Source: a plasmid. Taken from it: a DNA stretch of 64,000 nucleotides. The notes beneath the pieces are model-generated. The model saw nothing but the letters and a program-made list of their open reading frames with translations, had not been told where the DNA came from and made no database searches. Every line of letters begins with the position of its first letter. Position 1 is the first letter of the stretch. Positions 1-64,000 of the stretch are shown in pieces. The DNA lies in assembly GCF_056712565.1 (NCBI RefSeq), contig NZ_JBWXXM010000003.1; one strand, written 5' to 3'. The translations under genes were made by a program, and so were the position numbers.

Positions 1-690
1 CGAGTCGCCTGTACTTCCTGTTGATGCCAGTAATCCGGCTTCCTTAAGCCGCTGTGTGTAGGCCAGCGATACATACTGAGAACCTTTATCACTGTGATGG
101 ACTGTGCCGGACGGTCGACGGGCCCATAACGCCTGCTCCAGAGCATCCAGCACAAATGTCGTTTCCATAGACGATGAGACCCGCCACCCCACGATGTATC
201 CGGCAAACACATCAATGATGAACGCCACATAGACGACCCCCTGCCATGTGCTGACGTAAGTAGAATCAGCCACCCACAACTGGTCAGGACGTTCTGCCAC
301 GAACTGACGGTTTACGCGGTCGCCTGCGACAACGGCTTTCCGGCTGATGGTCGTACGGACCTTTTTACCACGGAGAACACCGGCAAGTCCCATAACCGCC
401 ATGAGACGTGCCACAGTGCATCTGGCCACTCTGATACCTTCCCGTAACAACTGACGCCAGACTTTACGCACACCGTATACCTTGTGATTTTCATCGTATA
501 CGCGCTGTATCTCTTTCTTCAGCCAGTCATCGCGCTGCGCACGGGCACTGCGTTTATCCGGATGATGTCGCTGTTGCTGACAGTGGTAATACGTTGACGG
601 GGCAATATGCAGTTCGCTGCATAGCGGTCCGACCCCGTACTGCTCACGCAGCTTATCCAGCAGTGGCATCATTTTTTCCAGAGGCGGTCG
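1..690 (-). CDS. IS3-family transposase OrfB (integrase core), partial
   Basis: Minus-strand translation gives ...[45 protein letters not shown]...[69 protein letters not shown]..., DDE transposase core; runs off window start. Confidence 0.75.
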
Positions 691-995
691 AACTCCGCCT
701 TCGCAAAATAAGCGGAAGCCTGGCGAAGGATATCGTTACTGCGGCGCAGTTCACGATTTTCACGTTCCAGCTCTTTCAGACGCTGACGTTCAGCGGTGGT
801 GAGCCCGCCATCACCGCCTCCGGTATCCCGCTCATGCTGGCGTACCCAGACACGCAGAGTCTCCGGTGTACAGCCAATCTTTGGGGCAATGGAACAAATT
901 GCCGCCCACTGTGAGTCATATTCGCCCTGACTTTCCAGAACCATACGAATCGCCCTCTGACGGACTTCGGGGGAAAAACGAGTATTTTTAGTCAT
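669..995 (-). CDS. IS3-family transposase OrfA (helix-turn-helix, leucine zipper)
   Basis: 108 aa [61 protein letters not shown]... recognised as IS3/IS629-type OrfA. Confidence 0.85.
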
Positions 996-1149
996 CCTGT
1001 TTACCTCTTTCTCAGGGAGTTTAGTCTCCAGGATTCCCGGGGCGGTTCAAGGATTGCGGAAAACCATGTCTATCCAGCTATGATTCGCATAGATTATGGC
1101 CAGGATTTTTTTTATCCAACACGGACGTAATGCGCAGAAAAACATGTAG

Positions 1150-1340
1150 TAAAACTGGAGATTACCCAATCAGGTAAGTTGGCGCAGAACGCTTTTATCG
1201 AGAGTTTTAACCGGACATACCGAACAAAAATACTCGGTTTTTGTCTGTTCAGAACGCTGGATGAAAAGCGGGAACTGGCGGCAAACTGGTTGTCAGAATA
1301 TAACAGTGAACGCCATATCAACTACTTAACCATATGACAC
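1150..1340 (+). pseudogene. C-terminal fragment of an IS3-family transposase (integrase core tail), remnant disrupted by the adjacent IS
   Basis: Plus-strand translation ...GKLAQNAFIESFNRTYRTKILGFCLFRTLDEKRELAANWLSEYNSERHINYLTI* matches conserved transposase C-terminal motif (NAxIESFNgxxRxEcL...YNxeRxHxxLgyltP); no N-terminal part present. Confidence 0.5.
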
Positions 1341-2116
1341 TGGAAGAACATCACTAACGCCATTATTTGGTCACGATCTCAAAAGGTGCATGGAACTAAA
1401 ACGAGTCTGTTTACAACGCAAGATGGGTTATGTTATAAAGTAACATAAATGAGTTGGTAAGCATAAAGTAAAGAGGATAACTTATAGTGCTCCCCTTATT
1501 TAAAGCATTTTGTTTTTTTTGTATTCTATTGTTAGGCTCAGTATTAATTCGGGGTAATAATAATCTTATTTCACCAGTGGTTAGACAAGAATTTTTTTTA
1601 TCGAAAAAAACAACCCCATCCTTTTATCAGAAAATTGATGCGTGCTTTAGCAACGTTAATCTTGACTTTACATACAAGTCTGTTGATTACTCAGCATCTA
1701 CCATTTTGCAATACATTAGAAGATTAATAAGAAAGCTTTACATTAAATAAAAGAGATGCAATTATCAATAAAATAAGAATATCTCGTTAAGAAATATAGC
1801 AATATATATGATATTTCAGGAAATAAGTAATCATACATCTATTGATTTATAAAGTATTATTGGAAGGAAGTGTTACATGAACGATTTACGCACTCCCCTC
1901 CATTACACTAATAAACACCACCGACTTGGTATTTATAAATTTTCTAATAAAAGCATCATTTTCACTGAAACAAAATAAATATCAATCACTAAGATAATTA
2001 ACTTATCTGAACAAGTAATCACACTCATATGTTATTAGTTTTCTTATTAATCAGAAAGGAGGGATTTATAAACCAGCAACTTTTTTTGTAGGTGGAGCCA
2101 CGGTTGATTTCTGATA

Positions 2117-2515
2117 TCAACCACCTGAGTTTATTTTCGTCGAATGGTAATGTCTTGTCGCACAAACGCTATCTGAATAATTAACTGTAATGGCGTTATT
2201 GGTATATTTGCCGACATTAACGCTAATAAAGACCCTGATTGCTTCATAATCGCAGGATTTGGCCATTTTGTCTCCCTTTAGATAAGAGTTAACAAAATAA
2301 CCCCAGGAAGAAGGTACCGGTTTCCACGTTACAGACGTTCCCGGCATAAAGTGTCCGACCAGGGCCTTATTCGCAGTTACCAGCGCCCTGTATGCCCTGA
2401 TATTTTCTGGAACATGGATGACCGGGGCAGTAATCATACCGGGTTTGACTGACTCCCCTGATATTCTGACATAAAAGGGAATAAATAAAGCGACATGTGG
2501 CCACATTGTAAACAA
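2117..2515 (-). CDS. hypothetical protein (132 aa), not recognised
   Basis: Intact ORF in intergenic space upstream of ompT; no family recognised from sequence. Confidence 0.3.
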   Translation of the reverse strand: MFTMWPHVALFIPFYVRISGESVKPGMITAPVIHVPENIRAYRALVTANKALVGHFMPGTSVTWKPVPSSWGYFVNSYLKGDKMAKSCDYEAIRVFISVNVGKYTNNAITVNYSDSVCATRHYHSTKINSGG

Positions 2516-2609
2516 ACGTTAAACAAAACAGCATTTTTCAGTTGACTACTACGAGTAAATAAAAAAATATTTATCAAAAACAAACGAGTGGAATGGAGTT
2601 AACTTGTCT

Positions 2610-3563
2610 ATGTACTTAAAGATTCTTGCTACTGCACTCTCAGCTCCTGTAGCGTTTGCTGCACTGGCTTCTGATACTGGGCTTTCTTTTACACCGGAGA
2701 AAATCAGTACGGAGATTGATTTTGGCACTTTAAGTGGCAAGGCCAAAGAACGGGTTTATCTGCCTGAAGAAAAAGGGCGCAAAGCCAGCCAGCTGGACTG
2801 GAAATACAGTAATGCGCCAATTGTCAAGGGGGCATTTAACTGGGATCTGTTACCCAGAGTATCTGTCGGTGCCTCAGGGTGGACAACATTAGCTGGTCGT
2901 GGAGGCAATATGGTGGACAGGGACTGGCTGGATACGAGCAATCCCGGAACCTGGACTGATGAGAGTAAACATCCGAATACCCGTCTAAATTTTGCTAATG
3001 AATTCGACCTGAATATTAAGGGATGGCTCCTGAATCAACCAGACTATCAGTTAGGTCTTATGGCTGGTTACCAGGAAAATCGTTATAGCTTTACAGCAAA
3101 AGGAGGCTCTTATATCTATAGTAGTGAGGGAGGCTTCCGGGATGAAACGGGATCATTTCCAGATGGTGAAAGAGCTATAGGCTACAAACAACACTTTAAA
3201 ATGCCCTATATAGGGTTAACCGGTAATTATCGGTATGATAGCTTTGAGTTCGGGGGGAGTTTCAAATATAGCGGATGGGTGAAGGCATCGGATAATGATG
3301 AGCATTACAACCCTGAGAAAAGGATCACCTATCGTAGCGATGTAAATAATCAGAACTATTACTCTGTCTCACTACATGCTGGTTATTATATTACACCTGC
3401 AGCTAAAGTTTATGTCGAAGGAACATGGAACCGTATTACTAATAAGAAAGGTGATACTTCTCTGTACTCCAGAAATTTGAATATATCTGATCACACCAAA
3501 AATGGTGCAGGCATTGAAAGCTATAACTTTATGACCACAGCTGGTCTGAAGTATTATTTTTAA
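2610..3563 (+). CDS. ompT: omptin-family outer membrane protease (plasmid OmpT)
   Basis: Track ORF 2604-3563; ATG at 2610 preceded by GGAG; signal peptide MYLKILATALSAPVAFA; omptin-like beta-barrel sequence with C-terminal ...TTAGLKYYF. Confidence 0.85.
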   Translation: MYLKILATALSAPVAFAALASDTGLSFTPEKISTEIDFGTLSGKAKERVYLPEEKGRKASQLDWKYSNAPIVKGAFNWDLLPRVSVGASGWTTLAGRGGNMVDRDWLDTSNPGTWTDESKHPNTRLNFANEFDLNIKGWLLNQPDYQLGLMAGYQENRYSFTAKGGSYIYSSEGGFRDETGSFPDGERAIGYKQHFKMPYIGLTGNYRYDSFEFGGSFKYSGWVKASDNDEHYNPEKRITYRSDVNNQNYYSVSLHAGYYITPAAKVYVEGTWNRITNKKGDTSLYSRNLNISDHTKNGAGIESYNFMTTAGLKYYF

Positions 3564-3995
3564 CCTGAAGCATGCCTGTTTTTAACTTTTTCATGACACT
3601 TTAAATATGATAAACAAAAGGCCAGCACTTCTGATGGTGGTCTTTTGATTTTTTATAATATGTGGAGGGTATATGTGCTCAACGATAAAAGTGTTTCTGT
3701 TAACTCTTGTATTTTTAAAGATGCTGCCCTGCCACTCTTCATGCATAACGACACAGTGTTATCGACATAAAAATAATTGATAAGCGATGTTAACAATATG
3801 AACTTTATTATAATTCTATTACTCGTCAATAATAAGAAGACCATCCAATAAAAACACACGCAATAACCTGAAGGATTCTGCCGTATAAAAATAAACATTG
3901 TTTTTACATTTAATCTCTCTTGATTTTGTTTAATCATTGTTTATGTAAGATAATTTATTTTTATAATGATCACATGAAAACAAAAGAGGTTAGAT

Positions 3996-5105
3996 ATGAA
4001 ATTATTATTACTTACAGGTGCAACAGGATTTCTTGGTGGCGCGGTCCTGGATAAGCTGCTGGATAACTGTAATAATATAAATTTGCTACTTTTAGTACGA
4101 GCACCTACTCCACAAGCGGGACTGGAAAGAATTAAAGAAAATATGCGTAAATTTAATGTTTGTGAGGAAAGGTTGCATGCATTAACTAATGATAACATCT
4201 TGCCTGGGGATCTAAATAATCCGGAAGCCTTTCTCATGGATCCTCGTCTTGATGAAGTCACTCATGTTATAAACTGTGCGGCTATAGCTTCTTTTGGTAA
4301 TAATCCTTTTATATGGAATGTGAATGTTACAGGTACACTTGCTTTTGCAAGAAGAATGGCAAAAGTGGCAGGACTGAAACGCTTCCTTCATGTTGGTACT
4401 GCTATGTCTTGTACACCTCATACGGGGTCGCTAGTTAAGGAAGAGTCTGCTTCATCAGAAACAGGTGAACATTTAGTGGAGTATACGCATTCAAAAGCAA
4501 CAATAGAATATCTGATGCGTAAGCAGTGTCCTGATTTACCTTTGTTGGTTGCCCGACCATCAATTATTGTTGGCCACAGTCGTTTAGGGTGCTTACCTTC
4601 AACCAGTATTTTCTGGGTATTCAGAATGGGGTTAATGTTGCAAAAATTTATGTGCTCTCTGGATGATAAAATAGATGTTATCCCTGTAGATTATTGTGCT
4701 GATGCATTGCTAATGTTGCTTGAAAGCTCGTTAATTAATGGTGAGATTGTTCATATATCAGCAGGTAAAGAAAGTAGTGTGACGTTCTCTGCTATTGACG
4801 AAGCTGTAGCCCGTGCTTTGAACTGTGATCCTGTTGGAGACAGATATACTAAAGTCAGTTATGACATACTGGCAATGAGCCGTCATGATTTTAAAAATAT
4901 TTTTGGTCCCTGTAACGAACGCCTTATGTTAAAAGCCATTCGTTTATATGGAGCGTTCAGTATGCTCAATGTTTGTTTCAGTAACGACAAGCTACTGAGT
5001 ATCGGAATGCCTAAACCGCCAAAGTTTACTGATTATATTAAATACTGTATAGAAACGACAAAACACCTTTCAATTCAACAACAAATGGAAGTTGATTTTA
5101 AATAA
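3996..5105 (+). CDS. hlyF: HlyF, NAD(P)-dependent epimerase/dehydratase (SDR) family protein
   Basis: N-terminal Rossmann motif LLLTGATGFLGGAV; 369 aa; gene order ompT-hlyF-mig-14 as on ColV-type plasmids; AT-rich. Confidence 0.8.
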   Translation: MKLLLLTGATGFLGGAVLDKLLDNCNNINLLLLVRAPTPQAGLERIKENMRKFNVCEERLHALTNDNILPGDLNNPEAFLMDPRLDEVTHVINCAAIASFGNNPFIWNVNVTGTLAFARRMAKVAGLKRFLHVGTAMSCTPHTGSLVKEESASSETGEHLVEYTHSKATIEYLMRKQCPDLPLLVARPSIIVGHSRLGCLPSTSIFWVFRMGLMLQKFMCSLDDKIDVIPVDYCADALLMLLESSLINGEIVHISAGKESSVTFSAIDEAVARALNCDPVGDRYTKVSYDILAMSRHDFKNIFGPCNERLMLKAIRLYGAFSMLNVCFSNDKLLSIGMPKPPKFTDYIKYCIETTKHLSIQQQMEVDFK

Positions 5106-5167
5106 TATTTATCATAATCAGAATTATTGTTGGTGTTGCACTCATAATATATAAAAACGCCGAGGAT

Positions 5168-6076
5168 ATGACTTTGTCAATTAAAAATATAAAGCGCATT
5201 ATTACGGCCTGGAAACCATCTACATTCGAAACGTACAAAAAAACTTTTGAAAAATACGGTGGTAGTGTAAACATGCATCCGGATGTTGTTTCATACTTTA
5301 TGATACATCATGACTGGAAGTTTGATTTTTTTCACTATGAAAAAGATGGTGATATCAAAGGCTCATATTTTCTGTGCAATGGAAAACAAATTGGGATAAT
5401 GGCAAGAAGGTCTTATCCTCTTTCATCTGATGAGGTATTAATTCCTTTTTCCCCACATGCAAGATGTTTTTTTCCGGATAAAACTAATAAATTATCAATT
5501 ATAAATAAACAAAATATTATCAATGCAACATGGAAAATAGCCAGAAAAAAACAAAATTGTATTATAAAGGAATCTTTTTCACCTAAATTTGAAAAAACTC
5601 GCCGAAATGAAATCCAGCGATTTATCAGGAATGGCGGAGAGATTAAGTGTATAAGCAAGTTATCCGATAAAGAAATATCCAGCTCTTATATATCACTTTT
5701 TCATTCCCGGTTTGGAGGTACCCTACCTTGCTACGAATATGATAATCTGTTAATGTTTATTTCTCACTTACGAGAACTTATGTTTGGCCATGTGCTATTC
5801 TGGGATAATAAACCGTGTGCTATTGATATAGTACTGAAATCTGAAAGCTCATGTAATGTTTATTATGACGTTCCAAATGGTGCAGTTCTGAATGATGAGA
5901 ATTGCATGAAACTAAGTCCGGGAAGTGTCCTTATGTGGCTGAATATAGATAAAGCGCGAAGGTATTGTCAGGATAATAATAAAAAGATGATATATTCTAT
6001 CGGTGCATTCAGACCTGAATGGAAATATAAACTACTATGGTCTGTTCCCTGTAAGGTTGGTAAATGCTTATGTTAG
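5168..6076 (+). CDS. mig-14: Mig-14 family protein (antimicrobial peptide resistance associated)
   Basis: 302 aa AT-rich ORF immediately downstream of hlyF; recognised by position and sequence. Confidence 0.7.
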   Translation: MTLSIKNIKRIITAWKPSTFETYKKTFEKYGGSVNMHPDVVSYFMIHHDWKFDFFHYEKDGDIKGSYFLCNGKQIGIMARRSYPLSSDEVLIPFSPHARCFFPDKTNKLSIINKQNIINATWKIARKKQNCIIKESFSPKFEKTRRNEIQRFIRNGGEIKCISKLSDKEISSSYISLFHSRFGGTLPCYEYDNLLMFISHLRELMFGHVLFWDNKPCAIDIVLKSESSCNVYYDVPNGAVLNDENCMKLSPGSVLMWLNIDKARRYCQDNNKKMIYSIGAFRPEWKYKLLWSVPCKVGKCLC

Positions 6077-6758
6077 AATATGTATAAAGGTAAGTAACTA
6101 TATAAGAGCGTCCAGTCTGCAAATACTCCTCTAAACATGGAGGAGTAGATTTATAATATCATAACATTTACTAAATCGTTTTACATTAATTTCAAATTTG
6201 AAATTAATGTATTTTGATAACTATATATTTTTGATTCCGAAAACAGACATTTCTTTCTTTGAGTCAGGGCTTACACTCAAAATATTAATATTGTTTGTGT
6301 GAAGACATATTATTCAATAACGATGGTGAGAAATATCTGTACTTTTTCGCATAATCTAACCATTTACTTAATTGTTCATTCTGTGAACAGAATCTGTTTG
6401 TTATGTATCAGGTTGATGATGTGATTAAGCAGTCTGAAACCAGAGGAATATGGAGTCAGAAATTTTCAGTTGTCTTTTAAGGGCGTCTGCAGGATTTTTT
6501 CTCCGTTTCTGCCTGTCCTGGCATTACCCCAATTCTCCCAAAAACAGTAAACCAGCCCTCAGCCCGCACCATGACTGGCTTAAGACGGGATCCCAGCGGC
6601 AAAATGCGCCTTTACGTATTTGGTTTTACCCGCAATAATGCGTGATAATCAAACAAAAGGATCCGCGCGCTGCGATTTATTGTCGTGGAAGGATCCGGGC
6701 GTTCAGGTCAGAATACCTGTATCCATAAACAGTGCGTGTGCTACGTGAAAAATAACTC

Positions 6759-7499
6759 ATGAACAATGTCATTCCCCTGCAGAATTCACCAGAACGCGTC
6801 TCCCTGTTACCCATTGCGCCGGGGGTGGATTTTGCAACAGCGCTCTCCCTGAGAAGAATGGCCACTTCCACGGGGGCCACACCGGCCTACCTGCTGGCCC
6901 CGGAAGTGAGTGCCCTTCTTTTCTATATGCCGGATCAGCGTCACCATATGCTGTTCGCCACCCTCTGGAATACCGGAATGCGTATTGGCGAAGCCCGGAT
7001 GCTGACGCCGGAATCATTTGACCTGAATGGAGTAAGACCGTTTGTGCGGATCCTGTCCGAAAAAGTGCGTGCGCGACGCGGACGCCCGCCAAAAGATGAA
7101 GTGCGCCTGGTTCCGCTGACAGATATAAGCTATGTCAGGCAGATGGAAAGCTGGATGATCACCACCCGGCCCCGTCGTCGTGAACCATTATGGGCCGTGA
7201 CCGACGAAACCATGCGCAACTGGCTGAAGCAGGCTGTCAGACGGGCCGAAGCTGACGGAGTACACTTTTCGATTCCGGTCACACCACACACCTTCCGGCA
7301 CAGCTATATCATGCACATGCTCTATCACCGCCAGCCCCGGAAAGTCATCCAGGCACTGGCTGGTCACAGGGATCCACGTTCGATGGAGGTTTATACCAGA
7401 GTGTTTGCACTGGATATGGCTGCCACGCTGGCAGTGCCTTTCACAGGTGACGGGCGGGATGCTGCGGAGATCCTGCGTACACTGCCTCCCCTGAGGTGA
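6759..7499 (+). CDS. int: tyrosine site-specific recombinase/integrase adjacent to RepFIB replicon
   Basis: 246 aa with C-terminal catalytic region ...[14 protein letters not shown]...[14 protein letters not shown] (R..H..R..Y signature of tyrosine recombinases). Confidence 0.75.
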
Positions 7500-7790
7500 C
7501 GGCATACGCGCTTCCTTATATAAGCTGTGGTCAGCAGAACAGACATAACATAAGCTGGAGCATGTATATAAGCTGTAGTGAGTAAGTCATGTTTTATGAA
7601 GGGAGCAATGCCTCAGCATCAGGTTACGGGATCACTTACGTAAGGGACAGGCAGATGGCAGCTCAGCTACAGACAGCACTGCAGGAAACAGAATATAAAC
7701 TGCAGTGAGCAGACCACTCACTGCACCGGTTAATATAAGCTGTAGTCAGTAAAGGAGCGCTCTTCACTGACTACAGTTTATGTTCAGCGG
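7500..7790. repeat. RepFIB iterons (direct repeats of ~ATATAAGCTGTAGTCAG) plus terminal palindrome
   Basis: Repeated ATAAGCTGTGGTCAGC / ATATAAGCTGTAGTGAGT / ATATAAACTGCAGTGAGC / ATATAAGCTGTAGTCAGT copies; palindrome CTGTAGTCAGTAAAGGAGCGCTCTTCACTGACTACAG at ~7741-7780. Confidence 0.65.
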
Positions 7791-8761
7791 GATTTGAAGA
7801 GTTTTTCCAGGTCATCCAGCGTGATGCCCAGTTTCTCAAGCAGGGCAAGCTTCTCCGCCATCTCCGGACTGACTTTTTCCGCAGGTGAAGGTTGCAACGG
7901 ATTTTCCTTACTCTCGTCATTCGGCGCTTTTAACCGGGGACGCCGGTAGTGAATACAGAAGAATTTTGTCCGCCCCCGCTGGATCTCCGTGTAATCAAGA
8001 TATCCAATCTCGCGCAACTGCTCCATTGCCCGTCTGACCGTCTGGTTCTGGGAAAATACAGGAGACTTCAGATTGAGGCGTGCACGCAGCCGCGCCAGCG
8101 ATATCGGTGCCGGATCCCGGGGCAGGCTCTCTATAAAGGTGTAGAGTGCCTGGGCGGACTCCCGTCGCTTCAGGGCATTAATCGCCTTAAGCTGGAGAAG
8201 GACTTTTCTGTCAAACTGGTACAGTTCAAACAGGCGGGGATCGGCCTGTAACTGCACAATATCCCGCTCAGTATCGTAGTAAGCTGACTGTACCAGATGG
8301 GTGATATATTCCCGGGTGTGCTTCTCATCGGTACGGGAAAACGAAATCACGGTACCGGCAATGCGCTTCAGGGAAGGGCTGATGCGCTCACGCAGCCTGC
8401 GGGATGACTGGCTTGAAGGTATACCACACAGTTTTGCAAACTCAACAAAAGGCAGTTCAACTTTGTCACCAATCACGTTATGGCGGGCAAAGGAATGAAT
8501 GATCCCCACCCAGGTCTTGAAATCATTATCCATATCCAGGCGGGGGCCGGTGATCTCAACCTTATCGAATCCCTCAGCACGGGCCAGGGAAAGACGTGTC
8601 AGCTCTTCCGTGGCATCAGTACGTGACAGTGTATTTTTTTTACTGTTCTTCAGTGATTTAAGGGTCGGTACAAAAACGCCCAGACGCATCAGCGCCACAG
8701 GTTGTACGGTGTTGTTATTGTTTGGTGTCAGTGTCACCAGCTCACCGGAGGACTTATCCAC
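7784..8761 (-). CDS. repA: RepFIB replication initiator RepA (iteron-binding Rep)
   Basis: 325 aa; iteron arrays on both flanks; sequence recognised as RepFIB RepA; start appears to be GTG. Confidence 0.85.
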
Positions 8762-8869
8762 CTCGCCGAACAGTTTTTTGATGTTTGAATTTTCGTTTTC
8801 CAGAAAGCCTCCAGCCTGTGGACAGTAAAAGAATAAACAGAAAATCGTGTGTCAGAACTCCGCTAACTG

Positions 8870-9030
8870 ACTGAAGAAAAACCTGCAGCCTGTATTTAAC
8901 AACTGAGTCTGGCATACTGACCATAGTTTATGTCATTAACTTACTTCAGTATATGGATTACTGAATACAGCTTATCATTAGCATGTTACAGTTTATCAGT
9001 AACATGCCACAGCTTATGTGATCGTGGTCC
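8870..9030. repeat. RepFIB iterons, distal set in inverted orientation
   Basis: Repeated ACAGCTTAT / ACAGTTTATC motifs (reverse complement of ATAAGCTGT) in AT-rich region. Confidence 0.5.
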
Positions 9031-9506
9031 CGGCCCATGAGTGACAAGGTTTGCAGCGATATGGGGATCTTTAATGGATCCTTTGTTGATCATTCATGGA
9101 TCTGTTTACTGGATCGGGCCTCCGGATATGTGGATAAATCATTCCAGAAGGACAGCGCACACAACCGTTTTATGAAAGGGCTTCAGGGCGTACCTGCTCC
9201 CTGTAACTACAGATACATTGCGCTTCCTCGCCGGTTCGCGGGCTTCGCCCGGTCACCGGTCTGCGGCGAGCACTGTTTTTTCTGATGTCTGTCTTTACAG
9301 GTAATTTTTGACGGAATCTGCCGTACTTCCTGAGCGTACGGTCATATCCGAAGTACACTTCATATGTGTGTTTCAATGCCAGGGATTGTGTATACAAACT
9401 ACAGGTGTCAGCGCCAGTGATATAAGACGGTAATTCACCATTTGGATTGTCCGCTCCACCCAACATGTTGTTTCCTTAAGGTTCTCACACCAGAAAGGAC
9501 ATCAAC

Positions 9507-9863
9507 ATGCTGAGCAGAGAGGACTTTTACATGATAAAGCAAATGCGCCAGCAGGGCGCGTACATTGTCGATATTGCGGCTCAGATTGGTTGCTCTGAAC
9601 GGACGGTCAGACGCTACCTCAAATACCCTGAACCGCCAGCCAGAAAGACCCGCCACAAAATGGTTAAGCTGAAACCGTTTATGGATTACATCGACATGCG
9701 CCTGGCAGAGAATGTCTGGAATAGCGAGGTTATCTTCGCGGAGATTAAGGCAATGGGTTATACGGGCGGACGTTCCATGCTGCGTTACTACATCCAGCCC
9801 AAACGTAAAATGCGTCCGTCAAAAAGAACAAGGAGAGAGTTACCGGTTAAAAGAGAAACGTAA
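9507..9863 (+). pseudogene. istA: IS21-family transposase IstA, N-terminal fragment only
   Basis: 118 aa MLSREDFYMIKQMRQQGAYIVDIAAQIGCSERTVRRYLKYPEPP... HTH N-terminus of IstA; ORF ends far short of full-length IstA. Confidence 0.6.
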
Positions 9864-9989
9864 AGCTGGAGTGCTGACCAAAAACACAACGCCAATCAGT
9901 GATGATGAAATGGTGCAAAGCGGACAGCATCAGTAACGAAAGTATTTAGCGGGCATGAAAATGGCAAATAACGGTCAAACATCGTGGCG

Positions 9990-10510
9990 TTGACATAGTC
10001 GCAGTTTTGGTGAACGAATCACAGACAAAGATGCCATGCACCAGGCTGTTGTTCAGTATGCAGAGCGGGCCGCAGAGAAACTACGTGGGGAGCGTCAGTA
10101 TTGCCGGCAGGTGACGACATTTGTACGGACATCCCCCTGAACCCTGTTACAGCAATGCCGCTGTGGAAAAGCTTTCATTACCCACACAGGACAGCCGGGA
10201 CATTATTGCCGCCGCATGCAGAGCCTTAAACCATGTCTGGCGTGAAGGGTACCGCTATATGAAGGCAGGAGTCATGCTGGCTGATTTCACACCATCGGGT
10301 ATAGCGCAGCCGGGATTATTTGATGAAATCCAGCCCCGTAAAAACAGTGAAAAGTTAATGAAAACACTCGATGAACTGAACCAGTCGGGAAAAGGGAAAG
10401 TGTGGTTTGCGGGGCGAGGAACCGCCCCTGAATGGCAAATGAAACGGGAAATGTTGAGTCAGTGTTATACAACTAAATGGCGAGATATTCCCCTGGCCAG
10501 GCTGGGTTAG
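9990..10510 (+). pseudogene. umuC: umuC/mucB/impB-family (error-prone polymerase Pol V subunit) 3' fragment, frameshifted
   Basis: Frame 1 ...AVVQYAERAAEKLRGERQYCRQVTTFVRTSP* then shifted frame ...PTQDSRDIIAAACRALNHVWREGYRYMKAGVMLADF...WQMKREMLSQCYTTKWRDIP, matching the conserved UmuC C-terminus; 5' part missing next to IS21 remnant. Confidence 0.6.
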
Positions 10511-10689
10511 TTCAGTCATCTCCGAACATATTTTCAGCGTTTCTTCTGGTCTGGTCTTCACCGTCATTTCTCGACAGACTCTGCTCTGTAAGGGGAGTAC
10601 TGCAATCCACAGACGTATGGAGACCAGATTGTTTTTCCAGTAATTCAATCAATTTCTTTTCAACCGAAAAAGCAGGTAATGACTCCAAC

Positions 10690-11193
10690 TTATTGATAGT
10701 GTTTTATGTTCAGATAATGCCCGATGACTTTGTCATGCAGCTCCACCGATTTTGAGAACGACAGCGACTTCCGTCCCAGCCGTGCCAGGTGCTGCCTCAG
10801 ATTCAGGTTATGCCGCTCAATTCGCTGCGTATATCGCTTGCTGATTACGTGCAGCTTTCCCTTCAGGCGGGATTCATACAGCGGCCAGCCATCCGTCATC
10901 CATATCACCACGTCAAAGGGTGACAGCAGGCTCATAAGACGCCCCAGCGTCGCCATAGTGCGTTCACCGAATACGTGCGCAACAACCGTCTTCCGGAGAC
11001 TGTCATACGCGTAAAACAGCCAGCGCTGGCGCGATTTAGCCCCGACATAGCCCCACTGTTCGTCCATTTCAGCGCAGACAATCACATCACTGCCCGGCTG
11101 TATGCGCGAGGTTACCGACTGCGGCCTGAGTTTTTTAAGTGACGTAAAATCGTGTTGAGGCCAACGCCCATAATGCGGGCAGTTACCCGGCAT
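10690..11193 (-). CDS. insB: IS1 InsB
   Basis: 167 aa [64 protein letters not shown]... Confidence 0.95.
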
Positions 11194-11387
11194 CCAACGC
11201 CATTCATGGCCATATCAATGATTTTCTGGTGCGTACCGGGTTGAGAAGCGGTGTAAGTGAACTGCAGTTGCCATGTTTTACGGCAGTGAGAGCAGAGATA
11301 GCGCTGATGTCCGGCGGTGCTTTTGCCGTTACGCACCACCCCGTCAGTAGCTGAACAGGAGGGACAGCTGATAGAAACAGAAGCCAC
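11112..11387 (-). CDS. insA: IS1 InsA
   Basis: 91 aa [43 protein letters not shown]... Confidence 0.95.
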
Positions 11388-11649
11388 TGGAGCACCTCAA
11401 AAACACCATCATACACTAAATCAGTAAGTTGGCAGCATCACCGATCCCTTCATTTAGTGACTGCCCCTGGGTTTTTCATGCTCTCCTGCGTCCTAGAGAA
11501 CTTGCCAATAACCTACATTATTTTTGCTTTGCCATTACCAATCGTCCTGAACAAGTTCATTTTAAAGCCAAAGCGCTGCCCAACTTTTATCCTCAATACC
11601 ACATCGTCAGCAGGAAATAACCTAATCCCTGTGTTGGGATCTTATAATC

Positions 11650-11710
11650 GCTAATGATAATTATTTACATTTTATAGCTTCTGCTATAAAACATAGTAGT
11701 TGCTATGTTT
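11650..11710. promoter_or_regulatory. sitA promoter region with Fur-box-like and MntR-box-like palindromes
   Basis: GCTAATGATAATTATTTAC (Fur-box-like) and AAACATAGTAGTTGCTATGTTT (palindrome resembling MntR operator) directly upstream of sitA. Confidence 0.5.
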
Positions 11711-11742
11711 ATTCTAATTTTGCTCACTATAGGTACTAAATC

Positions 11743-12657
11743 ATGCTCTCAATAAAAAAAGTAACCATGCTCTTGGGGTGCCTAGTCCTCACCTGCTCGA
11801 TAGCATTTCAGGCGAGTGCAGCTGAAAAATTCAAGGTCATTACAACTTTTACCATCATCGCAGATATGGCCAAAAACGTGGCGGGAGATGCTGCAGAAGT
11901 CTCATCCATAACCAAGCCTGGTGCAGAAATTCATGAGTATCAGCCTACCCCTGGCGATATTAAACGTGCGCAGGGGGCACAACTGATTCTCGCCAATGGT
12001 ATGAATCTGGAATTGTGGTTCCAACGCTTTTACCAGCATCTCAATGGGGTTCCAGAAGTAATTGTCTCTTCGGGTGTGACGCCAGTAGGGATCACCGAAG
12101 GGCCCTATGAGGGCAAACCTAACCCCCATGCCTGGATGTCGCCAGATAATGCTCTGATTTACGTCGATAATATTCGTGATGCGTTTATAAAATACGATCC
12201 GGCAAATGCACAAACCTACCAACGTAATGCCGATACTTATAAAGCCAAGATTACCCAAACCCTTGCCCCCCTGCGTAAGCAGATTGCGGAACTCCCTGAG
12301 AATCAGCGATGGATGGTCACCAGTGAAGGGGCTTTTTCTTATCTCGCACGCGATTTGGGGCTAAAAGAGCTTTATCTGTGGCCGATTAATGCCGATCAAC
12401 AAGGAACACCGCAGCAGGTACGTAAGGTTGTTGATATAGTTAAGAAAAATCATATCCCGGCAGTCTTTAGCGAGAGTACGATTTCCGATAAACCAGCGCG
12501 TCAGGTTGCGCGTGAAACCGGCGCGCACTACGGTGGTGTGCTCTATGTCGATTCCCTGAGCACAGAAAACGGCCCGGTACCTACGTATATCGACCTTCTG
12601 AAGGTTACTACCAGTACGCTGGTACAGGGAATTAAAGCCGGAAAAAGGGAGAAATAA
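11743..12657 (+). CDS. sitA: SitA, periplasmic Mn/Fe-binding protein of ABC transporter
   Basis: 304 aa with signal peptide; first gene of four-gene sit operon with overlapping stop/start codons. Confidence 0.9.
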
Positions 12658-13484
12658 TGATGCAATCTGCAGGCATTGTCGTTAATGATGTTACTGTCAC
12701 CTGGCGTAACGGGCACACAGCACTGCGCGATGCATCCTTCACAGTACCAGGCGGATCTATTGCCGCTCTGGTTGGGGTAAACGGTTCCGGAAAATCGACG
12801 TTGTTTAAAGCGATTATGGGATTTGTGCGTCTGACCAGCGGGAAGATATCTGTTCTGGGTATTCCCACACGACAGGCGCTACAGAAAAACCTGGTTGCCT
12901 ACGTCCCTCAGTCAGAAGAGGTTGACTGGTCATTTCCTGTACTGGTGGAAGATGTGGTGATGATGGGCCGCTATGGGCATATGGGTATGTTGCGTATCGC
13001 CAAAAAGAGGGATCGTCAGATTGTCACCGATGCGCTGGAACGTGTCGATATGGTGGATTTTCGCCATCGACAAATCGGCGAGCTTTCCGGTGGACAAAAG
13101 AAACGCGTCTTTCTGGCGAGAGCGATTGCACAGCAGGGTGATGTGATCCTGCTGGATGAACCTTTTACCGGCGTTGATGTGAAAACCGAAGCGAAAATCA
13201 TCAGCCTGTTGAGGGAGTTACGCGCGGAAGGCAAAACGATGCTTGTCTCAACGCACAATCTCGGATCCGTCACGACATTTTGCGATTATACGGTCATGGT
13301 CAAAGGCACCGTCCTGGCAAGCGGGCCGACAGACACCACTTTTACAGCCGAGAACCTGGAGCTGGCTTTTAGCGGCGTACTGCGCCATGTCACACTTAAC
13401 GGCTCGGAAGAAAGCATTATTACTGACGATGAACGCCCTTTTGTGGCACATCGACCGTCAGCGGTGCAGAGGGAAGAAAGATGA
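12657..13484 (+). CDS. sitB: SitB, ABC transporter ATP-binding protein
   Basis: Walker [13 protein letters not shown] signature LSGGQKKR, Walker B ILLDEP. Confidence 0.9.
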
Positions 13485-14338
13485 ACGCGCTACTGGAACC
13501 CTTCAGCTATGAATATATGCTCAATGCGATGTGGGTCTCGGCGATGGTCGGCGGTCTCTGCGCTTTCCTGTCATGCTATCTGATGCTAAAAGGCTGGTCG
13601 CTGATTGGCGATGCGCTGTCGCACTCTATTGTCCCGGGTGTTGCGGGGGCATATATGCTGGGGCTTCCGTTTTCTCTGGGAGCCTTCTTTTCCGGCGGAC
13701 TGGCAGCGGGCAGCATGCTGTTTCTTAACCAACTCACTCGCTTAAAAGAAGATGCCATCATCGGCCTGATCTTCTCGTCCTTTTTTGGCCTGGGGCTGTT
13801 TATGGTGTCATTGAACCCGACATCCGTGAACATTCAGACCATCGTCCTGGGCAATATTCTGGCAATCGATCCGGCGGATATCCTGCAACTCACTATCATT
13901 GGCATTCTCTCGATCATCGTGCTTTTTTTCAAATGGAAAGATCTTATGGTGACCTTTTTCGACGAGAATCACGCCCGTGCTATTGGATTGCATCCGGGCA
14001 GATTAAAAATCCTCTTCTTCACCCTGCTGTCGGTTTCGACCGTTGCGGCGCTGCAAACGGTTGGTGCCTTTCTGGTGATCTGTCTGGTGGTGACTCCCGG
14101 TGCAACAGCATGGTTGTTAACCGATCGTTTTCCCCGCCTGCTCATGATTGCTGTAACTATTGGCAGTGTGACCAGTTTCCTCGGCGCGTGGGTCAGTTAC
14201 TTTCTGGACGGCGCGACAGGTGGAATCATCGTGGTGGCGCAGACACTGCTGTTTCTTTTAGCATTTGTCTTTGCGCCCACCCATGGGCTTTTGGCAAATC
14301 GTCGGCGTGCGCATAAAGCGCTGGAGGATCGCTCATGA
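13481..14338 (+). CDS. sitC: SitC, ABC transporter permease
   Basis: 285 aa polytopic membrane protein; start overlaps sitB stop. Confidence 0.9.
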
Positions 14339-15192
14339 TGGCATTATTACTGGAGCCACTGCAGTTCACCTTTATGAGTCACGCACTGCTGATTTCACTG
14401 GTAGTTTCCATACCCTGTGCGCTGCTGTCGGTCTTTCTGGTCCTGAAAAGTTGGGCACTGATGGGTGACGCGATGAGTCATGCGGTTTTTCCTGGCATCG
14501 TGCTTGCCTGGATTCTGGGGTTACCTCTGGCTACAGGGGCATTCGTCGCCGGAGTATTCTGTGCGGTGGCGACGGGATACCTGAAAGACAACAGCCGAAT
14601 CAAGCAAGATACAGTGATGGGGATTGTTTTTTCTGGCATGTTTGCCGCAGGTCTGATCTTGTATATTGCAGTCAAACCAGACGTACATCTTGATCATATT
14701 CTTTTCGGCGACATGCTCGGGATAACCATCGGCGATATAATCCAGACGGTGATTATTGCCGGACTGGTTACACTTGTTATTAGCGTAAAATGGCGGGATT
14801 TTTTGCTGTTCAGCTTTGATTATCAACAGGCGCAGGCAAGCGGTTTGCATACGAGATGGCTGCATTATGGGCTGCTGTGCATGGTCTCCCTGACCATTGT
14901 GGCGACGCTGAAAGCGGTAGGTATCATTCTCTCTATTTCTCTTCTCATTGCGCCTGGTGCCATTGCGGTACTCCTGACACAACGCTTTCATATTGCGCTC
15001 CTGCTGGCGACTGGCATATCGATATTGGTCTCAATGACTGGTGTCTGGCTGTCCTTTTTTATCGACAGCGCGCCAGCTCCGACAATTGTTGTCTTATTCG
15101 CGGTCATGTTCATCATGACGTTTACCGTTACCAGCATCAACGCACGCACAAAGGAAAATGCCGAACCACGGGATTTGTTATCATCCGATTAG
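14335..15192 (+). CDS. sitD: SitD, ABC transporter permease
   Basis: 285 aa polytopic membrane protein paralogous to SitC; start overlaps sitC stop. Confidence 0.9.
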   Translation: MMALLLEPLQFTFMSHALLISLVVSIPCALLSVFLVLKSWALMGDAMSHAVFPGIVLAWILGLPLATGAFVAGVFCAVATGYLKDNSRIKQDTVMGIVFSGMFAAGLILYIAVKPDVHLDHILFGDMLGITIGDIIQTVIIAGLVTLVISVKWRDFLLFSFDYQQAQASGLHTRWLHYGLLCMVSLTIVATLKAVGIILSISLLIAPGAIAVLLTQRFHIALLLATGISILVSMTGVWLSFFIDSAPAPTIVVLFAVMFIMTFTVTSINARTKENAEPRDLLSSD

Positions 15193-15659
15193 CAGAACAC
15201 TCGGCCAGCAACATCCGCTTATTGGCGATGCGCTTGAACGAATAATGCACAGACTTATGATTCTGATAAGTTTTGTTGCCAGAGAGTTGCTGCGGACTGG
15301 ATAGCAAGTAATGTCGATTCTCAGGGGTAGCAAACAGCGCAGTAAAATGAGGGAAGTAGTGGCAAAACATAGAGAAAATTGGGGGGCGAGGGCCAGTGAT
15401 GTAAAAAACCACGCTAAGAGTTTAATTAATTGTTTGTATTGAAGTTTAATGATCTTAACTCACCCTTAAGAATATCTTCCGGTAACGAAGACGTATAATG
15501 CCCCAGCATATTTATATGGCTATGTATCAGCAGCGATAATCTTGCCGGATGCTACTCCTCAGGAGTTTCTCCCGATTTGCGAAGATGTGACAACGCCTCC
15601 TGCATGTAAAGTGTGTTTCACAGCACAACCGCATTGGTCACCAGCCCCAGAGCACCTAG

Positions 15660-16094
15660 TTGATCTTCCTGCCCTTAACGGTAGCTGAAGATGACTGGGC
15701 TGGATGGAAAATCCTGCATGGTGCATTGGGAGAGCAGATAGAATTGGTTGGCGACGATCTGTTTGTGACCAACGTAAAGTATATTCAGCGCGGCATTGAC
15801 GAAAACCTTGCCAATTCAGCATTGATTAAACTCAACCAGATTGGTTCCCTGAGTGAAACCTTTGATGCGGTACAACTTTGCCATGACAACAACTGGGGCA
15901 CCTTTATCTCACACCGCAGTGGTGAGACAGTGGACAGCTTTATCGCCGATATGACAGTTGCAATGCGCGCAGGTCATCTCAAAACGGGAGCTCCATGCCG
16001 GGGTGAGCGTATTGAAAAATATAACCAGCTTATGAGAATTGAGGATGAACTGGGTTCATCGGCGCAATTTGCCGGAAAGTCTGCCTTTAAATGA
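15660..16094 (+). pseudogene. eno: enolase (eno) 3' fragment
   Basis: ...[104 protein letters not shown]... matches enolase C-terminal third; N-terminal two thirds absent. Confidence 0.8.
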
Positions 16095-16144
16095 CATTAT
16101 TGTGCCAATCCCCCAGGCTTACACGTCGGGGTTATTCTGGAGGA

Positions 16145-16363
16145 ATGATGAAAGCTCACGTTTTTGTTATTTCTATGCTTACTGGCATTGTCGTCACCTA
16201 TGCCGTGTTACTTCTTGGTTGCTTGTTCATCGATAAAACGCTCCCCACTGTAGATGTTGTCATTCTGTCACTTGTCGTGGGGGCTTCTGCTCAGCAATTG
16301 TCGAGGGTATTAATGTCAATAAATAGAACCTTCCCTTATCTTGCATGTAGTCAAAGGATATAA
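16145..16363 (+). CDS. hypothetical small membrane protein (~72 aa) upstream of crcB
   Basis: MMKAHVFVISMLTGIVVTYAVLLLGCLFIDKTLPTVDVVILSLVVGASAQQL...; two predicted TM helices; start chosen inside track ORF 16091-16363. Confidence 0.3.
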   Translation: MMKAHVFVISMLTGIVVTYAVLLLGCLFIDKTLPTVDVVILSLVVGASAQQLSRVLMSINRTFPYLACSQRI

Positions 16364-16434
16364 ATTAACAATATCAGTCAAATGAGAACATATTCTGATA
16401 TTGTTACGATAAAAAATTATTTTATGAGGGGTAC

Positions 16435-16815
16435 ATGATTAAATCACTTTTTGCCGTCATTATCGGCGGTTCTGTTGGATGTACTCTGCGCTGGTTACTG
16501 TCCACACGCTTTAACAGTCTTTTTCCAAATCTACCTCCAGGTACACTGGTGGTGAACCTCCTTGCCGGGTTAATTATTGGTACTGCGTTGGCGTACTTTT
16601 TACGACAACCACACCTTGATCCTTTTTGGAAATTAATGATAACAACGGGACTTTGTGGAGGTCTGAGTACTTTCTCTACATTTTCTGTTGAAGTATTCGC
16701 ATTACTCCAGGCGGGAAATTATATATGGGCTTTGACGTCTGTACTTGTTCACGTCATTGGCTCCCTCATCATGACAGCTTTAGGCTTTTTTATCATAACC
16801 ATACTTTTCGCATGA
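16435..16815 (+). CDS. crcB: CrcB/FluC fluoride channel family protein
   Basis: 126 aa, four TM segments, motifs GGxxGxxxR and GxCGGLSTFSTFS characteristic of CrcB/Fluc. Confidence 0.85.
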   Translation: MIKSLFAVIIGGSVGCTLRWLLSTRFNSLFPNLPPGTLVVNLLAGLIIGTALAYFLRQPHLDPFWKLMITTGLCGGLSTFSTFSVEVFALLQAGNYIWALTSVLVHVIGSLIMTALGFFIITILFA

Positions 16816-16877
16816 GAATTCATTAACGTTACAGGTTTATCAACTAATGTGACGCTTAGGATAGAATTTCGCTCCAT

Positions 16878-16938
16878 GGTATGCGTTTGCAGTCATTACA
16901 GTCTCCATGACGACTGTAATGACTGCAAACGCATTACC
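16878..16938. repeat. long near-perfect inverted repeat (~26-bp arms, 7-nt spacer)
   Basis: GGTATGCGTTTGCAGTCATTACAGTC-TCCATGA-CGACTGTAATGACTGCAAACGCATTACC downstream of crcB. Confidence 0.7.
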
Positions 16939-17194
16939 TGACATATCAGTATAAACAATGAATTAACCTCTTGGCGTATTTTTTACATCACTGGCCCTCA
17001 CCCCCCAAAATTCTCTCTGAAAAATTGTTGCGGTTAACGTTGCCAATGTATCCACCCATTTCAGAAGACGATCTGGCATCCTGGTGGCATGCTGCGATGT
17101 GCTTCAGGTGAGTGCACTGGGCGGTCAGCACAGGCGGTTTCGACAGCGAAATTGCACAGGACGTTATGCCGGCTGTGAGTACAACATCATAGCC

Positions 17195-18388
17195 TTACTT
17201 GATTGTACGGTAATGCCAAATACATGCAGACACTATGGTAAATAATACAGCGGCAAATAATGCCGTCACAATCAGCGCGATTGAGACACCTGTTTTCGAC
17301 GCCAGTGGCACCAACAATGCGCACAGCCCATAGCCAAGTGTGTGACTGGCCGCAAGCCAGCCCGCGCCTGCGCCGTCGGCCAGCTTATCATTCAGTAAAA
17401 GTTGATAAGCGGGTGTTGCCAGAGCGGCCCCAAATGACAGCACTGCACAGCCCAGGTAAAACAACCATAGCTGTTCAGTGAGCATGATAGCCAGACCACT
17501 ACTCATCAACACCCCGGCACTCAGGAGCAGAGCCACTGGAGTCAGGCGCTGTGGACGGAGTACCACGAACTGCGCGATAAGCGCAGCTATTGCGGACAGC
17601 CCCAACAACCACGCCACCTGTTGGCTAATAGTGGTGGTATCAGTATCGAACTGGCGAGTAAGGGCTGGCGAAAGTCCAAGCTGCATCATGCTCATTGCCG
17701 CAGCCAGTAACATTGCGCAAAGCAGATAAGGCAGGCAATCCCGCTTCAGGCTGACGCTCTTGCGCTCCGGTGTGGGCTGTGGTGGTGTGCCGGGCAACCG
17801 CAGAAGCATCACCACAGCCCACACCGGAGCTGCCATCAGCATCCACACTGGCGCCAGAGGGTGAATGACCAACATTGCCGCCGCGCACAGCGGCCCGAAT
17901 AGCCTGCCGCAGCTCAGGCCGGAGCTGATGGTTGCCAGAGCGGCCATGCGATTCCCTTCTCCCGCTCTCTGCAATGCCCAGACCTGACAGGCTGGCACCA
18001 TTGCTGACACGGTCAGACCGTAGACGATCCGGGCGATGATTAATATTCCCAACCCCACCGCTGTTGTTACGGCACCGGTAGCCATCAGCACGCTTCCCAG
18101 CCCAAGCAGGGTAAAGCTTACGCCATATCCTCCCAGAGCCCACAGCACCACAGTCTTACTGCCAGTAAGGGAAATTTGCTTTCCCCACCATGGGGAAGAT
18201 GGCAGAAACAGCATTGAGCCCAGCATCAGCAGGGCAGCCCATACAGACAGACTCAGATTTGTCTGTATGACCAGAACAGGGAGTACAACCAGCAGACCGT
18301 TCTGTCCGATACCGAGAAGACCGGCACTGAACGCCAGTGGCCAGCAGGACAGGGTTTTTTGGGGCGTATCTTCGATCTTAGATGACAT
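17195..18388 (-). CDS. shiF: ShiF-like MFS transporter, divergent from aerobactin operon
   Basis: 397 aa polytopic membrane protein immediately upstream of and divergent from iucA. Confidence 0.75.
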   Translation of the reverse strand: MSSKIEDTPQKTLSCWPLAFSAGLLGIGQNGLLVVLPVLVIQTNLSLSVWAALLMLGSMLFLPSSPWWGKQISLTGSKTVVLWALGGYGVSFTLLGLGSVLMATGAVTTAVGLGILIIARIVYGLTVSAMVPACQVWALQRAGEGNRMAALATISSGLSCGRLFGPLCAAAMLVIHPLAPVWMLMAAPVWAVVMLLRLPGTPPQPTPERKSVSLKRDCLPYLLCAMLLAAAMSMMQLGLSPALTRQFDTDTTTISQQVAWLLGLSAIAALIAQFVVLRPQRLTPVALLLSAGVLMSSGLAIMLTEQLWLFYLGCAVLSFGAALATPAYQLLLNDKLADGAGAGWLAASHTLGYGLCALLVPLASKTGVSIALIVTALFAAVLFTIVSACIWHYRTIK

Positions 18389-18459
18389 TGTAATGTTTCA
18401 ACACCATGTATTAATTGTGTTTATTTGTAAAATTAATTTTTCTGACAATAACATTTCTC

Positions 18460-18500
18460 ATTGATAATGAGAATCATTATTGACATAATTGTTATTATTT
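18460..18500. promoter_or_regulatory. aerobactin (iucA) promoter with Fur boxes
   Basis: CATTGATAATGAGAATCATTATTGACATAATTGTTATTATTTTAC matches Fur consensus GATAATGATAATCATTATC; just upstream of iucA RBS AGGAG. Confidence 0.85.
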
Positions 18501-18523
18501 TACTGTGTAGGAGCTGTTTGATT

Positions 18524-20248
18524 ATGATCCTGCCCTCTGAAAAATCCGCCACAGATGTGGCTGCGCAGTGCTTCCTGAATGCCTTGATTCGTGAAACCAA
18601 AGACTGGCAACTGGCGGAATACCCGCCAGACGAATTGATTATCCCGCTGGACGAACAGAAGTCGCTCCATTTCAGAGTGGCTTATTTCTCCCCAACCCAG
18701 CATCACCGCTTTGCATTTCCTGCTCATCTGGTCACGGCATCAGGCAGTTATCCTGTCGACTTTACCACTCTCTCCCGGCTTATTATTGATAAGCTCCGGC
18801 ATCAACTTTTTCTGCCAGTTCCCCTCTGCGAAACTTTCCACCAACGCGTGCTGGAAAGCTACGCCCATACGCAACAGACAATTGATGCCCGCCATGACTG
18901 GGCCATCCTGCGTGAAAAAGCGTTGAATTTTGGCGAGGCTGAGCAGGCACTGCTGACAGGACACGCTTTCCACCCTGCACCTAAGTCTCATGAACCGTTT
19001 AACCGCCAGGAAGCTGAACGATACCTGCCTGACATGGCACCTCACTTCCCGCTGCGGTGGTTTTCGGTGGATAAAACGCAAATCGCTGGTGAAAGTCTGC
19101 ATCTTAACCTTCAACAGCGGTTGACGCGATTTGCCGCAGAAAATGCGCCCCAGTTACTCAACGAATTAAGTGACAATCAATGGCTGTTCCCGCTGCACCC
19201 GTGGCAGGGAGAATATCTTTTGCAGCAAGTGTGGTGCCAGGCACTTTTTGCTAAAGGACTTATCAGAGACTTAGGCGAGGCCGGCACGTCGTGGCTGCCG
19301 ACCACCTCTTCCCGCTCCCTCTACTGTGCTACCAGCCGCGATATGATCAAGTTCTCCCTGAGCGTTCGGCTGACCAACTCCGTCCGTACTCTGTCTGTGA
19401 AAGAGGTGGAGCGAGGAATGCGCCTGGCACGTCTGGCGCAAACCGACGGCTGGCAGATGCTACAGGCCCGCTTCCCTACTTTCCGGGTAATGCAGGAGGA
19501 CGGCTGGGCCGGGCTGCGCGATCTTAACGGCAACATCATGCAGGAAAGTTTGTTTTCCCTGCGTGAAAACCTGCTGCTGGAGCAGCCGCAAAGCCAGACC
19601 AACGTTCTGGTTTCCCTGACTCAGGCCGCACCGGATGGCGGTGATTCGCTGCTGGTTTCGGCGGTAAAACGCCTGAGCGATCGCCTCGGTATCACTGTGC
19701 AACAGGCCGCCCACGCATGGGTCGATGCTTACTGTCAGCAGGTGCTGAAGCCTCTGTTTACGGCTGAAGCGGATTACGGCCTGGTGCTGCTGGCGCATCA
19801 GCAAAATATTCTTGTGCAGATGCTTGGGGATCTGCCGGTCGGATTTATTTACCGTGACTGCCAGGGCAGCGCGTTTATGCCTCACGCGACAGAGTGGCTC
19901 GATACCATTGACGAGGCGCAGGCGGAAAATATTTTCACCCGTGAGCAGTTGCTGCGCTATTTCCCTTATTACCTGCTGGTTAACTCCACTTTTGCCGTAA
20001 CTGCTGCGCTGGGTGCTGCCGGGCTGGACAGCGAAGCGAATCTGATGGCTCGTGTACGAACATTGCTGGCTGAAGTGCGTGACCAGGTGACTCATAAAAC
20101 CTGTCTCAACTATGTTCTGGAAAGTCCGTACTGGAACGTAAAAGGTAACTTTTTCTGTTATCTGAACGATCATAACGAGAACACCATCGTTGACCCTTCG
20201 GTGATCTATTTTGATTTCGCTAACCCGCTGCAGGCTCAGGAGGTCTGA
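18524..20248 (+). CDS. iucA: IucA, aerobactin synthetase (NIS synthetase)
   Basis: Start MILPSEKSATDVAAQCFLNALIRETKDW inside track ORF 18461-20248, preceded by AGGAG; IucA/IucC family. Confidence 0.9.
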   Translation: MILPSEKSATDVAAQCFLNALIRETKDWQLAEYPPDELIIPLDEQKSLHFRVAYFSPTQHHRFAFPAHLVTASGSYPVDFTTLSRLIIDKLRHQLFLPVPLCETFHQRVLESYAHTQQTIDARHDWAILREKALNFGEAEQALLTGHAFHPAPKSHEPFNRQEAERYLPDMAPHFPLRWFSVDKTQIAGESLHLNLQQRLTRFAAENAPQLLNELSDNQWLFPLHPWQGEYLLQQVWCQALFAKGLIRDLGEAGTSWLPTTSSRSLYCATSRDMIKFSLSVRLTNSVRTLSVKEVERGMRLARLAQTDGWQMLQARFPTFRVMQEDGWAGLRDLNGNIMQESLFSLRENLLLEQPQSQTNVLVSLTQAAPDGGDSLLVSAVKRLSDRLGITVQQAAHAWVDAYCQQVLKPLFTAEADYGLVLLAHQQNILVQMLGDLPVGFIYRDCQGSAFMPHATEWLDTIDEAQAENIFTREQLLRYFPYYLLVNSTFAVTAALGAAGLDSEANLMARVRTLLAEVRDQVTHKTCLNYVLESPYWNVKGNFFCYLNDHNENTIVDPSVIYFDFANPLQAQEV

Positions 20249-21196
20249 ATGTCTGGGGCAAACATTGTTCACAGCGGATATGGACTGCGCTGTGAAAAAC
20301 TCGACAAGCCTCTGAATCTTGGCTGGGGGCTGGACAATAGCGCGGTGTTGCACTGGCCCGGGGAGCTGCCAACAGGGTGGCTGTGCGACGCGCTGGATCA
20401 GATATTTATCGCCGCACCACAACTTTCAGCAGTGGTTCTTCCCTGGTCCGAATGGTATGAGGAGCCACAGGCGCTGACGCTTTTCGGACAGGTACAAAGC
20501 GACATTATCCATCGTTCCGCTTTCTGGCAGTTACCGTTATGGCTGAGTTCTCCGGCAAACCGGGCCTCCGGTGAAATGGTTTTTGATGCAGAGCGTGAGA
20601 TTTATTTCCCGCAGCGCCCCCCCCGTCCGCAGGGTGAAGTTTATCGTCGTTACGATCCACGCATTCGCAGGATGCTGAGTTTCCGCATTGCCGATCCCGT
20701 TTCTGATGCAGAACGTTTCACTCGCTGGATGAACGATCCGCGCGTTGAGTATTTCTGGGAGCAAAGTGGCTCACTGGAGGTACAGATCGCCTATCTGGAA
20801 CGCCAGCTCACCAGTAAACATGCATTCCCGCTGATTGGTTGTTTCGACGATCGGCCGTTCAGTTATTTCGAAATCTACTGGGCGGCGGAAGACCGCATTG
20901 GTCGCCACTATTCGTGGCAGCCCTTTGACCGTGGCCTGCATCTGCTGGTTGGTGAACAGCAATGGCGCGGAGCCCACTATGTGCAAAGCTGGCTGCGCGG
21001 GGTGACACATTACCTGCTGCTGAATGAGCCACGTACGCAGCGCACAGTACTGGAGCCACGCATCGATAACCAGCGCCTGTTCCGCCATCTTGAGCCTGCG
21101 GGATACCGGACAATTAAAGAGTTCGACTTCCCACATAAACGCTCGCGCATGGTGATGGCGGATCGTCATCACTTCTTCACGGAGGTCGGTCTGTAA
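20249..21196 (+). CDS. iucB: IucB, N6-hydroxylysine acetyltransferase
   Basis: 315 aa between iucA and iucC; operon position and sequence. Confidence 0.9.
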   Translation: MSGANIVHSGYGLRCEKLDKPLNLGWGLDNSAVLHWPGELPTGWLCDALDQIFIAAPQLSAVVLPWSEWYEEPQALTLFGQVQSDIIHRSAFWQLPLWLSSPANRASGEMVFDAEREIYFPQRPPRPQGEVYRRYDPRIRRMLSFRIADPVSDAERFTRWMNDPRVEYFWEQSGSLEVQIAYLERQLTSKHAFPLIGCFDDRPFSYFEIYWAAEDRIGRHYSWQPFDRGLHLLVGEQQWRGAHYVQSWLRGVTHYLLLNEPRTQRTVLEPRIDNQRLFRHLEPAGYRTIKEFDFPHKRSRMVMADRHHFFTEVGL

Positions 21197-22938
21197 TGAA
21201 TCACAAAGACTGGGATTTGGTCAACCGCCGCCTGGTGGCAAAAATGTTGTCTGAGCTGGAGTATGAGCAGGTTTTCCACGCGGAATCTCAGGGCGATGAC
21301 CGCTACTGCATTAACCTGCCGGGAGCACAATGGCGCTTCATCGCTGAACGTGGTATCTGGGGCTGGCTCTGGATTGATGCTCAAACTCTGCGCTGCGCGG
21401 ACGAGCCAGTACTGGCTCAGACGCTGCTGATGCAGCTAAAGCAGGTACTGTCAATGAGCGATGCAACCGTTGCTGAGCATATGCAGGATTTGTATGCCAC
21501 GCTGCTGGGCGACCTGCAACTACTGAAAGCCCGTCGCGGGCTGAGCGCCAGTGACCTGATTAATCTTAATGCCGACCGCCTGCAATGCCTGCTGAGCGGT
21601 CATCCTAAATTCGTTTTTAATAAAGGTCGCCGTGGCTGGGGTAAAGAGGCGCTGGAACGATATGCGCCAGAGTATGCCAACACCTTCAGACTGCACTGGC
21701 TGGCGGTAAAACGTGAACATATGATCTGGCGCTGTGATAACGAGATGGATATTCATCAGTTGTTGACGGCCGCAATGGATCCGCAGGAGTTTGCCCGCTT
21801 CAGTCAGGTCTGGCAGGAAAACGGACTGGATCATAACTGGCTGCCGCTGCCGGTACATCCGTGGCAGTGGCAGCAAAAAATCGCTACCGACTTCATCGCT
21901 GATTTTGCCGAAGGCAGGATGGTGTCTCTCGGCGAGTTTGGCGACCAGTGGCTCGCCCAGCAGTCGCTGCGTACCCTGACCAACGCCAGTCGCCGGGGCG
22001 GGCTGGATATCAAGCTGCCGCTGACCATCTACAACACCTCATGCTACCGGGGGATCCCTGGCAGATACATCGCTGCCGGACCACTGGCTTCACGCTGGCT
22101 ACAACAGGTTTTTGCGACCGACGCCACCCTAGTGCAAAGCGGCGCAGTGATACTTGGTGAACCGGCTGCAGGCTATGTCTCCCATGAAGGCTATGCCGCG
22201 CTTGCCCGGGCTCCCTATCGCTACCAGGAAATGCTTGGTGTTATCTGGCGGGAGAATCCGTGCCGCTGGCTGAAACCGGATGAAAGTCCGGTTCTGATGG
22301 CAACACTGATGGAGTGCGACGAAAACAATCAGCCGCTGGCAGGCGCATATATAGACCGCTCCGGGCTGGACGCTGAAACCTGGCTTACGCAACTGTTCCG
22401 GGTGGTCGTGGTTCCTCTGTATCACCTGCTTTGCCGCTACGGTGTCGCGCTTATTGCACATGGACAAAATATAACTCTCGCCATGAAAGAGGGGGTTCCA
22501 CAGCGTGTTCTGCTGAAAGACTTCCAGGGCGATATGCGACTGGTGAAAGAAGAGTTCCCCGAAATGGACTCTTTGCCTCAGGAGGTTCGTGATGTTACAT
22601 CCCGCCTGAGTGCGGACTACTTAATCCATGATTTGCAGACGGGTCACTTCGTGACAGTACTGCGTTTTATTTCGCCACTGATGGTTCGTCTTGGCGTACC
22701 TGAAAGGCGATTTTATCAACTGCTGGCAGCAGTGTTGAGTGATTACATGAAAAAACATCCACAAATGTCAGAGCGTTTTGCGCTTTTCTCACTTTTCAGG
22801 CCACAAATCATTCGCGTGGTGCTGAACCCGGTAAAACTGACCTGGCCTGATCTGGATGGCGGCAGCCGCATGCTGCCGAATTACCTTGAGGATCTGCAAA
22901 ATCCGCTGTGGCTGGTAACTCAGGAATATGAATCATGA
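21196..22938 (+). CDS. iucC: IucC, aerobactin synthetase
   Basis: 580 aa IucA/IucC family paralog. Confidence 0.9.
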   Translation: MNHKDWDLVNRRLVAKMLSELEYEQVFHAESQGDDRYCINLPGAQWRFIAERGIWGWLWIDAQTLRCADEPVLAQTLLMQLKQVLSMSDATVAEHMQDLYATLLGDLQLLKARRGLSASDLINLNADRLQCLLSGHPKFVFNKGRRGWGKEALERYAPEYANTFRLHWLAVKREHMIWRCDNEMDIHQLLTAAMDPQEFARFSQVWQENGLDHNWLPLPVHPWQWQQKIATDFIADFAEGRMVSLGEFGDQWLAQQSLRTLTNASRRGGLDIKLPLTIYNTSCYRGIPGRYIAAGPLASRWLQQVFATDATLVQSGAVILGEPAAGYVSHEGYAALARAPYRYQEMLGVIWRENPCRWLKPDESPVLMATLMECDENNQPLAGAYIDRSGLDAETWLTQLFRVVVVPLYHLLCRYGVALIAHGQNITLAMKEGVPQRVLLKDFQGDMRLVKEEFPEMDSLPQEVRDVTSRLSADYLIHDLQTGHFVTVLRFISPLMVRLGVPERRFYQLLAAVLSDYMKKHPQMSERFALFSLFRPQIIRVVLNPVKLTWPDLDGGSRMLPNYLEDLQNPLWLVTQEYES

Positions 22939-24212
22939 AAAAAAGTGTCGATTTTATTGGTGTAGGGACAGGGCCATTTAATCTCAGCATTGCTGCGTTG
23001 TCACATCAGATCGAAGAACTGGACTGTCTCTTCTTTGATGAACATCCTCATTTTTCCTGGCATCCGGGTATGCTGGTACCGGATTGTCATATGCAGACCG
23101 TCTTTCTGAAAGATCTGGTCAGTGCTGTTGCACCTACAAATCCCTACAGTTTTGTTAACTATCTGGTGAAGCACAAAAAGTTCTATCGCTTCCTTACAAG
23201 CAGACTACGTACAGTATCCCGTGAAGAGTTTTCTGACTACCTCCGCTGGGCTGCTGAAGATATGAATAACCTGTATTTCAGTCATACCGTTGAAAACATT
23301 GATTTCGATAAAAAACGTCGATTGTTTCTGGTGCAAACCAGCCAGGGAGAATATTTTGCCCGCAATATCTGCCTTGGTACAGGAAAACAACCTTATTTAC
23401 CACCCTGTGTGAAGCATATGACACAATCCTGTTTCCATGCCAGTGAAATGAATCTTCGTCGGCCGGACCTTAGTGGAAAACGGATAACCGTGGTTGGTGG
23501 AGGACAGAGTGGTGCAGACCTGTTCCTTAATGCATTACGCGGGGAATGGGGAGAAGCGGCGGAAATAAACTGGGTCTCCCGGCGTAATAATTTTAACGCA
23601 CTGGATGAGGCTGCTTTTGCTGATGAGTATTTTACACCTGAATATATTTCAGGCTTCTCCGGACTGGAGGAAGATATTCGCCATCAGTTACTGGATGAGC
23701 AGAAAATGACATCGGATGGCATCACTGCCGATTCTTTACTGACCATTTATCGTGAGTTGTACCACCGTTTTGAAGTTCTGAGAAAACCAAGAAATATCCG
23801 TCTGCTACCCAGCCGCTCGGTAACAACTCTGGAAAGTAGTGGTCCTGGCTGGAAGTTGCTGATGGAGCATCATCTGGATCAGGGCAGGGAGAGCCTGGAA
23901 AGTGATGTGGTGATTTTCGCCACAGGTTACCGTTCTGCGTTGCCACAAATACTTCCCTCACTGATGCCCCTGATCACCATGCACGATAAGAACACCTTTA
24001 AAGTGCGTGATGACTTCACTCTGGAATGGAGTGGCCCGAAAGAGAACAACATCTTCGTGGTCAACGCCAGTATGCAAACCCATGGCATCGCCGAACCCCA
24101 GCTCAGCCTGATGGCATGGAGATCTGCACGTATTCTTAATCGCGTAATGGGACGTGATTTATTCGATCTCAGTATGCCGCCCGCCCTGATTCAGTGGCGC
24201 AGCGGCACCTAG
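22935..24212 (+). CDS. iucD: IucD, L-lysine N6-monooxygenase
   Basis: FAD-binding GxGxxN (IGVGTGPFNLS) and second dinucleotide motif VVGGGQSGAD; exact start not resolved. Confidence 0.9.
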   Translation: MKKSVDFIGVGTGPFNLSIAALSHQIEELDCLFFDEHPHFSWHPGMLVPDCHMQTVFLKDLVSAVAPTNPYSFVNYLVKHKKFYRFLTSRLRTVSREEFSDYLRWAAEDMNNLYFSHTVENIDFDKKRRLFLVQTSQGEYFARNICLGTGKQPYLPPCVKHMTQSCFHASEMNLRRPDLSGKRITVVGGGQSGADLFLNALRGEWGEAAEINWVSRRNNFNALDEAAFADEYFTPEYISGFSGLEEDIRHQLLDEQKMTSDGITADSLLTIYRELYHRFEVLRKPRNIRLLPSRSVTTLESSGPGWKLLMEHHLDQGRESLESDVVIFATGYRSALPQILPSLMPLITMHDKNTFKVRDDFTLEWSGPKENNIFVVNASMQTHGIAEPQLSLMAWRSARILNRVMGRDLFDLSMPPALIQWRSGT

Positions 24213-24293
24213 GGAAAACGCAGCCGGAGGCTGCTTCTTTAACTCGCTACACAGCATCTTTGGGCTGATTTTTTCCGCCCGTATGGAGGAATA

Positions 24294-26495
24294 ATGATGA
24301 TAAGCAAAAAGTATACGCTTTGGGCTCTCAACCCACTGCTTCTTACCATGATGGCGCCAGCAGTCGCTCAACAAACCGATGATGAAACGTTCGTGGTGTC
24401 TGCCAACCGCAGCAATCGCACCGTAGCGGAGATGGCGCAAACCACCTGGGTTATCGAAAACGCCGAACTGGAACAGCAGATTCAGGGCGGCAAAGAGCTT
24501 AAAGACGCACTGGCTCAGCTGATCCCTGGCCTTGACGTCAGCAGCCGGAGCCGCACCAACTACGGTATGAATGTGCGTGGCCGCCCGCTGGTCGTGCTGG
24601 TTGACGGCGTGCGTCTCAACTCTTCACGTACCGACAGCCGACAACTGGACTCTATAGATCCTTTTAATATCGACCATATTGAAGTGATCTCCGGTGCGAC
24701 GTCCCTGTACGGCGGCGGCAGTACCGGTGGCCTGATCAACATCGTGACCAAAAAAGGCCAGCCGGAAACCATGATGGAGTTTGAGGCTGGCACCAAAAGT
24801 GGCTTTAGCAGCAGTAAAGATCACGATGAACGCATTGCCGGAGCTGTCTCCGGCGGAAATGAGCATATCTCCGGACGTCTTTCCGTGGCATATCAGAAAT
24901 TTGGCGGCTGGTTTGACGGTAACGGCGATGCCACCTTGCTTGATAACACCCAGACCGGCCTGCAGTACTCCGATCGGCTGGACATCATGGGAACTGGTAC
25001 GCTGAACATCGATGAATCCCGGCAGCTTCAGTTGATCACACAGTACTATAAAAGCCAGGGCGACGACGATTACGGGCTTAATCTCGGGAAAGGCTTCTCT
25101 GCCATCAGAGGGACCAGCACGCCATTCGTCAGTAACGGGCTGAATTCCGACCGTATTCCCGGCACTGAGCGGCATTTGATCAGCCTGCAGTACTCTGACA
25201 GCGCTTTTCTGGGACAGGAGCTGGTCGGTCAGGTTTACTACCGCGATGAGTCGTTGCGATTCTACCCGTTCCCGACGGTAAATGCGAACAAACAGGTGAC
25301 GGCTTTCTCTTCGTCACAGCAGGACACCGACCAGTACGGCATGAAACTGACTCTGAACAGCAAACCGATGGACGGCTGGCAAATCACCTGGGGGCTGGAT
25401 GCTGATCATGAGCGCTTTACCTCCAACCAGATGTTCTTCGACCTGGCTCAGGCAAGCGCTTCCGGAGGGCTGAACAACAAGAAGATTTACACCACCGGGC
25501 GCTATCCGTCGTATGACATCACCAACCTGGCGGCCTTCCTGCAATCAGGCTATGACATCAATAATCTCTTTACCCTCAACGGTGGCGTACGCTATCAGTA
25601 CACTGAAAACAAGATTGATGATTTCATCGGCTACGCGCAGCAACGGCAGATTGCCGCCGGGAAGGCTACATCCGCCGACGCCATTCCTGGCGGCTCAGTC
25701 GATTACGACAACTTCCTGTTCAACGCCGGTCTGCTGATGCACATCACCGAACGCCAGCAGGCATGGCTCAACTTCTCCCAGGGCGTGGAGCTGCCGGACC
25801 CGGGTAAATACTATGGTCGCGGCATCTATGGTGCTGCAGTGAACGGCCATCTTCCTCTAACAAAGAGTGTGAACGTCAGCGACAGCAAGCTGGAAGGCGT
25901 GAAAGTCGATTCTTATGAGCTGGGCTGGCGCTTTACTGGCAATAATCTGCGTACCCAAATCGCGGCCTACTATTCGATTTCTGATAAGAGCGTGGTGGCG
26001 AATAAAGATCTGACCATCAGCGTGGTGGACGACAAACGCCGTATTTACGGCGTGGAAGGTGCGGTGGACTACCTGATTCCTGATACTGACTGGAGTACCG
26101 GAGTGAACTTCAACGTGCTGAAAACTGAGTCGAAAGTGAACGGTACCTGGCAGAAATACGATGTGAAGACAGCAAGCCCATCAAAAGCGACAGCCTACAT
26201 TGGCTGGGCACCGGACCCGTGGAGTCTGCGCGTGCAGAGCACCACCTCCTTTGACGTGAGCGACGCGCAGGGCTACAAGGTCGATGGCTATACCACCGCG
26301 GATCTGCTCGGCAGTTATCAGCTTCCGGTGGGTACACTCAGCTTCAGCATTGAAAACCTCTTCGACCGTGACTACACCACTGTCTGGGGGCAGCGTGCAC
26401 CACTGTACTACAGCCCGGGTTACGGCCCAGCGTCACTGTACGACTACAAAGGCAGGGGCCGAACCTTTGGTCTGAACTACTCTGTGCTGTTCTGA
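24294..26495 (+). CDS. iutA: IutA, TonB-dependent ferric aerobactin receptor
   Basis: 733 aa with signal peptide, TonB box region, C-terminal ...NYSVLF typical of TonB-dependent receptors. Confidence 0.9.
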   Translation: MMISKKYTLWALNPLLLTMMAPAVAQQTDDETFVVSANRSNRTVAEMAQTTWVIENAELEQQIQGGKELKDALAQLIPGLDVSSRSRTNYGMNVRGRPLVVLVDGVRLNSSRTDSRQLDSIDPFNIDHIEVISGATSLYGGGSTGGLINIVTKKGQPETMMEFEAGTKSGFSSSKDHDERIAGAVSGGNEHISGRLSVAYQKFGGWFDGNGDATLLDNTQTGLQYSDRLDIMGTGTLNIDESRQLQLITQYYKSQGDDDYGLNLGKGFSAIRGTSTPFVSNGLNSDRIPGTERHLISLQYSDSAFLGQELVGQVYYRDESLRFYPFPTVNANKQVTAFSSSQQDTDQYGMKLTLNSKPMDGWQITWGLDADHERFTSNQMFFDLAQASASGGLNNKKIYTTGRYPSYDITNLAAFLQSGYDINNLFTLNGGVRYQYTENKIDDFIGYAQQRQIAAGKATSADAIPGGSVDYDNFLFNAGLLMHITERQQAWLNFSQGVELPDPGKYYGRGIYGAAVNGHLPLTKSVNVSDSKLEGVKVDSYELGWRFTGNNLRTQIAAYYSISDKSVVANKDLTISVVDDKRRIYGVEGAVDYLIPDTDWSTGVNFNVLKTESKVNGTWQKYDVKTASPSKATAYIGWAPDPWSLRVQSTTSFDVSDAQGYKVDGYTTADLLGSYQLPVGTLSFSIENLFDRDYTTVWGQRAPLYYSPGYGPASLYDYKGRGRTFGLNYSVLF

Positions 26496-26564
26496 CCGGT
26501 ATTCCTTTACAACAAAGGTACGCTGATATCAACATGGCCGCTGACAGCCAAGTTGATATCATAT

Positions 26565-26632
26565 AATACACGACATAATCTGTAGTCAGGGAGGATAGAC
26601 TCTTTACTGACTACAGATTATGTCGTGTTCCG
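26565..26632. repeat. palindrome downstream of iutA resembling the RepFIB iteron-proximal palindrome
   Basis: ACACGACATAATCTGTAGTCAGGGAGGATAGACTCTTTACTGACTACAGATTATGTCGTGT; compare 7738-7785 CTGTAGTCAGTAAAGGAGCGCTCTTCACTGACTACAG. Confidence 0.6.
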
Positions 26633-27019
26633 TGCTCATTTCCTCAAAAAATACAAGAAAAGAATTAGTATTCTAACAAAAAGTGAAATAAATTGTATCA
26701 AACTCCCTCTTTTAATCCTGTTGAGTAAATCAGCTTTTGCAATAGGATTGAAAGAGTGTAAGTGGAATCTCTTCCGGATACTCGTTACCACCGTGGCTAG
26801 AATATCTACGGCTGCGGGCCAGTAATAGATTAAGTGATAACAGCTGTCTGGAAATGTAGGGGCGTATCCACTAATCATAATCATTGTGAGATAAATATTA
26901 CGGGGCATTTTATAATGAATAAAATATACTCTCTAAAATATTGTCATATTACCAATACCATGAAGGTGATGCTGCCAACTTACTGATTTAGTGTATGATG
27001 GTGTTTTTGAGGTGCTCCA

Positions 27020-27295
27020 GTGGCTTCTGTTTCTATCAGCTGTCCCTCCTGTTCAGCTACTGACGGGGTGGTGCGTAACGGCAAAAGCACCGCCGGACAT
27101 CAGCGCTATCTCTGCTCTCACTGCCGTAAAACATGGCAACTGCAGTTCACTTACACCGCTTCTCAACCCGGTACGCACCAGAAAATCATTGATATGGCCA
27201 TGAATGGCGTTGGATGCCGGGTAACTGCCCGCATTATGGGCGTTGGCCTCAACACGATTTTACGTCACTTAAAAAACTCAGGCCGCAGTCGGTAA
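27020..27295 (+). CDS. insA: IS1 InsA
   Basis: 91 aa identical to copy 1 InsA. Confidence 0.95.
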
Positions 27296-27717
27296 CCTCG
27301 CGCATACAGCCGGGCAGTGATGTGATTGTCTGCGCTGAAATGGACGAACAGTGGGGCTATGTCGGGGCTAAATCGCGCCAGCGCTGGCTGTTTTACGCGT
27401 ATGACAGTCTCCGGAAGACGGTTGTTGCGCACGTATTCGGTGAACGCACTATGGCGACGCTGGGGCGTCTTATGAGCCTGCTGTCACCCTTTGACGTGGT
27501 GATATGGATGACGGATGGCTGGCCGCTGTATGAATCCCGCCTGAAGGGAAAGCTGCACGTAATCAGCAAGCGATATACGCAGCGAATTGAGCGGCATAAC
27601 CTGAATCTGAGGCAGCACCTGGCACGGCTGGGACGGAAGTCGCTGTCGTTCTCAAAATCGGTGGAGCTGCATGACAAAGTCATCGGGCATTATCTGAACA
27701 TAAAACACTATCAATAA
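27214..27717 (+). CDS. insB: IS1 InsB
   Basis: 167 aa identical to copy 1 InsB. Confidence 0.95.
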
Positions 27718-27727
27718 GTTGGAGTCA

Positions 27728-28402
27728 TTACCGTGCACGGTAACGGGCCATATCAATGAGCAGTTCCTCTCCAATTTTATTTGCCCCTAGAGAGCGGCGA
27801 GTTTTCTTCACTTCAATGACAATCTTCTCTTTCTTCAGAAGAAAATCCTGTCTGGATGATGAACCTGCGAAGCTAGGTGAATTTTCTTCAGGTCTGACAT
27901 CATTAAAATGCAGCAGCAGAAGAGCATGAACAAGATCCTGTACATCATACTCGTCATTAATTTCAAGCGGCGTTCTGTCATTGTATCGTTGCTTTAATTG
28001 ACGACAAAAAGCTGGAAATTTATTGAGTATATTTATAATCAAATCCAGTTCGGCATGTTTTGTTGCTATAGTCGATGCCGTGCCGGAGTAAGTTAAATCG
28101 TCTCTGGCTGCATCAAAAATAGGTTTGTAATGTCTAACCAATCCCTGATAATTACTAGACCAAGCAATCCTTTGTGTATCATTAAAATCTTTGTAGTAAT
28201 CAGATTCCTTTCCATAACTGTCTTCAAGTAACTTTTTTGCTCTTGCAATCCAGTTATTACCTTTAGCCGAATCAATATATTCCTGGCTTCTGTGACTAAA
28301 TGCACTTGTTCCCATATATTTTGTCGACATGACAGAATTGTACTCTTGTTCAAGCACTTCAAATCTTTCAGCTAAGGTCTTCTTCGTCATAGCGCAATCC
28401 AA
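27728..28402 (-). CDS. hypothetical protein with PD-(D/E)xK-like motif; C-terminus and stop codon supplied by IS1 end (probably 3'-truncated)
   Basis: 224 aa; C-terminal region ...LLLLHFNDVRPEE...(25 aa)...KIVIEVKK fits hhhD...hhhExK pattern; stop TAA lies inside IS1 terminal GGTAATGA. Confidence 0.5.
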   Translation of the reverse strand: MDCAMTKKTLAERFEVLEQEYNSVMSTKYMGTSAFSHRSQEYIDSAKGNNWIARAKKLLEDSYGKESDYYKDFNDTQRIAWSSNYQGLVRHYKPIFDAARDDLTYSGTASTIATKHAELDLIINILNKFPAFCRQLKQRYNDRTPLEINDEYDVQDLVHALLLLHFNDVRPEENSPSFAGSSSRQDFLLKKEKIVIEVKKTRRSLGANKIGEELLIDMARYRAR

Positions 28403-28559
28403 ATTATATGCTAATAATACCTGTGAATTTTAATATTCTACCATATCTGGCTTTCTTCCGTTCACATTGGACATTCAGGTAATTTCGTCCAGTTCTGCTG
28501 GCTGTGCTGGAGCTAGCCTGGTATAATTTAACCAGCCATTTCAACAGCGGTGGTGTCTT

Positions 28560-28754
28560 ATGAACGTCAAGAACATGTTTTACGGTGCCATTCTGGTAAG
28601 TGCTGTATGGGCGGTTATTTTGCTCTCATGGTTTGAATCCAGCCTTACCTTAAGCGATTACCTCAGGTACGAATCGGTAATCCTGATCCCATGCCTGCTG
28701 TGGGTTGCTGTTTATGGGTTAGGTAAACGTTACCTCCAAAGAACATCAAACTAG
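28560..28754 (+). CDS. hypothetical small membrane protein (64 aa, two predicted TM helices)
   Basis: MNVKNMFYGAILVSAVWAVILLSWFESSLTLSDYLRYESVILIPCLLWVAVYGLGKRY...; preceded by extended -10-like TGGTATAAT (~28521) and followed by hairpin TCCCTGGCT-CACCTGGAC-AGCCAGGGA. Confidence 0.4.
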   Translation: MNVKNMFYGAILVSAVWAVILLSWFESSLTLSDYLRYESVILIPCLLWVAVYGLGKRYLQRTSN

Positions 28755-28829
28755 CCGCGCCAGCGACTTTTTTTACACCTTCGTTTAATTCCCTGGCTCA
28801 CCTGGACAGCCAGGGAATTCTGCCCAGCG

Positions 28830-29309
28830 CTACTGGCTTGCTGTGCCAAACTTTCCGTTGCAGATTTCCTCATTCACAATGGCCTGAAACATGGAAACAG
28901 AATTTCTAGCCTTATCCCTCAGTGCATTAATGAGTTCTGTGTCGTGTATTTTGTTGTAGAAAATGAAAGTAGAAACATCAAACTGGAGTTTAAATGCTGC
29001 TTTCCTTATGGCTAAACCTGACGTGATCGTTATCTCATTATGTATGCGAAGATAGGCAAGATAATCATCGTTATTTGCTTCACACTGCTCATATAAATAT
29101 TTTTGCATGAGAGATTGAGACAAGGCCAGAAATTCCACATATCGTTTGGTTTTTATTTCTTTATCTTTTAATCCCTGTACTGCCGCTTCTTTTTTTAATT
29201 CGTGCTTTTGTGTTAGCTTAAGAGTCAGCCACCCCCCTAAAATAGTCAGCAACGACCCCAAACCTATTTTTACGGCATTATCAGCCACATCCACCCACTC
29301 AGTCGCCAT
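28830..29309 (-). CDS. hypothetical protein (159 aa) with N-terminal TM segment
   Basis: AT-rich ORF, N-terminal hydrophobic helix IGLGSLLTILGGWLTL; divergent from 29427-29876. Confidence 0.45.
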   Translation of the reverse strand: MATEWVDVADNAVKIGLGSLLTILGGWLTLKLTQKHELKKEAAVQGLKDKEIKTKRYVEFLALSQSLMQKYLYEQCEANNDDYLAYLRIHNEITITSGLAIRKAAFKLQFDVSTFIFYNKIHDTELINALRDKARNSVSMFQAIVNEEICNGKFGTASQ

Positions 29310-29426
29310 CTGTTACTCGTTCTTCCTGTGATGATCATGGTTGCCAGTATAATTCCAGCACAGACTGGACGTACAGCATTTTCTGTCCAGTAGACAGACT
29401 GTTACACTCAGGATAGGATAGCTTCT

Positions 29427-29876
29427 ATGGTTAAATTTCCAGGTGAAGTTATGAGTTCGTCCGCTGCTGTAACCGTTATAACTGGTGTTCTTGTTTTTGT
29501 TGGTGGTCAGCTCATTGTAAAGAGCGCGATTGAACCTTATATAGAATTCAAGAAACAATTGGGAAAAATATCAAATCTGCTATTAGCTAACCAAGCTAAA
29601 TTAGCTAATCCTTGTGCTGTTGAAATGTCTGAGATCATCCATGAGTTGAAAGATGCCGCAGCTCAGTTAATGTCGAAGCATTCAGCTTTGCCTTTCTATA
29701 TCAAAAAATTCCATATCGGATTCCGCTTTGTTCCATCAACGCCTGAAATTATTAGTTCGGCGCAAAAATTGAATTTGATAGCATCAATACATGAAGGTAA
29801 AAGCAAGGAAAGTACATATGAGCACATAGCCGAGATTGGACGTATGCTCAAAATCCCAACCACCTATTCTCTTTAA
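29427..29876 (+). CDS. hypothetical protein (149 aa) with N-terminal TM segment
   Basis: AT-rich ORF, hydrophobic VTVITGVLVFVGGQLIV; followed by hairpin plus T-tract terminator at ~29926-29957. Confidence 0.45.
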   Translation: MVKFPGEVMSSSAAVTVITGVLVFVGGQLIVKSAIEPYIEFKKQLGKISNLLLANQAKLANPCAVEMSEIIHELKDAAAQLMSKHSALPFYIKKFHIGFRFVPSTPEIISSAQKLNLIASIHEGKSKESTYEHIAEIGRMLKIPTTYSL

Positions 29877-30049
29877 TCTTCACGCCGATCAGATTACATA
29901 ATCCACGCGCCACCTGGACATTCAGGTAAAAAAGTCCAACTGGTGAGGTTGGGCTTTTTGGCTTTCCGGTTCTGTTGGTGGCTATGACCGGAGAAAATTG
30001 CTCTACACCTAACGCTTACATTTTATTTACAGCGTTTGATATCTTCCTC

Positions 30050-30094
30050 GCCTTTAACGCCTTTAACGCCTTTAACGCCTTTAACGCCTTTAAG
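30050..30094. repeat. 9-bp tandem repeat (GCCTTTAAC)x5
   Basis: GCCTTTAACGCCTTTAACGCCTTTAACGCCTTTAACGCCTTTAAG read directly. Confidence 0.9.
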
Positions 30095-30501
30095 GGGGGA
30101 AGATAGAGCAACTCACCGATGATGAATAAAGTGGACGAAGAGACGATAACTACACTCCCATCCAGGGGGGGGCTTTTTTTGTGGTACTGTAGTGTGGGAG
30201 TAAGTTCGGGTCTCATATTGAATGAGGCGATTGCGAGCTGCCTTTCATCGAAAACTAATGTCCATTGTCATTGTATTGTCTGACTCTATCTCGTAACAAG
30301 TCTTTGACACAAAGTTTTATATTTTTATCAAAGTGGACATGAGGGGAATTAAATTTGTGATCTTTTTCAAATAATGTGTTCTTGATAGTAGATTCTGGTT
30401 AGTGATATCTATTAACAATATATTAAATTTCTTTTGTATTATCGCTGATAAAACTACTGTATTGGTATACTATATATTATTGAGTAACAGGAGATATCAC
30501 T

Positions 30502-32004
30502 ATGAAGAAATTTTATCAATTTAGGGATGAACAGCGAAAGGAGCTTGAACAACATGATTTTTATAGTTTGATTTCTTCAGATTGTATAGCGTTGAAAGAT
30601 AAACTATTATTTGCTCCTGTTATGGCTCATTTCATAATGAACTTCAGAGACATGAATAAATGGGTTATCAGGTTTGATAACAATGATAATGAATATAAAT
30701 CTGTTATAAACGGTGGAACAATCGAGGATGAAACACATTCAAGATTGTTTCTGGAAGACTGGAGGAAACTATATATAGATGACAAACTTAACTGGAAAGC
30801 AAGTGATGTTATATACTGGTTGTTTATTAGTCGAGAAATGGAGTGTTTCCGAAAATTTGGTATTGATTTTATGAGACTTTGTGTAGATGATGGAGGAGAC
30901 CCAATACTTCGATATTCTCACTCCGAGTCAGGAGAAACTTGCGGTAATATATTCTTTTCAAGAATTAGTCCTATTGCTGATCAAGTTGCCAATCATTTGG
31001 GAATATCACTCCGTTATTTTGGAACATTTCACCTTAATCTTGAAAATGGACATGTATGGAAGTCAGAAGGTGTTTTTGAAAATATAGAGTTGTCACCAGA
31101 TTCTTATAAGAAAATGGCTACTCTATCAAAGAGAATGTTTGATATATTTGAAGGAATTCATGACTCTTTTTATAATTACCTGTCCAGTTATGTTCTTAAT
31201 GGAAGTCATCCGTCATTTTTTGAATCATTACCTGTAGGGAAAAATGTTGCACCTATATACCCTGAATTTGTGATAGAAAACAAAAGCCATAACGATGGTA
31301 GACATATTGAACATATAAACAATTACCTGGAAAAAATATCGAGTCATGAGTTCTTTAAATGGCTGGTTAACACCTCAATAGACCCTCAATTGAAATTGAA
31401 AAGTTTCATACCTCTTTGGATTGTTGATATTATGGGGTATAGAGATATTAATAAATATGTTTTTACATATGAACAGCCTGAATCAGAAAGTGAAAAGATT
31501 ATAAATGATTATGCATTACACTTGTCAGAGCATAGCCGTTTATTTTATCATGACTGGAAGTCACTTCAACTTGATGATATGTTACGTTGGAGTGCCAGTG
31601 ATACTCTTGAGTTTATTTTTCTTAATTCAGATATGGATATGCATAGAGAAAATATAGTTAAGTTTTCTTTGTTCGGATTAAAACACAGAGATCCTGTTAT
31701 CAGGTTCTGGTTTATGATGATACTGGAGTTAAGTGGAAAAGAATTTTTCTCTCATGTTGGAGATATAGCTTTACAGGTGGAAAGTAAATATAATATTTAT
31801 CTCCCATATTTATGTGGACGCCATGCAACAGAAAATGAGCATGAAGCATATAATAATATGTATGAGCATTTTATGGTAAAGGAACTTAGCCCTGAACAAA
31901 GTGATCTAATAATACAAATTACAGACATGGTTATGCGGTCATTATTGAATAATTTGGATATCTCATATCGATATGTAGTAAATAATTTATTGGCAGCTCG
32001 TTAG
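30502..32004 (+). CDS. hypothetical 500-aa protein with internal duplication, AT-rich
   Basis: ATG at 30502 with AGGAG RBS; internal repeats HSRLFLEDWRKLYIDDKLNWKASDVIYWLFISREMECF and HSRLFYHDWKSLQLDDMLRWSASDTLEFIFLNSDMDMH; terminator hairpin AAATCCCACTT-TTCA-GAGTGGGATTTGTTT at ~32040-32070. Confidence 0.6.
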   Translation: MKKFYQFRDEQRKELEQHDFYSLISSDCIALKDKLLFAPVMAHFIMNFRDMNKWVIRFDNNDNEYKSVINGGTIEDETHSRLFLEDWRKLYIDDKLNWKASDVIYWLFISREMECFRKFGIDFMRLCVDDGGDPILRYSHSESGETCGNIFFSRISPIADQVANHLGISLRYFGTFHLNLENGHVWKSEGVFENIELSPDSYKKMATLSKRMFDIFEGIHDSFYNYLSSYVLNGSHPSFFESLPVGKNVAPIYPEFVIENKSHNDGRHIEHINNYLEKISSHEFFKWLVNTSIDPQLKLKSFIPLWIVDIMGYRDINKYVFTYEQPESESEKIINDYALHLSEHSRLFYHDWKSLQLDDMLRWSASDTLEFIFLNSDMDMHRENIVKFSLFGLKHRDPVIRFWFMMILELSGKEFFSHVGDIALQVESKYNIYLPYLCGRHATENEHEAYNNMYEHFMVKELSPEQSDLIIQITDMVMRSLLNNLDISYRYVVNNLLAAR

Positions 32005-32789
32005 AAGAACAGCATTGGTATGACTCTGATGCTCCTTAAAATCCCACTTTTCAGAGTGGGATTTGTTTAATGCCCAGAACAGGGGGAATTTCCATTCATG
32101 CCCAAAAAATATTTTGATGTCCTCTCGCCAATTCTCGCGCTCAGTCCTTCCTGAAAAACCTCAGAATTCACGTAGCGCATCGCCGCTACTGCATCCATCA
32201 AAAAAAATGACAGCTTTTTTAATCATCTTGTGTTACTCAACTTACTGAAAAATGTGATTTATGAAAATGCCGCCGTCGGCATCAAGCAGTTGGCCAGCGC
32301 AACCGGCTGCATCGACCGCAACAAAAAAACTGAAAGAGAAAGCCCCTCAAATGAGGGAGAAAAAAAGGAAGTGCAGTCAACGAGAGGCGTAAAAAACCCG
32401 ACTGGTGAGGTCGGGTTTTAATACGGTTCCGGTTCTGAGTTGGTGGCTCTGACCGGAGGAAGTCACTCTACACCTAACGTTTACATTTTATGCACTCAGC
32501 CGCAGTATTGCAACTAACTGTGGTTAAGGCACCACATTTAGTTGTGTATCGTGGGTTTTATATACCTTATAATCATGAAGTTAGCCGTGTGGTGTGGCTT
32601 CTTCCTCTGCCCTTCCCGTTTATGCAGGTATGAACGATTTTAAAGTCCTGGCTGAACAAACAGGTGGTGCTGTGTTTAGTGCTCTGGCAGGAGGAAGTCA
32701 CTCTGCACCTAACAATGCGAGAGAACCGTTGTGACAGGCAGTGTAAGAGCAAGCAACGGTGATTTCCTCCAGTTTTACTGGAGAAACGG

Positions 32790-32885
32790 ATGATTAATCT
32801 GTTAATCATCGTTCTCAGGGCTGTGGTCGCCGTTGCAAACGCGCTGATTGCAATTCTGGAACTGATTCGCCAGTTCATCGACTGA
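32790..32885 (+). CDS. putative small hydrophobic toxin peptide (31 aa), DinQ/TisB-like, copy 1
   Basis: MINLLIIVLRAVVAVANALIAILELIRQFID; GGAG RBS; start codon inside perfect inverted repeat GATGATTAA-TCTG-TTAATCATC; coordinates approximate. Confidence 0.45.
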   Translation: MINLLIIVLRAVVAVANALIAILELIRQFID

Positions 32886-33707
32886 TGACAGCGGAAACGT
32901 AACTAAGGACAGGAAGTGAACCGCTTCCTGCCCTTTAACGTACTGTGATATTTTTCAAAAAAACTCACCAATATTCTCCTCGGCAGAAATGACATAACTC
33001 ACTGTAAAATAACAAATCATCTAAACGCCAGCTTTGTATTGAGCGCGTTGGCCAACGCCTTTATCAGCTGCGACCGCACCAGATAATTTGAATAAGATTT
33101 CCCGCATCACCTGGACATACAGGTTATTCTGTCCATACCTCATTAGTTACAACATTCACGCGTTCTGTTCCTTTATCCGGTGCCCTGTTCCAGTATATGT
33201 GCCCATATCCTGGGTTATTCAGGATAACCGCTTCCTTTTCGCCCTGTCCTGTCGTTCATATCCCCCTGGACAAAAATGCATTATCGGAAAAAATGTCCAA
33301 AATTTTTTTGGTGATCGGAATTTTTGTTGTCGGACGCACCTCTTCTTCAGGTCATAATTGCTGACACATCCCAAAAAACAGGAGCGGAGATTTAAAAATT
33401 GAGTCACTTACCCGCCAAAATTTTCCAGATTTCACGTAGCGTACCGTCGATACTGTATCCATCAACAAATGACTATTTTTTGAATGTGTCATTTCCTGTA
33501 ACCTACTGAAAAATATCAGTGAATGACAATATCGGCGACAGCATCGGAGCTGATAGCCAGTTTCCTGAATGCATATGGCCAGAACAGTAAATTTGAACCA
33601 GGTTCTCACGTCACCAGGCGACGTGTCTGGGAAACTGGTGAACAACAGGCACAGAAAAGCCCAACTTTATGGGGGTCAGTTCAGTGAGGTTGGGCTAAGA
33701 GAAACGA

Positions 33708-33803
33708 ATGATTAACCTGTTAATCATCATTCTCAGGGATGTGGTCGCCGTTGCAAACGCGCGGATTGCAGTTCTGGAACTGATTCGCCAGTTCATCGTT
33801 TGA
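33708..33803 (+). CDS. putative small hydrophobic toxin peptide (31 aa), DinQ/TisB-like, copy 2
   Basis: MINLLIIILRDVVAVANARIAVLELIRQFIV; same start-codon inverted repeat ATGATTAA-CCTG-TTAATCAT; coordinates approximate. Confidence 0.4.
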   Translation: MINLLIIILRDVVAVANARIAVLELIRQFIV

Positions 33804-34028
33804 TGACAGCGGAAACGTAACTCAGGACAGGAAGTTCCAAATAGCTCCCAGCCAGCATATGTAATTTTCAAAGGGGCAGTTGTTAACTCTGTAATAACGC
33901 CATGTAAAGTATTCCTGCCCCCTCCATGATCCTCCATAGTATTTCTTGAGTTAATTTTCAAAAAGCTTCTGATGGTGATGCTGCCAACTTACTGATTTAG
34001 TGTATGATGGTGTTTTTGAGGTGCTCCA

Positions 34029-34304
34029 GTGGCTTCTGTTTCTATCAGCTGTCCCTCCTGTTCAGCTACTGACGGGGTGGTGCGTAACGACAAAAGCACC
34101 ACCGGACATCAGCGCTATCTCTGCTCTCACTGCCGTAAAACATGGCAACTGCAGTTCACTTACACCGCTTCTCAACCCGGTACGCACCAGAAAATCATTG
34201 ATATGGCCATGAATGGCGTTGGATGCCGGGCAACTGCCCGCATTATGGGCGTTGGCCTCAACACGATTTTACGTCACTTAAAAAACTCAGGCCGCAGTCG
34301 GTAA
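34029..34304 (+). CDS. insA: IS1 InsA
   Basis: 91 aa. Confidence 0.95.
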
Positions 34305-34726
34305 CCTCGCGCATACAGCCGGGCAGTGACGTCATCGTCTGCGCGGAAATGGACGAACAGTGGGGCTATGTCGGGGCTAAATCGCGCCAGCGCTGGCTGT
34401 TTTACGCGTATGACAGTCTCCGGAAGACGGTTGTTGCGCACGTATTCGGTGAACGCACTATGGCGACGCTGGGGCGTCTTATGAGCCTGCTGTCACCCTT
34501 TGACGTGGTGATATGGATGACGGATGGCTGGCCGCTGTATGAATCCCGCCTGAAGGGAAAGCTGCACGTAATCAGCAAGCGATATACGCAGCGAATTGAG
34601 CGGCATAACCTGAATCTGAGGCAGCACCTGGCACGGCTGGGACGGAAGTCGCTGTCGTTTTCAAAATCGGTGGAGCTGCATGACAAAGTCATCGGGCATT
34701 ATCTGAACATAAAACACTATCAATAA
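34223..34726 (+). CDS. insB: IS1 InsB
   Basis: 167 aa. Confidence 0.95.
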
Positions 34727-34929
34727 GTTGGAGTCATTACCGCCTTGACCATCAGATAGTTATTTTGGTGCTAGGGATACTGAGTGTGAACAGTTAGCGC
34801 GCGTCCTCGCCAGTTAGCTCGCTACGCTCGGTTACACGACGGCTACGAGTACTAGTGATAATTATTGACTGAGGTATGTGCTCTTCCTGTTTCCTTTTTT
34901 GATGTGTTGCTCTCATTTTAAACAACTTT

Positions 34930-35016
34930 GCGGTTTTTTGACTACTTTGCAATTTTGTTGTTGCTTTGCAATAAAATGCAAGATTAAATGAAAATATGCA
35001 AAGCAATGATTAAAGG
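34930..35016. promoter_or_regulatory. sopAB promoter/operator region
   Basis: Repeated TTTGCAA/TTGCAA motifs (CTTTGCAATTTTGTTGTTGCTTTGCAATAAAATGCAAG...ATGCAAAGCAATG) immediately upstream of sopA. Confidence 0.55.
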
Positions 35017-36192
35017 ATGTTCAGAATGAGACTCATGGAAACACTTAACCAGTGCATAAACGCTGGTCATGAAATGACGAAGGCTATCGCCATTGCACAG
35101 TTTAATGATGACAGCCCGGAAGCGAGGAAAATCACCCGACGCTGGAGAATAGGTGAAGCAGCGGATTTAGTTGGAGTATCTTCTCAGGCTATCAGGGATG
35201 CCGAGAAAGCAGGCCGGCTACCGCACCCGGATATGGAAATACGAGGACGGGTTGAGCAACGTGTTGGTTATACAATTGAACAAATTAATCATATGCGTGA
35301 CGTGTTTGGTACGAGACTACGACGTGCTGAAGACGTATTTCCGCCGGTGATTGGAGTTGCTGCTCATAAAGGGGGCGTTTACAAAACCTCTGTTTCTGTT
35401 CATCTTGCTCAGGATCTGGCTCTGAAGGGATTACGTGTTCTGCTCGTGGAAGGTAACGACCCCCAGGGAACAGCATCGATGTATCACGGCTGGGTGCCAG
35501 ATCTTCATATTCATGCAGAGGATACTCTCCTTCCCTTCTATCTTGGGGAAAAGGACGATGTCACTTATGCAATAAAGCCTACTTGCTGGCCTGGGCTTGA
35601 CATTATTCCTTCCTGTTTGGCTCTGCACCGCATTGAAACTGAGCTAATGGGCAAATTTGATGAAGGTAAATTGCCCACCGATCCACACCTGATGCTCCGA
35701 CTGGCCATTGAAACCGTCGCTCATGACTATGATGTCATTGTCATTGACAGCGCGCCTAACCTAGGTATCGGCACGATTAATGTTGTATGTGCTGCTGATG
35801 TGTTGATTGTCCCCACGCCTGCTGAGTTGTTCGACTACACTTCCGCTCTGCAGTTTTTCGATATGCTTCGTGATCTGCTCAAAAACGTAGATCTTAAAGG
35901 ATTCGAGCCTGATGTACGTATTTTGCTTACCAAATACAGTAATAGTAATGGTTCTCAGTCCCCGTGGATGGAGGAGCAAATTCGGGACGCCTGGGGAAGC
36001 ATGGTCCTAAAAAATGTTGTGCGTGAAACGGATGAAGTTGGTAAAGGTCAGATCCGGATGAGAACTGTTTTTGAACAGGCTATTGATCAACGCTCTTCAA
36101 CAGGTGCCTGGAGAAATGCCCTTTCTATTTGGGAACCTGTCTGCAATGAAATTTTCGATCGTTTGATTAAACCACGCTGGGAGATTAGATAA
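35017..36192 (+). CDS. sopA: SopA, ParA-type partition ATPase
   Basis: Deviant Walker [12 protein letters not shown]-plasmid SopA-like sequence; start may be a few codons downstream. Confidence 0.9.
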
Positions 36193-37163
36193 TGAAGCGT
36201 GCGCCTGTCATTCCAAAACATACGATTAAGACTCAACCGCTTGAAGATACTCCGTCATCGGCACCAGCTGCACCGATGGTGGATTCGTTAATTGCGCGCG
36301 TAGGAGCTATGGCTCGTGGCAATGCTATTACTTTGCCTGTATGTGGTAGGGACGTGAAATTTACCCTTGAGGTGCTCCGGGGAGATAGTGTTGAGAAGAC
36401 CTCTCGGGTATGGTCAGGTAATGAACGTGACCAGGAACTGCTTACCGAAGACGCCCTGGATGATCTTATCCCTTCTTTTCTACTGACAGGTCAGCAGACA
36501 CCAGCATTCGGTCGAAGAGTGTCTGGGGTCATAGAAATTGCCGATGGGAGCCGCCGTCGTAAAGCTGCTGCACTTACAGAAAGTGATTATCGAGTTCTGG
36601 TTGGTGAGCTGGATGATGAGCAGATGGCTGCATTGTCCAGATTGGGTAACGATTATAGGCCAACAAGTGCTTATGAACGTGGTCAGCGTTATGCAAGCCG
36701 ATTGCAGAATGAATTTGCTGGAAATATTTCTGCGCTGGCTGATGCAGAAAATATTTCACGTAAGATTATTACCCGCTGTATCAACACAGCTAAACTGCCT
36801 AAATCAGTTGTTGCTCTTTTTTCTCATCCCGGTGAACTATCTGCCCGGTCAGGTGATGCACTTCAAAGAGCTTTTACAGATAAAGAAGAATTACTTAAGC
36901 AGCAGGCATCTAACCTTCACGAGCAGAAAAAAGCAGGAGTGATATTTGAAGCTGAAGAAGTCATCACTCTTTTAACGTCTGTGCTTAAAACGTCATCTGC
37001 CTCAAGAACTAGCTTAAGCTCACGACATCAGTTTGCTCCTGGAGCGACAGTGTTGTACAAGGGCGATAAAATGGTGTTAAACCTAGATAGATCTCGTATT
37101 CCAACTGAGTGTATAGAGAGAATTGAAGCCATTCTTAAGGAACTTGAAAAAGCGGCACTTTGA
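36192..37163 (+). CDS. sopB: SopB, ParB-type centromere-binding protein
   Basis: 323 aa directly downstream of sopA and upstream of sopC repeats. Confidence 0.9.
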
Positions 37164-37242
37164 TGCGGCACGTTTTAGTCTACATTTATCTGTCTTTACT
37201 TAATTTCCTTTAGCACAGGCTAGAAAACATAACTAACTGGCC

Positions 37243-37760
37243 TGAATATTATATCTGGGACCACGGTCCCAGTTGTATTGTCGGTCTGATAATCAGTCTG
37301 GGACCACGGTCCCACTCATATTGTCGGTCTGATAATCAGTCTGGGACCACGGTCCCACTCATATTGTCGGTCTGATTATCGGTCTGGGACCACGGGCCCA
37401 CTCATATTGTTAGTCTGCTAATCAGTCTGGGACCGCGGTCCCACTCGTATTGTTGGTCTGCTAATCAGTCTGGGACCACGGTCCCACTCATATTGTCGGT
37501 CTGCTAATCAGTCTGGGACCACGGTCCCACTCATATTGTCGGTCTGCTAATCAGTCTGGGACCACGGTCCCACTCATATTGTCGGTCTGCTAATCAGTCT
37601 GGGACCACGGTCCCACTCATATTGTTGGTCTGATTATCGGTCTGGGACCACGGTCCCACTCATATTGTTAGTCTGATAATCAGTCTGGGACCGCGGTCCC
37701 ACTCGTATTGTTGGTCTGCTAATCAGTCTGGGACCACGGTCTCACTTGTATTGTCGATCT
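37243..37760. repeat. sopC: sopC centromere, ~12 tandem 43-bp repeats
   Basis: Repeating CTGGGACCACGGTCCCACTCATATTGTCGGTCTGATAATCAGT units, each with inverted repeat GGGACCACGGTCCC. Confidence 0.95.
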
Positions 37761-38375
37761 GATTATCAGCGTGAGACTACGATTCCATTAATGCCTGCCA
37801 GTGAGTGTGTGGAACATATCTTGGCCAGTGGCTTGGTCTGTGATGTGCTGCGTATACCGGGTGAACCGCCCCGCCGCTTGTTTGACCGCTATATTCTGCG
37901 GGAGTTTTCTTGGAGGCACGGGATGAAATCCGCAGCATGGCGGATGCCCTGGCAAAAATCCGGAAATGATGACGATGGCGGGGAAAATCCCCGCCTTTTT
38001 CCTGCCGGTCCCCGGACAGAGCACAAAGGAAGTCGCCGCCGGCTCCGCTTTACCCGGCCATGCGGAGCATGGCCTTGTGGGGGTTCAGTTATGTGGACGT
38101 CGAGTCGTGTGCGGGCTGTGCCGTGCCTCCATCTTAGCCGGGCTGGCGTTGATGCAAGCAACTGTCTTAATGGGAGGCGGTTATCTGAAAAAAGTACGGG
38201 ATAATATTATGGAATCGCCCATCTCAAGCAAAAAACTGACTCGCTTCGATACTACGCTGACAGGCTGTTTTGAGCGAGATATCTCTCGTGTCGGGCATCG
38301 ACATTTTAAATGATTCTAAATAATATGAGCAGGGTCAGTCTTATTAAAGATTAAAACACCGGATAACAAGTTTTA

Positions 38376-38957
38376 TTGATTATGGATGAAGAGAAAACTC
38401 GTGCTGAAGTGGCACACATAGAATTTATTTCATATGGTACGTCTCGAATTTTTGATAGGCGTATGAGATCCTTAGACTGGAAGCGTAAGGTTGTCACCTT
38501 CCTTGGGGTCTTTGTTCCACTGATGATAGGTTGTGCAGTTTTATCATTCGGACTTGAAGCTCCATTTCTGCCGCTTTGCATCACAATTGCCGGTGTGGCA
38601 AGTATCATGCAATTGGGGTTCTCGCTGTGGTCTTTGGTTTCCGGATGGGATCGCTCATATAGTGATTGCATGGCTTCCGTTAAGGAAAATACAGCCATTT
38701 ATAACCTAGCTGGTAGTGTTCGCAAGAAAATAGGTAAGCTTGACGAAGCCAAATTGGAAATTTTGATAGACGATTTGACGGAAAAATTTGAGCGAAGGGA
38801 GCAGGAAGACTTAACTTTGTGTGTGAGTGATAAAGAACTTCGTTATGCAAACCGTATGTCCTGTTTCTACTTCAAAAAAAAATGCCATATTTGTAATGTC
38901 GTTCCCCTAACTTTGAAACCGGGAAAATGTGTTTGTGATGGTTGTGGGAAATTTTAA
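38376..38957 (+). CDS. hypothetical membrane protein (193 aa): two TM helices, C-terminal Cys cluster
   Basis: TM segments VVTFLGVFVPLMIGCAVLSFGL and LPLCITIAGVASIMQLGFSLWSLV; C-terminal CHICN...KCVCDGCG; AT-rich. Confidence 0.5.
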   Translation: MIMDEEKTRAEVAHIEFISYGTSRIFDRRMRSLDWKRKVVTFLGVFVPLMIGCAVLSFGLEAPFLPLCITIAGVASIMQLGFSLWSLVSGWDRSYSDCMASVKENTAIYNLAGSVRKKIGKLDEAKLEILIDDLTEKFERREQEDLTLCVSDKELRYANRMSCFYFKKKCHICNVVPLTLKPGKCVCDGCGKF

Positions 38958-38969
38958 CAAGGAGAACAT

Positions 38970-39182
38970 ATGAGTAGTGCAAAAATTCTTAACGCTTACT
39001 TCGAGGCTTCTGAAGAAGATCGAAAGGAGTTCCTACGGGTTCTTAGTCATTTTTATAAGGATAACCGAAGAGTACCTCTGCAAGAGGGCATGGAGAGCTT
39101 TGCCGTCAATGAAAGCATCCGTAAATCGCAGTCAATTAACTTTGCCCCTATGCAAGGTGGGTGTCCACTCTGCGGCAAGTAA
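38970..39182 (+). CDS. hypothetical small protein (70 aa) with C-terminal CPLCGK
   Basis: Strong RBS AAGGAGAACATATG 12 nt after upstream stop, suggesting translational coupling with 38376-38957. Confidence 0.5.
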   Translation: MSSAKILNAYFEASEEDRKEFLRVLSHFYKDNRRVPLQEGMESFAVNESIRKSQSINFAPMQGGCPLCGK

Positions 39183-39379
39183 CGACCAAAGCCGCTTGAC
39201 TAGCGGCTTGATAGATTTCTTTATATTGTAACTAGCATCTTTACATCCTGTTAAAAAAGTGGCTATTGCCCGCTATCTTGCAATTCTCCGTATTTGGTAC
39301 AAAAACAGCCGAAAGCTGCACTATCAGCAGCTATGAGCAGCGGCCCCACTGACATCGCGGATGCTTTGTCCGTGGGAGG

Positions 39380-40650
<1,271 letters not shown>

Positions 40651-40815
40651 TTTACCCGCTCAGATTTCGCGGTCTCACCCTCCAACTCCCGCCAGCCGTG
40701 TGTGTCAGGCTGCGGCTTCCCTTGCGCCCTTTGCATCCCCGCCTTATCGCCCGGCTTTTATGGAGGCACGGCACAGCCCGGTGTCGCGGAATATGTGAAC
40801 AACGGAGGAAATCCC

Positions 40816-41241
40816 ATGCAGTATGCGAAACCTGTCACTCTGAATGTTGAAGAGTGCGACCGTCTGTCTTTTCTGCCTTACCTGTTTGGCAACGATTTTC
40901 TGTATGCCGAAGCATATGTGTACGCGCTGGCGCAAAAAATGATGCCGGAATATCAGGGAGGCTTCTGGCACTTCATCCGCCTGCCGGACGGTGGCGGTTA
41001 CATGATGCCGGATGGCGACCGTTTTCATCTGGTTAACGGTGAAAACTGGTTTGACCGCACGGTCAGTGCCGATGCCGCAGGCATCATTCTGACTTCCCTT
41101 GTGATTAACCGCCAGTTGTGGCTGTACCACGACAGCGGTAACGCAGGGCTGACACACCTGTACCGGATGCGTGATGCGCAGTTGTGGAGCCACATCGAAT
41201 TTCACCCCGAATGTAACGCGATTTACGCGGCGCTGGACTGA
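40816..41241 (+). CDS. klcA: KlcA/ArdB-family antirestriction protein
   Basis: 141 aa; pattern [13 protein letters not shown]...[22 protein letters not shown]...[10 protein letters not shown] matches KlcA/ArdB family; RBS GGAGG. Confidence 0.7.
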
Positions 41242-41330
41242 TTAACGGACGGGGCGGCAATGCCGCCCCTGTAAAGGAGACGAGAACATGTACTGTTAAA
41301 GAAATTATCCGCGATGTACTGGATACAGAC

Positions 41331-41702
41331 GTGCCGGACAGTGAATGCGTTTTTGCCGTGGTGCTGACCCGTGGGAATGTGCGCCATATGGCTCAGGACT
41401 GGAACCTGTCAGACGATGAGCTGGAAACCGTCATGCAGCGGCTGGACGATGCTTTTGTATATGGCGCATGTGACAGAGTTGTTTCCGATATTGTCAATGA
41501 ACTGATGGAGGAAAAGCGCGTAAACCGCCTTGTAACAGTCCCTGCGGTGCTGCTGGAAAAAGTGATGGTGATGGCTGGTAGTGAAATTTATCGCCTCCAT
41601 GCTGTCGGGAGCGAGAACGGGGGCGACGGTGACGCATTTGTCAGGGAAGAACGTGAGATTATGCGGGTGATGCGTCAGGCGCTGGACGGGGAGAACGGGT
41701 AA
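41331..41702 (+). CDS. hypothetical leading-region protein
   Basis: 123 aa ORF; start uncertain (GTG at 41331 or internal ATG). Confidence 0.4.
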   Translation: MPDSECVFAVVLTRGNVRHMAQDWNLSDDELETVMQRLDDAFVYGACDRVVSDIVNELMEEKRVNRLVTVPAVLLEKVMVMAGSEIYRLHAVGSENGGDGDAFVREEREIMRVMRQALDGENG

Positions 41703-41884
41703 TGAATATCAGCACGGAAACCCGCGAAATTCTGCGTAATTACAAAACCGTGATTAATGCGCGGCGTCGTGAGATGGGGCAGAAACCGCTCACCACCGCG
41801 CAGATTGTTGATGAAATCTGCGATTTTGTGACGAATCAGCAGGCGGTTTTCCTCGGTGGTCACTATATCCTTCAGGGCAGCTGA
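41702..41884 (+). CDS. hypothetical small leading-region protein (60 aa)
   Basis: Start overlaps upstream stop (coupled). Confidence 0.35.
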   Translation: MNISTETREILRNYKTVINARRREMGQKPLTTAQIVDEICDFVTNQQAVFLGGHYILQGS

Positions 41885-42094
41885 AACAGGTGATACAGGG
41901 CAGGCGGTGGAGGCCGCCTGTCAGCCCGCGCGAACCCCCTGGCAGGCTGACGCCTGCCGGAAGGGAAGCGGGCCACGCTGACGCGTCGCCCGTTACCCTT
42001 CCCGTTAGTGATGTGTCCGGAATGTTTTTTCTGATGTTATTTTTCTGTGGTTACCGTGTTTGTTATTGTTCTTCTTCTTTTTCCTCTTCCTCTT

Positions 42095-42650
42095 CTTTCC
42101 GTTCCTCTCCTGTTTATGGCTTTTCCGGGCGTCCCCCTGGCGGGGCGGGCTGTCGTGAACGGAGCCAGCGGAGCTGTCTCCGCCCTGGCGGGCTTCCATC
42201 CCTGACGCGAAACCATGGCTTGCAGCGACCGTTCCGGTCGCGCCGCCTCTGTCGCGCCGTGGCCTGCGCTCCCGGCATCCCGGCAAAAGGCGCCGGAATG
42301 TAAGGAGCAACGCCGTTTCGCAAACCGCGCTTCACGTCGTTGCGGCGGGTCCCTGCTCATTGCCTGCCAAGTGCCACACACCCGTATGAGTCCCTGTCGC
42401 CGGGGGCTGAGACAGCCACAACCTGCCGCACTGACTGTCCAGGGTAAATGAACAGCCCACAAAATTTTTTACCCAGAACCCGGTAAAAAATTTTGCGTTC
42501 TGCCCAGGACAGGTGCGTCAGGCCGTGGCAGTGATGCCCCTTGCGGCGAAGGTTCTCAAACGGGTGAAGTTCATACCACAGGGAATACAGCAGCAGGTTC
42601 CCGCGAAACGTCAAAACCGCGGCTCCCGAAACTCAACGGGTGATGTTCTT
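42095..42650. repeat. Frpo-like leading-region repeat (single-strand promoter/ssi-like element), copy 1
   Basis: ~550-bp GC-rich block CCTTTTCCGGGCGTCCCCCTGGCGGGGCGGGCTGTCGTGAACGGAGCCAGCGGAGCTGTCTCCGCCCTGGCGGGCTTCC... ending ...CAAAACCGCGGCTCCCGAAACTCAA, recurring 3 times, each upstream of a leading-region gene and preceded by a polypyrimidine tract. Confidence 0.65.
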
Positions 42651-42876
42651 TAAAAATCAGGATTTATTTCAGGCTCCGGCAATACGCATTTATTTGTTCT
42701 GTCAGTCATCCGGCTGGCAGGTAATGAGAACGCAGGAACAGAAGGAGGAAAACACCGGAAAGCGTCAGATGCAGATATGAAAAAAGCAGGTCAGGGACCT
42801 GCTTAATCCACGCCGTAGAAATCGCCGCAATCGATTTTCACGGCTTCACTAACCTGTGTCATAAGGAGTTTCATTT

Positions 42877-43107
42877 ATGACAGTAAGTATTGTTTCACCT
42901 TCCGCAGCGGCTGTAAAGCCCCGCCGTCATCCCCGTTTCAGACGCGAAGACATCCCCGCGCCGGAAATTGACCCCGTGCTGAAAGCATTCGGGCGACACA
43001 TAGCCCGGAGTTTTCACCGGGGACGTGGTGTACACATCCCCGCCATGAAAAACACGGCTTTCGGGCAGGTGCTCCGCACACTTGAACTGAAACGCGCTTT
43101 TAACTGA
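42877..43107 (+). CDS. hypothetical leading-region protein (76 aa)
   Basis: ORF immediately downstream of Frpo-like repeat 1. Confidence 0.45.
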   Translation: MTVSIVSPSAAAVKPRRHPRFRREDIPAPEIDPVLKAFGRHIARSFHRGRGVHIPAMKNTAFGQVLRTLELKRAFN

Positions 43108-43158
43108 TGAGGTGAGCCGCCCCGCGAGGGGCGGCAACAGACGGAAGGAGAACATTTT

Positions 43159-44520
43159 ATGACATTAGCAGCAATCACCATGACCGCCCCGGAAGCCGCC
43201 AGCCCTGTGCAGATGTACCGCGCGACCTACTCACCGGATGACAACAAACTGCGCCTGTATGCTGCGTCACGTCTTGACCCGGAGACGTATAAAAAAGTGC
43301 ATGATGCCGGTTTTCGCTGGGCACCAAAACAGGCGCTGTTTGTGGCTCCAGCCTGGACACCGGGCCGGGAAGACGTGCTCCTCTCACTTGCCGGAGAGAT
43401 TGAGGATGAAGACAGCACGCTCGCTGAACGTCAGGAAGCACGGGCGGAGCGGTTTACCGGATACAGCGGAAAGCGGGCCAGTGAATCCGCACAGGCACTT
43501 GATGAAGTGGAAAGACTGGCCGCGATGATCCCGCCCGGTCAGCCCATTCTTGTGGGGCATCACAGCGAACGCCGCGCCCGTCGTGATGCGCAGCGTATTG
43601 AAAACGGCATGAAACGTGCCGTGATGCTCGTTGAACGTGCGGAATACTGGGAAGAGCGGGCGCGGTCGGCACTGCTTCACGCGAAGTATAAAGAACGTCC
43701 GGACGTTCGCTGGCGTCGTATCAAAAAAATCGAAGCTGATTTGCGCAAGGCTGAAAAGACCATCGCGCAGTCGCAGAAATATCTGACGATATGGCGGGCT
43801 GAATCGCTGGATCTGAATATGGCAAAACTCATCAGTAGTCATGACCGTATCAGTGCCTGTTTCCCGCTGGATACGTATCCGCGCCCGGCAGAAAAAAGCC
43901 AGTATGAAGGAAGTCGATCGTTATGGTCGGCCCTGGATGATGACATCATCACCACGGAGCAGGCCCGCGAAATTGCGATCCGCTGTCATAAACGGCAGAT
44001 TCAGCATCAGCAACGCTGGGTTAACCACTATCAGAACCGCCTGATCTATGAGCGTGCCATGCTGGACGAAAGCGGCGGCGTGGTTACCCGGACACAGGAT
44101 TTTGAGCCGGGCGGACAGGTTTTCAGCCGGGGCGAGTGGCTGACCATCATCCGCGTGAACAAAAGCAACGGGACGGTGAGTTCAGTCACAACGCCGAATT
44201 ACAGTTTTCTCGGGTACAGTGGCACGATGAAAGTGACGCCCGATCGCATTACGGACTACAAAGCACCATCGGCAGAAGAGGCTGCCGTCGCCAGTCAGGC
44301 CGCTAAGCGTCCGCCTGTTGTCAACTATCCGGGAGAAGGTTTCCGGGAAATGACAAAGGCACAGTGGGCTGCCCTGCCCCGGGACTGTAAGGCCGTGCGC
44401 AGTGTGGCAGAGGCAGAAGACCACGGGGCATATCGTTACCGCCGCACAATGGACAATAATTTCCGCCTGGTGAATGTGTATATCACCGACATGAAGATTA
44501 CGGAAATCCCACAGAAATAA
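43159..44520 (+). CDS. conserved leading-region protein of unknown function (453 aa)
   Basis: Long ORF with strong RBS GGAGAACATTTTATG; no domain recognised. Confidence 0.6.
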   Translation: MTLAAITMTAPEAASPVQMYRATYSPDDNKLRLYAASRLDPETYKKVHDAGFRWAPKQALFVAPAWTPGREDVLLSLAGEIEDEDSTLAERQEARAERFTGYSGKRASESAQALDEVERLAAMIPPGQPILVGHHSERRARRDAQRIENGMKRAVMLVERAEYWEERARSALLHAKYKERPDVRWRRIKKIEADLRKAEKTIAQSQKYLTIWRAESLDLNMAKLISSHDRISACFPLDTYPRPAEKSQYEGSRSLWSALDDDIITTEQAREIAIRCHKRQIQHQQRWVNHYQNRLIYERAMLDESGGVVTRTQDFEPGGQVFSRGEWLTIIRVNKSNGTVSSVTTPNYSFLGYSGTMKVTPDRITDYKAPSAEEAAVASQAAKRPPVVNYPGEGFREMTKAQWAALPRDCKAVRSVAEAEDHGAYRYRRTMDNNFRLVNVYITDMKITEIPQK

Positions 44521-44567
44521 GGTATATCCTCCCGGGAAAATCCCCGGGGGATGACGGAGATAATGAC

Positions 44568-45131
44568 ATGTACAGTCAGTTAAGAGAACGTATCCGGCTG
44601 ATGCGCGCAAGGCTGGATAACGCCGCGCCGGTTGCTGAAATCCGGGCTGAATCTCAGCTTTTTGTGACTCCTGCCCCGGTCTGTGATCGCCTGGTGACGC
44701 TGGCGGGGATCAGCAACCGTGATCACATTCTGGAACCCTCTGCCGGCACCGGGGCCATACTGCGGGCGATTAGGGATACCGCGCCGGTAGCCATGTGTGA
44801 TGCGGTGGAAATCAACAGCGGGCTGGTCCGGTATCTGCGGGAAAATTTTAACGGTGTCAGGGTTCAGTGTGGCGACTTCATGGAATGGCAGCCGGTGCAG
44901 TATTACAGCCGGGTTATCATGAATCCGCCGTTCAGCCACGGGCAGGATATCCGGCATATCCTGCGGGCCTTTTCCCTGTTGCGTCCGGGTGGCGTGCTGG
45001 TCGCCGTCTGTCTCAACGGGCCACGCCAGCAGGAGAAGCTGTTACCGTTTTCTGACGTCCGCGAGGAGCTGCCGCGCGGCACATTTGCTTATACCGATGT
45101 CCCGACGATGATTATTCGTCTGCGTGCCTGA
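44568..45131 (+). CDS. putative orphan DNA adenine methyltransferase
   Basis: SAM-binding LEPSAGTGAIL and catalytic NPPF motif; no adjacent restriction endonuclease gene. Confidence 0.65.
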   Translation: MYSQLRERIRLMRARLDNAAPVAEIRAESQLFVTPAPVCDRLVTLAGISNRDHILEPSAGTGAILRAIRDTAPVAMCDAVEINSGLVRYLRENFNGVRVQCGDFMEWQPVQYYSRVIMNPPFSHGQDIRHILRAFSLLRPGGVLVAVCLNGPRQQEKLLPFSDVREELPRGTFAYTDVPTMIIRLRA

Positions 45132-45354
45132 AGACTCCGGGCAGGCGGGAGGATAAATGCTCGTCTGCCCGCGCCGGGAAAAGACCGCGCGCCGGTGGCG
45201 CTGAAAGGGGCCGCGCTCACGCGCCGCCCCTTTCATTACGCGGAAATTCTGCTGTGGGCTTCTGTCTTTTCAGATCTGTCATTTGTCTGTTACTGATGAT
45301 GTTCCTGCTACTGCTACTGTTTTTCTTTTTTCTGCTGCTCTGATTACTGTCTGT

Positions 45355-45900
45355 CTTGTTCTTCTTCTGCCTGTGCCTTTTCCGGGCGTCCCCCTGGCGG
45401 GGCGGGCTGTCGTGAACGGAGCCAGCGGAGCTGTCTCCGCCCTGGCGGGCTTCCATCCCTGACGCAAAACCCCTGGCTTGCAGCGACTGTTCCGGTCGCG
45501 CGCCTCTGTCGCGCCGTGGCCTGCGCTCCTGGCATCCCGGCAAAAGGCCGCCGGGATGTAAGGCGCAACGCCGTTTCGCAAACCGCGCTTCACGTCGTTG
45601 CGGCGGGTCCCTGCCCGTTGTTATGTCCGGTGCCATTCACCTGTTTAAGCCCCTGTCGCCGGGGGCAAAGACAGCCACAACCGTCTCCGCCAGTCCAGGG
45701 GTGAAATGCACATCCCGCAAAACTTTTTGCCCAAAAGCAGGCAAAAACTTTTGCGGTCTGCCCCCGGACAGTCGTTTCCTGCCGTGGCAGTGATGCCCCT
45801 TGCGGCGAAGGTTTTCAAAAAGGTGATGGTGAATACCGGAGGGAACAAAAGGCAGGTCCCCGCAAAACGTCAAAACCGCGGCTCCCGAAACTCAAAAGAT
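45355..45900. repeat. Frpo-like leading-region repeat, copy 2
   Basis: Same repeat family as 42095-42650; immediately upstream of ssb. Confidence 0.65.
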
Positions 45901-45936
45901 GATGGGGCTGAAAACATCAACAGAAGGAGACACATC

Positions 45937-46765
<829 letters not shown>

Positions 46766-46828
46766 GAGAGGTGCCGGACGGGAATGCGTCCGGCAGACAT
46801 ACAACCATCCCGGTCAAAGGAGAAATAT

Positions 46829-48787
46829 ATGTCGGTTACAGAGTCTAAGACAAAAACGGAGCGTAAATCCAGCCGTAAACCGTCAAAAGAGCAGGAGACT
46901 GCCCTGTCTGCCCTGCTGGCGCAGACGGCGGAAGTGAGCGTGCCGCTGGCCTCACTGATTAAATCACCACTGAATGTGCGCACGGTGCCGTATTCTGCGG
47001 AGTCTGTCAGCGAACTGGCGGAGTCCATTAAGGGCGTTGGCCTGTTGCAGAATCTGGTCGTGCATACCCTGCCTGGTGACCGTTACGGTGTCGCCGCAGG
47101 TGGTCGCCGACTGGCTGCACTCAACATGCTGGCAGAGCGTGGCATCATTCCGGCTGACTGGCCTGTCCGTGTGAAGGTCATTCCGCAGGAGCTGGCGACG
47201 GCGGCATCAATGACTGAAAACGGTCATCGTCGGGATATGCACCCTGCTGAACAGATTGCCGGATTCCGCGCAATGGCGCAGGAAGGCAAAACACCTGCAC
47301 AAATCGGTGATTTGCTGGGCTATTCACCCCGCTATGTCCAGCGAATGCTGAAACTGGCTGACCTTGCGCCTGTCATCCTCGATGCGCTGGCAGAAGACCG
47401 CATCACTACCGAACACTGTCAGGCGCTGGCGCTGGAGAACGACACCGCGCGTCAGGTACAGGTGTTTGAAGCCGCCTGTCAGTCGGGATGGGGCGGAAAA
47501 CCGGATGTGCGGGTTATCCGCAATCTGATTACGGAAAGTGAAGTGGCGGTGGCGGGGAACAGTAAATTCCGCTTCGTGGGGGCTGATGCTTTCTCACCTG
47601 ACGAACTGCGTACTGATTTGTTCAGCGATGACGGGGACGGTTATGTCGACCGCGTGGCGCTCGATGCTGCCCTGCTGGAAAAACTCCAGGCTGTCGCTGA
47701 ACACCTTCGGGAAGCCGAAGGCTGGGAATGGTGCGCCGGACGCATGGAGCCTGTCGGTGAGTGCCGTGAGGATGCCGGAACATACCGCTGTCTGCCGGAG
47801 CCGGACGCGGTGCTGACGGAGGCGGAAGAAGAACGCCTGAACGAACTGATGACGCGTTACGACGCGCTGGAAAACCAGTGTGAGGAATCCGACCTGCTGG
47901 AAGCAGAAATGAAGCTGATGCGCTGCATGGCGAAGGTCAGAGCGTGGACGCCGGAGATGCGTACCGGAAGCGGTGTGGTGGTGTCCTGGCGTTACGGTAA
48001 TGTGTGTGTCCAGCGTGGTGTGCAGTTGCGCAGCGAGGATGACGCGGCTGACGACGCTGACCGCACGGAACAGGTGCAGGAGAAAGCATCAGTGGAGGAA
48101 ATCAGTCTGCCACTGCTGACGAAAATGTCTTCCGAACGCACGCTGGCAGTCCAGGCGGCACTCATGCAGCAACCGGACAAATCCCTGGCACTGCTGGCAT
48201 GGACGCTCTGCCTGAATGTGTTTGGCAGCGGAGCGTACAGTAAACCAGCACAAATCAGCCTGGAATGTAAACATTATTCGCTGACCAGCGATGCGCCGTC
48301 AGGGAAGGAAGGTGCCGCGTTCATGGCGATGATGGCAGAAAAAGCCCGTCTTGCGGCCCTGTTACCGGAGGGATGGTCACGGGACATGACGACGTTCCTG
48401 TCACTCAGTCAGGAGGTGCTGTTATCCCTGCTCAGTTTCTGCACCGCGTGCAGCATCCACGGCGTTCAGACCCGCGAGTGTGGTCACACGTCACGCAGCC
48501 CGCTGGACACGCTGGAGAGCGCCATCGGTTTTCACATGCGTGACTGGTGGCAGCCGACAAAAGCAAACTTCTTCGGACACCTGAAAAAGCCGCAGATTAT
48601 CGCAGCTCTGAATGATGCCGGACTGTCCGGTGCCGCACGGGATGCAGAGAAGATGAAGAAAGGTGATGCGGCTGAACATGCAGAGCACCATATGAAAGAC
48701 AACCGCTGGGTGCCTGGCTGGATGTGTGCACCACATCCACAGACGGATACCACTGAACGCACCGATAACCTGGCTGATGCCGCCTGA
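46829..48787 (+). CDS. ParB/Srx-like nuclease domain protein (leading region)
   Basis: N-terminal ParB-like region (…LLQNLVVHTLPGDRYGVAAGGRRLAAL…); start MSVTESK with AAGGAG RBS inside track ORF 46784-48787. Confidence 0.7.
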   Translation: MSVTESKTKTERKSSRKPSKEQETALSALLAQTAEVSVPLASLIKSPLNVRTVPYSAESVSELAESIKGVGLLQNLVVHTLPGDRYGVAAGGRRLAALNMLAERGIIPADWPVRVKVIPQELATAASMTENGHRRDMHPAEQIAGFRAMAQEGKTPAQIGDLLGYSPRYVQRMLKLADLAPVILDALAEDRITTEHCQALALENDTARQVQVFEAACQSGWGGKPDVRVIRNLITESEVAVAGNSKFRFVGADAFSPDELRTDLFSDDGDGYVDRVALDAALLEKLQAVAEHLREAEGWEWCAGRMEPVGECREDAGTYRCLPEPDAVLTEAEEERLNELMTRYDALENQCEESDLLEAEMKLMRCMAKVRAWTPEMRTGSGVVVSWRYGNVCVQRGVQLRSEDDAADDADRTEQVQEKASVEEISLPLLTKMSSERTLAVQAALMQQPDKSLALLAWTLCLNVFGSGAYSKPAQISLECKHYSLTSDAPSGKEGAAFMAMMAEKARLAALLPEGWSRDMTTFLSLSQEVLLSLLSFCTACSIHGVQTRECGHTSRSPLDTLESAIGFHMRDWWQPTKANFFGHLKKPQIIAALNDAGLSGAARDAEKMKKGDAAEHAEHHMKDNRWVPGWMCAPHPQTDTTERTDNLADAA

Positions 48788-48838
48788 TGAACAACCACAC
48801 CGCCCCGCCGGAGACGGGGCAGCAGCAAGGGAGATACC

Positions 48839-49276
48839 GTGATGAAAACTGAACTGACCCTGAATGTATTACAGACCATGAACGCACAGGAATATGAAGA
48901 TATCAGGGCTGCCGGAAGTGATGAACGCCGTGAGCTGACACACGCCGTGATGCGGGAACTGGATGCGCCGGACAACTGGACGATGAATGGCGAGTACGGC
49001 AGCGAGTTCGGCGGCTTTTTCCCCGTCCAGGTCCGTTTCACGCCTGCCCACGAACGTTTTCACCTGGCGTTATGTTCACCGGGTGATGTCTCCCAGGTCT
49101 GGGTGCTGGTTCTGGTGAATGCCGGTGGTGAGCCGTTTGCGGTGGTTCAGGTACAGCGGCGGTTTGCACCGGAAGCAGTCAGCCATTCACTGGCACTGGC
49201 GGCGTCACTGGATGCGCAGGGGTACAGCGTTAACGACATCATCCATATCCTGATGGCGGAAGGAGGTCAGGTATGA
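48839..49276 (+). CDS. psiB: PsiB, plasmid SOS inhibition protein B
   Basis: [53 protein letters not shown]... recognised as PsiB. Confidence 0.9.
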
Positions 49277-49992
49277 ACGCACGTTCACGGGCACTGGTTC
49301 CCCTCAGCACAGAGCAACAGGCCGCATGGCGGGCGGTGGCGGAGACGGAAAAACGCCGCCATCAGGGAAACACGCTGGCGGAATATCCGTATGCGGGAGC
49401 ATTTTTCCGCTGTCTGAACGGAAGCCGCCGGATTTCGCTGTCTGACCTGCGATTTTTCATGCCGTCCCTGACCGCAGAAGAACTGCACGGCAACCGTCTT
49501 CAGTGGCTGTGTGCCATCGATGTGCTGATTGAAACACAGGGCGAGGTCTGCCTCCTTCCCCTTCCCGGCGATGCAGCAGAACGCTTGTTCCCGTCGGTGC
49601 GGTTTCGTGTCAGGGAACGCAGTCGCCATAAATCCGCGCTGGTCATGCAGAAGTACAGCCGCCAGCAAGCGAGGGAGGCAGAGCAGAAAGCCCGTGCGTA
49701 CCAGGTGCTGGTTGCTCAGGCTGAAATCGAACTGGCATTTCATTCACCGGAAACAGTCGGAAGCTGGCATGCACGCTGGAGTGACCGGGTGGCAGAGCAT
49801 GACCTGGAACCCCTGTTCTGGCAGTGGGGCGAGCGTTTTCCGTCACTGGCCGGAATGGAACGCTGGCAGTGGCAGGATATGCCATTCTGGCAGGTTATCG
49901 CGGAAGCCAGTCTGGCAGCCAGAGAGGCCGGTCATGCTGTCCGTGAGATGGAGCGGTGGATGGTGCCGAACAAACTCCGGGAGGCAGCGTGA
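49273..49992 (+). CDS. psiA: PsiA, plasmid SOS inhibition protein A
   Basis: 239 aa translationally coupled to psiB, F-like order psiB-psiA. Confidence 0.85.
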
Positions 49993-50267
49993 TGCGGCAA
50001 TAATCACACGGATTACCCGTGAACTGGTTGAACGACCAGATTATTTTCAGGGAAAGTGAGTGTGGTCAGCGTGCAGGGATATGAGCTATGATGTGCCCGG
50101 CGCTTGAGGCTTTCTGCCTCATGACGTGAAGGTGGTTTGTTACCGTGTTGTGTGGCAGAAGGCAGAAAGCCCCGTAGTTAATTTTTCATTAACCCACGAG
50201 GCCCCCTGTATGTCTGATCAACAACAGTATGGCCTCTTACCGTGCTTAATGCAAGGAGGAGTAAACC

Positions 50268-50429
50268 ATGAAACTACCGGGAAACGCCCTTATCTGGTGC
50301 GTATTAATCGTGTGCTGCACGTTGTTAATATTCACACTCCTGACCCGGAATCGTCTGTGCGAAGTCCGGCTGAAGGACGGATACAGGGAGGTTACGGCAA
50401 GTTTGGCTTACGAATCCAGCGGTAAGTAG
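50268..50429 (+). CDS. hok: Hok/Gef-family type I toxin (flmA/hok-like)
   Basis: [53 protein letters not shown]; overlapping upstream ORF in another frame (50126-50425) consistent with mok. Confidence 0.8.
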
Positions 50430-50744
50430 CAACCTGGAGGCGGGCGCAGGCCCGCCTTTTCAGGGCTGATGCTGGTCTGACTGCACTGAAGCGCCTTTAT
50501 AAAGGGGCTGCTGGTTCGCCGGTGGCCCCTTTCTCCTTGCTGGCATTGTGCGGGCATGAACAACCAGACTGCCAGGAAGGCCGTTTCCCTCCGGGAACGG
50601 GGATGAACGTGCGCCTGCGGCGCCCGTTCTTTTCCCCCGCCTTCTCTGTTTATGACCTGTCAGAAATCACATCACCTTCCCTTTGATTATTCTCTTTTTC
50701 CTCCTGTTCTGACTCTGATTACTGCTGCCCTGATTATTGTCTGT

Positions 50745-51300
50745 TTTGTTGTTCTCCTGCTTATGCCTTTTCCGGGCGTCCCCCTGGCGGGGCGGGCTGT
50801 CGTGAACGGAGCCAGCGGAGCTGTCTCCGCCCTGGCGGGCTTCCATCCCTGACGCGAAACCCCGGGCTTGCAGCGACCGTTCCGGTCGCGCCGCCTCTGT
50901 CGCGCCGTGGCCTGCGCTCCCGGCATCCCGGCAAAAGGCCGCCGGGATGTAAGGGGCAACGCCGTTTCGCAAACCGCGCTTCACGTCGTTGCGGCGGGTT
51001 CCTGCCCGTTGTTGTGTCCGGTGCCATTCACCTGTTTAAGCCCCTGTCGCCGGGAGCTGATACAGCCACAACCTGCCGCACTGACTGTCCAGGGTAAATG
51101 AACAGCCCACAAAATTTTTTACCCAAAACCCGGTAAAAAATTTTGCGTTCTGCCCAGGACAGGTGCGTCAGGCCGTGGCAGTGATGCCCCTTGCGGCGAA
51201 GGTTCTCAAACAGGTGATGGTGAATACCGGAGGGAACAAACGGCAGGTCCCCGCAAAACGTCAAAACCGCGGCTCCCGAAACTCAACAGATGATGGGGGC
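50745..51300. repeat. Frpo-like leading-region repeat, copy 3
   Basis: Third copy of the repeat seen at 42095 and 45355. Confidence 0.65.
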
Positions 51301-51327
51301 TGAAAACCAGAGAGAGGAGAAAGCAGG

Positions 51328-51615
51328 ATGAGTACCCGAAATATCCACGTTAACATCGCGTCGTACACGCTTCTTGTTGCCGGGAAGAAAAAATACACCG
51401 GGGAAGAGTGGGACGTCCTGGAATTCAGCAGCCTGACTGAGCTGAAAAAATATCGCAAAAGCCACCCGGAAAAGATGGCCTTCAGCTATAGCTATGCGCT
51501 CAGCCGGGGTGTGGATACGCAGTTCCGCCATATCAACATTGCGGAAGCCGATCACTTCAAACAGTTCCTGCGTCAGATTAAGCGTACCGGCCTCGATATC
51601 CGGGCTATCTGCTGA
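51328..51615 (+). CDS. hypothetical leading-region protein (95 aa)
   Basis: ORF immediately downstream of repeat copy 3, RBS GAGAGGAG. Confidence 0.5.
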   Translation: MSTRNIHVNIASYTLLVAGKKKYTGEEWDVLEFSSLTELKKYRKSHPEKMAFSYSYALSRGVDTQFRHINIAEADHFKQFLRQIKRTGLDIRAIC

Positions 51616-51733
51616 CCGGATGTGATGAATATCCCTCCTGATTGTTGCAATCTTGTTAATGGAGATCGGGAGGGATGATATTAAGCGGAAAAATTTTTTA
51701 TTAAATTTATTCTTTCATAAAGGAGTAGCTGTT

Positions 51734-52555
51734 ATGCGATTAGCTTCCCGTTTTGGTCGGTATAATTCCATCCGCCGTGAACGTCCTTTAACGGATGATG
51801 AATTAATGCAGTTTGTGCCTTCGGTGTTTTCCGGTGATAAACATGAGTCCCGGAGTGAACGTTATACGTATATTTCAACAATCAATATCATCAATAAGTT
51901 ACGTGATGAAGGTTTCCAGCCATTCTTTGCCTGTCAGAGTCGGGTTCGTGATTTGGGACGTCGCGAATACAGTAAACATATGTTACGTCTTCGCAGGGAA
52001 GGGCATATTAACGGGCAGGAAGTTCCTGAAATTATCCTGCTTAATTCACATGATGGTTCATCCAGTTATCAGATGATCCCCGGAATTTTTCGTTTTGTCT
52101 GCACAAATGGCCTGGTGTGCGGAAATAATTTTGGCGAAATCCGCGTTCCACATAAAGGTGATATTGTCGGGCAGGTTATCGAGGGAGCGTATGAAGTGCT
52201 CGGTGTCTTTGATAAGGTCACTGATAATATGGAGGCGATGAAAGAAATTCATCTTAACAGTGACGAGCAACATTTATTTGGCAGAGCTGCACTGATGGTC
52301 AGGTATGAAGATGAAAATAAAACGCCGGTGACGCCTGAACAGATAATTACTCCCCGTCGTCGGGAGGATAAACAGAACGATCTCTGGACAACCTGGCAGC
52401 GGGTTCAGGAGAATATGATAAAAGGTGGATTATCGGGGCGAAGTGCCTCCGGGAAAAATACCAGGACAAGAGCCATTACAGGTATTGATGGTGATATAAG
52501 AATCAACAAAGCATTATGGATGATTGCCGAACAGTTCAGGGAGTGGAAGTCGTGA
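51734..52555 (+). CDS. conserved leading-region protein of unknown function (~273 aa; possibly DUF932-like)
   Basis: MRLASRFGRYNSIRRERPLTDDELMQFVPSVF...LLNSHDGSSSYQMIPGIFRFVCTNGLVCG...; family assignment from memory only. Confidence 0.5.
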   Translation: MRLASRFGRYNSIRRERPLTDDELMQFVPSVFSGDKHESRSERYTYISTINIINKLRDEGFQPFFACQSRVRDLGRREYSKHMLRLRREGHINGQEVPEIILLNSHDGSSSYQMIPGIFRFVCTNGLVCGNNFGEIRVPHKGDIVGQVIEGAYEVLGVFDKVTDNMEAMKEIHLNSDEQHLFGRAALMVRYEDENKTPVTPEQIITPRRREDKQNDLWTTWQRVQENMIKGGLSGRSASGKNTRTRAITGIDGDIRINKALWMIAEQFREWKS

Positions 52556-52850
52556 TAATATAGGTAAAGCCCCGAAAAATTTTCGGGGCTTTACTTATAT
52601 TGTCATCCTTCGGCATTGCTATGTCGTCTGATATGCCTCAATTTCATCAACTGGCTTTTCGGTAGTCTGTAAATATTGTGCCCGCGAAAAATGGTCTGGC
52701 AGGAGGCTACGCAGTTACCGGATATATATAATATGGGTTCCCGCTTTGCGGGGCTTCGGCCAGTCAGCATTATCACTCATATGATATTTTTGTGTGTGGC
52801 CTTCCATGCCGCTGTCGCGGCATAACCGGTATTTGACAATGTATACAATA

Positions 52851-53360
52851 TTAATTGTTCTGCACACTGTTCATTTGGGAAAGTGATTTCTTCGTGGTCG
52901 GAACCCGGATACCTTTACTGCTTTTTATCCCGGTATAAATCCGGTAAACATCTGATGCGTAGGCAAGACGCCTCTGGTTCTGGCGTTCGGTTTTCCTGAA
53001 TCCGGCATTGTATGCACCAACGGCCTCCCAGGTGACGCCCCATTTTTTAAATGCTATTGCCAGATAATAAGCACCGGTATAAATGTTCATGCAGGGATCT
53101 GTTGTCATATGTTCCGGCTTAATTCCGTAGCGGGCCAGTTCGTTAAAATGCTGGGAATCTACCTGCATCAGTCCGCTGCCATATCCCGTTACCGGGTTAA
53201 TACCGATGGCATTAACCCGGTAACGGGATTCTTGCCATGATATTGCTCTCAGTAAATCAGGATCTATTTTGTAATCCCTGCCTGCAAGATCAAAGCAATC
53301 AGTGGCCAGACAGATCTCATTTATAAACATCAGGCAGATGGCTAACATCCATTTTTTCAT
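52851..53360 (-). CDS. lytic transglycosylase (F orf169/gene X-like)
   Basis: Signal peptide then ...[12 protein letters not shown]...GLMQV...AYNAG lytic transglycosylase motifs; adjacent to oriT. Confidence 0.8.
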
Positions 53361-53399
53361 TTTTCCACCTCTGGTGACTTTATCCGTAAATAATTTAAC

Positions 53400-53770
53400 T
53401 CACTCCACAAAAAGGCTCAACAGGTTGGTGGTTCTCACCACCAAAAGCACCACACCCCACGCAAAAACAAGTTTTTGCTGATTTTTCTTTATAAATAGAG
53501 TGTTATGAAAAATTAGTTTCTCTTACTCTCTTTATGATATTTAAAAAAGCGGTATCGGCGCGGCTACAACAACGCGCCGACACCGTTTTGTAGGGGTGGT
53601 ACTGACTATTTTTATAAAAAACATTATTTTATATTAGGGGGGGCTGCTAGCGGCGCGGTGTGTTTTTTTATAGGATACCGCTAGGGGCGCTGCTAGCGGT
53701 GCGTCCCTGTTTGCATTATGAATTTTAGTGTTTCGAAATTAACTTTATTTTATGTTCAAAAAAGGTAATC
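53400..53770. other. oriT: origin of transfer (oriT), F-like, with nic region
   Basis: AAAAGCACCACACCCCAC (complement GTGGGGTGTGGTGCTTTT, F-type nic motif) at ~53443-53460; AT-rich tracts and inverted repeats (GCTGCTAGCGGCGCGGTG / CGCTGCTAGCGGTGCG) between gene X and traM. Confidence 0.8.
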
Positions 53771-53774
53771 TCTA

Positions 53775-54158
53775 ATGGCTAAGGTGAACCTGTATATCAG
53801 CAATGATGCCTATGAAAAAATAAATGCGATTATTGAGAAGCGTCGACAGGAAGGGGCAAGGGAAAAAGATGTCAGTTTTTCAGCAACAGCTTCAATGCTT
53901 CTTGAACTGGGGCTTCGTGTACATGAGGCTCAGATGGAGCGTAAAGAGTCTGCATTTAATCAGACTGAGTTTAATAAATTGCTTCTTGAATGCGTTGTAA
54001 AAACACAATCATCAGTAGCGAAAATTTTGGGTATTGAGTCTCTCAGTCCTCATGTCTCCGGAAATCCAAAGTTTGAATATGCCAATATGGTTGAAGATAT
54101 CAGGGAGAAGGTATCATCTGAGATGGAACGATTTTTTCCAAAAAATGATGATGAATAA
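53775..54158 (+). CDS. traM: TraM, relaxosome accessory protein
   Basis: 127 aa MAKVNLYISNDAYEKINAIIEKRRQEGAREKDVSFSATASMLLELGLRV... Confidence 0.9.
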   Translation: MAKVNLYISNDAYEKINAIIEKRRQEGAREKDVSFSATASMLLELGLRVHEAQMERKESAFNQTEFNKLLLECVVKTQSSVAKILGIESLSPHVSGNPKFEYANMVEDIREKVSSEMERFFPKNDDE

Positions 54159-54279
54159 AAGAAATTTGACTTCGTTCAAATATCAGAGTTTTTATGATTT
54201 AAAAAGGTGACAGTACGAAAGATAATTAGTATATTAATTACGTGGTTAATGCCACGTTAAAATTTGAAATTAAAAATCG

Positions 54280-54360
54280 CCGATGCAGGGAGACGTGAAC
54301 TCCCTGCATCGACTGTCCATAGAATCCTTTGTGAGGAGGTTCCTATGTATCCGATGGATC
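54280..54360 (-). ncRNA. finP: FinP antisense RNA (approximate position, antisense to traJ leader/start)
   Basis: By F-like organisation FinP is antisense to traJ 5' UTR and start codon (traJ ATG ~54345); not verified by structure. Confidence 0.35.
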
Positions 54361-55034
54361 GTATTCAACAAAAACATGCTCGTCAAATAGATCTGCTGGA
54401 AAATCTGACGGCAGTTATTCAGGATTATCCAAATCCAGCCTGTATCAGGGACGAAACTGGAAAATTTATTTTTTGCAATACGCTGTTTCATGAGTCATTT
54501 CTTACACAAGATCAAAGTGCTGAAAAATGGCTTCTGTCGCAGAGAGATTTTTGTGAATTGATCTCTGTCACAGAGATGGAAGCATATAGGAATGAGCATA
54601 CGCATCTTAATCTTGTAGAGGATGTTTTTATTCAGAACAGATTCTGGACAATATCTGTCCAGTCATTTCTTAATGGACACAGAAATATTATTCTGTGGCA
54701 ATTTTATGATGCTGCTCATGTTCGTCATAAAGACAGTTATAATCAAAAAACGATTGTCAGTGATGATATCAGAAATATAATCAGAAGAATGAGTGATGAT
54801 TCTTCTGTATCATCATATGTAAATGATGTCTTTTACTTATATAGCACCGGAATCAGTCATAATGCTATAGCAAGAATATTAAATATATCCATCTCCACAT
54901 CAAAGAAACACGCATCTCTGATATGCGACTACTTCTCTGTTTCTAATAAAGATGAGTTAATTATCTTACTCTACAATAAAAAGTTTATTTATTATTTATA
55001 CGAGAAAGCTATGTGTATCATAAATACGCGTTAA
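54345..55034 (+). CDS. traJ: TraJ, transfer operon activator
   Basis: 229 aa from MYPMDRIQQKHARQIDLLENL inside track ORF 54264-55034; AT-rich; position between traM and traY. Confidence 0.85.
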   Translation: MYPMDRIQQKHARQIDLLENLTAVIQDYPNPACIRDETGKFIFCNTLFHESFLTQDQSAEKWLLSQRDFCELISVTEMEAYRNEHTHLNLVEDVFIQNRFWTISVQSFLNGHRNIILWQFYDAAHVRHKDSYNQKTIVSDDIRNIIRRMSDDSSVSSYVNDVFYLYSTGISHNAIARILNISISTSKKHASLICDYFSVSNKDELIILLYNKKFIYYLYEKAMCIINTR

Positions 55035-55126
55035 TAAGGTGTTAATAAAATATAGACTTTCCGTCTATTTACCTTTTCTGATTATTCTGCAAACATAAGT
55101 GGTAACCAGAAGATAAACAGCGGGAG

Positions 55127-55528
55127 GTGTTATTGAAAAGATTTGGTACACGTTCTGCAACAGGTAAGATGGTAAAACTAAAATTACCTGTAGATGTGGA
55201 AAGTCTATTAATTGAGGCAAGTAACAGAAGCGGAAGAAGTCGATCGTTTGAGGCAGTAATAAGACTTAAAGATCATCTTCACCGCTATCCAAAGTTTAAC
55301 AGGGCAGGGAATATCTATGGTAAGTCGCTGGTTAAGTATCTGACAATGCGTCTGGATGATGAAACTAACCAGCTACTTATTGCAGCCAAAAATCGTAGTG
55401 GATGGTGTAAAACAGATGAGGCTGCAGACAGAGTTATTGATCATTTGATCAAGTTTCCTGATTTTTATAACTCGGAGATATTCAGGGAGGCAGATAAAGA
55501 GGAAGATATAACATTTAATACACTCTAG
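55127..55528 (+). CDS. traY: TraY, relaxosome accessory protein (ribbon-helix-helix)
   Basis: ...KRFGTRSATGKMVKLKLPVDVESLLIEASNRSGRSRSFEAVIRLKDHL... duplicated RHH modules; non-ATG start likely. Confidence 0.85.
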   Translation: MLLKRFGTRSATGKMVKLKLPVDVESLLIEASNRSGRSRSFEAVIRLKDHLHRYPKFNRAGNIYGKSLVKYLTMRLDDETNQLLIAAKNRSGWCKTDEAADRVIDHLIKFPDFYNSEIFREADKEEDITFNTL

Positions 55529-55560
55529 TTTTATTCATTTATCCGAAATTGAGGTAACTT

Positions 55561-55926
55561 ATGAATGCTGTTTTAAGTGTTCAGGGTGCTTCTGCGCCCG
55601 TCAAAAAGAAGTCGTTTTTTTCCAAATTCACTCGTCTGAATATGCTTCGCCTGGCTCGCGCAGTGATCCCGGCTGCTGTTCTGATGATGTTCTTCCCGCA
55701 GCTGGCGATGGCCGCCGGCAGCAGTGGTCAGGACCTGATGGCAAGCGGTAACACCACGGTTAAGGCGACCTTCGGTAAGGACTCCAGTGTTGTTAAATGG
55801 GTTGTTCTGGCTGAAGTTCTGGTCGGTGCTGTCATGTACATGATGACCAAAAACGTCAAGTTCCTGGCCGGTTTTGCCATCATCTCTGTATTTATTGCTG
55901 TGGGTATGGCCGTCGTTGGCCTCTGA
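55561..55926 (+). CDS. traA: TraA, F-pilin precursor (propilin)
   Basis: 121 aa with long leader and mature pilin [70 protein letters not shown]. Confidence 0.95.
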
Positions 55927-55940
55927 CAGGAAATAAAACG

Positions 55941-56252
55941 ATGTCGGGAGACGAGAATAAACTTAAGAAATATCGTTTCCCGGAAACACTGACCAACCAG
56001 AGCCGCTGGTTTGGCCTGCCACTGGATGAACTGATCCCCGCAGCAATCTGTATTGGCTGGGGTATCACAACATCGAAATATCTGTTCGGTATTGGTGCAG
56101 CGGTTCTGGTTTATTTCGGGATTAAAAAACTGAAAAAAGGGCGGGGCAGTTCCTGGTTACGTGACCTGATTTACTGGTATATGCCAACAGCCCTGCTGCG
56201 CGGTATTTTTCATAATGTTCCCGATTCGTGTTTCCGGCAGTGGATTAAATAG
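55941..56252 (+). CDS. traL: TraL, pilus assembly protein
   Basis: 103 aa membrane protein in F-like order after traA. Confidence 0.85.
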
Positions 56253-56273
56253 AACTGATACCAGGATTGTTAT

Positions 56274-56840
56274 ATGGAACACGGTGCCCGTTTAAGTACC
56301 AGTCGTGTAATGGCCATCGCCTTTATATTTATGTCAGTGCTTATTGTTCTCAGCCTCTCTGTTAACGTCATTCAGGGGATGAATAACTACCGTCTTCAGA
56401 ATGAGCAACGCACTGCCGTGACGCCAATGGCATTTAATGCCCCCTTTGCCGTGTCACAGAACAGTGCCGACGCCTCTTATTTACAGCAGATGGCGCTGTC
56501 ATTTATTGCCCTCCGTCTGAATGTTTCATCAGAAACCGTCGATGCCTCACATCAGGCGCTTCTGCAATATATCCGCCCGGGCGCACAGAACCAGATGAAA
56601 GTTATTCTGGCTGAAGAAGCGAAGCGTATTAAAAACGATAACGTGAACTCAGCCTTTTTCCAGACCAGTGTTCGTGTCTGGCCTCAGTATGGCCGTGTGG
56701 AAATTCGAGGTGTGCTTAAAACCTGGATTGGTGATTCAAAACCTTTCACTGATATCAAACATTACATCCTTATTCTGAAGCGGGAAAACGGGGTGACCTG
56801 GCTGGATAATTTCGGGGAAACAGACGATGAGAAAAAATAA
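56274..56840 (+). CDS. traE: TraE, pilus assembly protein
   Basis: 188 aa with N-terminal TM anchor. Confidence 0.85.
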
Positions 56841-57555
56841 TACGGCAATAATATTCGGCAGCCTGTTTTTTTCCTGCAGCGTGATGGCCGCAAACGGTAC
56901 GCTGGCCCCCACCGTGGTGCCAATGGTGAACGGTGGTCAGGCCAGTATTGCCATCAGCAATACCAGCCCGAATCTGTTTACCGTTCCCGGTGATCGGATT
57001 ATCGCCGTGAACAGTCTGGATGGTGCCCTGACCAATAATGAGCAGACCGCCTCCGGCGGTGTGGTGGTTGCCACCGTCAACAAAAAGCCCTTTACGTTCA
57101 TTCTGGAAACAGAACGTGGTCTGAATCTTTCCATTCAGGCCGTTCCCCGTGAAGGCGCGGGGCGTACCATTCAGCTGGTCAGTGACCTGCGCGGAACCGG
57201 AGAAGAAGCCGGTGCGTGGGAAACGTCCACGCCTTACGAATCCCTGCTTGTGACCATCAGCCAGGCCGTCCGTGGCGGAAAATTACCCGCAGGCTGGTAT
57301 CAGGTCCCAGTGACAAAGGAAACCCTGCAGGCCCCGGCGGGGCTGTCTTCAGTGGCAGATGCCGTATGGACGGGGAATCACCTGAAGATGGTCCGCTTTG
57401 CCGTGGAAAATAAAACGCTGTCTGCCCTGAATATCCGGGAAAGTGACTTCTGGCAGCCGGGAACCCGTGCCGTGATGTTCAGCCAGCCTGCCAGCCAGTT
57501 ACTGGCAGGTGCGCGCATGGATGTGTATGTCATCCGTGACGGGGAGGGCAACTGA
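56827..57555 (+). CDS. traK: TraK, secretin-like T4SS protein
   Basis: 242 aa with signal peptide; overlaps traE end. Confidence 0.85.
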
Positions 57556-58982
57556 TGGCCAGTATCAATACCATTGTGAAACGCAAGCAGTACCTGTGGC
57601 TGGGGATTGTGGTTGTCGGTACAGCCTCCGCGATTGGTGGGGCACTGTATCTGTCTGATGTGGACATGTCCGGTAACGGTGAAACCGTGGCTGAACAGGA
57701 GCCTGTGCCGGATATGACCGGTGTGGTGGATACGACCTTTGATGACAAGGTGCGTCAGCATGCCACCACCGAGATGCAGGTGACGGCAGCGCAGATGCAG
57801 AAGCAGTATGAGGAAATCCGTCGTGAGCTGGATGTTCTGAACAAACAGCGCGGTGATGACCAGCGTCGTATTGAAAAGTTGGGACAGGACAATGCCGCCC
57901 TGGCAGAGCAGGTAAAAGCCCTGGGTGCTAATCCCGTCACGGCGACCGGTGAGCCTGTACCGCAGATGCCTGCCTCACCGCCCGGCCCGGAAGGCGAACC
58001 ACAGCCAGGAAACACCCCCGTATCCTTCCCGCCGCAGGGCAGCGTTGCTGTTCCACCGCCGACGGCGTTTTATCCCGGGAATGGTGTCACGCCACCACCA
58101 CAGGTGACGTACCAGTCTGTGCCGGTGCCTAACCGGATACAGCGTAAGGTGTTTACCCGTAATGAGGGAAAACAGGGACCATCACTGCCGTACATTCCGT
58201 CAGGAAGTTTTGCGAAAGCCATGCTGATTGAAGGGGCGGATGCCAATGCCTCTGTCACCGGTAATGAATCCACGGTGCCGATGCAGCTGCGTATCACCGG
58301 CCTGGTGGAAATGCCGAACAGCAAGACGTATGACGCAACGGGATGTTTTGTGGGTCTGGAAGCCTGGGGGGATGTGTCCAGTGAGCGTGCCATTGTACGC
58401 ACCCGCAATATCAGTTGCCTGAAGGACGGCAAAACTATTGATATGCCGATTAAGGGGCATGTCAGCTTCCGGGGTAAAAACGGTATCAAGGGCGAAGTGG
58501 TGATGCGTAACGGCAAAATCCTCGGCTGGGCATGGGGCGCGGGATTTGTTGACGGTATTGGTCAGGGAATGGAGCGCGCCTCCCAGCCGGCTGTCGGGCT
58601 GGGTGCCACAGCCGCTTACGGGGCTGGTGATGTCCTGAAAATGGGTATCGGTGGCGGCGCATCGAAAGCCGCACAGACGCTCAGTGACTACTACATCAAA
58701 CGTGCCGAACAGTATCACCCGGTGATACCGATTGGTGCGGGCAACGAAGTGACCGTGGTGTTCCAGGACGGCTTCCAGCTGAAAACCGTGGAAGAGATGG
58801 CGCTGGAACGCACGCAGAGCAGAGCGGAAGAAGACAATCCGGAAAGTCCGGTTCCTGTTCCGCCATCGGCTGAAAGTCATCTTAACGGCTTTAATACTGA
58901 CCAGATGCTGAAGCAGCTGGGCAACCTGAATCCGCAGCAGTTTATGTCCGGCAGCCAGGGAGGGGGCAACGATGGCAAATAA
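57555..58982 (+). CDS. traB: TraB, T4SS inner-membrane protein (VirB10-like)
   Basis: 475 aa, N-terminal TM, proline-rich linker, VirB10-like C-terminal domain. Confidence 0.9.
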   Translation: MASINTIVKRKQYLWLGIVVVGTASAIGGALYLSDVDMSGNGETVAEQEPVPDMTGVVDTTFDDKVRQHATTEMQVTAAQMQKQYEEIRRELDVLNKQRGDDQRRIEKLGQDNAALAEQVKALGANPVTATGEPVPQMPASPPGPEGEPQPGNTPVSFPPQGSVAVPPPTAFYPGNGVTPPPQVTYQSVPVPNRIQRKVFTRNEGKQGPSLPYIPSGSFAKAMLIEGADANASVTGNESTVPMQLRITGLVEMPNSKTYDATGCFVGLEAWGDVSSERAIVRTRNISCLKDGKTIDMPIKGHVSFRGKNGIKGEVVMRNGKILGWAWGAGFVDGIGQGMERASQPAVGLGATAAYGAGDVLKMGIGGGASKAAQTLSDYYIKRAEQYHPVIPIGAGNEVTVVFQDGFQLKTVEEMALERTQSRAEEDNPESPVPVPPSAESHLNGFNTDQMLKQLGNLNPQQFMSGSQGGGNDGK

Positions 58983-59562
58983 TATGTCGTCCCGTCAGGC
59001 GTGCCATGCCGCCCGGTATGTTGTCGCCCGGGTTCTGCGAGGACTGTTCTGGTGTCTGAAGTACACCGTCATTCTGCCACTGGCCACAATGGCCCTGATG
59101 GCTCTGTTTGTTTTATGGAAGGACAACACCACGCCGGGGAAATTACTGGTTAAGGAGATTAACTTCGTAAGACAAACAGCACCTGCCGGACAGTTCCCGG
59201 TCAGTGAATGCTGGTTTTCTTCCTCTGATTCTTCAGGCAGATCAGAAATACAGGGTATCTGCCATTACCGCGCGGCTGATGCTGCAGATTATGTCAGGGA
59301 GACTGACCGGTCACTGATGCAACTGGTCACCGCATTATGGGCAACACTGGCACTGATGTATGTCTCGCTGGCAGCGATCACCGGGAAATATCCGGTGCGA
59401 CCCGGAAAAATGAAATGTATCCGGGTGGTAACCGCAGATGAACATCTGAAGGAAGTTTATACGGAAGACGCTTCCCTGCCGGGAAAAATCAGGAAATGCC
59501 CTGTTTATCTTCCTGATGACAGAACAAACAGAAACAACGGAGATAAAAATGAACATGCGTAA
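58972..59562 (+). CDS. traP: TraP
   Basis: 196 aa membrane protein following traB. Confidence 0.75.
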   Translation: MANNMSSRQACHAARYVVARVLRGLFWCLKYTVILPLATMALMALFVLWKDNTTPGKLLVKEINFVRQTAPAGQFPVSECWFSSSDSSGRSEIQGICHYRAADAADYVRETDRSLMQLVTALWATLALMYVSLAAITGKYPVRPGKMKCIRVVTADEHLKEVYTEDASLPGKIRKCPVYLPDDRTNRNNGDKNEHA

Positions 59563-59746
59563 TATTAATGTTATTACAGCCCTCTCTGTGCCGGGTAAAA
59601 CCGTGTCAGATGATTTTATGCATGCTGTTCTCAGTAACTGCGCCACAAGAATCGTACTTCCTGCACCGGAGAAATTCGGTTCTGAGTCATTGCCGGACAA
59701 TTTTAATATGACTGCTGTCGGTGTGATGAAGAATTCAGAAATATAA
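59549..59746 (+). CDS. trbD: TrbD
   Basis: 65 aa MNMRNINVITALSVPGKTVSDDF... inside track ORF 59516-59746. Confidence 0.7.
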   Translation: MNMRNINVITALSVPGKTVSDDFMHAVLSNCATRIVLPAPEKFGSESLPDNFNMTAVGVMKNSEI

Positions 59747-59757
59747 GGAACCCTTCG

Positions 59758-60009
59758 ATGAATAAGCTGGTTTCTGATGGCAGCGTCAAAAAAATAAATT
59801 ATCCGGTGCTGTATGAGTCCGGAATAACACCTCCGTTATGTGAAGTCAGTGCACCAGAACCTGATGCGGGTGGGAAACGCATTGTGGCATATGTTTATAA
59901 ATCATCACGGAGTACGGTTTTTGAAAATCCTGACATTGTAAAAACCTGTACGGTCAGGGATTTGAAGAAGGATTTTGTGAACTGCGATGAGAAAGGTGAG
60001 GGACAATGA
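59758..60009 (+). CDS. trbG: TrbG
   Basis: 83 aa ORF between trbD and traV. Confidence 0.7.
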   Translation: MNKLVSDGSVKKINYPVLYESGITPPLCEVSAPEPDAGGKRIVAYVYKSSRSTVFENPDIVKTCTVRDLKKDFVNCDEKGEGQ

Positions 60010-60521
60010 AACAGATTTCTTTCTTTATTCCTCTGCTGGGGACCTTATTACTTTCCGGCTGTGCCGGAACCAGTACGGAATTTGAGTGTAACGCCACCAC
60101 ATCCGATACCTGTATGACGATGGAGCAGGCCAATGAGAAGGCCAAAAAACTGGAGCGGTCCTCAGAAGCAAAGCCGGTTGCGGCATCACTGCCGCGCCTG
60201 GCTGAAGGGAACTTCCGGACAATGCCGGTGCAGACCGTCACCGCGACCACTCCGTCCGGCAGCAGACCTGCGGTGACAGCACATCCGGAGCAGAAACTGC
60301 TGGCACCTCGCCCGCTGTTTACCGCTGCCCGGGAAGTGAAAACGGTTGTTCCGGTCAGTTCAGTTACGCCGGTAACACCTCCTCGTCCGCTAAGAACGGG
60401 TGAGCAGACGGCAGCATTATGGATAGCGCCTTATATTGATAACCAGGATGTTTATCATCAGCCATCCAGCGTGTTTTTTGTTATTAAACCGTCTGCGTGG
60501 GGAAAACCACGTATTAATTAA
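60006..60521 (+). CDS. traV: TraV, outer-membrane lipoprotein of T4SS core
   Basis: Lipobox LLSGCAGT; 171 aa. Confidence 0.85.
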   Translation: MKQISFFIPLLGTLLLSGCAGTSTEFECNATTSDTCMTMEQANEKAKKLERSSEAKPVAASLPRLAEGNFRTMPVQTVTATTPSGSRPAVTAHPEQKLLAPRPLFTAAREVKTVVPVSSVTPVTPPRPLRTGEQTAALWIAPYIDNQDVYHQPSSVFFVIKPSAWGKPRIN

Positions 60522-60655
60522 CTGGCCCTGAAGTTGTATATCAGCCGGCAATGCCGGCGGGCTTTCTGTATTCAAAATCTGCCTGTAAAACGAGTGCCCT
60601 GTGCGTGAAAAGGGATGGGCGGTAGCGTGTCAGAATATGTCGGGAGGAATATTCC

Positions 60656-60877
60656 GTGAGTGATGAAGCCGATGAAGCATATTCAGTGACAGAACAACTG
60701 ACCATGACAGGAATAAACCGGATACGCCAGAAAATAAATGCTCATGGTATTCCTGTTTATCTCTGTGAAGCATGCGGAAATCCTATTCCGGAAGCCCGGC
60801 GGAAAATATTTCCCGGTGTGACGTTGTGCGTTGAATGTCAGGCGTATCAGGAAAGACAGAGAAAACATTATGCATAA
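60656..60877 (+). CDS. traR: TraR, DksA/TraR-family C4 zinc finger protein
   Basis: 73 aa with CEACGNPIPEARRKIFPGVTLCVEC (CxxC...CxxC). Confidence 0.9.
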   Translation: MSDEADEAYSVTEQLTMTGINRIRQKINAHGIPVYLCEACGNPIPEARRKIFPGVTLCVECQAYQERQRKHYA

Positions 60878-61036
60878 GTCAGTCGCAGAACATAGTGATT
60901 TAATTCCGGATGAACATGAGTGGATATTCAGAAAACAGAAATCTTTGTATATGCGCCGGGAAATGGCGCGTTAATTACAGGTATTCCCTTCATGGCTACC
61001 GCATTTCTCGCTTTATTTTTCAACTAAGGAATTCAT

Positions 61037-63664
61037 GTGAATAACCCACTTGAGGCCGTCACTCAGGCGGTTAACTCCCTCGTCACAGCACTGAAACTGC
61101 CTGACGAATCCGCAAAGGCCAATGAAGTTCTGGGCGAAATGAGCTTCCCGCAGTTCAGCCGTCTGCTGCCGTACCGTGATTACAACCAGGAATCCGGTCT
61201 GTTCATGAATGACACCACGATGGGCTTTATGCTGGAAGCCATTCCCATCAATGGGGCGAATGAGTCCATTGTGGAGGCCCTCGATCACATGCTGCGCACC
61301 AAACTGCCGCGCGGTATTCCGTTGTGTATCCATCTGATGTCCAGTCAGCTGGTTGGTGACAGGATTGAATACGGGCTGCGTGAGTTCTCCTGGTCAGGTG
61401 AACAGGCTGAACGGTTTAACGCCATTACCCGGGCCTATTATATGAAAGCGGCAGCGACACAGTTTCCGCTGCCGGAGGGGATGAATCTGCCCCTGACCCT
61501 GCGCCATTACCGGGTGTTTATCTCGTACTGTTCTCCTTCGAAGAAAAAAAGCCGGGCCGACATTCTGGAAATGGAAAACCTGGTGAAAATCATCCGGGCG
61601 TCGTTACAGGGGGCCAGTATCACCACACAGACGGTGGATGCACAGGCCTTTATCGATATTGTCGGGGAGATGATTAACCATAACCCGGACTCCCTGTACC
61701 CGAAAAGACGCCAGCTGGACCCGTATTCTGATCTGAATTATCAGTGTGTGGAGGACAGTTTTGACCTGAAAGTCCGGGCTGATTACCTGACGCTGGGCCT
61801 GCGTGAGAGCGGCAGGAACAGTACGGCCCGCATCCTGAATTTCCATCTGGCCCGTAACCCGGAAATCGCTTTTTTGTGGAACATGGCCGACAACTACAGC
61901 AACCTGCTGAACCCGGAGTTGTCCATCTCCTGCCCGTTCATCCTGACGCTGACTCTGGTGGTGGAAGACCAGGTGAAAACCCACAGCGAAGCCAACCTGA
62001 AGTACATGGACCTGGAGAAAAAGTCGAAGACCTCCTATGCCAAATGGTTTCCGTCCGTGGAGAAAGAAGCGAAGGAGTGGGGGGAACTGCGTCAGCGGCT
62101 GGGCTCCGGTCAGTCCTCTGTCGTGTCCTACTTCCTCAACATCACAGCCTTCTGCAAGGACAATAATGAAACGGCACTGGAAGTGGAGCAGGACATCCTG
62201 AACAGCTTCCGTAAAAACGGTTTTGAGCTGATTTCACCGCGCTTTAACCACATGCGCAATTTCCTGACCTGTCTGCCCTTTATGGCCGGGAAAGGGTTGT
62301 TTAAACAGCTGAAAGAGGCCGGAGTGGTACAGCGCGCAGAGAGCTTTAATGTGGCCAACCTGATGCCGTTAGTGGCGGATAACCCCCTGACACCGGCAGG
62401 TCTGCTGGCACCCACCTACCGTAACCAGCTGGCGTTTATCGATATTTTCTTCCGGGGGATGAATAACACCAACTATAACATGGCGGTCTGTGGCACCTCC
62501 GGGGCCGGTAAAACCGGGCTGATACAGCCACTTATCCGCAGCGTGCTGGACTCCGGAGGCTTTGCCGTGGTGTTCGACATGGGGGATGGATACAAGTCCC
62601 TGTGTGAGAACATGGGCGGGGTGTATCTGGACGGTGAAACCCTGCGCTTTAACCCGTTTGCGAACATCACCGATATTGACCAGTCAGCGGAGCGTGTCCG
62701 TGACCAGCTGTCGGTGATGGCCAGCCCCAACGGTAACCTGGATGAAGTGCATGAAGGTCTGCTGCTGCAGGCAGTCAGGGCATCATGGCTGGCCAAAGAG
62801 AACAGGGCACGTATTGATGACGTGGTGGATTTCCTGAAAAACGCCAGTGACAGCGAGCAGTATGCCGAGTCACCGACCATCCGCAGCCGTCTGGACGAAA
62901 TGATTGTGCTGCTTGACCAGTACACTGCTAACGGCACTTATGGCCAGTATTTCAACTCCGATGAGCCGTCCCTGCGGGATGATGCGAAAATGGTGGTGCT
63001 GGAGCTGGGCGGACTGGAAGACCGTCCGTCCCTGCTGGTTGCGGTGATGTTCAGCCTTATCATTTACATTGAGAACCGGATGTACCGCACGCCGCGTAAC
63101 CTCAAGAAACTGAACGTCATTGATGAAGGCTGGCGTCTGCTGGACTTCAAAAATCACAAGGTCGGTGAATTTATTGAGAAAGGCTACCGTACCGCCCGCC
63201 GTCATACCGGTGCCTATATCACCATCACCCAGAACATCGTCGACTTTGACTCTGACAAGGCCTCCAGTGCGGCCCGTGCAGCATGGGGTAACTCCTCCTA
63301 CAAAATTATCCTCAAACAGAGTGCGAAGGAGTTCGCGAAATACAACCAGCTGTATCCGGACCAGTTCCTGCCACTGCAGCGTGACATGATTGGTAAGTTC
63401 GGTGCGGCCAAAGATCAGTGGTTCAGTTCCTTCCTGCTGCAGGTGGAAAACCATTCCTCCTGGCACCGCCTGTTTGTGGACCCGTTAAGCCGCGCCATGT
63501 ACAGCTCTGACGGCCCGGATTTTGAGTTTGTGCAGCAGAAACGTAAAGAGGGGCTGAGTATTCATGAGGCAGTGTGGCAGCTGGCGTGGAAGAAGTCAGG
63601 GCCGGAGATGGCTTCGCTGGAAGCCTGGCTGGAAGAACATGAGAAATACAGGAGTGTTGCATGA
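61037..63664 (+). CDS. traC: TraC, T4SS ATPase (VirB4-like)
   Basis: 875 aa, Walker A GTSGAGKT, VirB4-like architecture. Confidence 0.9.
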   Translation: MNNPLEAVTQAVNSLVTALKLPDESAKANEVLGEMSFPQFSRLLPYRDYNQESGLFMNDTTMGFMLEAIPINGANESIVEALDHMLRTKLPRGIPLCIHLMSSQLVGDRIEYGLREFSWSGEQAERFNAITRAYYMKAAATQFPLPEGMNLPLTLRHYRVFISYCSPSKKKSRADILEMENLVKIIRASLQGASITTQTVDAQAFIDIVGEMINHNPDSLYPKRRQLDPYSDLNYQCVEDSFDLKVRADYLTLGLRESGRNSTARILNFHLARNPEIAFLWNMADNYSNLLNPELSISCPFILTLTLVVEDQVKTHSEANLKYMDLEKKSKTSYAKWFPSVEKEAKEWGELRQRLGSGQSSVVSYFLNITAFCKDNNETALEVEQDILNSFRKNGFELISPRFNHMRNFLTCLPFMAGKGLFKQLKEAGVVQRAESFNVANLMPLVADNPLTPAGLLAPTYRNQLAFIDIFFRGMNNTNYNMAVCGTSGAGKTGLIQPLIRSVLDSGGFAVVFDMGDGYKSLCENMGGVYLDGETLRFNPFANITDIDQSAERVRDQLSVMASPNGNLDEVHEGLLLQAVRASWLAKENRARIDDVVDFLKNASDSEQYAESPTIRSRLDEMIVLLDQYTANGTYGQYFNSDEPSLRDDAKMVVLELGGLEDRPSLLVAVMFSLIIYIENRMYRTPRNLKKLNVIDEGWRLLDFKNHKVGEFIEKGYRTARRHTGAYITITQNIVDFDSDKASSAARAAWGNSSYKIILKQSAKEFAKYNQLYPDQFLPLQRDMIGKFGAAKDQWFSSFLLQVENHSSWHRLFVDPLSRAMYSSDGPDFEFVQQKRKEGLSIHEAVWQLAWKKSGPEMASLEAWLEEHEKYRSVA

Positions 63665-64000
63665 CCACAACGCAAAAAACGACTGACGTTACAGCCCCCC
63701 GACGCAGCCACTGGTGGTGGACGGTGCCGGGATGCCTGGCAATGGTGTTACTGAACGCAGCCATCAGTTACGGCATTGTCAGACTGAACGCACCGGTGAC
63801 TGCCGCCTTCAACATGAAACAGACCGTGGATGCGTTTTTTGACAGCGCCAGTCAGAAACAACTGTCAGAAGCACAGTCAAAAGCCCTTTCAGCGCGTTTT
63901 AACACGGCACTGGAAGCCAGCCTGCAGGCATGGCAGCAGAAACACCACGCGGTCATTCTGGTGTCGCCTGCCGTGGTACAGGGGGCTCCGGATATCACCC
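63661..64000 (+). CDS. trbI: TrbI, partial (runs off window end)
   Basis: MTTTQKTTDVTAPRRSHWWWTVPGCLAMVLLNAAISYGIVRLN... start overlaps traC stop. Confidence 0.75.
   Translation, partial: MTTTQKTTDVTAPRRSHWWWTVPGCLAMVLLNAAISYGIVRLNAPVTAAFNMKQTVDAFFDSASQKQLSEAQSKALSARFNTALEASLQAWQQKHHAVILVSPAVVQGAPDIT

Follow-up and report, generated by a model that had tools for sequence, protein, structure and literature searches.

Two open reading frames (ORFs) of 31 codons each, dqlB-1 and dqlB-2, lie on the plus strand of a 64,000-nucleotide stretch of plasmid DNA, the whole of which is referred to here as the window; the coordinates and translations given by an earlier, sequence-only reading of this DNA were reproduced exactly (Table 1). 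Against the NCBIfam model NF041473 (DinQ-like type I toxin DqlB; curated whole-protein cut-off, 35 bits), the dqlB-1 peptide scored 72.4 bits (E = 1.9e-20) and the dqlB-2 peptide 58.2 bits (E = 5.2e-16), which places the suggested resemblance to DinQ far beyond chance and bears out the call of tandem DinQ-family type I toxin genes. The whole-protein cut-off of NF041472, the model for DinQ proper (30 bits), was missed by both (25.1 bits for ORF 1 and 14.4 bits for ORF 2); judged by these profile scores, the peptides are relatives of DinQ and not DinQ proper. The likeness to TisB that had also been suggested was not recovered: at E values up to 10, the only NCBIfam matches were to the DqlB and DinQ models, and the TisB model was absent. 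RefSeq proteins identical to ORF 1 (WP_000609147.1, from pECOS88) and ORF 2 (WP_000609144.1) are both named dqlB. With the diversity of the DqlB family sampled from annotated plasmids and genomes, comparison of dqlB-1 with other dqlB genes yielded a dN/dS ratio of ~0.05 to 0.15. Finally, the ORF list contained two minus-strand ORFs over the same DNA (32573-32878 and 33695-33961), previously regarded as the antisense partner region rather than real proteins. That they are not real proteins agrees with their being unannotated on an identical RefSeq plasmid, but they are not the antitoxin region either, as the AgrB small RNA (sRNA) is encoded upstream instead.

TABLE 1 Features of the agrB-dqlB region (positions within the window)
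Feature	Position	Strand	Description
Unit 1 conserved upstream block	32162-32253	+	TTCACGTAGCG...TACTGAAAAAT; also found with the agrB-dql/dinQ modules of IncX1 and IncX4 plasmids
agrB-1	32389-32478	-	AgrB-family antisense sRNA (Rfam RF02891); antitoxin by analogy
agrB-1 terminator hairpin	32394-32420	-	Rho-independent
agrB-1 candidate promoter	32485-32513	-	Sigma-70-like; TTGCAA, 17-nt spacer, TAAAAT; 9/12 consensus matches
dqlB-1 -10 box	32568-32573	+	Perfect TATAAT, read from sequence
dqlB-1 5' UTR	32580-32789	+	Carries the published four-element switch
Element 1	32598-32611	+	dqlB-1 5' UTR
AgrB-1 target in dqlB-1 mRNA	32681-32713	+	33 nt; direct repeat of agrB-1 5' region
Element 2	32686-32697	+	dqlB-1 5' UTR
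Element 3	32763-32772	+	dqlB-1 5' UTR
Element 4 with SD (CUGGAG)	32778-32783	+	dqlB-1 5' UTR
dqlB-1 start-codon hairpin	32789-32810	+	GATGATTAA-TCTG-TTAATCATC; 9 bp, -8.3 kcal/mol; equivalent of dinQ SL6
dqlB-1	32790-32885	+	Predicted 31-aa single-helix hydrophobic type I toxin gene; translation MINLLIIVLRAVVAVANALIAILELIRQFID
dqlB-1 terminator hairpin	32905-32939	+	GGACAGGAAG...CTTCCTGCCC, then TTTAAC; MFE fold and terminator scan
Unit 2 upstream block	33426-33514	+	Paralogue of 32162-32253
Degenerate remnant	33515-33696	+	Block-to-agrB 3' half segment; collinear alignment
agrB-terminator-derived hairpin	33658-33696		3' arm matches agrB-2 29943-29955
dqlB-2 start-codon hairpin	33708-33727	+	ATGATTAA-CCTG-TTAATCAT; 8 bp, -4.6 kcal/mol
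dqlB-2	33708-33803	+	31-codon ORF; translation MINLLIIILRDVVAVANARIAVLELIRQFIV
agrB-2	29926-30013	-	Orphan AgrB-family gene; RF02891, 46 bits (gathering score, 40)

The first of the two genes belongs to a complete, canonical agrB-dqlB module, referred to here as unit 1 (32162-32939). Its upstream block is collinear with that of the IncX4 locus L002 and the IncX1 loci L003 and L015, and homology to the IncX modules stops at 32939, at the end of a terminator hairpin with a weak U-tract. In homologous loci, TATAAT or TATACT is found just 5' of the aligned GTTAGC 5' end, and conserved -10 elements have been described for the family (PMC5066626); transcription of dqlB-1 would thus be expected to start at ~32580. 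The promoter, combining a perfect -10 box with a poor -35 region, was missed by a consensus scan. On the opposite strand, 312 nt upstream of the dqlB-1 ATG, lies agrB-1, which matched the full RF02891 model (positions 1 to 84) with 64 bits (gathering score, 40) and is preceded by a candidate promoter, a consensus match from the promoter scan only, placed for a transcription start at ~32478. AgrB occupies the corresponding place, on the opposite strand and ~310 nt upstream, in 11 of the 12 further dql/dinQ modules that gave an AgrB match; AgrB was detected in all but 1 of the 13 comparison modules, the exception being that of pOXA-48 (L011).

The 5' region of agrB-1 is a direct repeat of part of the dqlB-1 leader (32431-32478 versus 32666-32713; 83.7% identity). 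Since RNAduplex runs on the full-length RNAs produced huge loops and were uninformative, the first 36 nt of AgrB were instead tested against sliding 45-nt windows, with shuffled controls. The duplex of AgrB-1 with the dqlB-1 5' UTR reached -64.0 kcal/mol, compared to -24.7 ± 2.3 kcal/mol for shuffled AgrB.

The dqlB-1 leader could be aligned with those of chromosomal dinQ and 11 plasmid dql loci, and in this alignment compensatory changes affect 19 of 50 predicted pairs, including pairs of the 2:3 duplex, SL2, and SL4. The mutually exclusive 1:2, 2:3, and 3:4 pairings and the hairpin that sequesters the Shine-Dalgarno (SD) sequence are all predicted for unit 1. Folding of the 5' UTR, one of the checks proposed by the sequence-only reading, gave a minimum-free-energy structure of the full-length RNA in which a long 1:2 stem forms and the SD hairpin is closed, the modeled probability of the latter being 0.87. 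In 5'-truncated RNA, the modeled probability of the SD hairpin dropped to 0.08 to 0.20 and that of the 2:3 duplex was 0.83 to 0.94, and with the AgrB site blocked the SD hairpin rose to 0.99.

Both start codons do lie inside perfect hairpins, as had been noted, and this hairpin is conserved at each of the 13 loci, where the changes in the stem replace A:U with G:C or introduce wobble pairs. The whole window contains 22 perfect hairpins with stems of 9 bp or more, compared to 1.8 ± 2.1 in shuffled sequences. The further suggestion that the start-codon hairpin blocks translation until the mRNA is processed was contradicted. Its dinQ equivalent, SL6 (G194-C215), gives the same SHAPE pattern whether the mRNA is the inactive +1 or the active +44 form (PMC5066626), and the dqlB-1 hairpin is predicted to be closed in every modeled state (paired with a probability of 0.90 to 0.97). 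The hairpin appears constitutive and therefore is not a processing-dependent switch; as a family-wide constant, it probably merely damps initiation. According to the folding models, the switch that depends on processing and on AgrB is the SD hairpin, together with the 1:2 and 2:3 pairings.

Unit 2, which contains dqlB-2, has a different makeup. Self-BLAST showed that the two units share a 137-nt core (32781-32917 versus 33699-33835; 93.4% identity), the flanks of which show ~65 to 70% identity in unit 2. The upstream blocks, which had been described as shared but diverged, are indeed 84% identical (32162-32205 versus 33426-33469), followed by the TACTGAAAAAT motif; beyond core and block, no further similarity between the units was found by self-BLAST. 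The segment between them in unit 2 is collinear with IncX4, IncX1, and pS13-4 sequences, from the block to ...GAGTTGGTGGCT of agrB. An origin of this leader from the dqlB 5' UTR was ruled out, the UTR alignment being weaker than the collinear alignment running from the block to the 3' half of agrB. Unit 2 was derived by deletion: the 5' part of agrB, both promoters, and the dqlB 5' UTR have been removed, and it lacks the four-element leader because of this deletion. The SD sequence has been weakened to AAGAG (33697-33701; GGAG to AGAG), the start-codon hairpin is weaker than that of dqlB-1, and homology stops at 33835, within the terminator stem, leaving half of the terminator missing. Scans for sigma-70-like promoters around unit 2 gave none on either strand, and inspection by eye gave poor candidates only. 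Similarly, no Rfam match, to AgrB or otherwise, was found in unit 2 at E values up to 1. Its complementarity to AgrB-1 and AgrB-2 was no better than that of shuffled sequences, with the best values (-24.2 and -22.9 kcal/mol) at background level, and the AgrB target that characterizes the module is therefore absent from unit 2.

The coding sequence of dqlB-2 has changed as well. It carries four private substitutions (V8I, A11D, L19R, and D31V), all nonsynonymous and all at positions where 10 other dqlB genes show no variation; two of the substitutions put charges into the helix. Compared with unit 1, its dN/dS ratio is ~0.9, although with only 7 nucleotide differences the contrast with the ratio of 0.05 to 0.15 is not statistically strong. 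The same dqlB-2 copy occurs alone, again without AgrB, beside mcjA on a microcin J25 plasmid (p98194-contig_4; the stand-alone copy in locus L014). Unit 2 is an orphan and probably defunct; a relic that is silent or detoxified is the likeliest reading. The earlier notion of duplicated toxin/antisense pairs thus fits unit 1 and fails for unit 2, which has no AgrB gene, AgrB target, or regulatory 5' UTR.

Some features point away from a relic. The dqlB-2 ORF is intact and scores above the DqlB cut-off, with a core much better conserved than its flanks, and it could be expressed by read-through from the upstream block or from neighboring genes.

A second AgrB-family gene, agrB-2, is 81.7% identical to agrB-1 (over 29926-30026) but its -35 region is gone and no dql gene adjoins it. 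AgrB-2 is partly complementary to the dqlB-1 target (-44.3 kcal/mol versus -23.2 ± 2.8 kcal/mol for shuffled sequences). We considered it as the missing antitoxin of unit 2 and ruled it out, its complementarity there being at background. The gene is an orphan antitoxin remnant, the converse of unit 2.

The locus is carried by a ColV-type IncF plasmid, within a mosaic of IncX-derived DNA bounded by two copies of IS1. Identical DNA, annotated with two dqlB genes (RefSeq, PGAP), is present on pECOS88 and more than 20 other plasmids; the unit 1 module was found in at least 1,841 PLSDB plasmids, and some part of it was matched in 2,268 of 5,426 complete Escherichia coli genomes. Carriage of agrB-dqlB by IncF plasmids has been reported as uncommon (4.2%; PMC12365149). 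Three neighboring hypothetical proteins had no PADLOC or NCBIfam match, and hok/sok is also located within the window (sok at 50098-50270). The locus is not new. The sequence-only reading knew of no plasmid-borne dinQ-like locus, but the dql family was defined and named, plasmid members included, in 2016 (Kristiansen et al. 2016; PMC5066626), work published in 2025 established the agrB-dqlB loci of pOXA-48 and pOXA-484 as toxin-antitoxin addiction modules (PMC12365149, PMC12317039), and PGAP annotates the genes on identical plasmids. The RNA switch and the AgrB antitoxin have likewise been published: the switch was worked out experimentally for dinQ, the only member for which 5' processing and RNase III cleavage of the AgrB duplex are known, in vitro and in vivo (PMC5066626), and DqlB toxicity, rescue by AgrB, and plasmid stabilization have been reported (PMC12365149, PMC12317039, PMC12361523).

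In summary, the locus very probably consists of one complete agrB-dqlB type I toxin-antitoxin (postsegregational killing) module, accompanied by the debris of others, in an IncX-derived mosaic. Family membership, anatomy, complementarity, predicted structures, and the relaxed constraint on unit 2 come from the present analysis, and we extrapolate from published experiments with dinQ and dqlB when it comes to transcription starts, processing, RNase III cleavage, toxicity, and addiction. By that analogy, a dqlB-1 mRNA of roughly 350 nt would be transcribed from the TATAAT promoter at ~32568 and be translationally inert at full length, with element 1, at its 5' end, pairing with element 2 and leaving element 3 free to shut the hairpin over the GGAG of the SD sequence. 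Removal of the 5' end would release element 2 to pair with element 3, opening the SD sequence. AgrB-1, made divergently from 32478, would pair through its first 33 nt with element 2 and its flanks, thereby reclosing the SD hairpin, and the duplex of AgrB-1 with dqlB-1 may then, as for dinQ, be a substrate for RNase III. Upon plasmid loss, AgrB would not be replenished, and the 31-amino-acid membrane peptide would be made, killing or arresting the cell. Unit 2 most probably arose from a similar module through a deletion of ~330 nt that joined the 3' half of an agrB gene to the SD region; it now lacks a promoter of its own, the switch, an AgrB target, and a complete terminator and has gained charged residues in its helix.

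That both units are functional modules, with unit 2 controlled by an antisense RNA of its own (for example, one transcribed in cis across the ORF and ending at the 33658-33696 hairpin), seems unlikely to us. The minus strand of this hairpin continues into TTTTCTGTG and is therefore a possible antisense terminator, the ORF is intact and above the DqlB cut-off, its 137-nt core is 93% conserved next to flanks at ~65 to 70%, and the same copy persists on the unrelated microcin J25 plasmid. A second module would nevertheless have to do without a recognizable sigma-70-like promoter on either strand, an Rfam match at E values up to 1, or complementarity to AgrB-1 or AgrB-2 above shuffled levels, and with an AGAG in place of the GGAG, an incomplete terminator, and four private nonsynonymous changes at invariant positions, two of them charging the helix. 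We are somewhat more doubtful still that dqlB-2 is a functionally shifted paralogue needing no antitoxin, whether as an attenuated peptide or as a dominant-negative partner tempering DqlB-1, that is expressed by read-through via its agrB-terminator-derived leader and kept on at least two unrelated plasmid backgrounds (ColV and microcin J25); the residues invoked for such a shift are D11, R19, and V31.

The founder of the family, dinQ, is repressed by LexA (PMC5066626), which raises the question of whether the locus encodes an SOS-inducible damage-response toxin like chromosomal DinQ instead of a constitutive plasmid-addiction module. Indeed, a CTG-N10-CAG site that has been flagged upstream of the pTF2 dqlB gene, with a heterology index of 11.64 (PMC12211044), recurs unchanged here as TCCTGGCTGAACAAACAGGT at 32646-32665. 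However, this site would lie ~65 to 85 nt inside the transcribed 5' UTR, and its dyad is accounted for by the covarying SL2 stem. No CTGT-N8-ACAG core was found between 29 and 34 kb, the single one in the whole window being at 6717, nor was any 20-mer found within three mismatches of the LexA consensus. With DqlB undetected in the pTF2 proteome (PMC12211044) and the dqlB genes of pOXA-48 and pOXA-484 acting as addiction modules (PMC12365149, PMC12317039), we consider SOS control very improbable here. Least credible, to the point of being negligible, is the idea that ORFs and hairpins are chance features of noncoding DNA: very short ORFs in a region overlapped by many spurious ones do invite such a suspicion, but it is hard to reconcile with E values of 1.9e-20 and 5.2e-16, the strong purifying selection on the family, the co-location of an AgrB gene in nearly every comparison locus, and the toxicity demonstrated for homologues.

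For the plasmid, the agrB-dqlB module may, by analogy with its published relatives and together with hok/sok and SopAB in the window, contribute to the stable inheritance of a ColV-type virulence plasmid. The value of the present analysis lies in annotation, not in new biology. It illustrates how a module decays, with a leader-stripped orphan toxin and a toxinless orphan antitoxin both found near an intact module, and it presents the start-codon hairpin as a conserved, constitutive element rather than a switch.

The closest known systems are the plasmid-borne agrB-dqlB modules of pOXA-48 (IncL) and pOXA-484 (IncX3), which share with unit 1 the NF041473 protein and AgrB sRNA families, a divergent agrB ~310 nt upstream, ~33 to 35 nt of complementarity to the UTR, the four-element SD switch, the start-codon hairpin, and the terminator. 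Along the module, unit 1 is 85.6% identical to IncX4 plasmids (87.6% in a database search) and 72 to 74% identical to the IncX3 and pOXA-48 loci. Unlike pOXA-48 and pOXA-484, the replicon that carries unit 1 is a virulence plasmid of the ColV type (IncFIB/F), and among the IncX fragments between IS1 copies, unit 1 has a degenerate, orphaned dqlB and an orphan agrB for neighbors. The dinQ-agrB locus of E. coli K-12 (with agrA) has a homologous 5' UTR, SD hairpin, SL6, and AgrB and follows the same 1:2, 2:3, and 3:4 logic, and its peptide has a core (IIVL...LELIR) in common with the DqlB peptides described here. DinQ differs in having 27 amino acids instead of 31, a GUG start, and another midhelix, and the K-12 locus has a LexA operator and an agrA paralogue, whereas a canonical LexA box is absent here. 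The tisB/istR-1 system shows the same logic: its toxin is likewise small and hydrophobic, its primary transcript is inert until processed at the 5' end, and its antisense RNA is encoded divergently and acts in trans. Given the absence of a TisB match at E values up to 10, its toxin has no sequence similarity to our peptides, and tisB uses a ribosome standby site instead of direct SD opening (PMC5066626). Finally, hok/sok, another type I addiction module of plasmids, likewise encodes a membrane-active peptide and is controlled through 5'/3' mRNA folding, but Sok is a cis-encoded antisense RNA over the mok/hok leader, and its peptide and RNA families are unrelated to DqlB and AgrB.

The two 31-codon ORFs proposed in the sequence-only reading of this region were both found, with the translations given there. 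Both peptides exceed the cut-off (35 bits) of NCBIfam model NF041473, "DinQ-like type I toxin DqlB" (72.4 bits for dqlB-1 and 58.2 bits for dqlB-2), so the DinQ motif had been recognized correctly; DinQ proper (NF041472) is also matched by both, but under that model's cut-off. It was, however, wrong to state that plasmids have no known dinQ-like locus. The dql (dinQ-like) family was named by Kristiansen et al. in 2016, with natural plasmids and multi-copy strains explicitly included (PMC5066626), and in 2025, DqlB toxicity, rescue by AgrB, killing upon plasmid loss, and plasmid stabilization were demonstrated for pOXA-48 (PMC12365149), results backed by a CRISPRi screen (PMC12361523); all four properties were likewise demonstrated for the IncX3 plasmid pOXA-484 (PMC12317039). 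The window itself is a ColV-type IncFIB/F plasmid whose positions 32100-33900 match pECOS88 and >20 further plasmids at 100% identity, on which (e.g., pECOS88) RefSeq names both ORFs dqlB. The reading was thus correct and perceptive, yet the system is already known and annotated.

Features of the dqlB/agrB region and other RNA matches in the window
Feature	Position	Strand	Description
agrB-1	32389-32477	-	Rfam AgrB, 64 bits
agrB-1 promoter	32513-32485	-	TTGCAA-17-TAAAAT (promoter scan)
dqlB-1 -10 box	32568-32573	+	Perfect TATAAT
Element 1	32598-32611		Pairing segment of dqlB-1 leader
Element 2	32686-32697		Pairing segment, in AgrB-target region
dqlB-1 SD hairpin	32767-32772 / 32778-32783		CUCCAG/CUGGAG (MFE fold)
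dqlB-1 start-codon hairpin	32789-32810	+	GATGATTAA-TCTG-TTAATCATC, 9 bp, -8.3 kcal/mol
dqlB-1 ORF	32790-32885	+	Peptide MINLLIIVLRAVVAVANALIAILELIRQFID
dqlB-2 start-codon hairpin	33708-33727	+	ATGATTAA-CCTG-TTAATCAT, 8 bp, -4.6 kcal/mol
dqlB-2 ORF	33708-33803	+	Peptide MINLLIIILRDVVAVANARIAVLELIRQFIV
agrB-2	29926-30013	-	Rfam AgrB, 46 bits (match at 29926-30012; weaker than agrB-1); orphan, no adjoining dql toxin
Hypothetical protein	30502-32004	+	500 aa
Hypothetical protein	29451-29876	+	141 aa
Hypothetical protein	28830-29309	-	159 aa, WP_000190053.1
sok antitoxin	50098-50270		Rfam; second type I addiction system
traJ 5' UTR/FinP	54240-54351		Rfam
AS-pc01 antisense RNA	42781-42882		Rfam
ALIL frameshift pseudoknot	598-714		Rfam; IS3-family element

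Unit 1 (32162-32939), comprising agrB-1 and dqlB-1, aligns collinearly with IncX4 plasmid pCFSA231 (85.6% by pairwise alignment and 87.6% by database search) and with IncX1 modules. Besides its promoter, agrB-1 carries a terminator hairpin. Because of a direct repeat inside the unit (32431-32478 versus 32666-32713), the 5' end of the AgrB-1 antisense RNA finds its complement in the dqlB-1 leader (32681-32713), and the duplex reaches -64.0 kcal/mol, against -24.7 ± 2.3 kcal/mol with shuffled AgrB. Placed from the TATAAT box, the dqlB-1 +1 would lie near 32580. AgrB was found by Rfam (gathering score, 40 bits) in all but one of the 13 comparison modules and, in 11 of these 12, is encoded on the opposite strand, ~310 nt before the ATG; in an IncI1-type locus (L008), the sole match over the gathering score (1037-1124, minus strand) is located 3' of dqlB, not 5'. 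No match reaching that score was obtained on pOXA-48, although its agrB has been experimentally validated, showing that the Rfam model misses divergent AgrB genes. Since unit 1 has each feature that could be tested, it is, on computable features, a full member of the dql family. On IncX1 plasmid pRHB32-C09_3 (L003), two complete agrB-dqlB modules lie in tandem (2225-3376), the first encoding a 27-aa toxin variant (MMNLLIIVLRAVLAIANALIAIQKLIE); the modules differ from each other in both AgrB 5' end and target sequence, suggesting that AgrB/target specificities have co-evolved.

Self-comparison revealed only two stretches common to both units: a 137-nt core (32781-32917 versus 33699-33835; 93.4% identity), spanning the ORF with 9 nt on its 5' side and 32 nt on its 3' side, and the shared upstream block noticed earlier (32162-32205 versus 33426-33469; 84% identity, plus the TACTGAAAAAT motif). 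A conserved ~90-nt non-coding block (TTCACGTAGCG...TACTGAAAAAT; 32162-32253 in unit 1 and 33426-33514 in unit 2) also precedes IncX1/IncX4 agrB-dql/dinQ modules (L002, 2265-2360; L003, 1996-2090; L015, 1541-1640) and yielded no Rfam match, convincing promoter, or convincing LexA box. A RefSeq "hypothetical protein" (32254-32421), running from this block into the agrB terminator in a frame not conserved between plasmids, is probably spurious.

In unit 2, the DNA 5' of the shared core (33420-33696) can be aligned collinearly, at ~65 to 70% identity, to the IncX segment stretching between the block and the 3' half of agrB, the match ending at ...GAGTTGGTGGCT. The hairpin at 33658-33696 is a remnant of an agrB terminator; its 3' arm recurs unchanged in agrB-2 (29943-29955). 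A ~330-nt deletion fuses the agrB remnant straight to AAGAGAAACGAATG, so that unit 2 has lost the entire regulatory leader, the two promoters, and the 5' antisense part of agrB. Furthermore, its Shine-Dalgarno (SD) sequence is weaker (GGAG to AGAG), its start hairpin is weakened by an altered base preceding the ATG, and its 3' homology stops at 33835, mid terminator stem. A scan of both strands around unit 2 found no promoter, and complementarity to AgrB-1 and AgrB-2 (-24.2 and -22.9 kcal/mol; shuffled means, -26.5 and -23.2) equals background. The proposed tandem of toxin/antisense modules therefore holds for unit 1, with its AgrB-1, target, and switch, but not for unit 2, without AgrB complementarity, promoter, or leader.

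The four private substitutions of dqlB-2 (V8I, A11D, L19R, and D31V) are all non-synonymous, and ten other dqlB genes show no variation at any of these positions. Its dN/dS relative to dqlB-1 is ~0.9 (0.077/0.087), versus ~0.05 to 0.15 for canonical dqlB pairs, a selection argument that, given the few differences, is suggestive rather than conclusive. A functional toxin without regulation should be lethal, and dqlB-2 is therefore most simply read as a silent or detoxified relic. Of remaining interest are the decay products (orphan toxin and orphan antitoxin) and the slight possibility that dqlB-2 has shifted in function. In PLSDB, at least 1841 plasmids carry the unit 1 module, against only ~70 with unit 2 in its full context. 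Positions 33457-33979 are 99.6% identical to DNA flanking mcjA, the microcin J25 precursor gene, on p98194-contig_4 (L014, 1259-1782), where dqlB-2 is also without any AgrB. This homology stops where IS1 starts (~33973-33979), suggesting that IS1 insertion or recombination removed an mcj cluster or its neighborhood.

The 28.8- to 34-kb region, which lies between two IS1 copies, is pieced together from IncX-type fragments. Here, agrB-2 has kept its -10 box and lost its -35 region. After it come five perfect tandem copies of a 9-bp unit, (CGCCTTTAA)x5 (30049-30093); this repeat resembles the dqlB terminator tail and varies in copy number (four in pECOS88). If expressed, AgrB-2 could act as a weak second antitoxin, its partial complementarity to the dqlB-1 target reaching -44.3 kcal/mol (shuffled, -23.2 ± 2.8). 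The three hypothetical proteins encoded just 5' of the locus, in low-GC DNA, had no PADLOC or NCBIfam match; the 159-aa protein is also found on an IncX4 plasmid, adjoining a tyrosine recombinase.

As for SOS control, the locus was searched for a canonical LexA box, and none was found. A CTG-N10-CAG dyad (TCCTGGCTGAACAAACAGGT, 32646-32665) has exactly the sequence of a putative LexA site reported 5' of dqlB on pTF2, where it scored HI 11.64 (PMC12211044). The dyad sits within the transcribed dqlB-1 leader, inside the covarying SL2 stem, so its symmetry may be RNA structural, and LexA control appears unlikely from the DNA sequence.

Both start codons do lie in perfect inverted repeats, as the sequence-only reading had it. 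This hairpin is kept in 13/13 compared loci, dinQ included (GGUGAUUG-AUAAAG-CAAUCAUC), with one A:U to G:C compensatory change plus G·U wobble changes. SHAPE showed its dinQ counterpart, SL6 (G194-C215), to be identical in inert +1 and active +44 mRNAs (PMC5066626), and partition-function calculations gave a closed dqlB-1 hairpin (P = 0.90 to 0.97) across all modelled states. The hairpin is thus real, conserved, and constitutive. It probably damps initiation, and it is not the processing-dependent switch originally proposed, a role that belongs to the SD hairpin.

Folded from the inferred +1, the dqlB-1 leader reproduces the published dinQ architecture: a long stem between the 5' end (containing element 1) and the AgrB-target region (containing element 2), then an SL4-like stem-loop, the SD hairpin, and a separate hairpin over the AUG. 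In an alignment with chromosomal dinQ and 11 plasmid dql/dinQ leaders, homology runs along most of the length, with compensatory changes in 19 of 50 predicted pairs, including the 2:3 duplex, SL2, and SL4. By partition function, the SD hairpin is closed in full-length mRNA (P = 0.87; 2:3 duplex, 0.00) and with the AgrB site blocked (0.99; 2:3 duplex, 0.00), whereas 5' truncation (start at 32615-32640) shifts it to 0.08 to 0.20 and the 2:3 duplex to 0.83 to 0.94. This predicted switch is the mechanism demonstrated experimentally for dinQ, in which the SD is closed off either by the 1:2 duplex or by bound AgrB and becomes open when the 2:3 duplex forms (PMC5066626).

Follow-up and report, generated by a model that had tools for sequence, protein, structure and literature searches.

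A two-gene unit of mobile genetic elements was identified between sopC and ISEc32 in the window, i.e. the whole stretch of 64,000 nt of plasmid DNA that was analyzed. The first gene, here called A, encodes a member of the TIGR04402/PF27874 family that is SLATT-like in fold and predicted topology and carries a predicted C4 zinc ribbon. The second gene (B) encodes the obligate partner of A, a mini-protein of a previously unrecognized family. The same pair occurs in at least three bacterial phyla, in mobilome and defense-island contexts. With moderate confidence, we interpret A–B as an enzyme-free membrane-effector module acting in abortive infection, exclusion, or addiction, in which B would serve as a latch or sensor.

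The features of the locus are listed in Table 1. The original prediction had described a two-gene module between sopC and an IS110-family element, and both reading frames were recovered there with the expected lengths, A with 193 aa when read from an upstream TTG codon (UniProt B7LI42) and with 191 aa from the ATG (RefSeq WP_000343071.1), and B with 70 aa (WP_000092896.1, annotated as 'hypothetical'). The module is also AT-rich relative to its surroundings, as had been noted: GC content is 39-44% over positions 38200-39250 vs ~49-59% in both flanks. Translational coupling of the two genes had likewise been proposed at the outset. The genes are closely spaced in the window, with AAGGAG as a ribosome-binding site in the 12-nt gap, but they do not overlap. 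A sigma-70-like site and a hairpin (AAGCCGCT-5 nt-AGCGGCTT) appear to bracket the unit. The promoter is a weak candidate, the scan having returned 4 sites vs 2.4 expected. The hairpin is followed by a T-rich stretch and is likely the terminator of the A–B unit, to judge from the nucleotide sequence; it was not called by a stricter terminator scan. A search against Rfam gave no RNA family in positions 37000-41000.

Table 1. Positions of the A–B module, its parts, and neighboring landmarks in the window
Feature	Position	Strand	Details
sopA and sopB	35017-37163		
sopC	37254-37769		12 x 43 bp array
Promoter candidate, sigma-70-like	38298-38326	+	TCGACA-17-TAATAT; consensus scan, 9/12 matches; ~55 nt upstream of A
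Alternative TTG start of gene A	38376	+	gives 193 aa
Gene A	38382 (ATG)-38957	+	191 aa; ends with TAA
Predicted TM helix 1 of A	38493-38552	+	~aa 38-57; conserved P46 and G50; hydropathy, AF2 helices, conservation
Predicted TM helix 2 of A	38565-38645	+	~aa 62-88; conserved Q77; hydropathy, AF2 helices, conservation
IS1 interruption site in gene A of related plasmids	38704-38713		window copy uninterrupted
Predicted zinc ribbon of A	38883-38945	+	C168-x2-C171-x13-C185-x2-C188; four invariant Cys
A–B spacer	38958-38969	+	12 nt; AAGGAG ribosome-binding site 6 nt ahead of the ATG of B; read from sequence
Gene B	38970-39182	+	70 aa
Zinc-knuckle-like motif CPLCGK of B	39162-39179	+	at the extreme end of the protein in all cases
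Hairpin and T-rich stretch	39189-39209	+	perfect 8-bp stem; inverted repeat and sequence reading; likely terminator
IS110-family transposase of ISEc32	39443-40414	-	

Protein A matched the NCBIfam model TIGR04402 with an E-value of 8.4e-55 (185.8 bits vs a cut-off of 70), its residues 8-191 aligning with model positions 2-180 of 180, and the Pfam entry PF27874 (Mob_CxxC_CxxC) is precomputed on its homologues. Both entries stand for the 'mobilome CxxCx(11)CxxC protein', which has a name as a family but no assigned function. The original prediction had recognized neither protein of the pair; this no longer applies to A, and it still applies to B, for which no family was found. An older local copy of Pfam-A and the PHROGs and PADLOC libraries contained no significant match for A, and PADLOC-DB v2.0.0 (2023), a check proposed in the original prediction, returned zero families for A or B at E-values up to 1. 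No housekeeping homologue of A, and no confident homology to a housekeeping membrane protein, emerged from the family searches. A profile search with A among 1.84 billion representatives yielded 442 clusters at 50% identity (E <= 0.001), nearly all of them comprising proteins of ~180-210 aa. Among 123 aligned full-length members, four cysteines are invariant (C168, C171, C185, and C188), and T20, R27, P46, G50, Q77, W89, D143, E152, R154, R158, P175, and G189 are nearly so. The spacer between the two cysteine pairs measures 13 residues in the window copy and 11 in 116 of 143 members. Zinc-ribbon Pfam models matched some members of the A family weakly.

The C-terminal cysteine cluster and the two transmembrane (TM) helices that had been proposed for A were supported by hydropathy, by AlphaFold2 (AF2) models, and by the conservation just described. 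TM helix 1 is preceded by a cluster of charge +4 (RRMRSLDWKRK), a loop of 6 residues separates the two hydrophobic segments, and the conserved, interfacial W89 lies just past the end of TM helix 2. These features fit an N-in/C-in hairpin whose N-terminus and long C-terminal part would be cytoplasmic. AF2 placed helices at residues 3-56, 63-87, 89-116, 122-146, and 150-164. The first of these comprises a cytoplasmic part and TM helix 1, the second corresponds to TM helix 2, and the other three pack in the model as a cytoplasmic bundle that is followed by the zinc ribbon. A shallow alignment of 9 sequences gave a mean pLDDT of 80 for A, and a deep one gave block means of 93-98 across A to residue 180.

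By AF2 and hydropathy, A matches the SLATT architecture, in which a helix at the N-terminus is followed by two TM helices and a helical region toward the C-terminus, all within ~190 aa. Foldseek searches against AFDB50 gave best matches annotated as SLATT, DUF4231, or mobilome CxxC, with SLATT-annotated members of the A family matching at TM scores of 0.85-0.92. Remoter SLATT-annotated proteins followed at ranks 35-43 (11-19% identity to A, TM scores of 0.61-0.79), in searches where all-helical folds and helical bundles match easily and many matches are non-specific. Structure searches of the PDB with A gave nothing specific. The window copy of A did not match any Pfam model of the SLATT clan (SLATT_1-6, DUF4231), and among the 123 family members SLATT_4 was matched in 3 and DUF4231 in 4, all marginally (E-values of 0.001-0.1).

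Protein B, a soluble mini-protein, consists of two helices at the N-terminus, a linker that varies, and a C-terminal tail (...INFAPMQGGCPLCGK-stop). Its CPLCGK ending, which had been pointed out before, belongs to a CxxC tail that is C-terminal in all 22 B sequences aligned. In this set, drawn from three phyla, P60, C65, and C68 are invariant and G69 nearly so. Homology of B extends over Pseudomonadota, Actinomycetota, and Bacteroidota: apart from the P...CxxC tail at the extreme C-terminus, the N-terminal helix pair shares a motif like L-[ST]-x-x-E-x-x-E-[FL] across the phyla. An initial sequence search with B had reached Enterobacterales only. No match to B was found in the Pfam, NCBIfam, PHROG, or PADLOC libraries, 45 relatives of B carried no Pfam domain and no name except 'hypothetical', and several B genes had been missed altogether by the annotation of RefSeq plasmids (loci L016, L017, and L018). 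In an AF2 model with A and B fused by a linker, the two N-terminal helices of B reached block-mean pLDDT values of 74-96, and its C-terminal half values of 43-56.

The tail of B (...[FL][AG]P-xxxx-CPxCGK) resembles the second knuckle of the ribbon of A (...P-x(2-4)-CxxCG[NK][FY]). The tail may have a role in a shared metal site. The residues preceding the tail motif (...MQGG|CPLCGK) also suggested a RiPP precursor with a double-glycine leader. This idea was rejected because the GG is conserved only within the enterobacterial clade (both residues are missing from 7 of 22 aligned B sequences) and because no modifying enzyme or exporter is linked to the gene.

The association of the two genes was assessed from both sides. 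Starting from A, all 16 distinct loci contained an ORF of 62-80 aa directly downstream on the same strand, which overlaps the end of A or starts within ~25 nt of it and ends in ...[FL][AG]P-x3-5-CxxC[GK][KR]-stop. These loci belong to Pseudomonadota, Actinomycetota, and Bacteroidota and comprise (i) the window itself, Pectobacterium, Pantoea, Citrobacter, an uncultured lambdoid prophage, and a Dickeya plasmid; (ii) two integron-cassette-like arrays (L012/L013 and V. parahaemolyticus); (iii) plasmids of Flavobacterium, Rhodococcus (two), and Streptomyces (two); and (iv) a phage-like contig, in which the pair follows a tape-measure gene, as well as two further metagenomic contexts. Distant loci were reached by tblastn against plasmids, by look-ups of exact proteins, and by a degenerate DNA pattern for the tail of B (FAPx4CPxCGK-stop), which also served as the search from the side of B. 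In 100,044 species genomes this pattern gave 5 matches, 4 of which are real B genes; in a metagenome collection it gave 24, including 20 real ones. Wherever upstream sequence was available, an A-family gene (HMM E <= 1e-37) lay directly upstream (3/3 and 18/18 loci, respectively). The same holds for the B gene of Flavobacterium, found with a broadened profile, which brings the tally to 22 of 22 testable loci. B is the obligate partner of A, and the conserved two-gene unit that the original prediction had assumed is borne out by the counts in both directions. Flanking genes are never conserved across loci, and therefore the pair represents the whole unit.

Among the family representatives, we also noted two in-frame fusions of A and B, one complete (P0068) and one that breaks off within B (P0069). 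Each stems from a single short metagenome contig in which sequencing errors are possible, and the fusions are therefore weak supporting evidence. In E. coli, A and B share a reading frame and are separated by one TAA. Programmed read-through from A into B as a general mechanism was nevertheless rejected, because this shared frame is not a conserved feature of the other loci.

The A–B segment has the marks of acquired cargo, as had been supposed. The same pair, with 61-89% protein identity, occurs in islands of Pectobacterium and Citrobacter and in lambdoid prophages, and the similarity to these copies begins only ~30-40 nt upstream of the ATG of A; the sequence further upstream is not conserved with respect to other copies of the module. 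The genomic contexts are diverse. Within prophages, the pair occupies accessory (moron) sites. In one prophage (L003), the pair lies 2.1 kb downstream of a gene for an S24-peptidase (LexA/cI-type) repressor, on the same strand; elsewhere it is located just upstream of xis-int (L004) or after a tail tape-measure gene (L020). Loci L005-L009 represent a P4-like satellite with integrase, AlpA, and DUF927 primase, where the neighboring gene matches the PADLOC dCTPase (dCTP deaminase) model with E 3e-148. Further neighbors are a PifA homologue (L010, E 6e-79), a type I restriction-modification system (L025), CcdAB and ArdC (L011), and genes for a Phd/YefM-family antitoxin and a caspase-family peptidase (L021). 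The pair was also detected in cassette-like arrays of Vibrio (L023/L024), on small non-conjugative plasmids, and in ICE or plasmid contexts. Accessory conflict cargo typically shows such a pattern, and the association with defense islands is seen in about a dozen contexts and is not a statistical result. The initial idea of a small two-TM effector with a partner protein agrees with these neighbors and with the SLATT-like fold. Genes for a CD-NTase or nucleotide cyclase, a reverse transcriptase, a TIR, or a SLOG protein were absent from all neighborhoods with listed genes. A tblastn search of 50,697 phage records gave no match, nor did a scan of IMG/VR with the enterobacterial alignment.

To the right of the pair, the window continues into an F-type leading region with an antirestriction gene, DUF1380, DUF3560, and a methyltransferase, as well as genes for SSB, a ParB-like protein, PsiB, and PsiA. 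Because TraM starts at 53775, followed by TraJ (the start of the tra operon), and SSB, PsiB, and PsiA are encoded at ~45.9-50.0 kb, oriT lies between 53360 and 53775. This places the pair ~14 kb from oriT, at the end of the leading region that is oriT-distal and sopC-proximal, and contradicts the originally proposed position at the entry. The two genes are co-oriented with those of the leading region.

Copies at least 99% identical to that of the window are present in 346-349 plasmids of PLSDB, mostly conjugative F-type plasmids of E. coli and Salmonella. Of 5,426 complete E. coli genomes, 340 (~6%) contain the module, with 351 of its 354 places on plasmids; the carriers are F-type plasmids, often of the ColV or virulence/resistance kind. 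Only 165 of 346 plasmid records (>=99% identity) are contiguous across the IS1 interruption site in A (query positions 145-154 when positions 38560-38880 were used as query), and the rest, i.e. about half, carry IS1 there. Many of the interrupted copies have also lost the downstream part, and at one locus (L001) A is shortened to 111 codons beside the IS1 insertion. The insertion represents a single ancestral event that has since spread. In view of this disruption and loss in plasmids, the A–B module is dispensable and possibly costly. In all 165 intact copies of A, the start of B at least is still present next to it, in a plasmid census that amounts to essentially one clonal lineage.

How the pair might work can be outlined as follows. 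We infer that A is inserted in the inner membrane as an N-in/C-in hairpin, with its SLATT-like helical domain as the effector. No enzyme-made activating signal would be needed; the cytoplasmic C4 zinc ribbon of A together with B would take that place. The N-terminal helical hairpin of B would bind the cytoplasmic bundle of A, and its C-terminal CxxCGK half-knuckle may contribute to a shared or dimeric metal site. If B were lost, displaced, or modified, be it upon infection or upon loss of the element, A would be freed, oligomerize, and permeabilize or depolarize the membrane, and the infected cell would stop growing, which would amount to an anti-phage phenotype. A bolder proposal, which we put forward only tentatively, is that A–B constitutes a class of its own among SLATT-type immune or addiction systems, new, minimal, and enzyme-free, ancient and spread across phyla, in which a mini-protein of ~70 aa gates a pore via a composite zinc site formed by the CxxCGK half-knuckle of B and the zinc ribbon of the effector itself.

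The strongest alternative is a classical toxin-antitoxin system for post-segregational killing, with A as membrane toxin and B as labile antitoxin, which would stabilize the carrying element rather than stop phages. The tight linkage and the small soluble partner speak for it, as does the presence of the module on plasmids beside partition loci and in the cassette-like arrays of Vibrio; toxin-antitoxin cassettes are common in integron-type cassette arrays. At some loci, CcdAB or a Phd/YefM-family gene adjoins the pair. Furthermore, A is often disrupted by IS1, yet no intact A was found without the adjacent start of B (165 vs 165), an asymmetry that is weak evidence because the census covers essentially one clonal lineage. 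Family library searches detected no DNA-binding domain in B, which has no recognizable autoregulatory domain either, and no conserved operator was found at the A–B loci. The in-frame fusions, if real, also speak against a separately degraded antitoxin. On balance, we regard this explanation as unlikely, although it overlaps with the preferred one because many toxin-antitoxin modules act as abortive-infection systems.

A function outside of genetic conflict, with A–B as a membrane-anchored metal or redox sensor (Cys4 and Cys2 sites) or as a membrane-stress factor of mobile elements, appears improbable. It would account for the six conserved cysteines in CxxC motifs, of which CPxC resembles redox-active motifs, and for the lack of an enzymatic domain in both proteins. 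However, the distribution is sporadic and restricted to the mobilome (for A, 442 clusters among 1.84 billion representatives; for B, 4 real genes among 100,044 species genomes), the neighborhoods vary and abound in integrases, phage genes, and defense genes, and the pair has neither a transporter nor a regulator linked to it. Least probable of all is a role in plasmid establishment or anti-defense, with expression early in the recipient after conjugation to counter host defenses or to modulate the membrane or SOS response. Anti-defense genes are enriched in leading regions, and the pair lies in the sopC-to-oriT interval, co-oriented with ssb, psiB, psiA, and the antirestriction gene. However, it sits at the end far from oriT, is inactivated in about half of the F-type plasmids, and recurs on elements without a leading region (prophages, P4-like satellites, cassette arrays, and small non-conjugative plasmids); it also encodes a membrane SLATT-like protein, which is no known kind of anti-defense factor.

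The reading of A–B as an enzyme-free membrane-effector module bears on SLATT proteins at large, a common type of terminal effector in bacterial immunity. The module seems to reduce SLATT activation to two small proteins and could be a tractable model; if the interpretation is correct, a unit of only ~0.85 kb would show how SLATT effectors, including those of DRT10 and CBASS, are held off and triggered. Since about half of the copies on related plasmids are inactivated by IS1, natural pairs of intact and disrupted A exist, which can be used to look for effects on phage sensitivity or plasmid fitness.

Among known systems, the TIGR04402/PF27874 family resembles A in length (~190 aa), in its four invariant cysteines, and in its mobile-element context, A itself being found on F-type plasmids, in prophages, in a P4-like satellite, and in cassette-like arrays. 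The spacer between the cysteine pairs is 11 by the family name and 13 in the window copy. No database record or publication that pairs TIGR04402 with a partner was found, and literature searches for the A–B pair, TIGR04402, the accessions, and SLATT combined with a zinc ribbon returned no paper.

Small two-gene modules of other kinds offer partial parallels. CptA (YgfX) and CptB (SdhE), an example of toxin-antitoxin pairs with a membrane toxin, are a two-TM inner-membrane protein and a small cytoplasmic protein encoded beside each other, as are A and B, but there is no homology, and gene order and Cys motifs differ. Type II toxin-antitoxin systems likewise consist of adjacent genes with a small protein partner, comparable to the 12-nt spacer with ribosome-binding site and the conserved adjacency of A and B. 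Lambda RexAB and Sucellos are, like the pair, two-gene modules of prophages or cassettes that combine a membrane channel component with a cytoplasmic partner, and one of the pair-bearing prophages has the pair downstream of a repressor gene. RexB has 4 TM helices and RexA ~280 aa, whereas A has two TM helices and B 62-80 aa; there is no relation in sequence or fold, and no likeness of A or B to RexA or RexB appeared in family or fold searches. The identity of the pair with Sucellos, an integron system of V. cholerae, was rejected because Sucellos is structurally RexAB-like (10.1101/2024.07.02.601686).

The closest comparison is with SLATT systems. SLATT proteins, which are of the 'suicide pore' type, have the same predicted architecture, size (~190 aa), and defense and mobilome contexts as A, and members of the A family are labeled SLATT or DUF4231 in UniProt, but A resembles the Pfam SLATT models only marginally. 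SLATT proteins are required membrane effectors of DRT10 and occur also in type I CBASS and in the TIR-SLATT system Shaseng. Each of these systems couples them to an enzyme that produces an activating signal, and how SLATT proteins are activated is named as a central open question in the DRT10 preprint. The A–B pair differs from type I CBASS in that no CD-NTase gene lies beside A, neither in the window nor in any of the related loci. With respect to DRT10 (UG17), no reverse transcriptase ORF adjoins A, the Rfam search of the region was blank, and the neighbors are sopC and ISEc32. Instead of a CD-NTase, reverse transcriptase, TIR, or SLOG partner, the pair has a predicted C4 zinc ribbon and a dedicated mini-protein. 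The family of A by name and the SLATT-like fold as a kind of effector were already known; new are the obligate partnership with an unrecognized mini-protein family and the absence of a signal-generating enzyme.

In roughly half of the approximately 346 near-identical F-type plasmids, gene A, encoding the mobilome CxxC protein, was split by IS1. The insertion site was identical across the disrupted plasmids, in which the downstream part, including gene B for the 70-aa mini-protein, was often deleted. The shared site represents a single ancestral insertion that has since spread widely. Intact and IS1-split plasmids constitute naturally occurring intact/knock-out pairs. ISEc32 accompanied the A-B module in every plasmid match listed.

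Features in the window and at related loci
Feature	Sequence	Position	Strand	Remark
115-aa ORF, GC-rich	window	37966-38313		between sopC and module; RefSeq hypothetical protein WP_001350917.1
A-B pair, E. coli copy	window	38382-39182	+	
IS1 site in A	window	38704-38713		
Gene A split by IS1	L001	6183-6518		
ISEc32 transposase	window	39443-40414	-	adjoins module; NCBIfam match 'IS110 family RNA-guided transposase'
ORF containing plasmid SSB	window	45706-46569		287 aa
B-type mini-gene	L016	3503-3715		unannotated
B-type mini-gene	L017	3576-3782		unannotated
B-type mini-gene	L018	about 3530-3745		unannotated
Regions beside pair, Citrobacter P4-like satellite	L005-L009	7120-8850 and 9200-9835		

In the E. 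coli copy, B lies in the reading frame of A, with one TAA plus four codons between them. Read-through A-B fusions are known from two family members of metagenomic origin (P0068 and P0069); at other loci the shared frame was not conserved. In the Rhodococcus copies, the B-type mini-gene overlaps the end of A. The RefSeq annotation of Rhodococcus and Streptomyces plasmids (L016-L018) contains no B-type mini-gene downstream of the mobilome CxxC gene, and at locus L017 the CxxC gene itself is also unannotated.

The 115-aa protein WP_001350917.1 had no NCBIfam match, and its ORF was absent from the other A-B loci; the annotation of pMS7163A places a pseudogene fragment with a frameshift immediately upstream of this ORF. 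For the ORF containing the plasmid SSB, the SSB match begins only at residue 78, so translation of SSB probably starts within the ORF, at around 45.94 kb.

The B protein of the window also occurs unchanged, with an A-family gene directly upstream, in a contig binned as Lachnospiraceae ('Lachnospiraceae MAG', SFGN01000139.1), which is probably a misbinned E. coli plasmid contig. In the Citrobacter P4-like satellite, the pair sits next to the genes for a 211-aa protein without a family match and for a dCTP deaminase of 576 aa, which matches the PADLOC defence family dCTPase (E 3e-148). Among the predicted structures in AFDB, A0A2R4K2C1 (617 aa, annotated as SLATT; rank 15) showed 28% identity to A over 189 columns. 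According to this alignment, the protein joins an A-like module to some 430 additional residues, which may offer a clue to what A-type modules couple to.

Follow-up and report, generated by a model that had tools for sequence, protein, structure and literature searches.

Three Direct Repeats in the Leading Region of an IncF Plasmid as Probable Class-1 (Frpo/ssi-Type) Single-Stranded DNA Promoters

The window, i.e., the whole 64,000-nucleotide stretch of plasmid DNA which was analysed, contains three direct repeats, each about 545 bp long; BLAST of every copy against all 64 kb detected no fourth. Number and size agree with a first-pass annotation, which had proposed three repeats of about 550 bp, and its coordinates hold to within about 10–40 bp of the pairwise BLAST spans. 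The repeats, the genes around them and the origin of transfer are located as follows:

42101/42106–42645: repeat R1 (pairwise BLAST spans)
45329/45358–45915: repeat R2 (pairwise BLAST spans)
50719/50753–51307: repeat R3 (pairwise BLAST spans)
42781–42882, minus strand: antisense RNA AS-pc01, in the gap between R1 and the 42877 ORF (Rfam RF02875, full length, 105 bits; gathering threshold 79)
42877–43107, plus strand: uncharacterised gene, 76 aa, first after R1 (hypothetical protein in identical RefSeq records)
43159–44520, plus strand: ydbA, DUF3560 protein of 453 aa (PF12083, E = 4.9e-37; named ydbA in OZ026786)
44568–45131, plus strand: ydcA, orphan DNA-methyltransferase-like protein of 187 aa (Pfam methyltransferase domains; PADLOC mad2, 2e-20)
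45937–46569, plus strand: ssb, plasmid SSB (translations, DNA alignment)
51328–51615, plus strand: ygeA homologue, first gene after R3 (97% identity to F YgeA)
51734–52555, plus strand: ygeB homologue, DUF932 (98% identity to the F protein; PF06067, E = 6e-52)
53444–53460, minus strand: oriT nick-site sequence (exact match to GTGGGGTGTGGTGCTTT, found also at the equivalent place in F)

The distances from start to start are 3257 bp and then 5391 bp. Within a core of about 545 columns the identities are 81.7% (R1/R2), 89.3% (R1/R3) and 88.8% (R2/R3); the copies had been called near-identical, with pairwise alignment suggested as a check, and this wording was too strong, since they are 82–89% identical overall. 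Repeats of this length and likeness cannot have arisen by chance. Alignment of the copies showed a mosaic: a left block of about 230 bp has 96–97% identity between copies, and the apex of the hairpin described below exists in two alleles, R1 and R3 agreeing at 125 of 126 positions and R2 matching them at only 91–92 of 127. The description of the repeats as GC-rich is correct (0.60–0.68, as compared with about 0.55 in the flanks).

Each repeat precedes a leading-region gene, as had been stated: the gap to the start codon is about 20 nt for R2 (ssb, ATG at 45937), about 20 nt for R3 (ATG at 51328) and about 230 nt for R1 (ATG at 42877). AS-pc01, which lies in the last of these gaps, overlaps the 42877 ORF at its ribosome binding site and start codon; the antisense RNA has a promoter-like site (42917–42889, minus strand), a terminator (42804–42784, minus strand) and three stem-loops (z = −4.0). 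For the product of 42877–43107, the sole Pfam match, to an HU-like family, was below threshold (E = 7e-4). ydcA also matches models of type II and orphan methyltransferases. In ssb, a deletion of 1 nt near the end causes a frameshift, by which the C-terminal tip ...DDIPF is replaced by a tail of about 33 aa; the CDS is absent from the table of the identical record, which omits pseudogenes. Deletion of ygeA in F reduced the transconjugant frequency to 3.9% (PMC9849209).

The known genes listed in the first-pass annotation are indeed present, namely the klcA/ArdB-type antirestriction gene (PF03230, E = 1.8e-26), the methyltransferase-like gene (PADLOC mad2), psiB and ssb. Its set of uncharacterised ORFs stands for 42877–43107 (hypothetical) and 43159–44520 (DUF3560); it does not stand for 51328–51615 and 51734–52555, which correspond to F YgeA and YgeB (97% and 98%, respectively). 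For an ORF which had been given as 41331–41702, the identical RefSeq record has a start at 41241 and the name DUF1380 family protein; no significant hit came up in Pfam and NCBIfam scans. The literature makes it reasonable to regard the remaining leading-region ORFs, a priori, as candidate anti-defence genes.

For assignment to a family, the F ssiD/Frpo sequence given in Supplementary Table 2 of PMC11541004 was used as query. It matched R2 with 96.6% over 351 nt (45559–45907, minus strand), R3 with 87.6% (50950–51299, minus strand) and R1, the copy most diverged from ssiD, with 79.7% (42301–42634, minus strand); about 340–355 nt were aligned in the three repeats, with E = 1e-78 or better. All matches lie on the minus strand and all downstream genes on the plus strand, i.e., the genes are templated by the transferred strand (T-strand). 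The latter is the minus strand, since this carries GTGGGGTGTGGTGCTTT, which we take to be the F nick site; traJ/FinP follows at 54240–54351. The distance from R2 to R3 is 5391 bp, that from Frpo2 to Frpo1 in F is 5390 bp, and the genes downstream are the same.

A single-strand hairpin had been claimed, and folding was the check proposed for it. On the T-strand, each copy forms one long imperfect stem-loop of about 320 nt (about 328 nt in the family criterion), defined by ssiD homology and fold:

42315–42632, minus strand: R1 hairpin, about 320 nt, upstream of the operon 42877 ORF/ydbA/ydcA; −97.4 kcal/mol, complement −84.9, z = −7.8 (561-nt context)
45573–45891, minus strand: R2 hairpin, upstream of ssb, DUF905, parB-like gene, psiB and psiA; −91.9 kcal/mol, complement −81.3, z = −7.1
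50964–51282, minus strand: R3 hairpin, upstream of ygeA and ygeB; −99.4 kcal/mol, complement −88.9, z = −8.7

In all copies the T-strand folds better than its complement by 8–12.5 kcal/mol, with 8–9 G.T pairs in the T-strand fold vs. 2–5 in that of the complement. The hairpins are the strongest minus-strand folds between 34 and 56 kb: segments of 300 nt reach −83 to −90 kcal/mol, as compared with a mean of −43 (sd 13), and so lie beyond the published threshold of −75. Eight divergent sequences, including relatives from Serratia and an insect metagenome, were used for covariation: 94.5% of the cells were paired, as compared with 38–49% when the partners were slid, the covariation score was 0.170 (0.03–0.06 with slid partners), and compensatory changes occurred at 12 base pairs. 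None of 500 shuffles matched the observed percentage of pairing, the compensatory-change cells or the covariation score. The apical design, including a bulge of 8–10 nt on the 3' arm, is kept in ColIb-P9 ssi1–3 and in Salmonella relatives. The hairpin claim is therefore upheld by strong z-scores, strand asymmetry and covariation in divergent relatives; homology, strand, position, fold, asymmetry and covariation are established for the three copies.

Frpo elements of conjugative plasmids are DNA hairpins which switch on the first genes while the DNA is still single-stranded in the new host (PMC9849209, PMC12672017, PMC11541004). The F and IncI1 copies have been shown to support, as single-stranded DNA, transcription or priming that depends on RNA polymerase, and to give early transient expression in transconjugants (PMC9849209, PMC12672017), transcription start sites of class 1 were mapped by 5' RACE (PMC12672017), and deletion of Frpo1 or Frpo2 in F led to loss of early protein production (PMC9849209). 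The Frpo-type element is already known, and its identification in the first-pass annotation was correct; ssiD homology, strand and position with respect to the nick site, asymmetric folding, covariation and the function published for the F copies all agree with it. With a probability of about 0.9, the three repeats are class-1 (Frpo/ssi-type) single-stranded DNA promoters of the IncF leading region; we infer their activity in this plasmid.

Upon conjugation, the minus strand would be nicked at about 53451 and its 5' end would enter the recipient first, proceeding toward lower coordinates, so that the repeats would follow the leading end at distances of about 2.2, 7.6 and 10.9 kb. While the complement has yet to be synthesised, each should fold upon itself into the imperfect hairpin of about 320 nt, whose paired stem would mimic duplex promoter DNA; host RNA polymerase could start there and read the same strand into the plus-sense genes. 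R3 would then drive ygeA and ygeB, R2 would drive ssb, DUF905, the parB-like gene, psiB and psiA, and R1 the 42877 ORF, ydbA and ydcA. Synthesis of the complementary strand would destroy the hairpins and turn the promoters off, and at R1, AS-pc01, transcribable only from duplex DNA, could then silence leftover mRNA. Recruitment of RNA polymerase, early expression, shut-off in the duplex and priming by the transcript are carried over from what is published for the F and IncI1 copies; that all three copies are active, and the logic of AS-pc01 timing, we likewise infer.

No convincing promoter boxes could be placed. In a position-weight scan for −35/−10 pairs on the physical strand, scores did not exceed 7.2 bits, and across the family no pair kept its position. 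From the apical folds, a candidate was derived by hand, consisting of an nTGGCA-like hexamer atop the 3' arm, 17 nt, and TnCAT(T/C) in the conserved bulge; it is the sole position-conserved candidate, but was among the six best pairs of the scan in only 2 of 9 sequences, with at most 2.5 bits, and its placement is to be regarded as putative. No sigma-70 consensus promoter was found on the plus strand in or just 3' of any repeat, in a scan which detects near-consensus sites only and is for this reason a weak test. The distance of about 230 nt from R1 to its first gene, together with the divergence of R1, was counted against the promoter reading.

Other explanations of the repeats were considered. 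They might have been selected mainly as ssi sites, for priming and timing complementary-strand synthesis, with mRNA as a by-product: the original definition of Frpo was that of an ssi site, with an RNA which serves in vitro as primer for DNA synthesis (review PMC7690428), according to a 2026 preprint conversion events which are early and sensitive to rifampicin occur in vivo close to ssp1/Frpo promoters, and three sites across 9 kb would provide three priming points. However, R2 and R3 end about 20 nt before a ribosome binding site and start codon, the genes have the sole orientation which the T-strand can template, and the deletions in F abolish early protein production (PMC9849209), so that priming as the main role appears unlikely; as both roles are compatible, the difference is one of emphasis only. 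That the hairpin acts as the folded 5' leader of an mRNA, in RNA and not in DNA, is highly improbable. Transcription from upstream would give an RNA with a similar inverted repeat, but the sense (mRNA-like) strand folds 8–12.5 kcal/mol worse, the conserved T-strand G.T pairs becoming C.A mismatches there (DNA parameters), and neither an upstream duplex promoter in the consensus scan nor a matching Rfam leader family was found.

Recombination appears to have left traces. F Frpo2, which looks, on sequence comparison, like an R1/R2 recombinant, is R1-like up to alignment column ~575 and R2-like beyond, as expected from a crossover deleting the 3.26-kb R1–R2 cassette; Frpo1 of F combines R3 flanks with an R2-type core, as in a conversion patch; plasmids carry anywhere from 1 to 7 copies of the repeat; and a similar R1/R3 hybrid repeat occurs in an IncI plasmid without its leading region (PMC3817090). 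Nevertheless, it is very unlikely that the repeats are kept mainly as homologous-recombination scaffolds for gain, loss or exchange of leading-region cassettes, since recombination follows from having repeats and leaves the fold, the strand asymmetry and the compensatory changes unexplained. Moreover, mixed arm types cost 5–11 kcal/mol, and it is therefore the structure that selection maintains. Hardly credible is the notion that the repeats encode small proteins, or that they are what remains of a small mobile element. RefSeq lists a hypothetical protein of 135 aa within R2 (45217–45624, minus strand; B6V57_RS26490) and another in F, but there was no match to a Pfam family, as was also the case for a minus-strand ORF of 139 aa listed by RefSeq for an identical record, and the reading frame is shifted between copies by single-base indels at A2 columns 239, 266, 314, 389, 462 and 528, in line with the earlier remark that ORFs inside the repeats are artefacts. 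As to a mobile element, on looking through the repeat output and the alignments we noticed neither terminal inverted repeats nor target duplications, and the repeats have a fixed orientation, always directly 5' of leading-region genes.

The promoter model leaves about 195 nt of each repeat and the pyrimidine tract, which are outside the hairpin, unexplained:

42120–42314, minus strand (also 45377–45572 and 50767–50963): conserved extension of about 195 nt, upstream in gene sense, 3' on the T-strand
42020–42119, plus strand (also ~45277–45376 and ~50667–50766): T/C-rich tract, purine-rich on the T-strand (from composition)

The extension folds into a number of small hairpins rich in GC. This block and the base of the large hairpin's 3' arm (A2 columns 145–375) make up the most conserved part, with 96–98% identity among five F-type copies, and a piece of 57 nt (42217–42273) is identical in 56 of 57 positions, counted by eye, upstream of ColIb-P9 ssi3. 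The tract had been noted as polypyrimidine, which is confirmed by 72–87% T+C in the 60 nt before each core, compared with a background of 0.49 ± 0.06 (100-nt windows); that of R1 is the pyrimidine maximum of the whole window. Its composition is conserved, whereas its sequence is only about 50–64% identical between copies. Each repeat could perhaps be a module of three parts (T-strand, 3' to 5'): a purine-only spacer, the small-hairpin block and the promoter hairpin, the first two serving as an insulator on the single-stranded template. This would fit the conservation of the 195-nt block and its 57-nt piece in IncI1, a tract conserved in composition and not in sequence, and the roadblock role already reported for an unrelated class-2 hairpin, although we consider it rather unlikely. 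If true, the insulator would keep RNA polymerase from an upstream operon, or the converting replisome, from unfolding the next hairpin early, and a U/C-rich transcript on a purine template would make a weak RNA:DNA hybrid, favouring release.

Among known systems, single-stranded DNA promoters of class 2 (ssp2/"Frpo3", upstream of klcA/ardB) and class 3 (upstream of a methylase) have been described (PMC12672017; bioRxiv 10.64898/2026.01.09.698686; bioRxiv 10.1101/2025.04.03.647016). In these too, an early operon of the leading region is headed by a long hairpin of the T-strand, but they have no sequence similarity to R1–R3. A class-2 promoter upstream of klcA is present in the window, split by a 2.43-kb insertion. 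ColIb-P9 (IncI1) has ssi1, ssi2 and ssi3, reportedly from the work of Bates et al. in 1999, i.e., three copies which are dispersed and stand each at the head of an operon in the leading region, with the same apical stem, loop and 3'-arm bulge. Only about 80–120 nt of the hairpin, the apex, can be aligned with R1–R3 (76–80%); in their lower stems the sequences are unrelated. The IncI1 ssi copies were studied by 5' RACE (PMC12672017). ColIb-P9 has only a weak pyrimidine tract.

Another close counterpart is F, whose Frpo1 is said to be the ssiD of Masai and Arai (1997). Both F copies have 80–97% identity to the repeats, the same strand, spacing and downstream genes, and a hairpin of about 320 nt. 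Frpo2 was described by Couturier et al. 2023 (PMC9849209), and the Frpo copies are also known as ssp1a/ssp1b, class-1 single-stranded DNA promoters. F has two copies, to which this plasmid adds R1 with a three-gene cassette absent from F. The apex alleles are swapped, R2 at the Frpo2 position carrying the Frpo1 allele and R3 at the Frpo1 position the Frpo2 allele, and F Frpo2 folds 7.5–15 kcal/mol less stably than the copies of the window. In a sample of 60 plasmids out of at least 5,000 matching records, three copies were the commonest number (37 of 60), and this is the usual layout for such plasmids.

The repeats belong to the leading region of a conjugative IncF (IncFIB, MOBF) plasmid that is very common; over 12 kb around them the sequence is 100% identical to many plasmids of E. 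coli and Salmonella. The sequence GTGGGGTGTGGTGCTTT, which we take to be the nick-site sequence of F, has a single exact occurrence (53444-53460, minus strand), which falls between the SLT gene and traM, and was found at the equivalent place in F. Thus, the minus strand would enter first, with its 5' end leading, toward lower coordinates; it is also the template for all leading genes on the plus strand.

Repeats, predicted hairpins, RNA elements (Rfam) and genes (annotation of an identical RefSeq record) of the leading region
Before R1: klcA-type antirestriction protein, DUF1380 protein, 60-aa ORF
~42101-42645: repeat R1; hairpin 42315-42632, minus strand
42781-42882, minus strand: AS-pc01 antisense RNA (RF02875)
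After R1: 76-aa ORF, DUF3560 protein (43159-44520), methyltransferase
~45358-45915: repeat R2; hairpin ~45573-45891, minus strand
After R2: DUF905 protein (46532-46765), parB-like protein, psiB, hok
50098-50270: sok
~50719-51307: repeat R3; hairpin ~50964-51282, minus strand
After R3: 95-aa ORF, DUF932 protein (51734-52555), SLT gene, traM
54240-54351: traJ 5' UTR and FinP

The window contains three direct repeats and no further copies, with start-to-start spacings of 3257 bp (R1-R2) and 5391 bp (R2-R3). The first-pass annotation had called them near-identical; the three copies stand, but pairwise core alignments gave only 81.7–89.3%. The repeat is a mosaic, in which a left block of ~230 bp shows 96–97% identity between copies and the hairpin apex occurs as two alleles, one in R1 and R3 (125/126 shared) and the other in R2. 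Their GC-richness (0.60–0.68) was confirmed, as were a polypyrimidine tract before each copy (a pyrimidine share of 72–87% in 60 nt, where the window background is 0.49 ± 0.06) and a leading-region gene behind each, i.e., the 42877 ORF for R1, ssb (45937) for R2 and the 51328 ORF for R3. From repeat end to start codon there are ~20 nt for R2 and R3 and ~230 nt for R1.

Reference Frpo/ssi sequences were obtained from Supplementary Table 2 of Samuel et al. (PMC11541004). The ssiD element of F, which is the original Frpo, matched the minus strand of R2 with 96.6% over 351 nt, that of R3 with 87.6% and that of R1 with 79.7%, in accordance with the proposed Frpo-like nature of the repeats; an Rfam search returned no family covering them. 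F possesses two copies 5390 bp apart, before ssb and ygeA, i.e., with the same spacing as R2-R3, and the proteins following R3 are 97% and 98% identical to YgeA and YgeB of F, respectively.

Folding was scanned over 34–56 kb in sliding windows of 300 nt with DNA parameters, as in PMC12672017. R1–R3 were the strongest minus-strand folds of this region (-83 to -90 kcal/mol versus a mean of -43, sd 13). Each copy was predicted to form one long, imperfect hairpin of ~320 nt on the minus strand (z = -7.1 to -8.7), as had been supposed for the incoming single strand and in agreement with the published size of 328 nt. When trimmed to the same hairpin, the transferred strand reached -91.9 to -99.4 kcal/mol and the complementary strand was 8–12.5 kcal/mol worse; 8–9 G.T pairs of the former are C.A mismatches in the latter. 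This asymmetry argues for selection on the transferred DNA strand and against a leader acting at the RNA level. A protein-coding reading, for which the overlapping ORFs inside the repeats might be taken, is rejected on the grounds of frame-shifting indels and the lack of a family match: these ORFs, already regarded as artefacts, differ in frame between copies through single-base indels.

Covariation was determined in an alignment of the repeat family, which comprised R1–R3, Frpo1 and Frpo2 of F, and relatives from Serratia and an insect metagenome. The consensus structure has 87 predicted pairs; 94.5% of the cells were paired, against 38–49% with partners slid by 1–3 columns, changes on both sides were found at 12 pairs, and the covariation score was 0.170 versus 0.03–0.06. 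None of 500 shuffles matched the observed percentage of pairing, the compensatory-change cells or the covariation score. The apex, which is poorly aligned in this set, was folded separately in eleven sequences, and the same apical design was present in ssi1-3 of ColIb-P9 and in Salmonella relatives: a TGTCC.GGGG stem, a short helix of 3 bp, a near-perfect apical stem, and a bulge of 8–10 nt in the 3' arm with (T/C)CAT(T/C)T.

According to later summaries of Masai and Arai (1997) (PMC9849209, PMC7690428), the folded strand recruits RNA polymerase. When Frpo1 or Frpo2 of F is deleted, transconjugants no longer make the downstream proteins early on, and the Frpo promoters are turned off once the DNA has become duplex (PMC9849209); start sites of class-1 elements were mapped by 5' RACE (PMC12672017), and a preprint describes that the transcripts also help to prime complementary-strand synthesis. 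By analogy with these published F and IncI1 copies, R1–R3 would act in the same manner here. A consensus scan of the plus strand ahead of the three genes gave no ordinary sigma-70 promoter, which fits the single-strand promoter model. For the -35 and -10 boxes, a position-weight scan run on nine members of the family yielded weak and non-conserved pairs only, and manual inspection of both arms likewise gave no placement. Since the anti-CRISPR expression construct of Samuel et al. contained 289 nt of Frpo upstream of the ATG, corresponding to the upper two-thirds of the hairpin (PMC11541004), the promoter is expected in the apical part. The sole positionally conserved candidate, derived by hand and with a weak scan score, would have the -10 element within the conserved bulge of the 3' arm. 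The best -35-like hexamer, TTGACG close to the 5'-arm base, is unlikely to be the -35 box, since its pairing partner is missing from the 289-nt construct, whose sufficiency was never tested, and since the hexamer is absent from the ssi elements of ColIb-P9.

Approximately 195 nt of each repeat lie outside the hairpin; these and the basal part of the 3' arm form the best-conserved portion of the repeat. A 57-nt block (42217-42273, also in R2 and R3), including a small hairpin GCGACCG-GAA-CGGTCGC, is identical in 56/57 positions to 12893-12949 of the ColIb-P9 locus, upstream of ssi3. This is far closer than the promoter hairpins of ColIb-P9 (IncI1) and the window, which align over ~100 nt only, at 76–80%. 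Of the pyrimidine tract the composition alone is conserved, and the version at ssi3 is short and weaker; the tract is therefore not claimed as a family-wide feature. No mention of the ~195-nt block and the tract was found in the searchable literature; that they serve as an insulator on single-stranded templates is conceivable, albeit rather improbable.

A chromosomal CRISPR spacer of K. pneumoniae, given in PMC6965323 as "intergenic, 2-4 hits in same plasmid", maps to the 3' arm of Frpo-type hairpins, with 32/32 matches to the Serratia copy and 21–23 of 22–24 aligned positions in the window copies (42335-42358, 45593-45614 and 50984-51005). A second spacer, labelled "DUF3560" in the same paper, matches the 5' arm of the Serratia copy in 26/26 positions. 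Hosts thus take up spacers against the repeated leading-region element.

The copies exchange sequence with each other. In the informative columns, Frpo2 of F tracks R1 to about column 575 and then, after a single switch, R2; in Frpo1 of F, a core tracking R2 lies between flanks tracking R3. Compared with F (10000-10622 and 15390-16012 of the F locus), the apex alleles of the ssb and ygeA positions are interchanged. Because of the switch in Frpo2, the two-copy layout of F looks as if a crossover had removed the R1-R2 cassette. Folding models indicate that the arm types of the hairpin co-evolve: an in-silico chimera of R1-left and R2-right gave -86.6 kcal/mol, versus -97.4 and -91.9 for the parents, and Frpo2 of F, a hybrid of this type, was near this value and the weakest of five hairpins (-84.4 kcal/mol; 7.5–15 kcal/mol less stable than the window copies). 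Judged from these sequences, F as used in the laboratory may have arisen by deletion from the commoner layout with three copies, which left it a weakened, hybrid Frpo2.

Anti-defence roles had been suggested for the uncharacterised leading-region ORFs, which is a reasonable prior. For the ORF placed at 41331-41702, the identical RefSeq record annotates a DUF1380 family protein that begins at 41241 instead; Pfam and NCBIfam scans of this ORF were without significant match. The 60-, 76- and 95-aa ORFs gave no family above threshold in either database, and the NCBIfam scan of the uncharacterised ORFs added nothing. The methyltransferase matched DNA-methyltransferase models and was the only match of these ORFs to PADLOC defence-system models. 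A literature search yielded no functional work on these DUF families; for ygeA, a conjugation phenotype was reported in F (PMC9849209). The third operon (42877 ORF, ydbA, ydcA) possesses a bona fide class-1 hairpin, and its genes are thus good candidates for functions that act early. AS-pc01, with its own promoter-like site and terminator, sits between R1 and the 42877 ORF, the first gene after R1, and is antisense to the start codon and ribosome-binding site of this gene. Since its template is the non-transferred strand, it can be made only after duplex conversion; it would be a shut-off switch complementing the single-strand promoter.

The ssb gene (45937-46569) carries a deletion of 1 nt near 46465 relative to F, by which the C-terminal ...DDIPF tip, the protein-interaction motif of SSB, is exchanged for a tail of ~33 aa that runs into the beginning of the DUF905 gene; an ssb CDS is missing from the gene table of the identical RefSeq record, which leaves out pseudogenes. 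Upstream of klcA/ardB, F has a class-2 promoter (ssp2 or "Frpo3"), a reported conversion roadblock, whose intact element folds with -83 kcal/mol (z = -5.1). Remnants of it were found here at 38120-38143 and 40749-40772, split by an insertion of 2,430 bp (38159-40588) that encodes a transposase (ISEc32, IS110-like) besides two small ORFs; the remnant beside klcA showed no significant fold (z = +2.5). The insertion is present in ~200 plasmid records and the empty site in thousands. In this lineage, the operon of klcA, DUF1380 and the 60-aa ORF may no longer have its early promoter. An SSB lacking its interaction tip and a klcA operon that is probably without its normal single-strand control are relevant to users of such plasmids in establishment studies.

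With R3 as query, at least 5,000 plasmid records were obtained; the best 5,000 comprise 13,621 places. Among 60 records taken evenly down this ranking, 37 contained three places, 13 two, 6 one, 3 four and 1 seven. At least 3,969 records contain the R1-R2 cassette with a coverage of 80% or higher; in one of them ydbA/ydcA are named. Samuel et al. listed 13,089 Frpo homologues across 6,006 elements (PMC11541004), a 2026 paper annotated them over PLSDB, and a drawing of an IncI plasmid from 2013 has leading-region genes bounded by three Frpo-type repeats (PMC3817090). In view of this cataloguing and the 2013 drawing, the feature was already known; the first-pass observation is confirmed, its interpretation is supported, and it is a correct recognition of known biology. 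Its value consists in confirmation and detail for a common IncF lineage, and a new explanation is not needed: Frpo-type promoters let F-like and IncI plasmids express genes for SOS inhibition, SSB and anti-restriction ahead of the host reaction.

Follow-up and report, generated by a model that had tools for sequence, protein, structure and literature searches.

Does the region between psiA and the third Frpo-like repeat of this IncF plasmid hold a complete hok/mok/sok module, and if so, where does the antisense RNA of that module lie? A preliminary description of the 64,000-nt stretch of plasmid DNA analyzed here, which we call the window, had proposed a type I toxin locus of this kind in this place, and protein family models, Rfam, alignment with F flm and R1-type alleles, and RNA folds all bore it out. 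We put the probability at about 95% that window positions 50063-50540 carry an intact hok/mok/sok post-segregational killing module, which would act by the mechanism of its R1 homologue. What our analysis demonstrates for this locus is its genes and sequence elements, how far these are conserved, and the alternative folds predicted for its mRNA. It is an already known system of the textbook type and an ordinary one, and its allele is one carried by many IncFIB/FIC plasmids of E. coli. Its importance beyond correct annotation is little; the true coordinates of mok and Sok depart from a naive ORF reading, and RefSeq under-annotates the allele.

Genomic context and distribution of the locus

The locus is preceded by an intact 667-aa ORF for a ParB-like protein (46784-48787), psiB (48839-49276), and psiA (49273-49992, 239 aa), and followed by the third Frpo-like repeat (50684-51310, approximately 625 bp), a 95-aa ORF, a DUF932 gene (51653-52555), an SLT gene, and traM/traJ with FinP. 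The order psiB-psiA-hok-Frpo repeat-95-aa ORF-DUF932-SLT-traM is the same as in plasmid F, for which the arrangement of the leading region around flm and the ygeA/ygeB-like genes has been published (PMC9849209).

A 521-bp segment containing the locus was 100% identical in all the best matches listed, including pECOS88, and more than 300 records matched it at an identity of at least 99%; these records label the gene as a member of the Hok/Gef family. Relatives of the locus were found in more than 5000 plasmid records and in 3231 of 5426 complete E. coli genomes. Numerous IncFIB/FIC plasmids also match the surrounding 9.5 kb at 100% identity. Despite its identical hok locus, pECOS88 has a ParB-like gene cut short by ISEc12 and a psiA that carries a frameshift annotation.

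Three Frpo-like direct repeats of approximately 625 bp, piecewise 68-96% identical, are present in the window, the first two at 42037-42660 and 45294-45919. A small hydrophobic ORF (…LIIVCFVVLLLMPFPGVPLAGRAVVNGASGAVSALA…) is found where the second repeat starts and again where the third starts (45328-45447 and 50652-50852, both on the plus strand) and may simply mirror the DNA repeat. Just 3′ of the first repeat, at 42781-42882 on the minus strand, Rfam reported AS-pc01 ("Antisense to pHK01_035") with 105 bits.

The position of hok/sok between repeats 2 and 3, which lie 5.39 kb apart, parallels that of flm in F, flanked by Frpo2 and Frpo1. This layout brings up a reading that keeps the same mechanism and assigns it another selected role, namely the policing of Frpo-Frpo deletions that would remove psiB-psiA, and perhaps also phage exclusion. 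Such a deletion would act exactly like plasmid loss, because hok and sok would both be removed with it. For the same layout in F, Couturier et al. proposed that flmAB safeguards the leading region, i.e., the Frpo2-Frpo1 segment (PMC9849209), and hok/sok on a high-copy plasmid was reported to be protective against T4 (review PMC4147584). As proposed for F, the hok/sok of the window may guard the leading region between the Frpo repeats against deletion. However, this role is compatible with post-segregational killing of plasmid-free cells, and we consider it rather unlikely that it is the one for which the locus was selected. As a post-segregational killing module, the locus would contribute to the stability with which this IncF plasmid is inherited.

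No second Hok-family gene was found in the window, and the Rfam family RF01794 matched the window once only. The preliminary description had set the locus apart from a DinQ-like type I system elsewhere in the window, and Hok indeed proved to have no relationship to the DinQ/AgrB-like loci found at about 29.9-33.8 kb. The latter comprise sites at 29926-30012 and 32389-32477 on the minus strand and at 32790-32885 and about 33708-33788 on the plus strand, where the Rfam AgrB family (dinQ antisense) gave two matches of 46 and 64 bits near DinQ-like small hydrophobic ORFs, e.g., MINLLIIVLRAVVAVANALIAILELIRQFID. Other structured RNAs in the window were the pair of the traJ 5′ UTR and the FinP antisense RNA at 54240-54351 (124.7 and 97.3 bits) and an ALIL pseudoknot, the frameshift signal of the IS3 family, at 598-714 (120 bits), both of which are standard for an IncF plasmid with IS elements.

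The hok toxin gene and its annotation

The 53-aa Hok-like ORF noticed earlier is present at 50268-50429 on the plus strand, begins with ATG, and passes both family models applied to it. It matched Pfam HOK_GEF (PF01848) with an E value of 1.1e-15 and 57.4 bits (cutoff, 22) and the NCBIfam model NF007279, "Hok family toxin," with 98 bits (cutoff, 73). The protein shares 70% identity with the R1-type Hok. A Shine-Dalgarno sequence, AAGGAGG, can be read directly at 50253-50259 on the plus strand, and GCAAGGAG was unchanged across the 11 aligned alleles.

The public annotation of this DNA differs. On 100% identical DNA, RefSeq/PGAP gives a Hok of 40 aa (WP_223195199.1) that starts at an internal ATC and corresponds to window positions 50307-50429 and, in L013, to 6308-6430. 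The RefSeq record of pECOS88 (L001, 4210-4390) treats mok as a partial pseudogene, and the RefSeq records of identical DNA lack a Sok annotation. The Hok of F is likewise annotated as 41 aa.

A locus with a partial mok pseudogene and a Hok of only 40 aa, as RefSeq has it on identical DNA, could be a decayed and non-functional remnant like many chromosomal hok loci, kept by its linkage to the conserved leading region, and lesions do occur in related alleles, two of which have a Mok of 50 aa while a frame change in p62 (E. coli 746) fuses the mok start to hok. However, the RefSeq calls are start-site and pseudogene artefacts, the full-length ORFs fit the family models over their entire length, and the elements of the window locus are all intact, namely both promoters, tac, ucb, the Shine-Dalgarno sequence, the 71-aa mok, the 53-aa hok, dcb, the 3′ hairpin, and fbi. 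Decay is therefore very improbable, and we treat the locus below as an intact module.

The mok reading frame

In the preliminary description, an ORF at 50126-50425 in another frame was taken for mok. The overlapping ORF in the +1 frame exists, but mok starts within it at the ATG at 50210, not at the GTG at 50126. So defined, mok occupies 50210-50425 on the plus strand, encodes 71 aa, and overlaps hok, to whose translation its own is coupled. Its product matched Pfam DUF5431 over positions 1-70 of 70 (E = 4e-41) and the NCBIfam equivalog NF010277, "modulator of post-segregation killing protein," over positions 1-71 of 71 (153.5 bits; cutoff, 110). The mok Shine-Dalgarno sequence, GAGG, lies at 50198-50201 on the plus strand, 8 nt 5′ of the ATG; it was invariant in the allele alignment and is sequestered in the predicted full-length fold.

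The 99-aa ORF that starts at the GTG was rejected as Mok, given that the family models match only the 71 aa from the ATG at 50210. We regard it as a mechanical extension, because 8 of 10 related alleles have in-frame stops between 50126 and 50210, a stretch that is open only in the window allele and one other, and because this stretch sits in a conserved helix. That the GTG nevertheless opens the true upstream frame, with an antisense RNA at 50100-50180 opposite its start, is scarcely credible: the frame is open from 50126 in the window allele and the Rfam "sok" match begins at 50098, but the Pfam and NCBIfam models cover exactly the 71 aa, the upstream stretch has those stop codons, the GTG lacks a Shine-Dalgarno sequence and falls within a 16-bp helix that is conserved in the mRNA leader, the Rfam match runs along the sense strand up to the hok AUG, and the conserved antisense promoter sits at 50226-50254.

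Related alleles vary in this gene. In p62 of E. coli 746 (L007), the ATG that follows the mok Shine-Dalgarno sequence reads in frame with hok, which would yield an N-terminally extended Hok and not Mok. The 50-aa Mok is found in M19 plasmid A (L005) and in Klebsiella quasivariicola pKPN1705-2 (L011), and still overlaps the hok start in both.

The predicted Sok antisense RNA and its promoter

An Rfam search for Sok, which had been suggested as a check, did match the locus, but on the plus strand. The RF01794 ("sok") match covered 50098-50270 with 92.7 bits (gathering threshold, 59; E value, about 1e-19 to 1e-21), which is far beyond chance, and spanned model positions 1-157 of 157, with the last positions aligned to the hok Shine-Dalgarno sequence and AUG. 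Given its plus-strand orientation and its end at these hok signals, the match shows that RF01794 models the hok mRNA leader, with the Sok target within it, and not the antisense RNA; the strand label of this family can mislead annotation.

The Sok promoter is inside mok on the minus strand, at 50226-50254, with the −35 box TTGCAT at 50254-50249, a 17-nt spacer, and the −10 box CATACT at 50231-50226. A generic sigma-70 scan, which did find the hok promoter, failed to report it because it has only 7 of 12 matches to the consensus, and so it was placed via alignment to R1- and F-type alleles. When the antisense strands of 11 alleles, F flm and R1-type ones among them, were aligned, the TTGC of the −35 box, the spacing, and xATxCT of the −10 box were conserved. 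The corresponding columns read TTGCGC and TATCCT in R1 and F, which score the same as the window against the consensus, and the R1 Sok promoter has been described as strong (PMC1635323).

From this promoter, a Sok RNA of approximately 64 nt is predicted on the minus strand, from about 50219 to 50156. Its 5′ end would be the G at 50219, the seventh base past the −10 box, as judged from promoter spacing. The 3′ end is presumably near 50156, a position that we set from the 64-nt length of R1 Sok. The predicted fold (−28.5 kcal/mol; z = −6.2) has an 11-nt single-stranded 5′ tail over the mok AUG, then a long hairpin, and at the 3′ end a U-rich tail, and the R1-type Sok and F FlmB RNAs are predicted to have the same architecture. 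At the level of sequence and predicted structure, the RNA thus has its own promoter, complementarity to the mok start, and a tail followed by a hairpin, as a Sok should, and it is homologous in position to R1 Sok.

The preliminary description had named the lack of an antisense promoter or a Sok-like structure as the outcome that would speak against it; we found hexamers in the same positions and with the same 17-nt spacing as in R1-type alleles, together with a 64-nt hairpin RNA. It had also placed Sok on the opposite strand near the mok start. However, its range of 50100-50180 overlaps only the 3′ third of the predicted RNA and was misplaced through its reliance on the wrong mok start; the range of about 50156-50219 given by the aligned antisense promoter and the fold displaces it.

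Predicted alternative folds of the hok mRNA

The hok mRNA promoter lies at 50063-50092 on the plus strand, with the −35 box TGGTCA (50063-50068), an 18-nt spacer, and the −10 box TATGAT (50087-50092). It scored 9 of 12 to the consensus in the promoter scan, is nearly identical in F flm, and is 7 nt 5′ of the putative +1. By homology, +1 would be the G at 50099, and the full-length mRNA would run over 50099-50497 on the plus strand, approximately 399 nt, equivalent to the 398-nt species of R1. This +1 was checked by taking GGCGCU as +1 to +6, the window leader starting with GGCGCUU. The R1 residue numbering, which comes from PMC9841398, was checked on the R1-type allele EC-TO143, where this +1 yields the published G4/C5/T6 in tac, A70/G71/C72 in the anti-Shine-Dalgarno box, and G105/A106 in GAGG.

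Downstream of hok, a probable intrinsic terminator of the primary transcript is suggested by a 14-bp hairpin at 50501-50532 on the plus strand (−24 kcal/mol), which is followed by UCUCCUU and identical in F. Two full-length isoforms have been reported for R1 (PMC9841398). Directly past the psiA stop, at 50007-50039 on the plus strand, there are two adjacent small hairpins (z = −3.5 for the pair), the second of which is followed by AUUAUUUUCA and is terminator-like; they might insulate hok from read-through out of psiB-psiA or out of a transcript driven by Frpo.

The fold-back inhibition elements that the preliminary description had pointed to are present in the mRNA and paired in the minimum free energy (MFE) structure of the full-length form. 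All of the following elements are on the plus strand. The tac element (50099-50108, GGCGCUUGAG) can pair with fbi (50486-50495, CUGAAGCGCC) through 9 pairs in the full-length mRNA or with ucb in the truncated one. The ucb, or anti-Shine-Dalgarno box (50167-50175, AAAGCCCCG), in which A70/G71/C72 correspond to 50168-50170, can pair with the mok Shine-Dalgarno sequence or with tac. The dcb element (GGCCUC, 50231-50236) pairs with the mok Shine-Dalgarno region in the centroid of the truncated mRNA. A Sok promoter mutation in R1 falls in dcb (PMC9841398), consistent with the Sok −10 box abutting dcb in the window.

The full-length form, 50099-50497, had a predicted MFE of −163 kcal/mol (z = −4.7), in which +1-10 paired with +388-397, i.e., tac with fbi, and GAGG was buried in a hairpin with ucb nucleotides 50169-50175. 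The centroid of the truncated form, 50099-50461, showed tac with ucb, the Shine-Dalgarno region with dcb, and a predicted Sok-target hairpin at 50206-50227. The loop of this hairpin, CUGAUCA (50214-50220), is complementary to nt 1-6 at the 5′ end of Sok. Its start, CUGA, reads as a YUNR motif of the kind reportedly described by Franch et al. 1999. For the truncated RNA, the MFE structure is not the same as the centroid and shows a metastable 5′ hairpin at 50100-50127, formed by tac and the sequence just downstream, a concept taken from PMC9841398; in this family, such a hairpin prevents co-transcriptional translation. This hairpin also forms alone, since the fold of +1 to +37 gave −13.7 kcal/mol with an ensemble frequency of 0.81. 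A closed-to-open switch with tac/ucb and Shine-Dalgarno/dcb pairings has been published for R1 (PMC9841398), and our predicted folds reproduce it, for the truncated form in the centroid and not in the MFE structure. A further hairpin at 50437-50458 (−19.5 kcal/mol) would cap the 3′ end of the truncated, translatable mRNA; in R1, the truncated mRNA depends for its stability on the equivalent stem (G345, C358) (PMC9841398).

Helix conservation was scored on 11 alleles with an average column identity of 88%; the structures counted on this alignment came from the window sequence itself, which biases the figures in their favor. The tac/fbi helix (9 pairs, invariant in the 11 alleles) and the ucb/Shine-Dalgarno helix (6 pairs) had 100% of cells paired, the tac/ucb helix (6 pairs) 95.5%, and the Shine-Dalgarno/dcb helix 91.7%. 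The tac element was invariant throughout. Because tac, fbi, ucb, and the Shine-Dalgarno sequence are essentially invariant, the switch helices give no covariation evidence. The 3′ hairpin was 97% paired, with compensatory changes at 4 pairs.

Proposed mechanism

Killing by this mechanism is established for R1 and related systems (PMC9841398, PMC1635323, PMC4147584), and from these we infer the transcript ends, processing, RNase III cleavage, and killing at the window locus. A weak promoter would produce a stable hok mRNA of approximately 400 nt, in which tac pairs with fbi and ucb buries the mok ribosome-binding site; closed in this way, the full-length mRNA would be bound by neither Sok nor ribosomes. 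Slow trimming from the 3′ end to the hairpin at 50437-50458 would strip fbi, upon which tac would pair with ucb and the mok start region would refold with dcb, exposing the target hairpin.

In a plasmid-bearing cell, the abundant but short-lived Sok would bind the target via its 5′ tail and block mok translation, and with it the coupled translation of hok, while RNase III would cut the duplex. In a plasmid-free cell, Sok would decay first, mok and hok would be translated, and the 53-aa membrane toxin would kill the cell. The hok gene is oriented like psiB and psiA, for which the transferred strand serves as template, while Sok needs the complementary strand. As a matter of speculation, the built-in delay before hok becomes active would also bridge the brief phase in which the incoming DNA is single-stranded after conjugation.

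Comparison with F flm, R1, and other hok loci

The positional orthologue of the window hok locus in plasmid F is flmA/B/C, which lies in the same place, between psiB-psiA on one side and the Frpo1-type repeat with the ygeA/ygeB-like genes on the other, and has the same organization. Comparison of window positions 50099-50500 with the F locus (L002, 4809-5206) showed an uneven identity: 94.6% in the leader, 70.7% from the mok start to the hok start, 72.2% in the hok coding sequence, and 100% in the 3′ UTR. The hok promoter of F flm is identical to that of the window but for single base changes. On the other hand, Hok has 53 aa in the window and 52 aa in F, the Sok −10 box is CATACT in the window and TATCCT in F, and 6 of the 11 nt of the Sok 5′ tail differ from F FlmB, and 2 of 11 differ from R1 Sok. 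Between pE2855-3 and the window, the hok coding sequence is 99.4% identical and the Sok-target segment 86%. This mosaic identity suggests that modules have been exchanged by recombination within the locus. Whether the window allele, as an F-type scaffold with a replaced module of toxin-coding sequence, Sok tail, and target loop, forms a separate class of Sok specificity that arose by such intra-locus recombination is a tentative idea that we find possible but doubtful. If it were true, the Sok/FlmB RNAs of competing F-like plasmids would not neutralize killing by the window allele.

Beyond F flm, the same Hok/Gef family and regulatory logic are shared by srnB/srnC of F, pndA/pndB of R483, and the chromosomal hokA-E/gef loci (review PMC4147584). 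However, srnB, pndA, and the chromosomal hok genes are much more distant, occupy other genomic positions, and have no nucleotide-level similarity to the window locus. The window Hok is 36-53% identical to SrnB, PndA, and HokB. Membership of the locus in the hok/flm branch, and not in the srnB, pndA, or chromosomal hok branches, is clear. With the hok/sok (parB) system of R1, the window locus shares tac, fbi, ucb, dcb, the mok Shine-Dalgarno sequence GAGG, the 3′ hairpin, the Sok architecture, and the numbering of key residues, although in R1-type alleles the Sok hairpin region is 5 nt longer and the leader is 86-87% identical to that of the window. The R1 system has been characterized experimentally.
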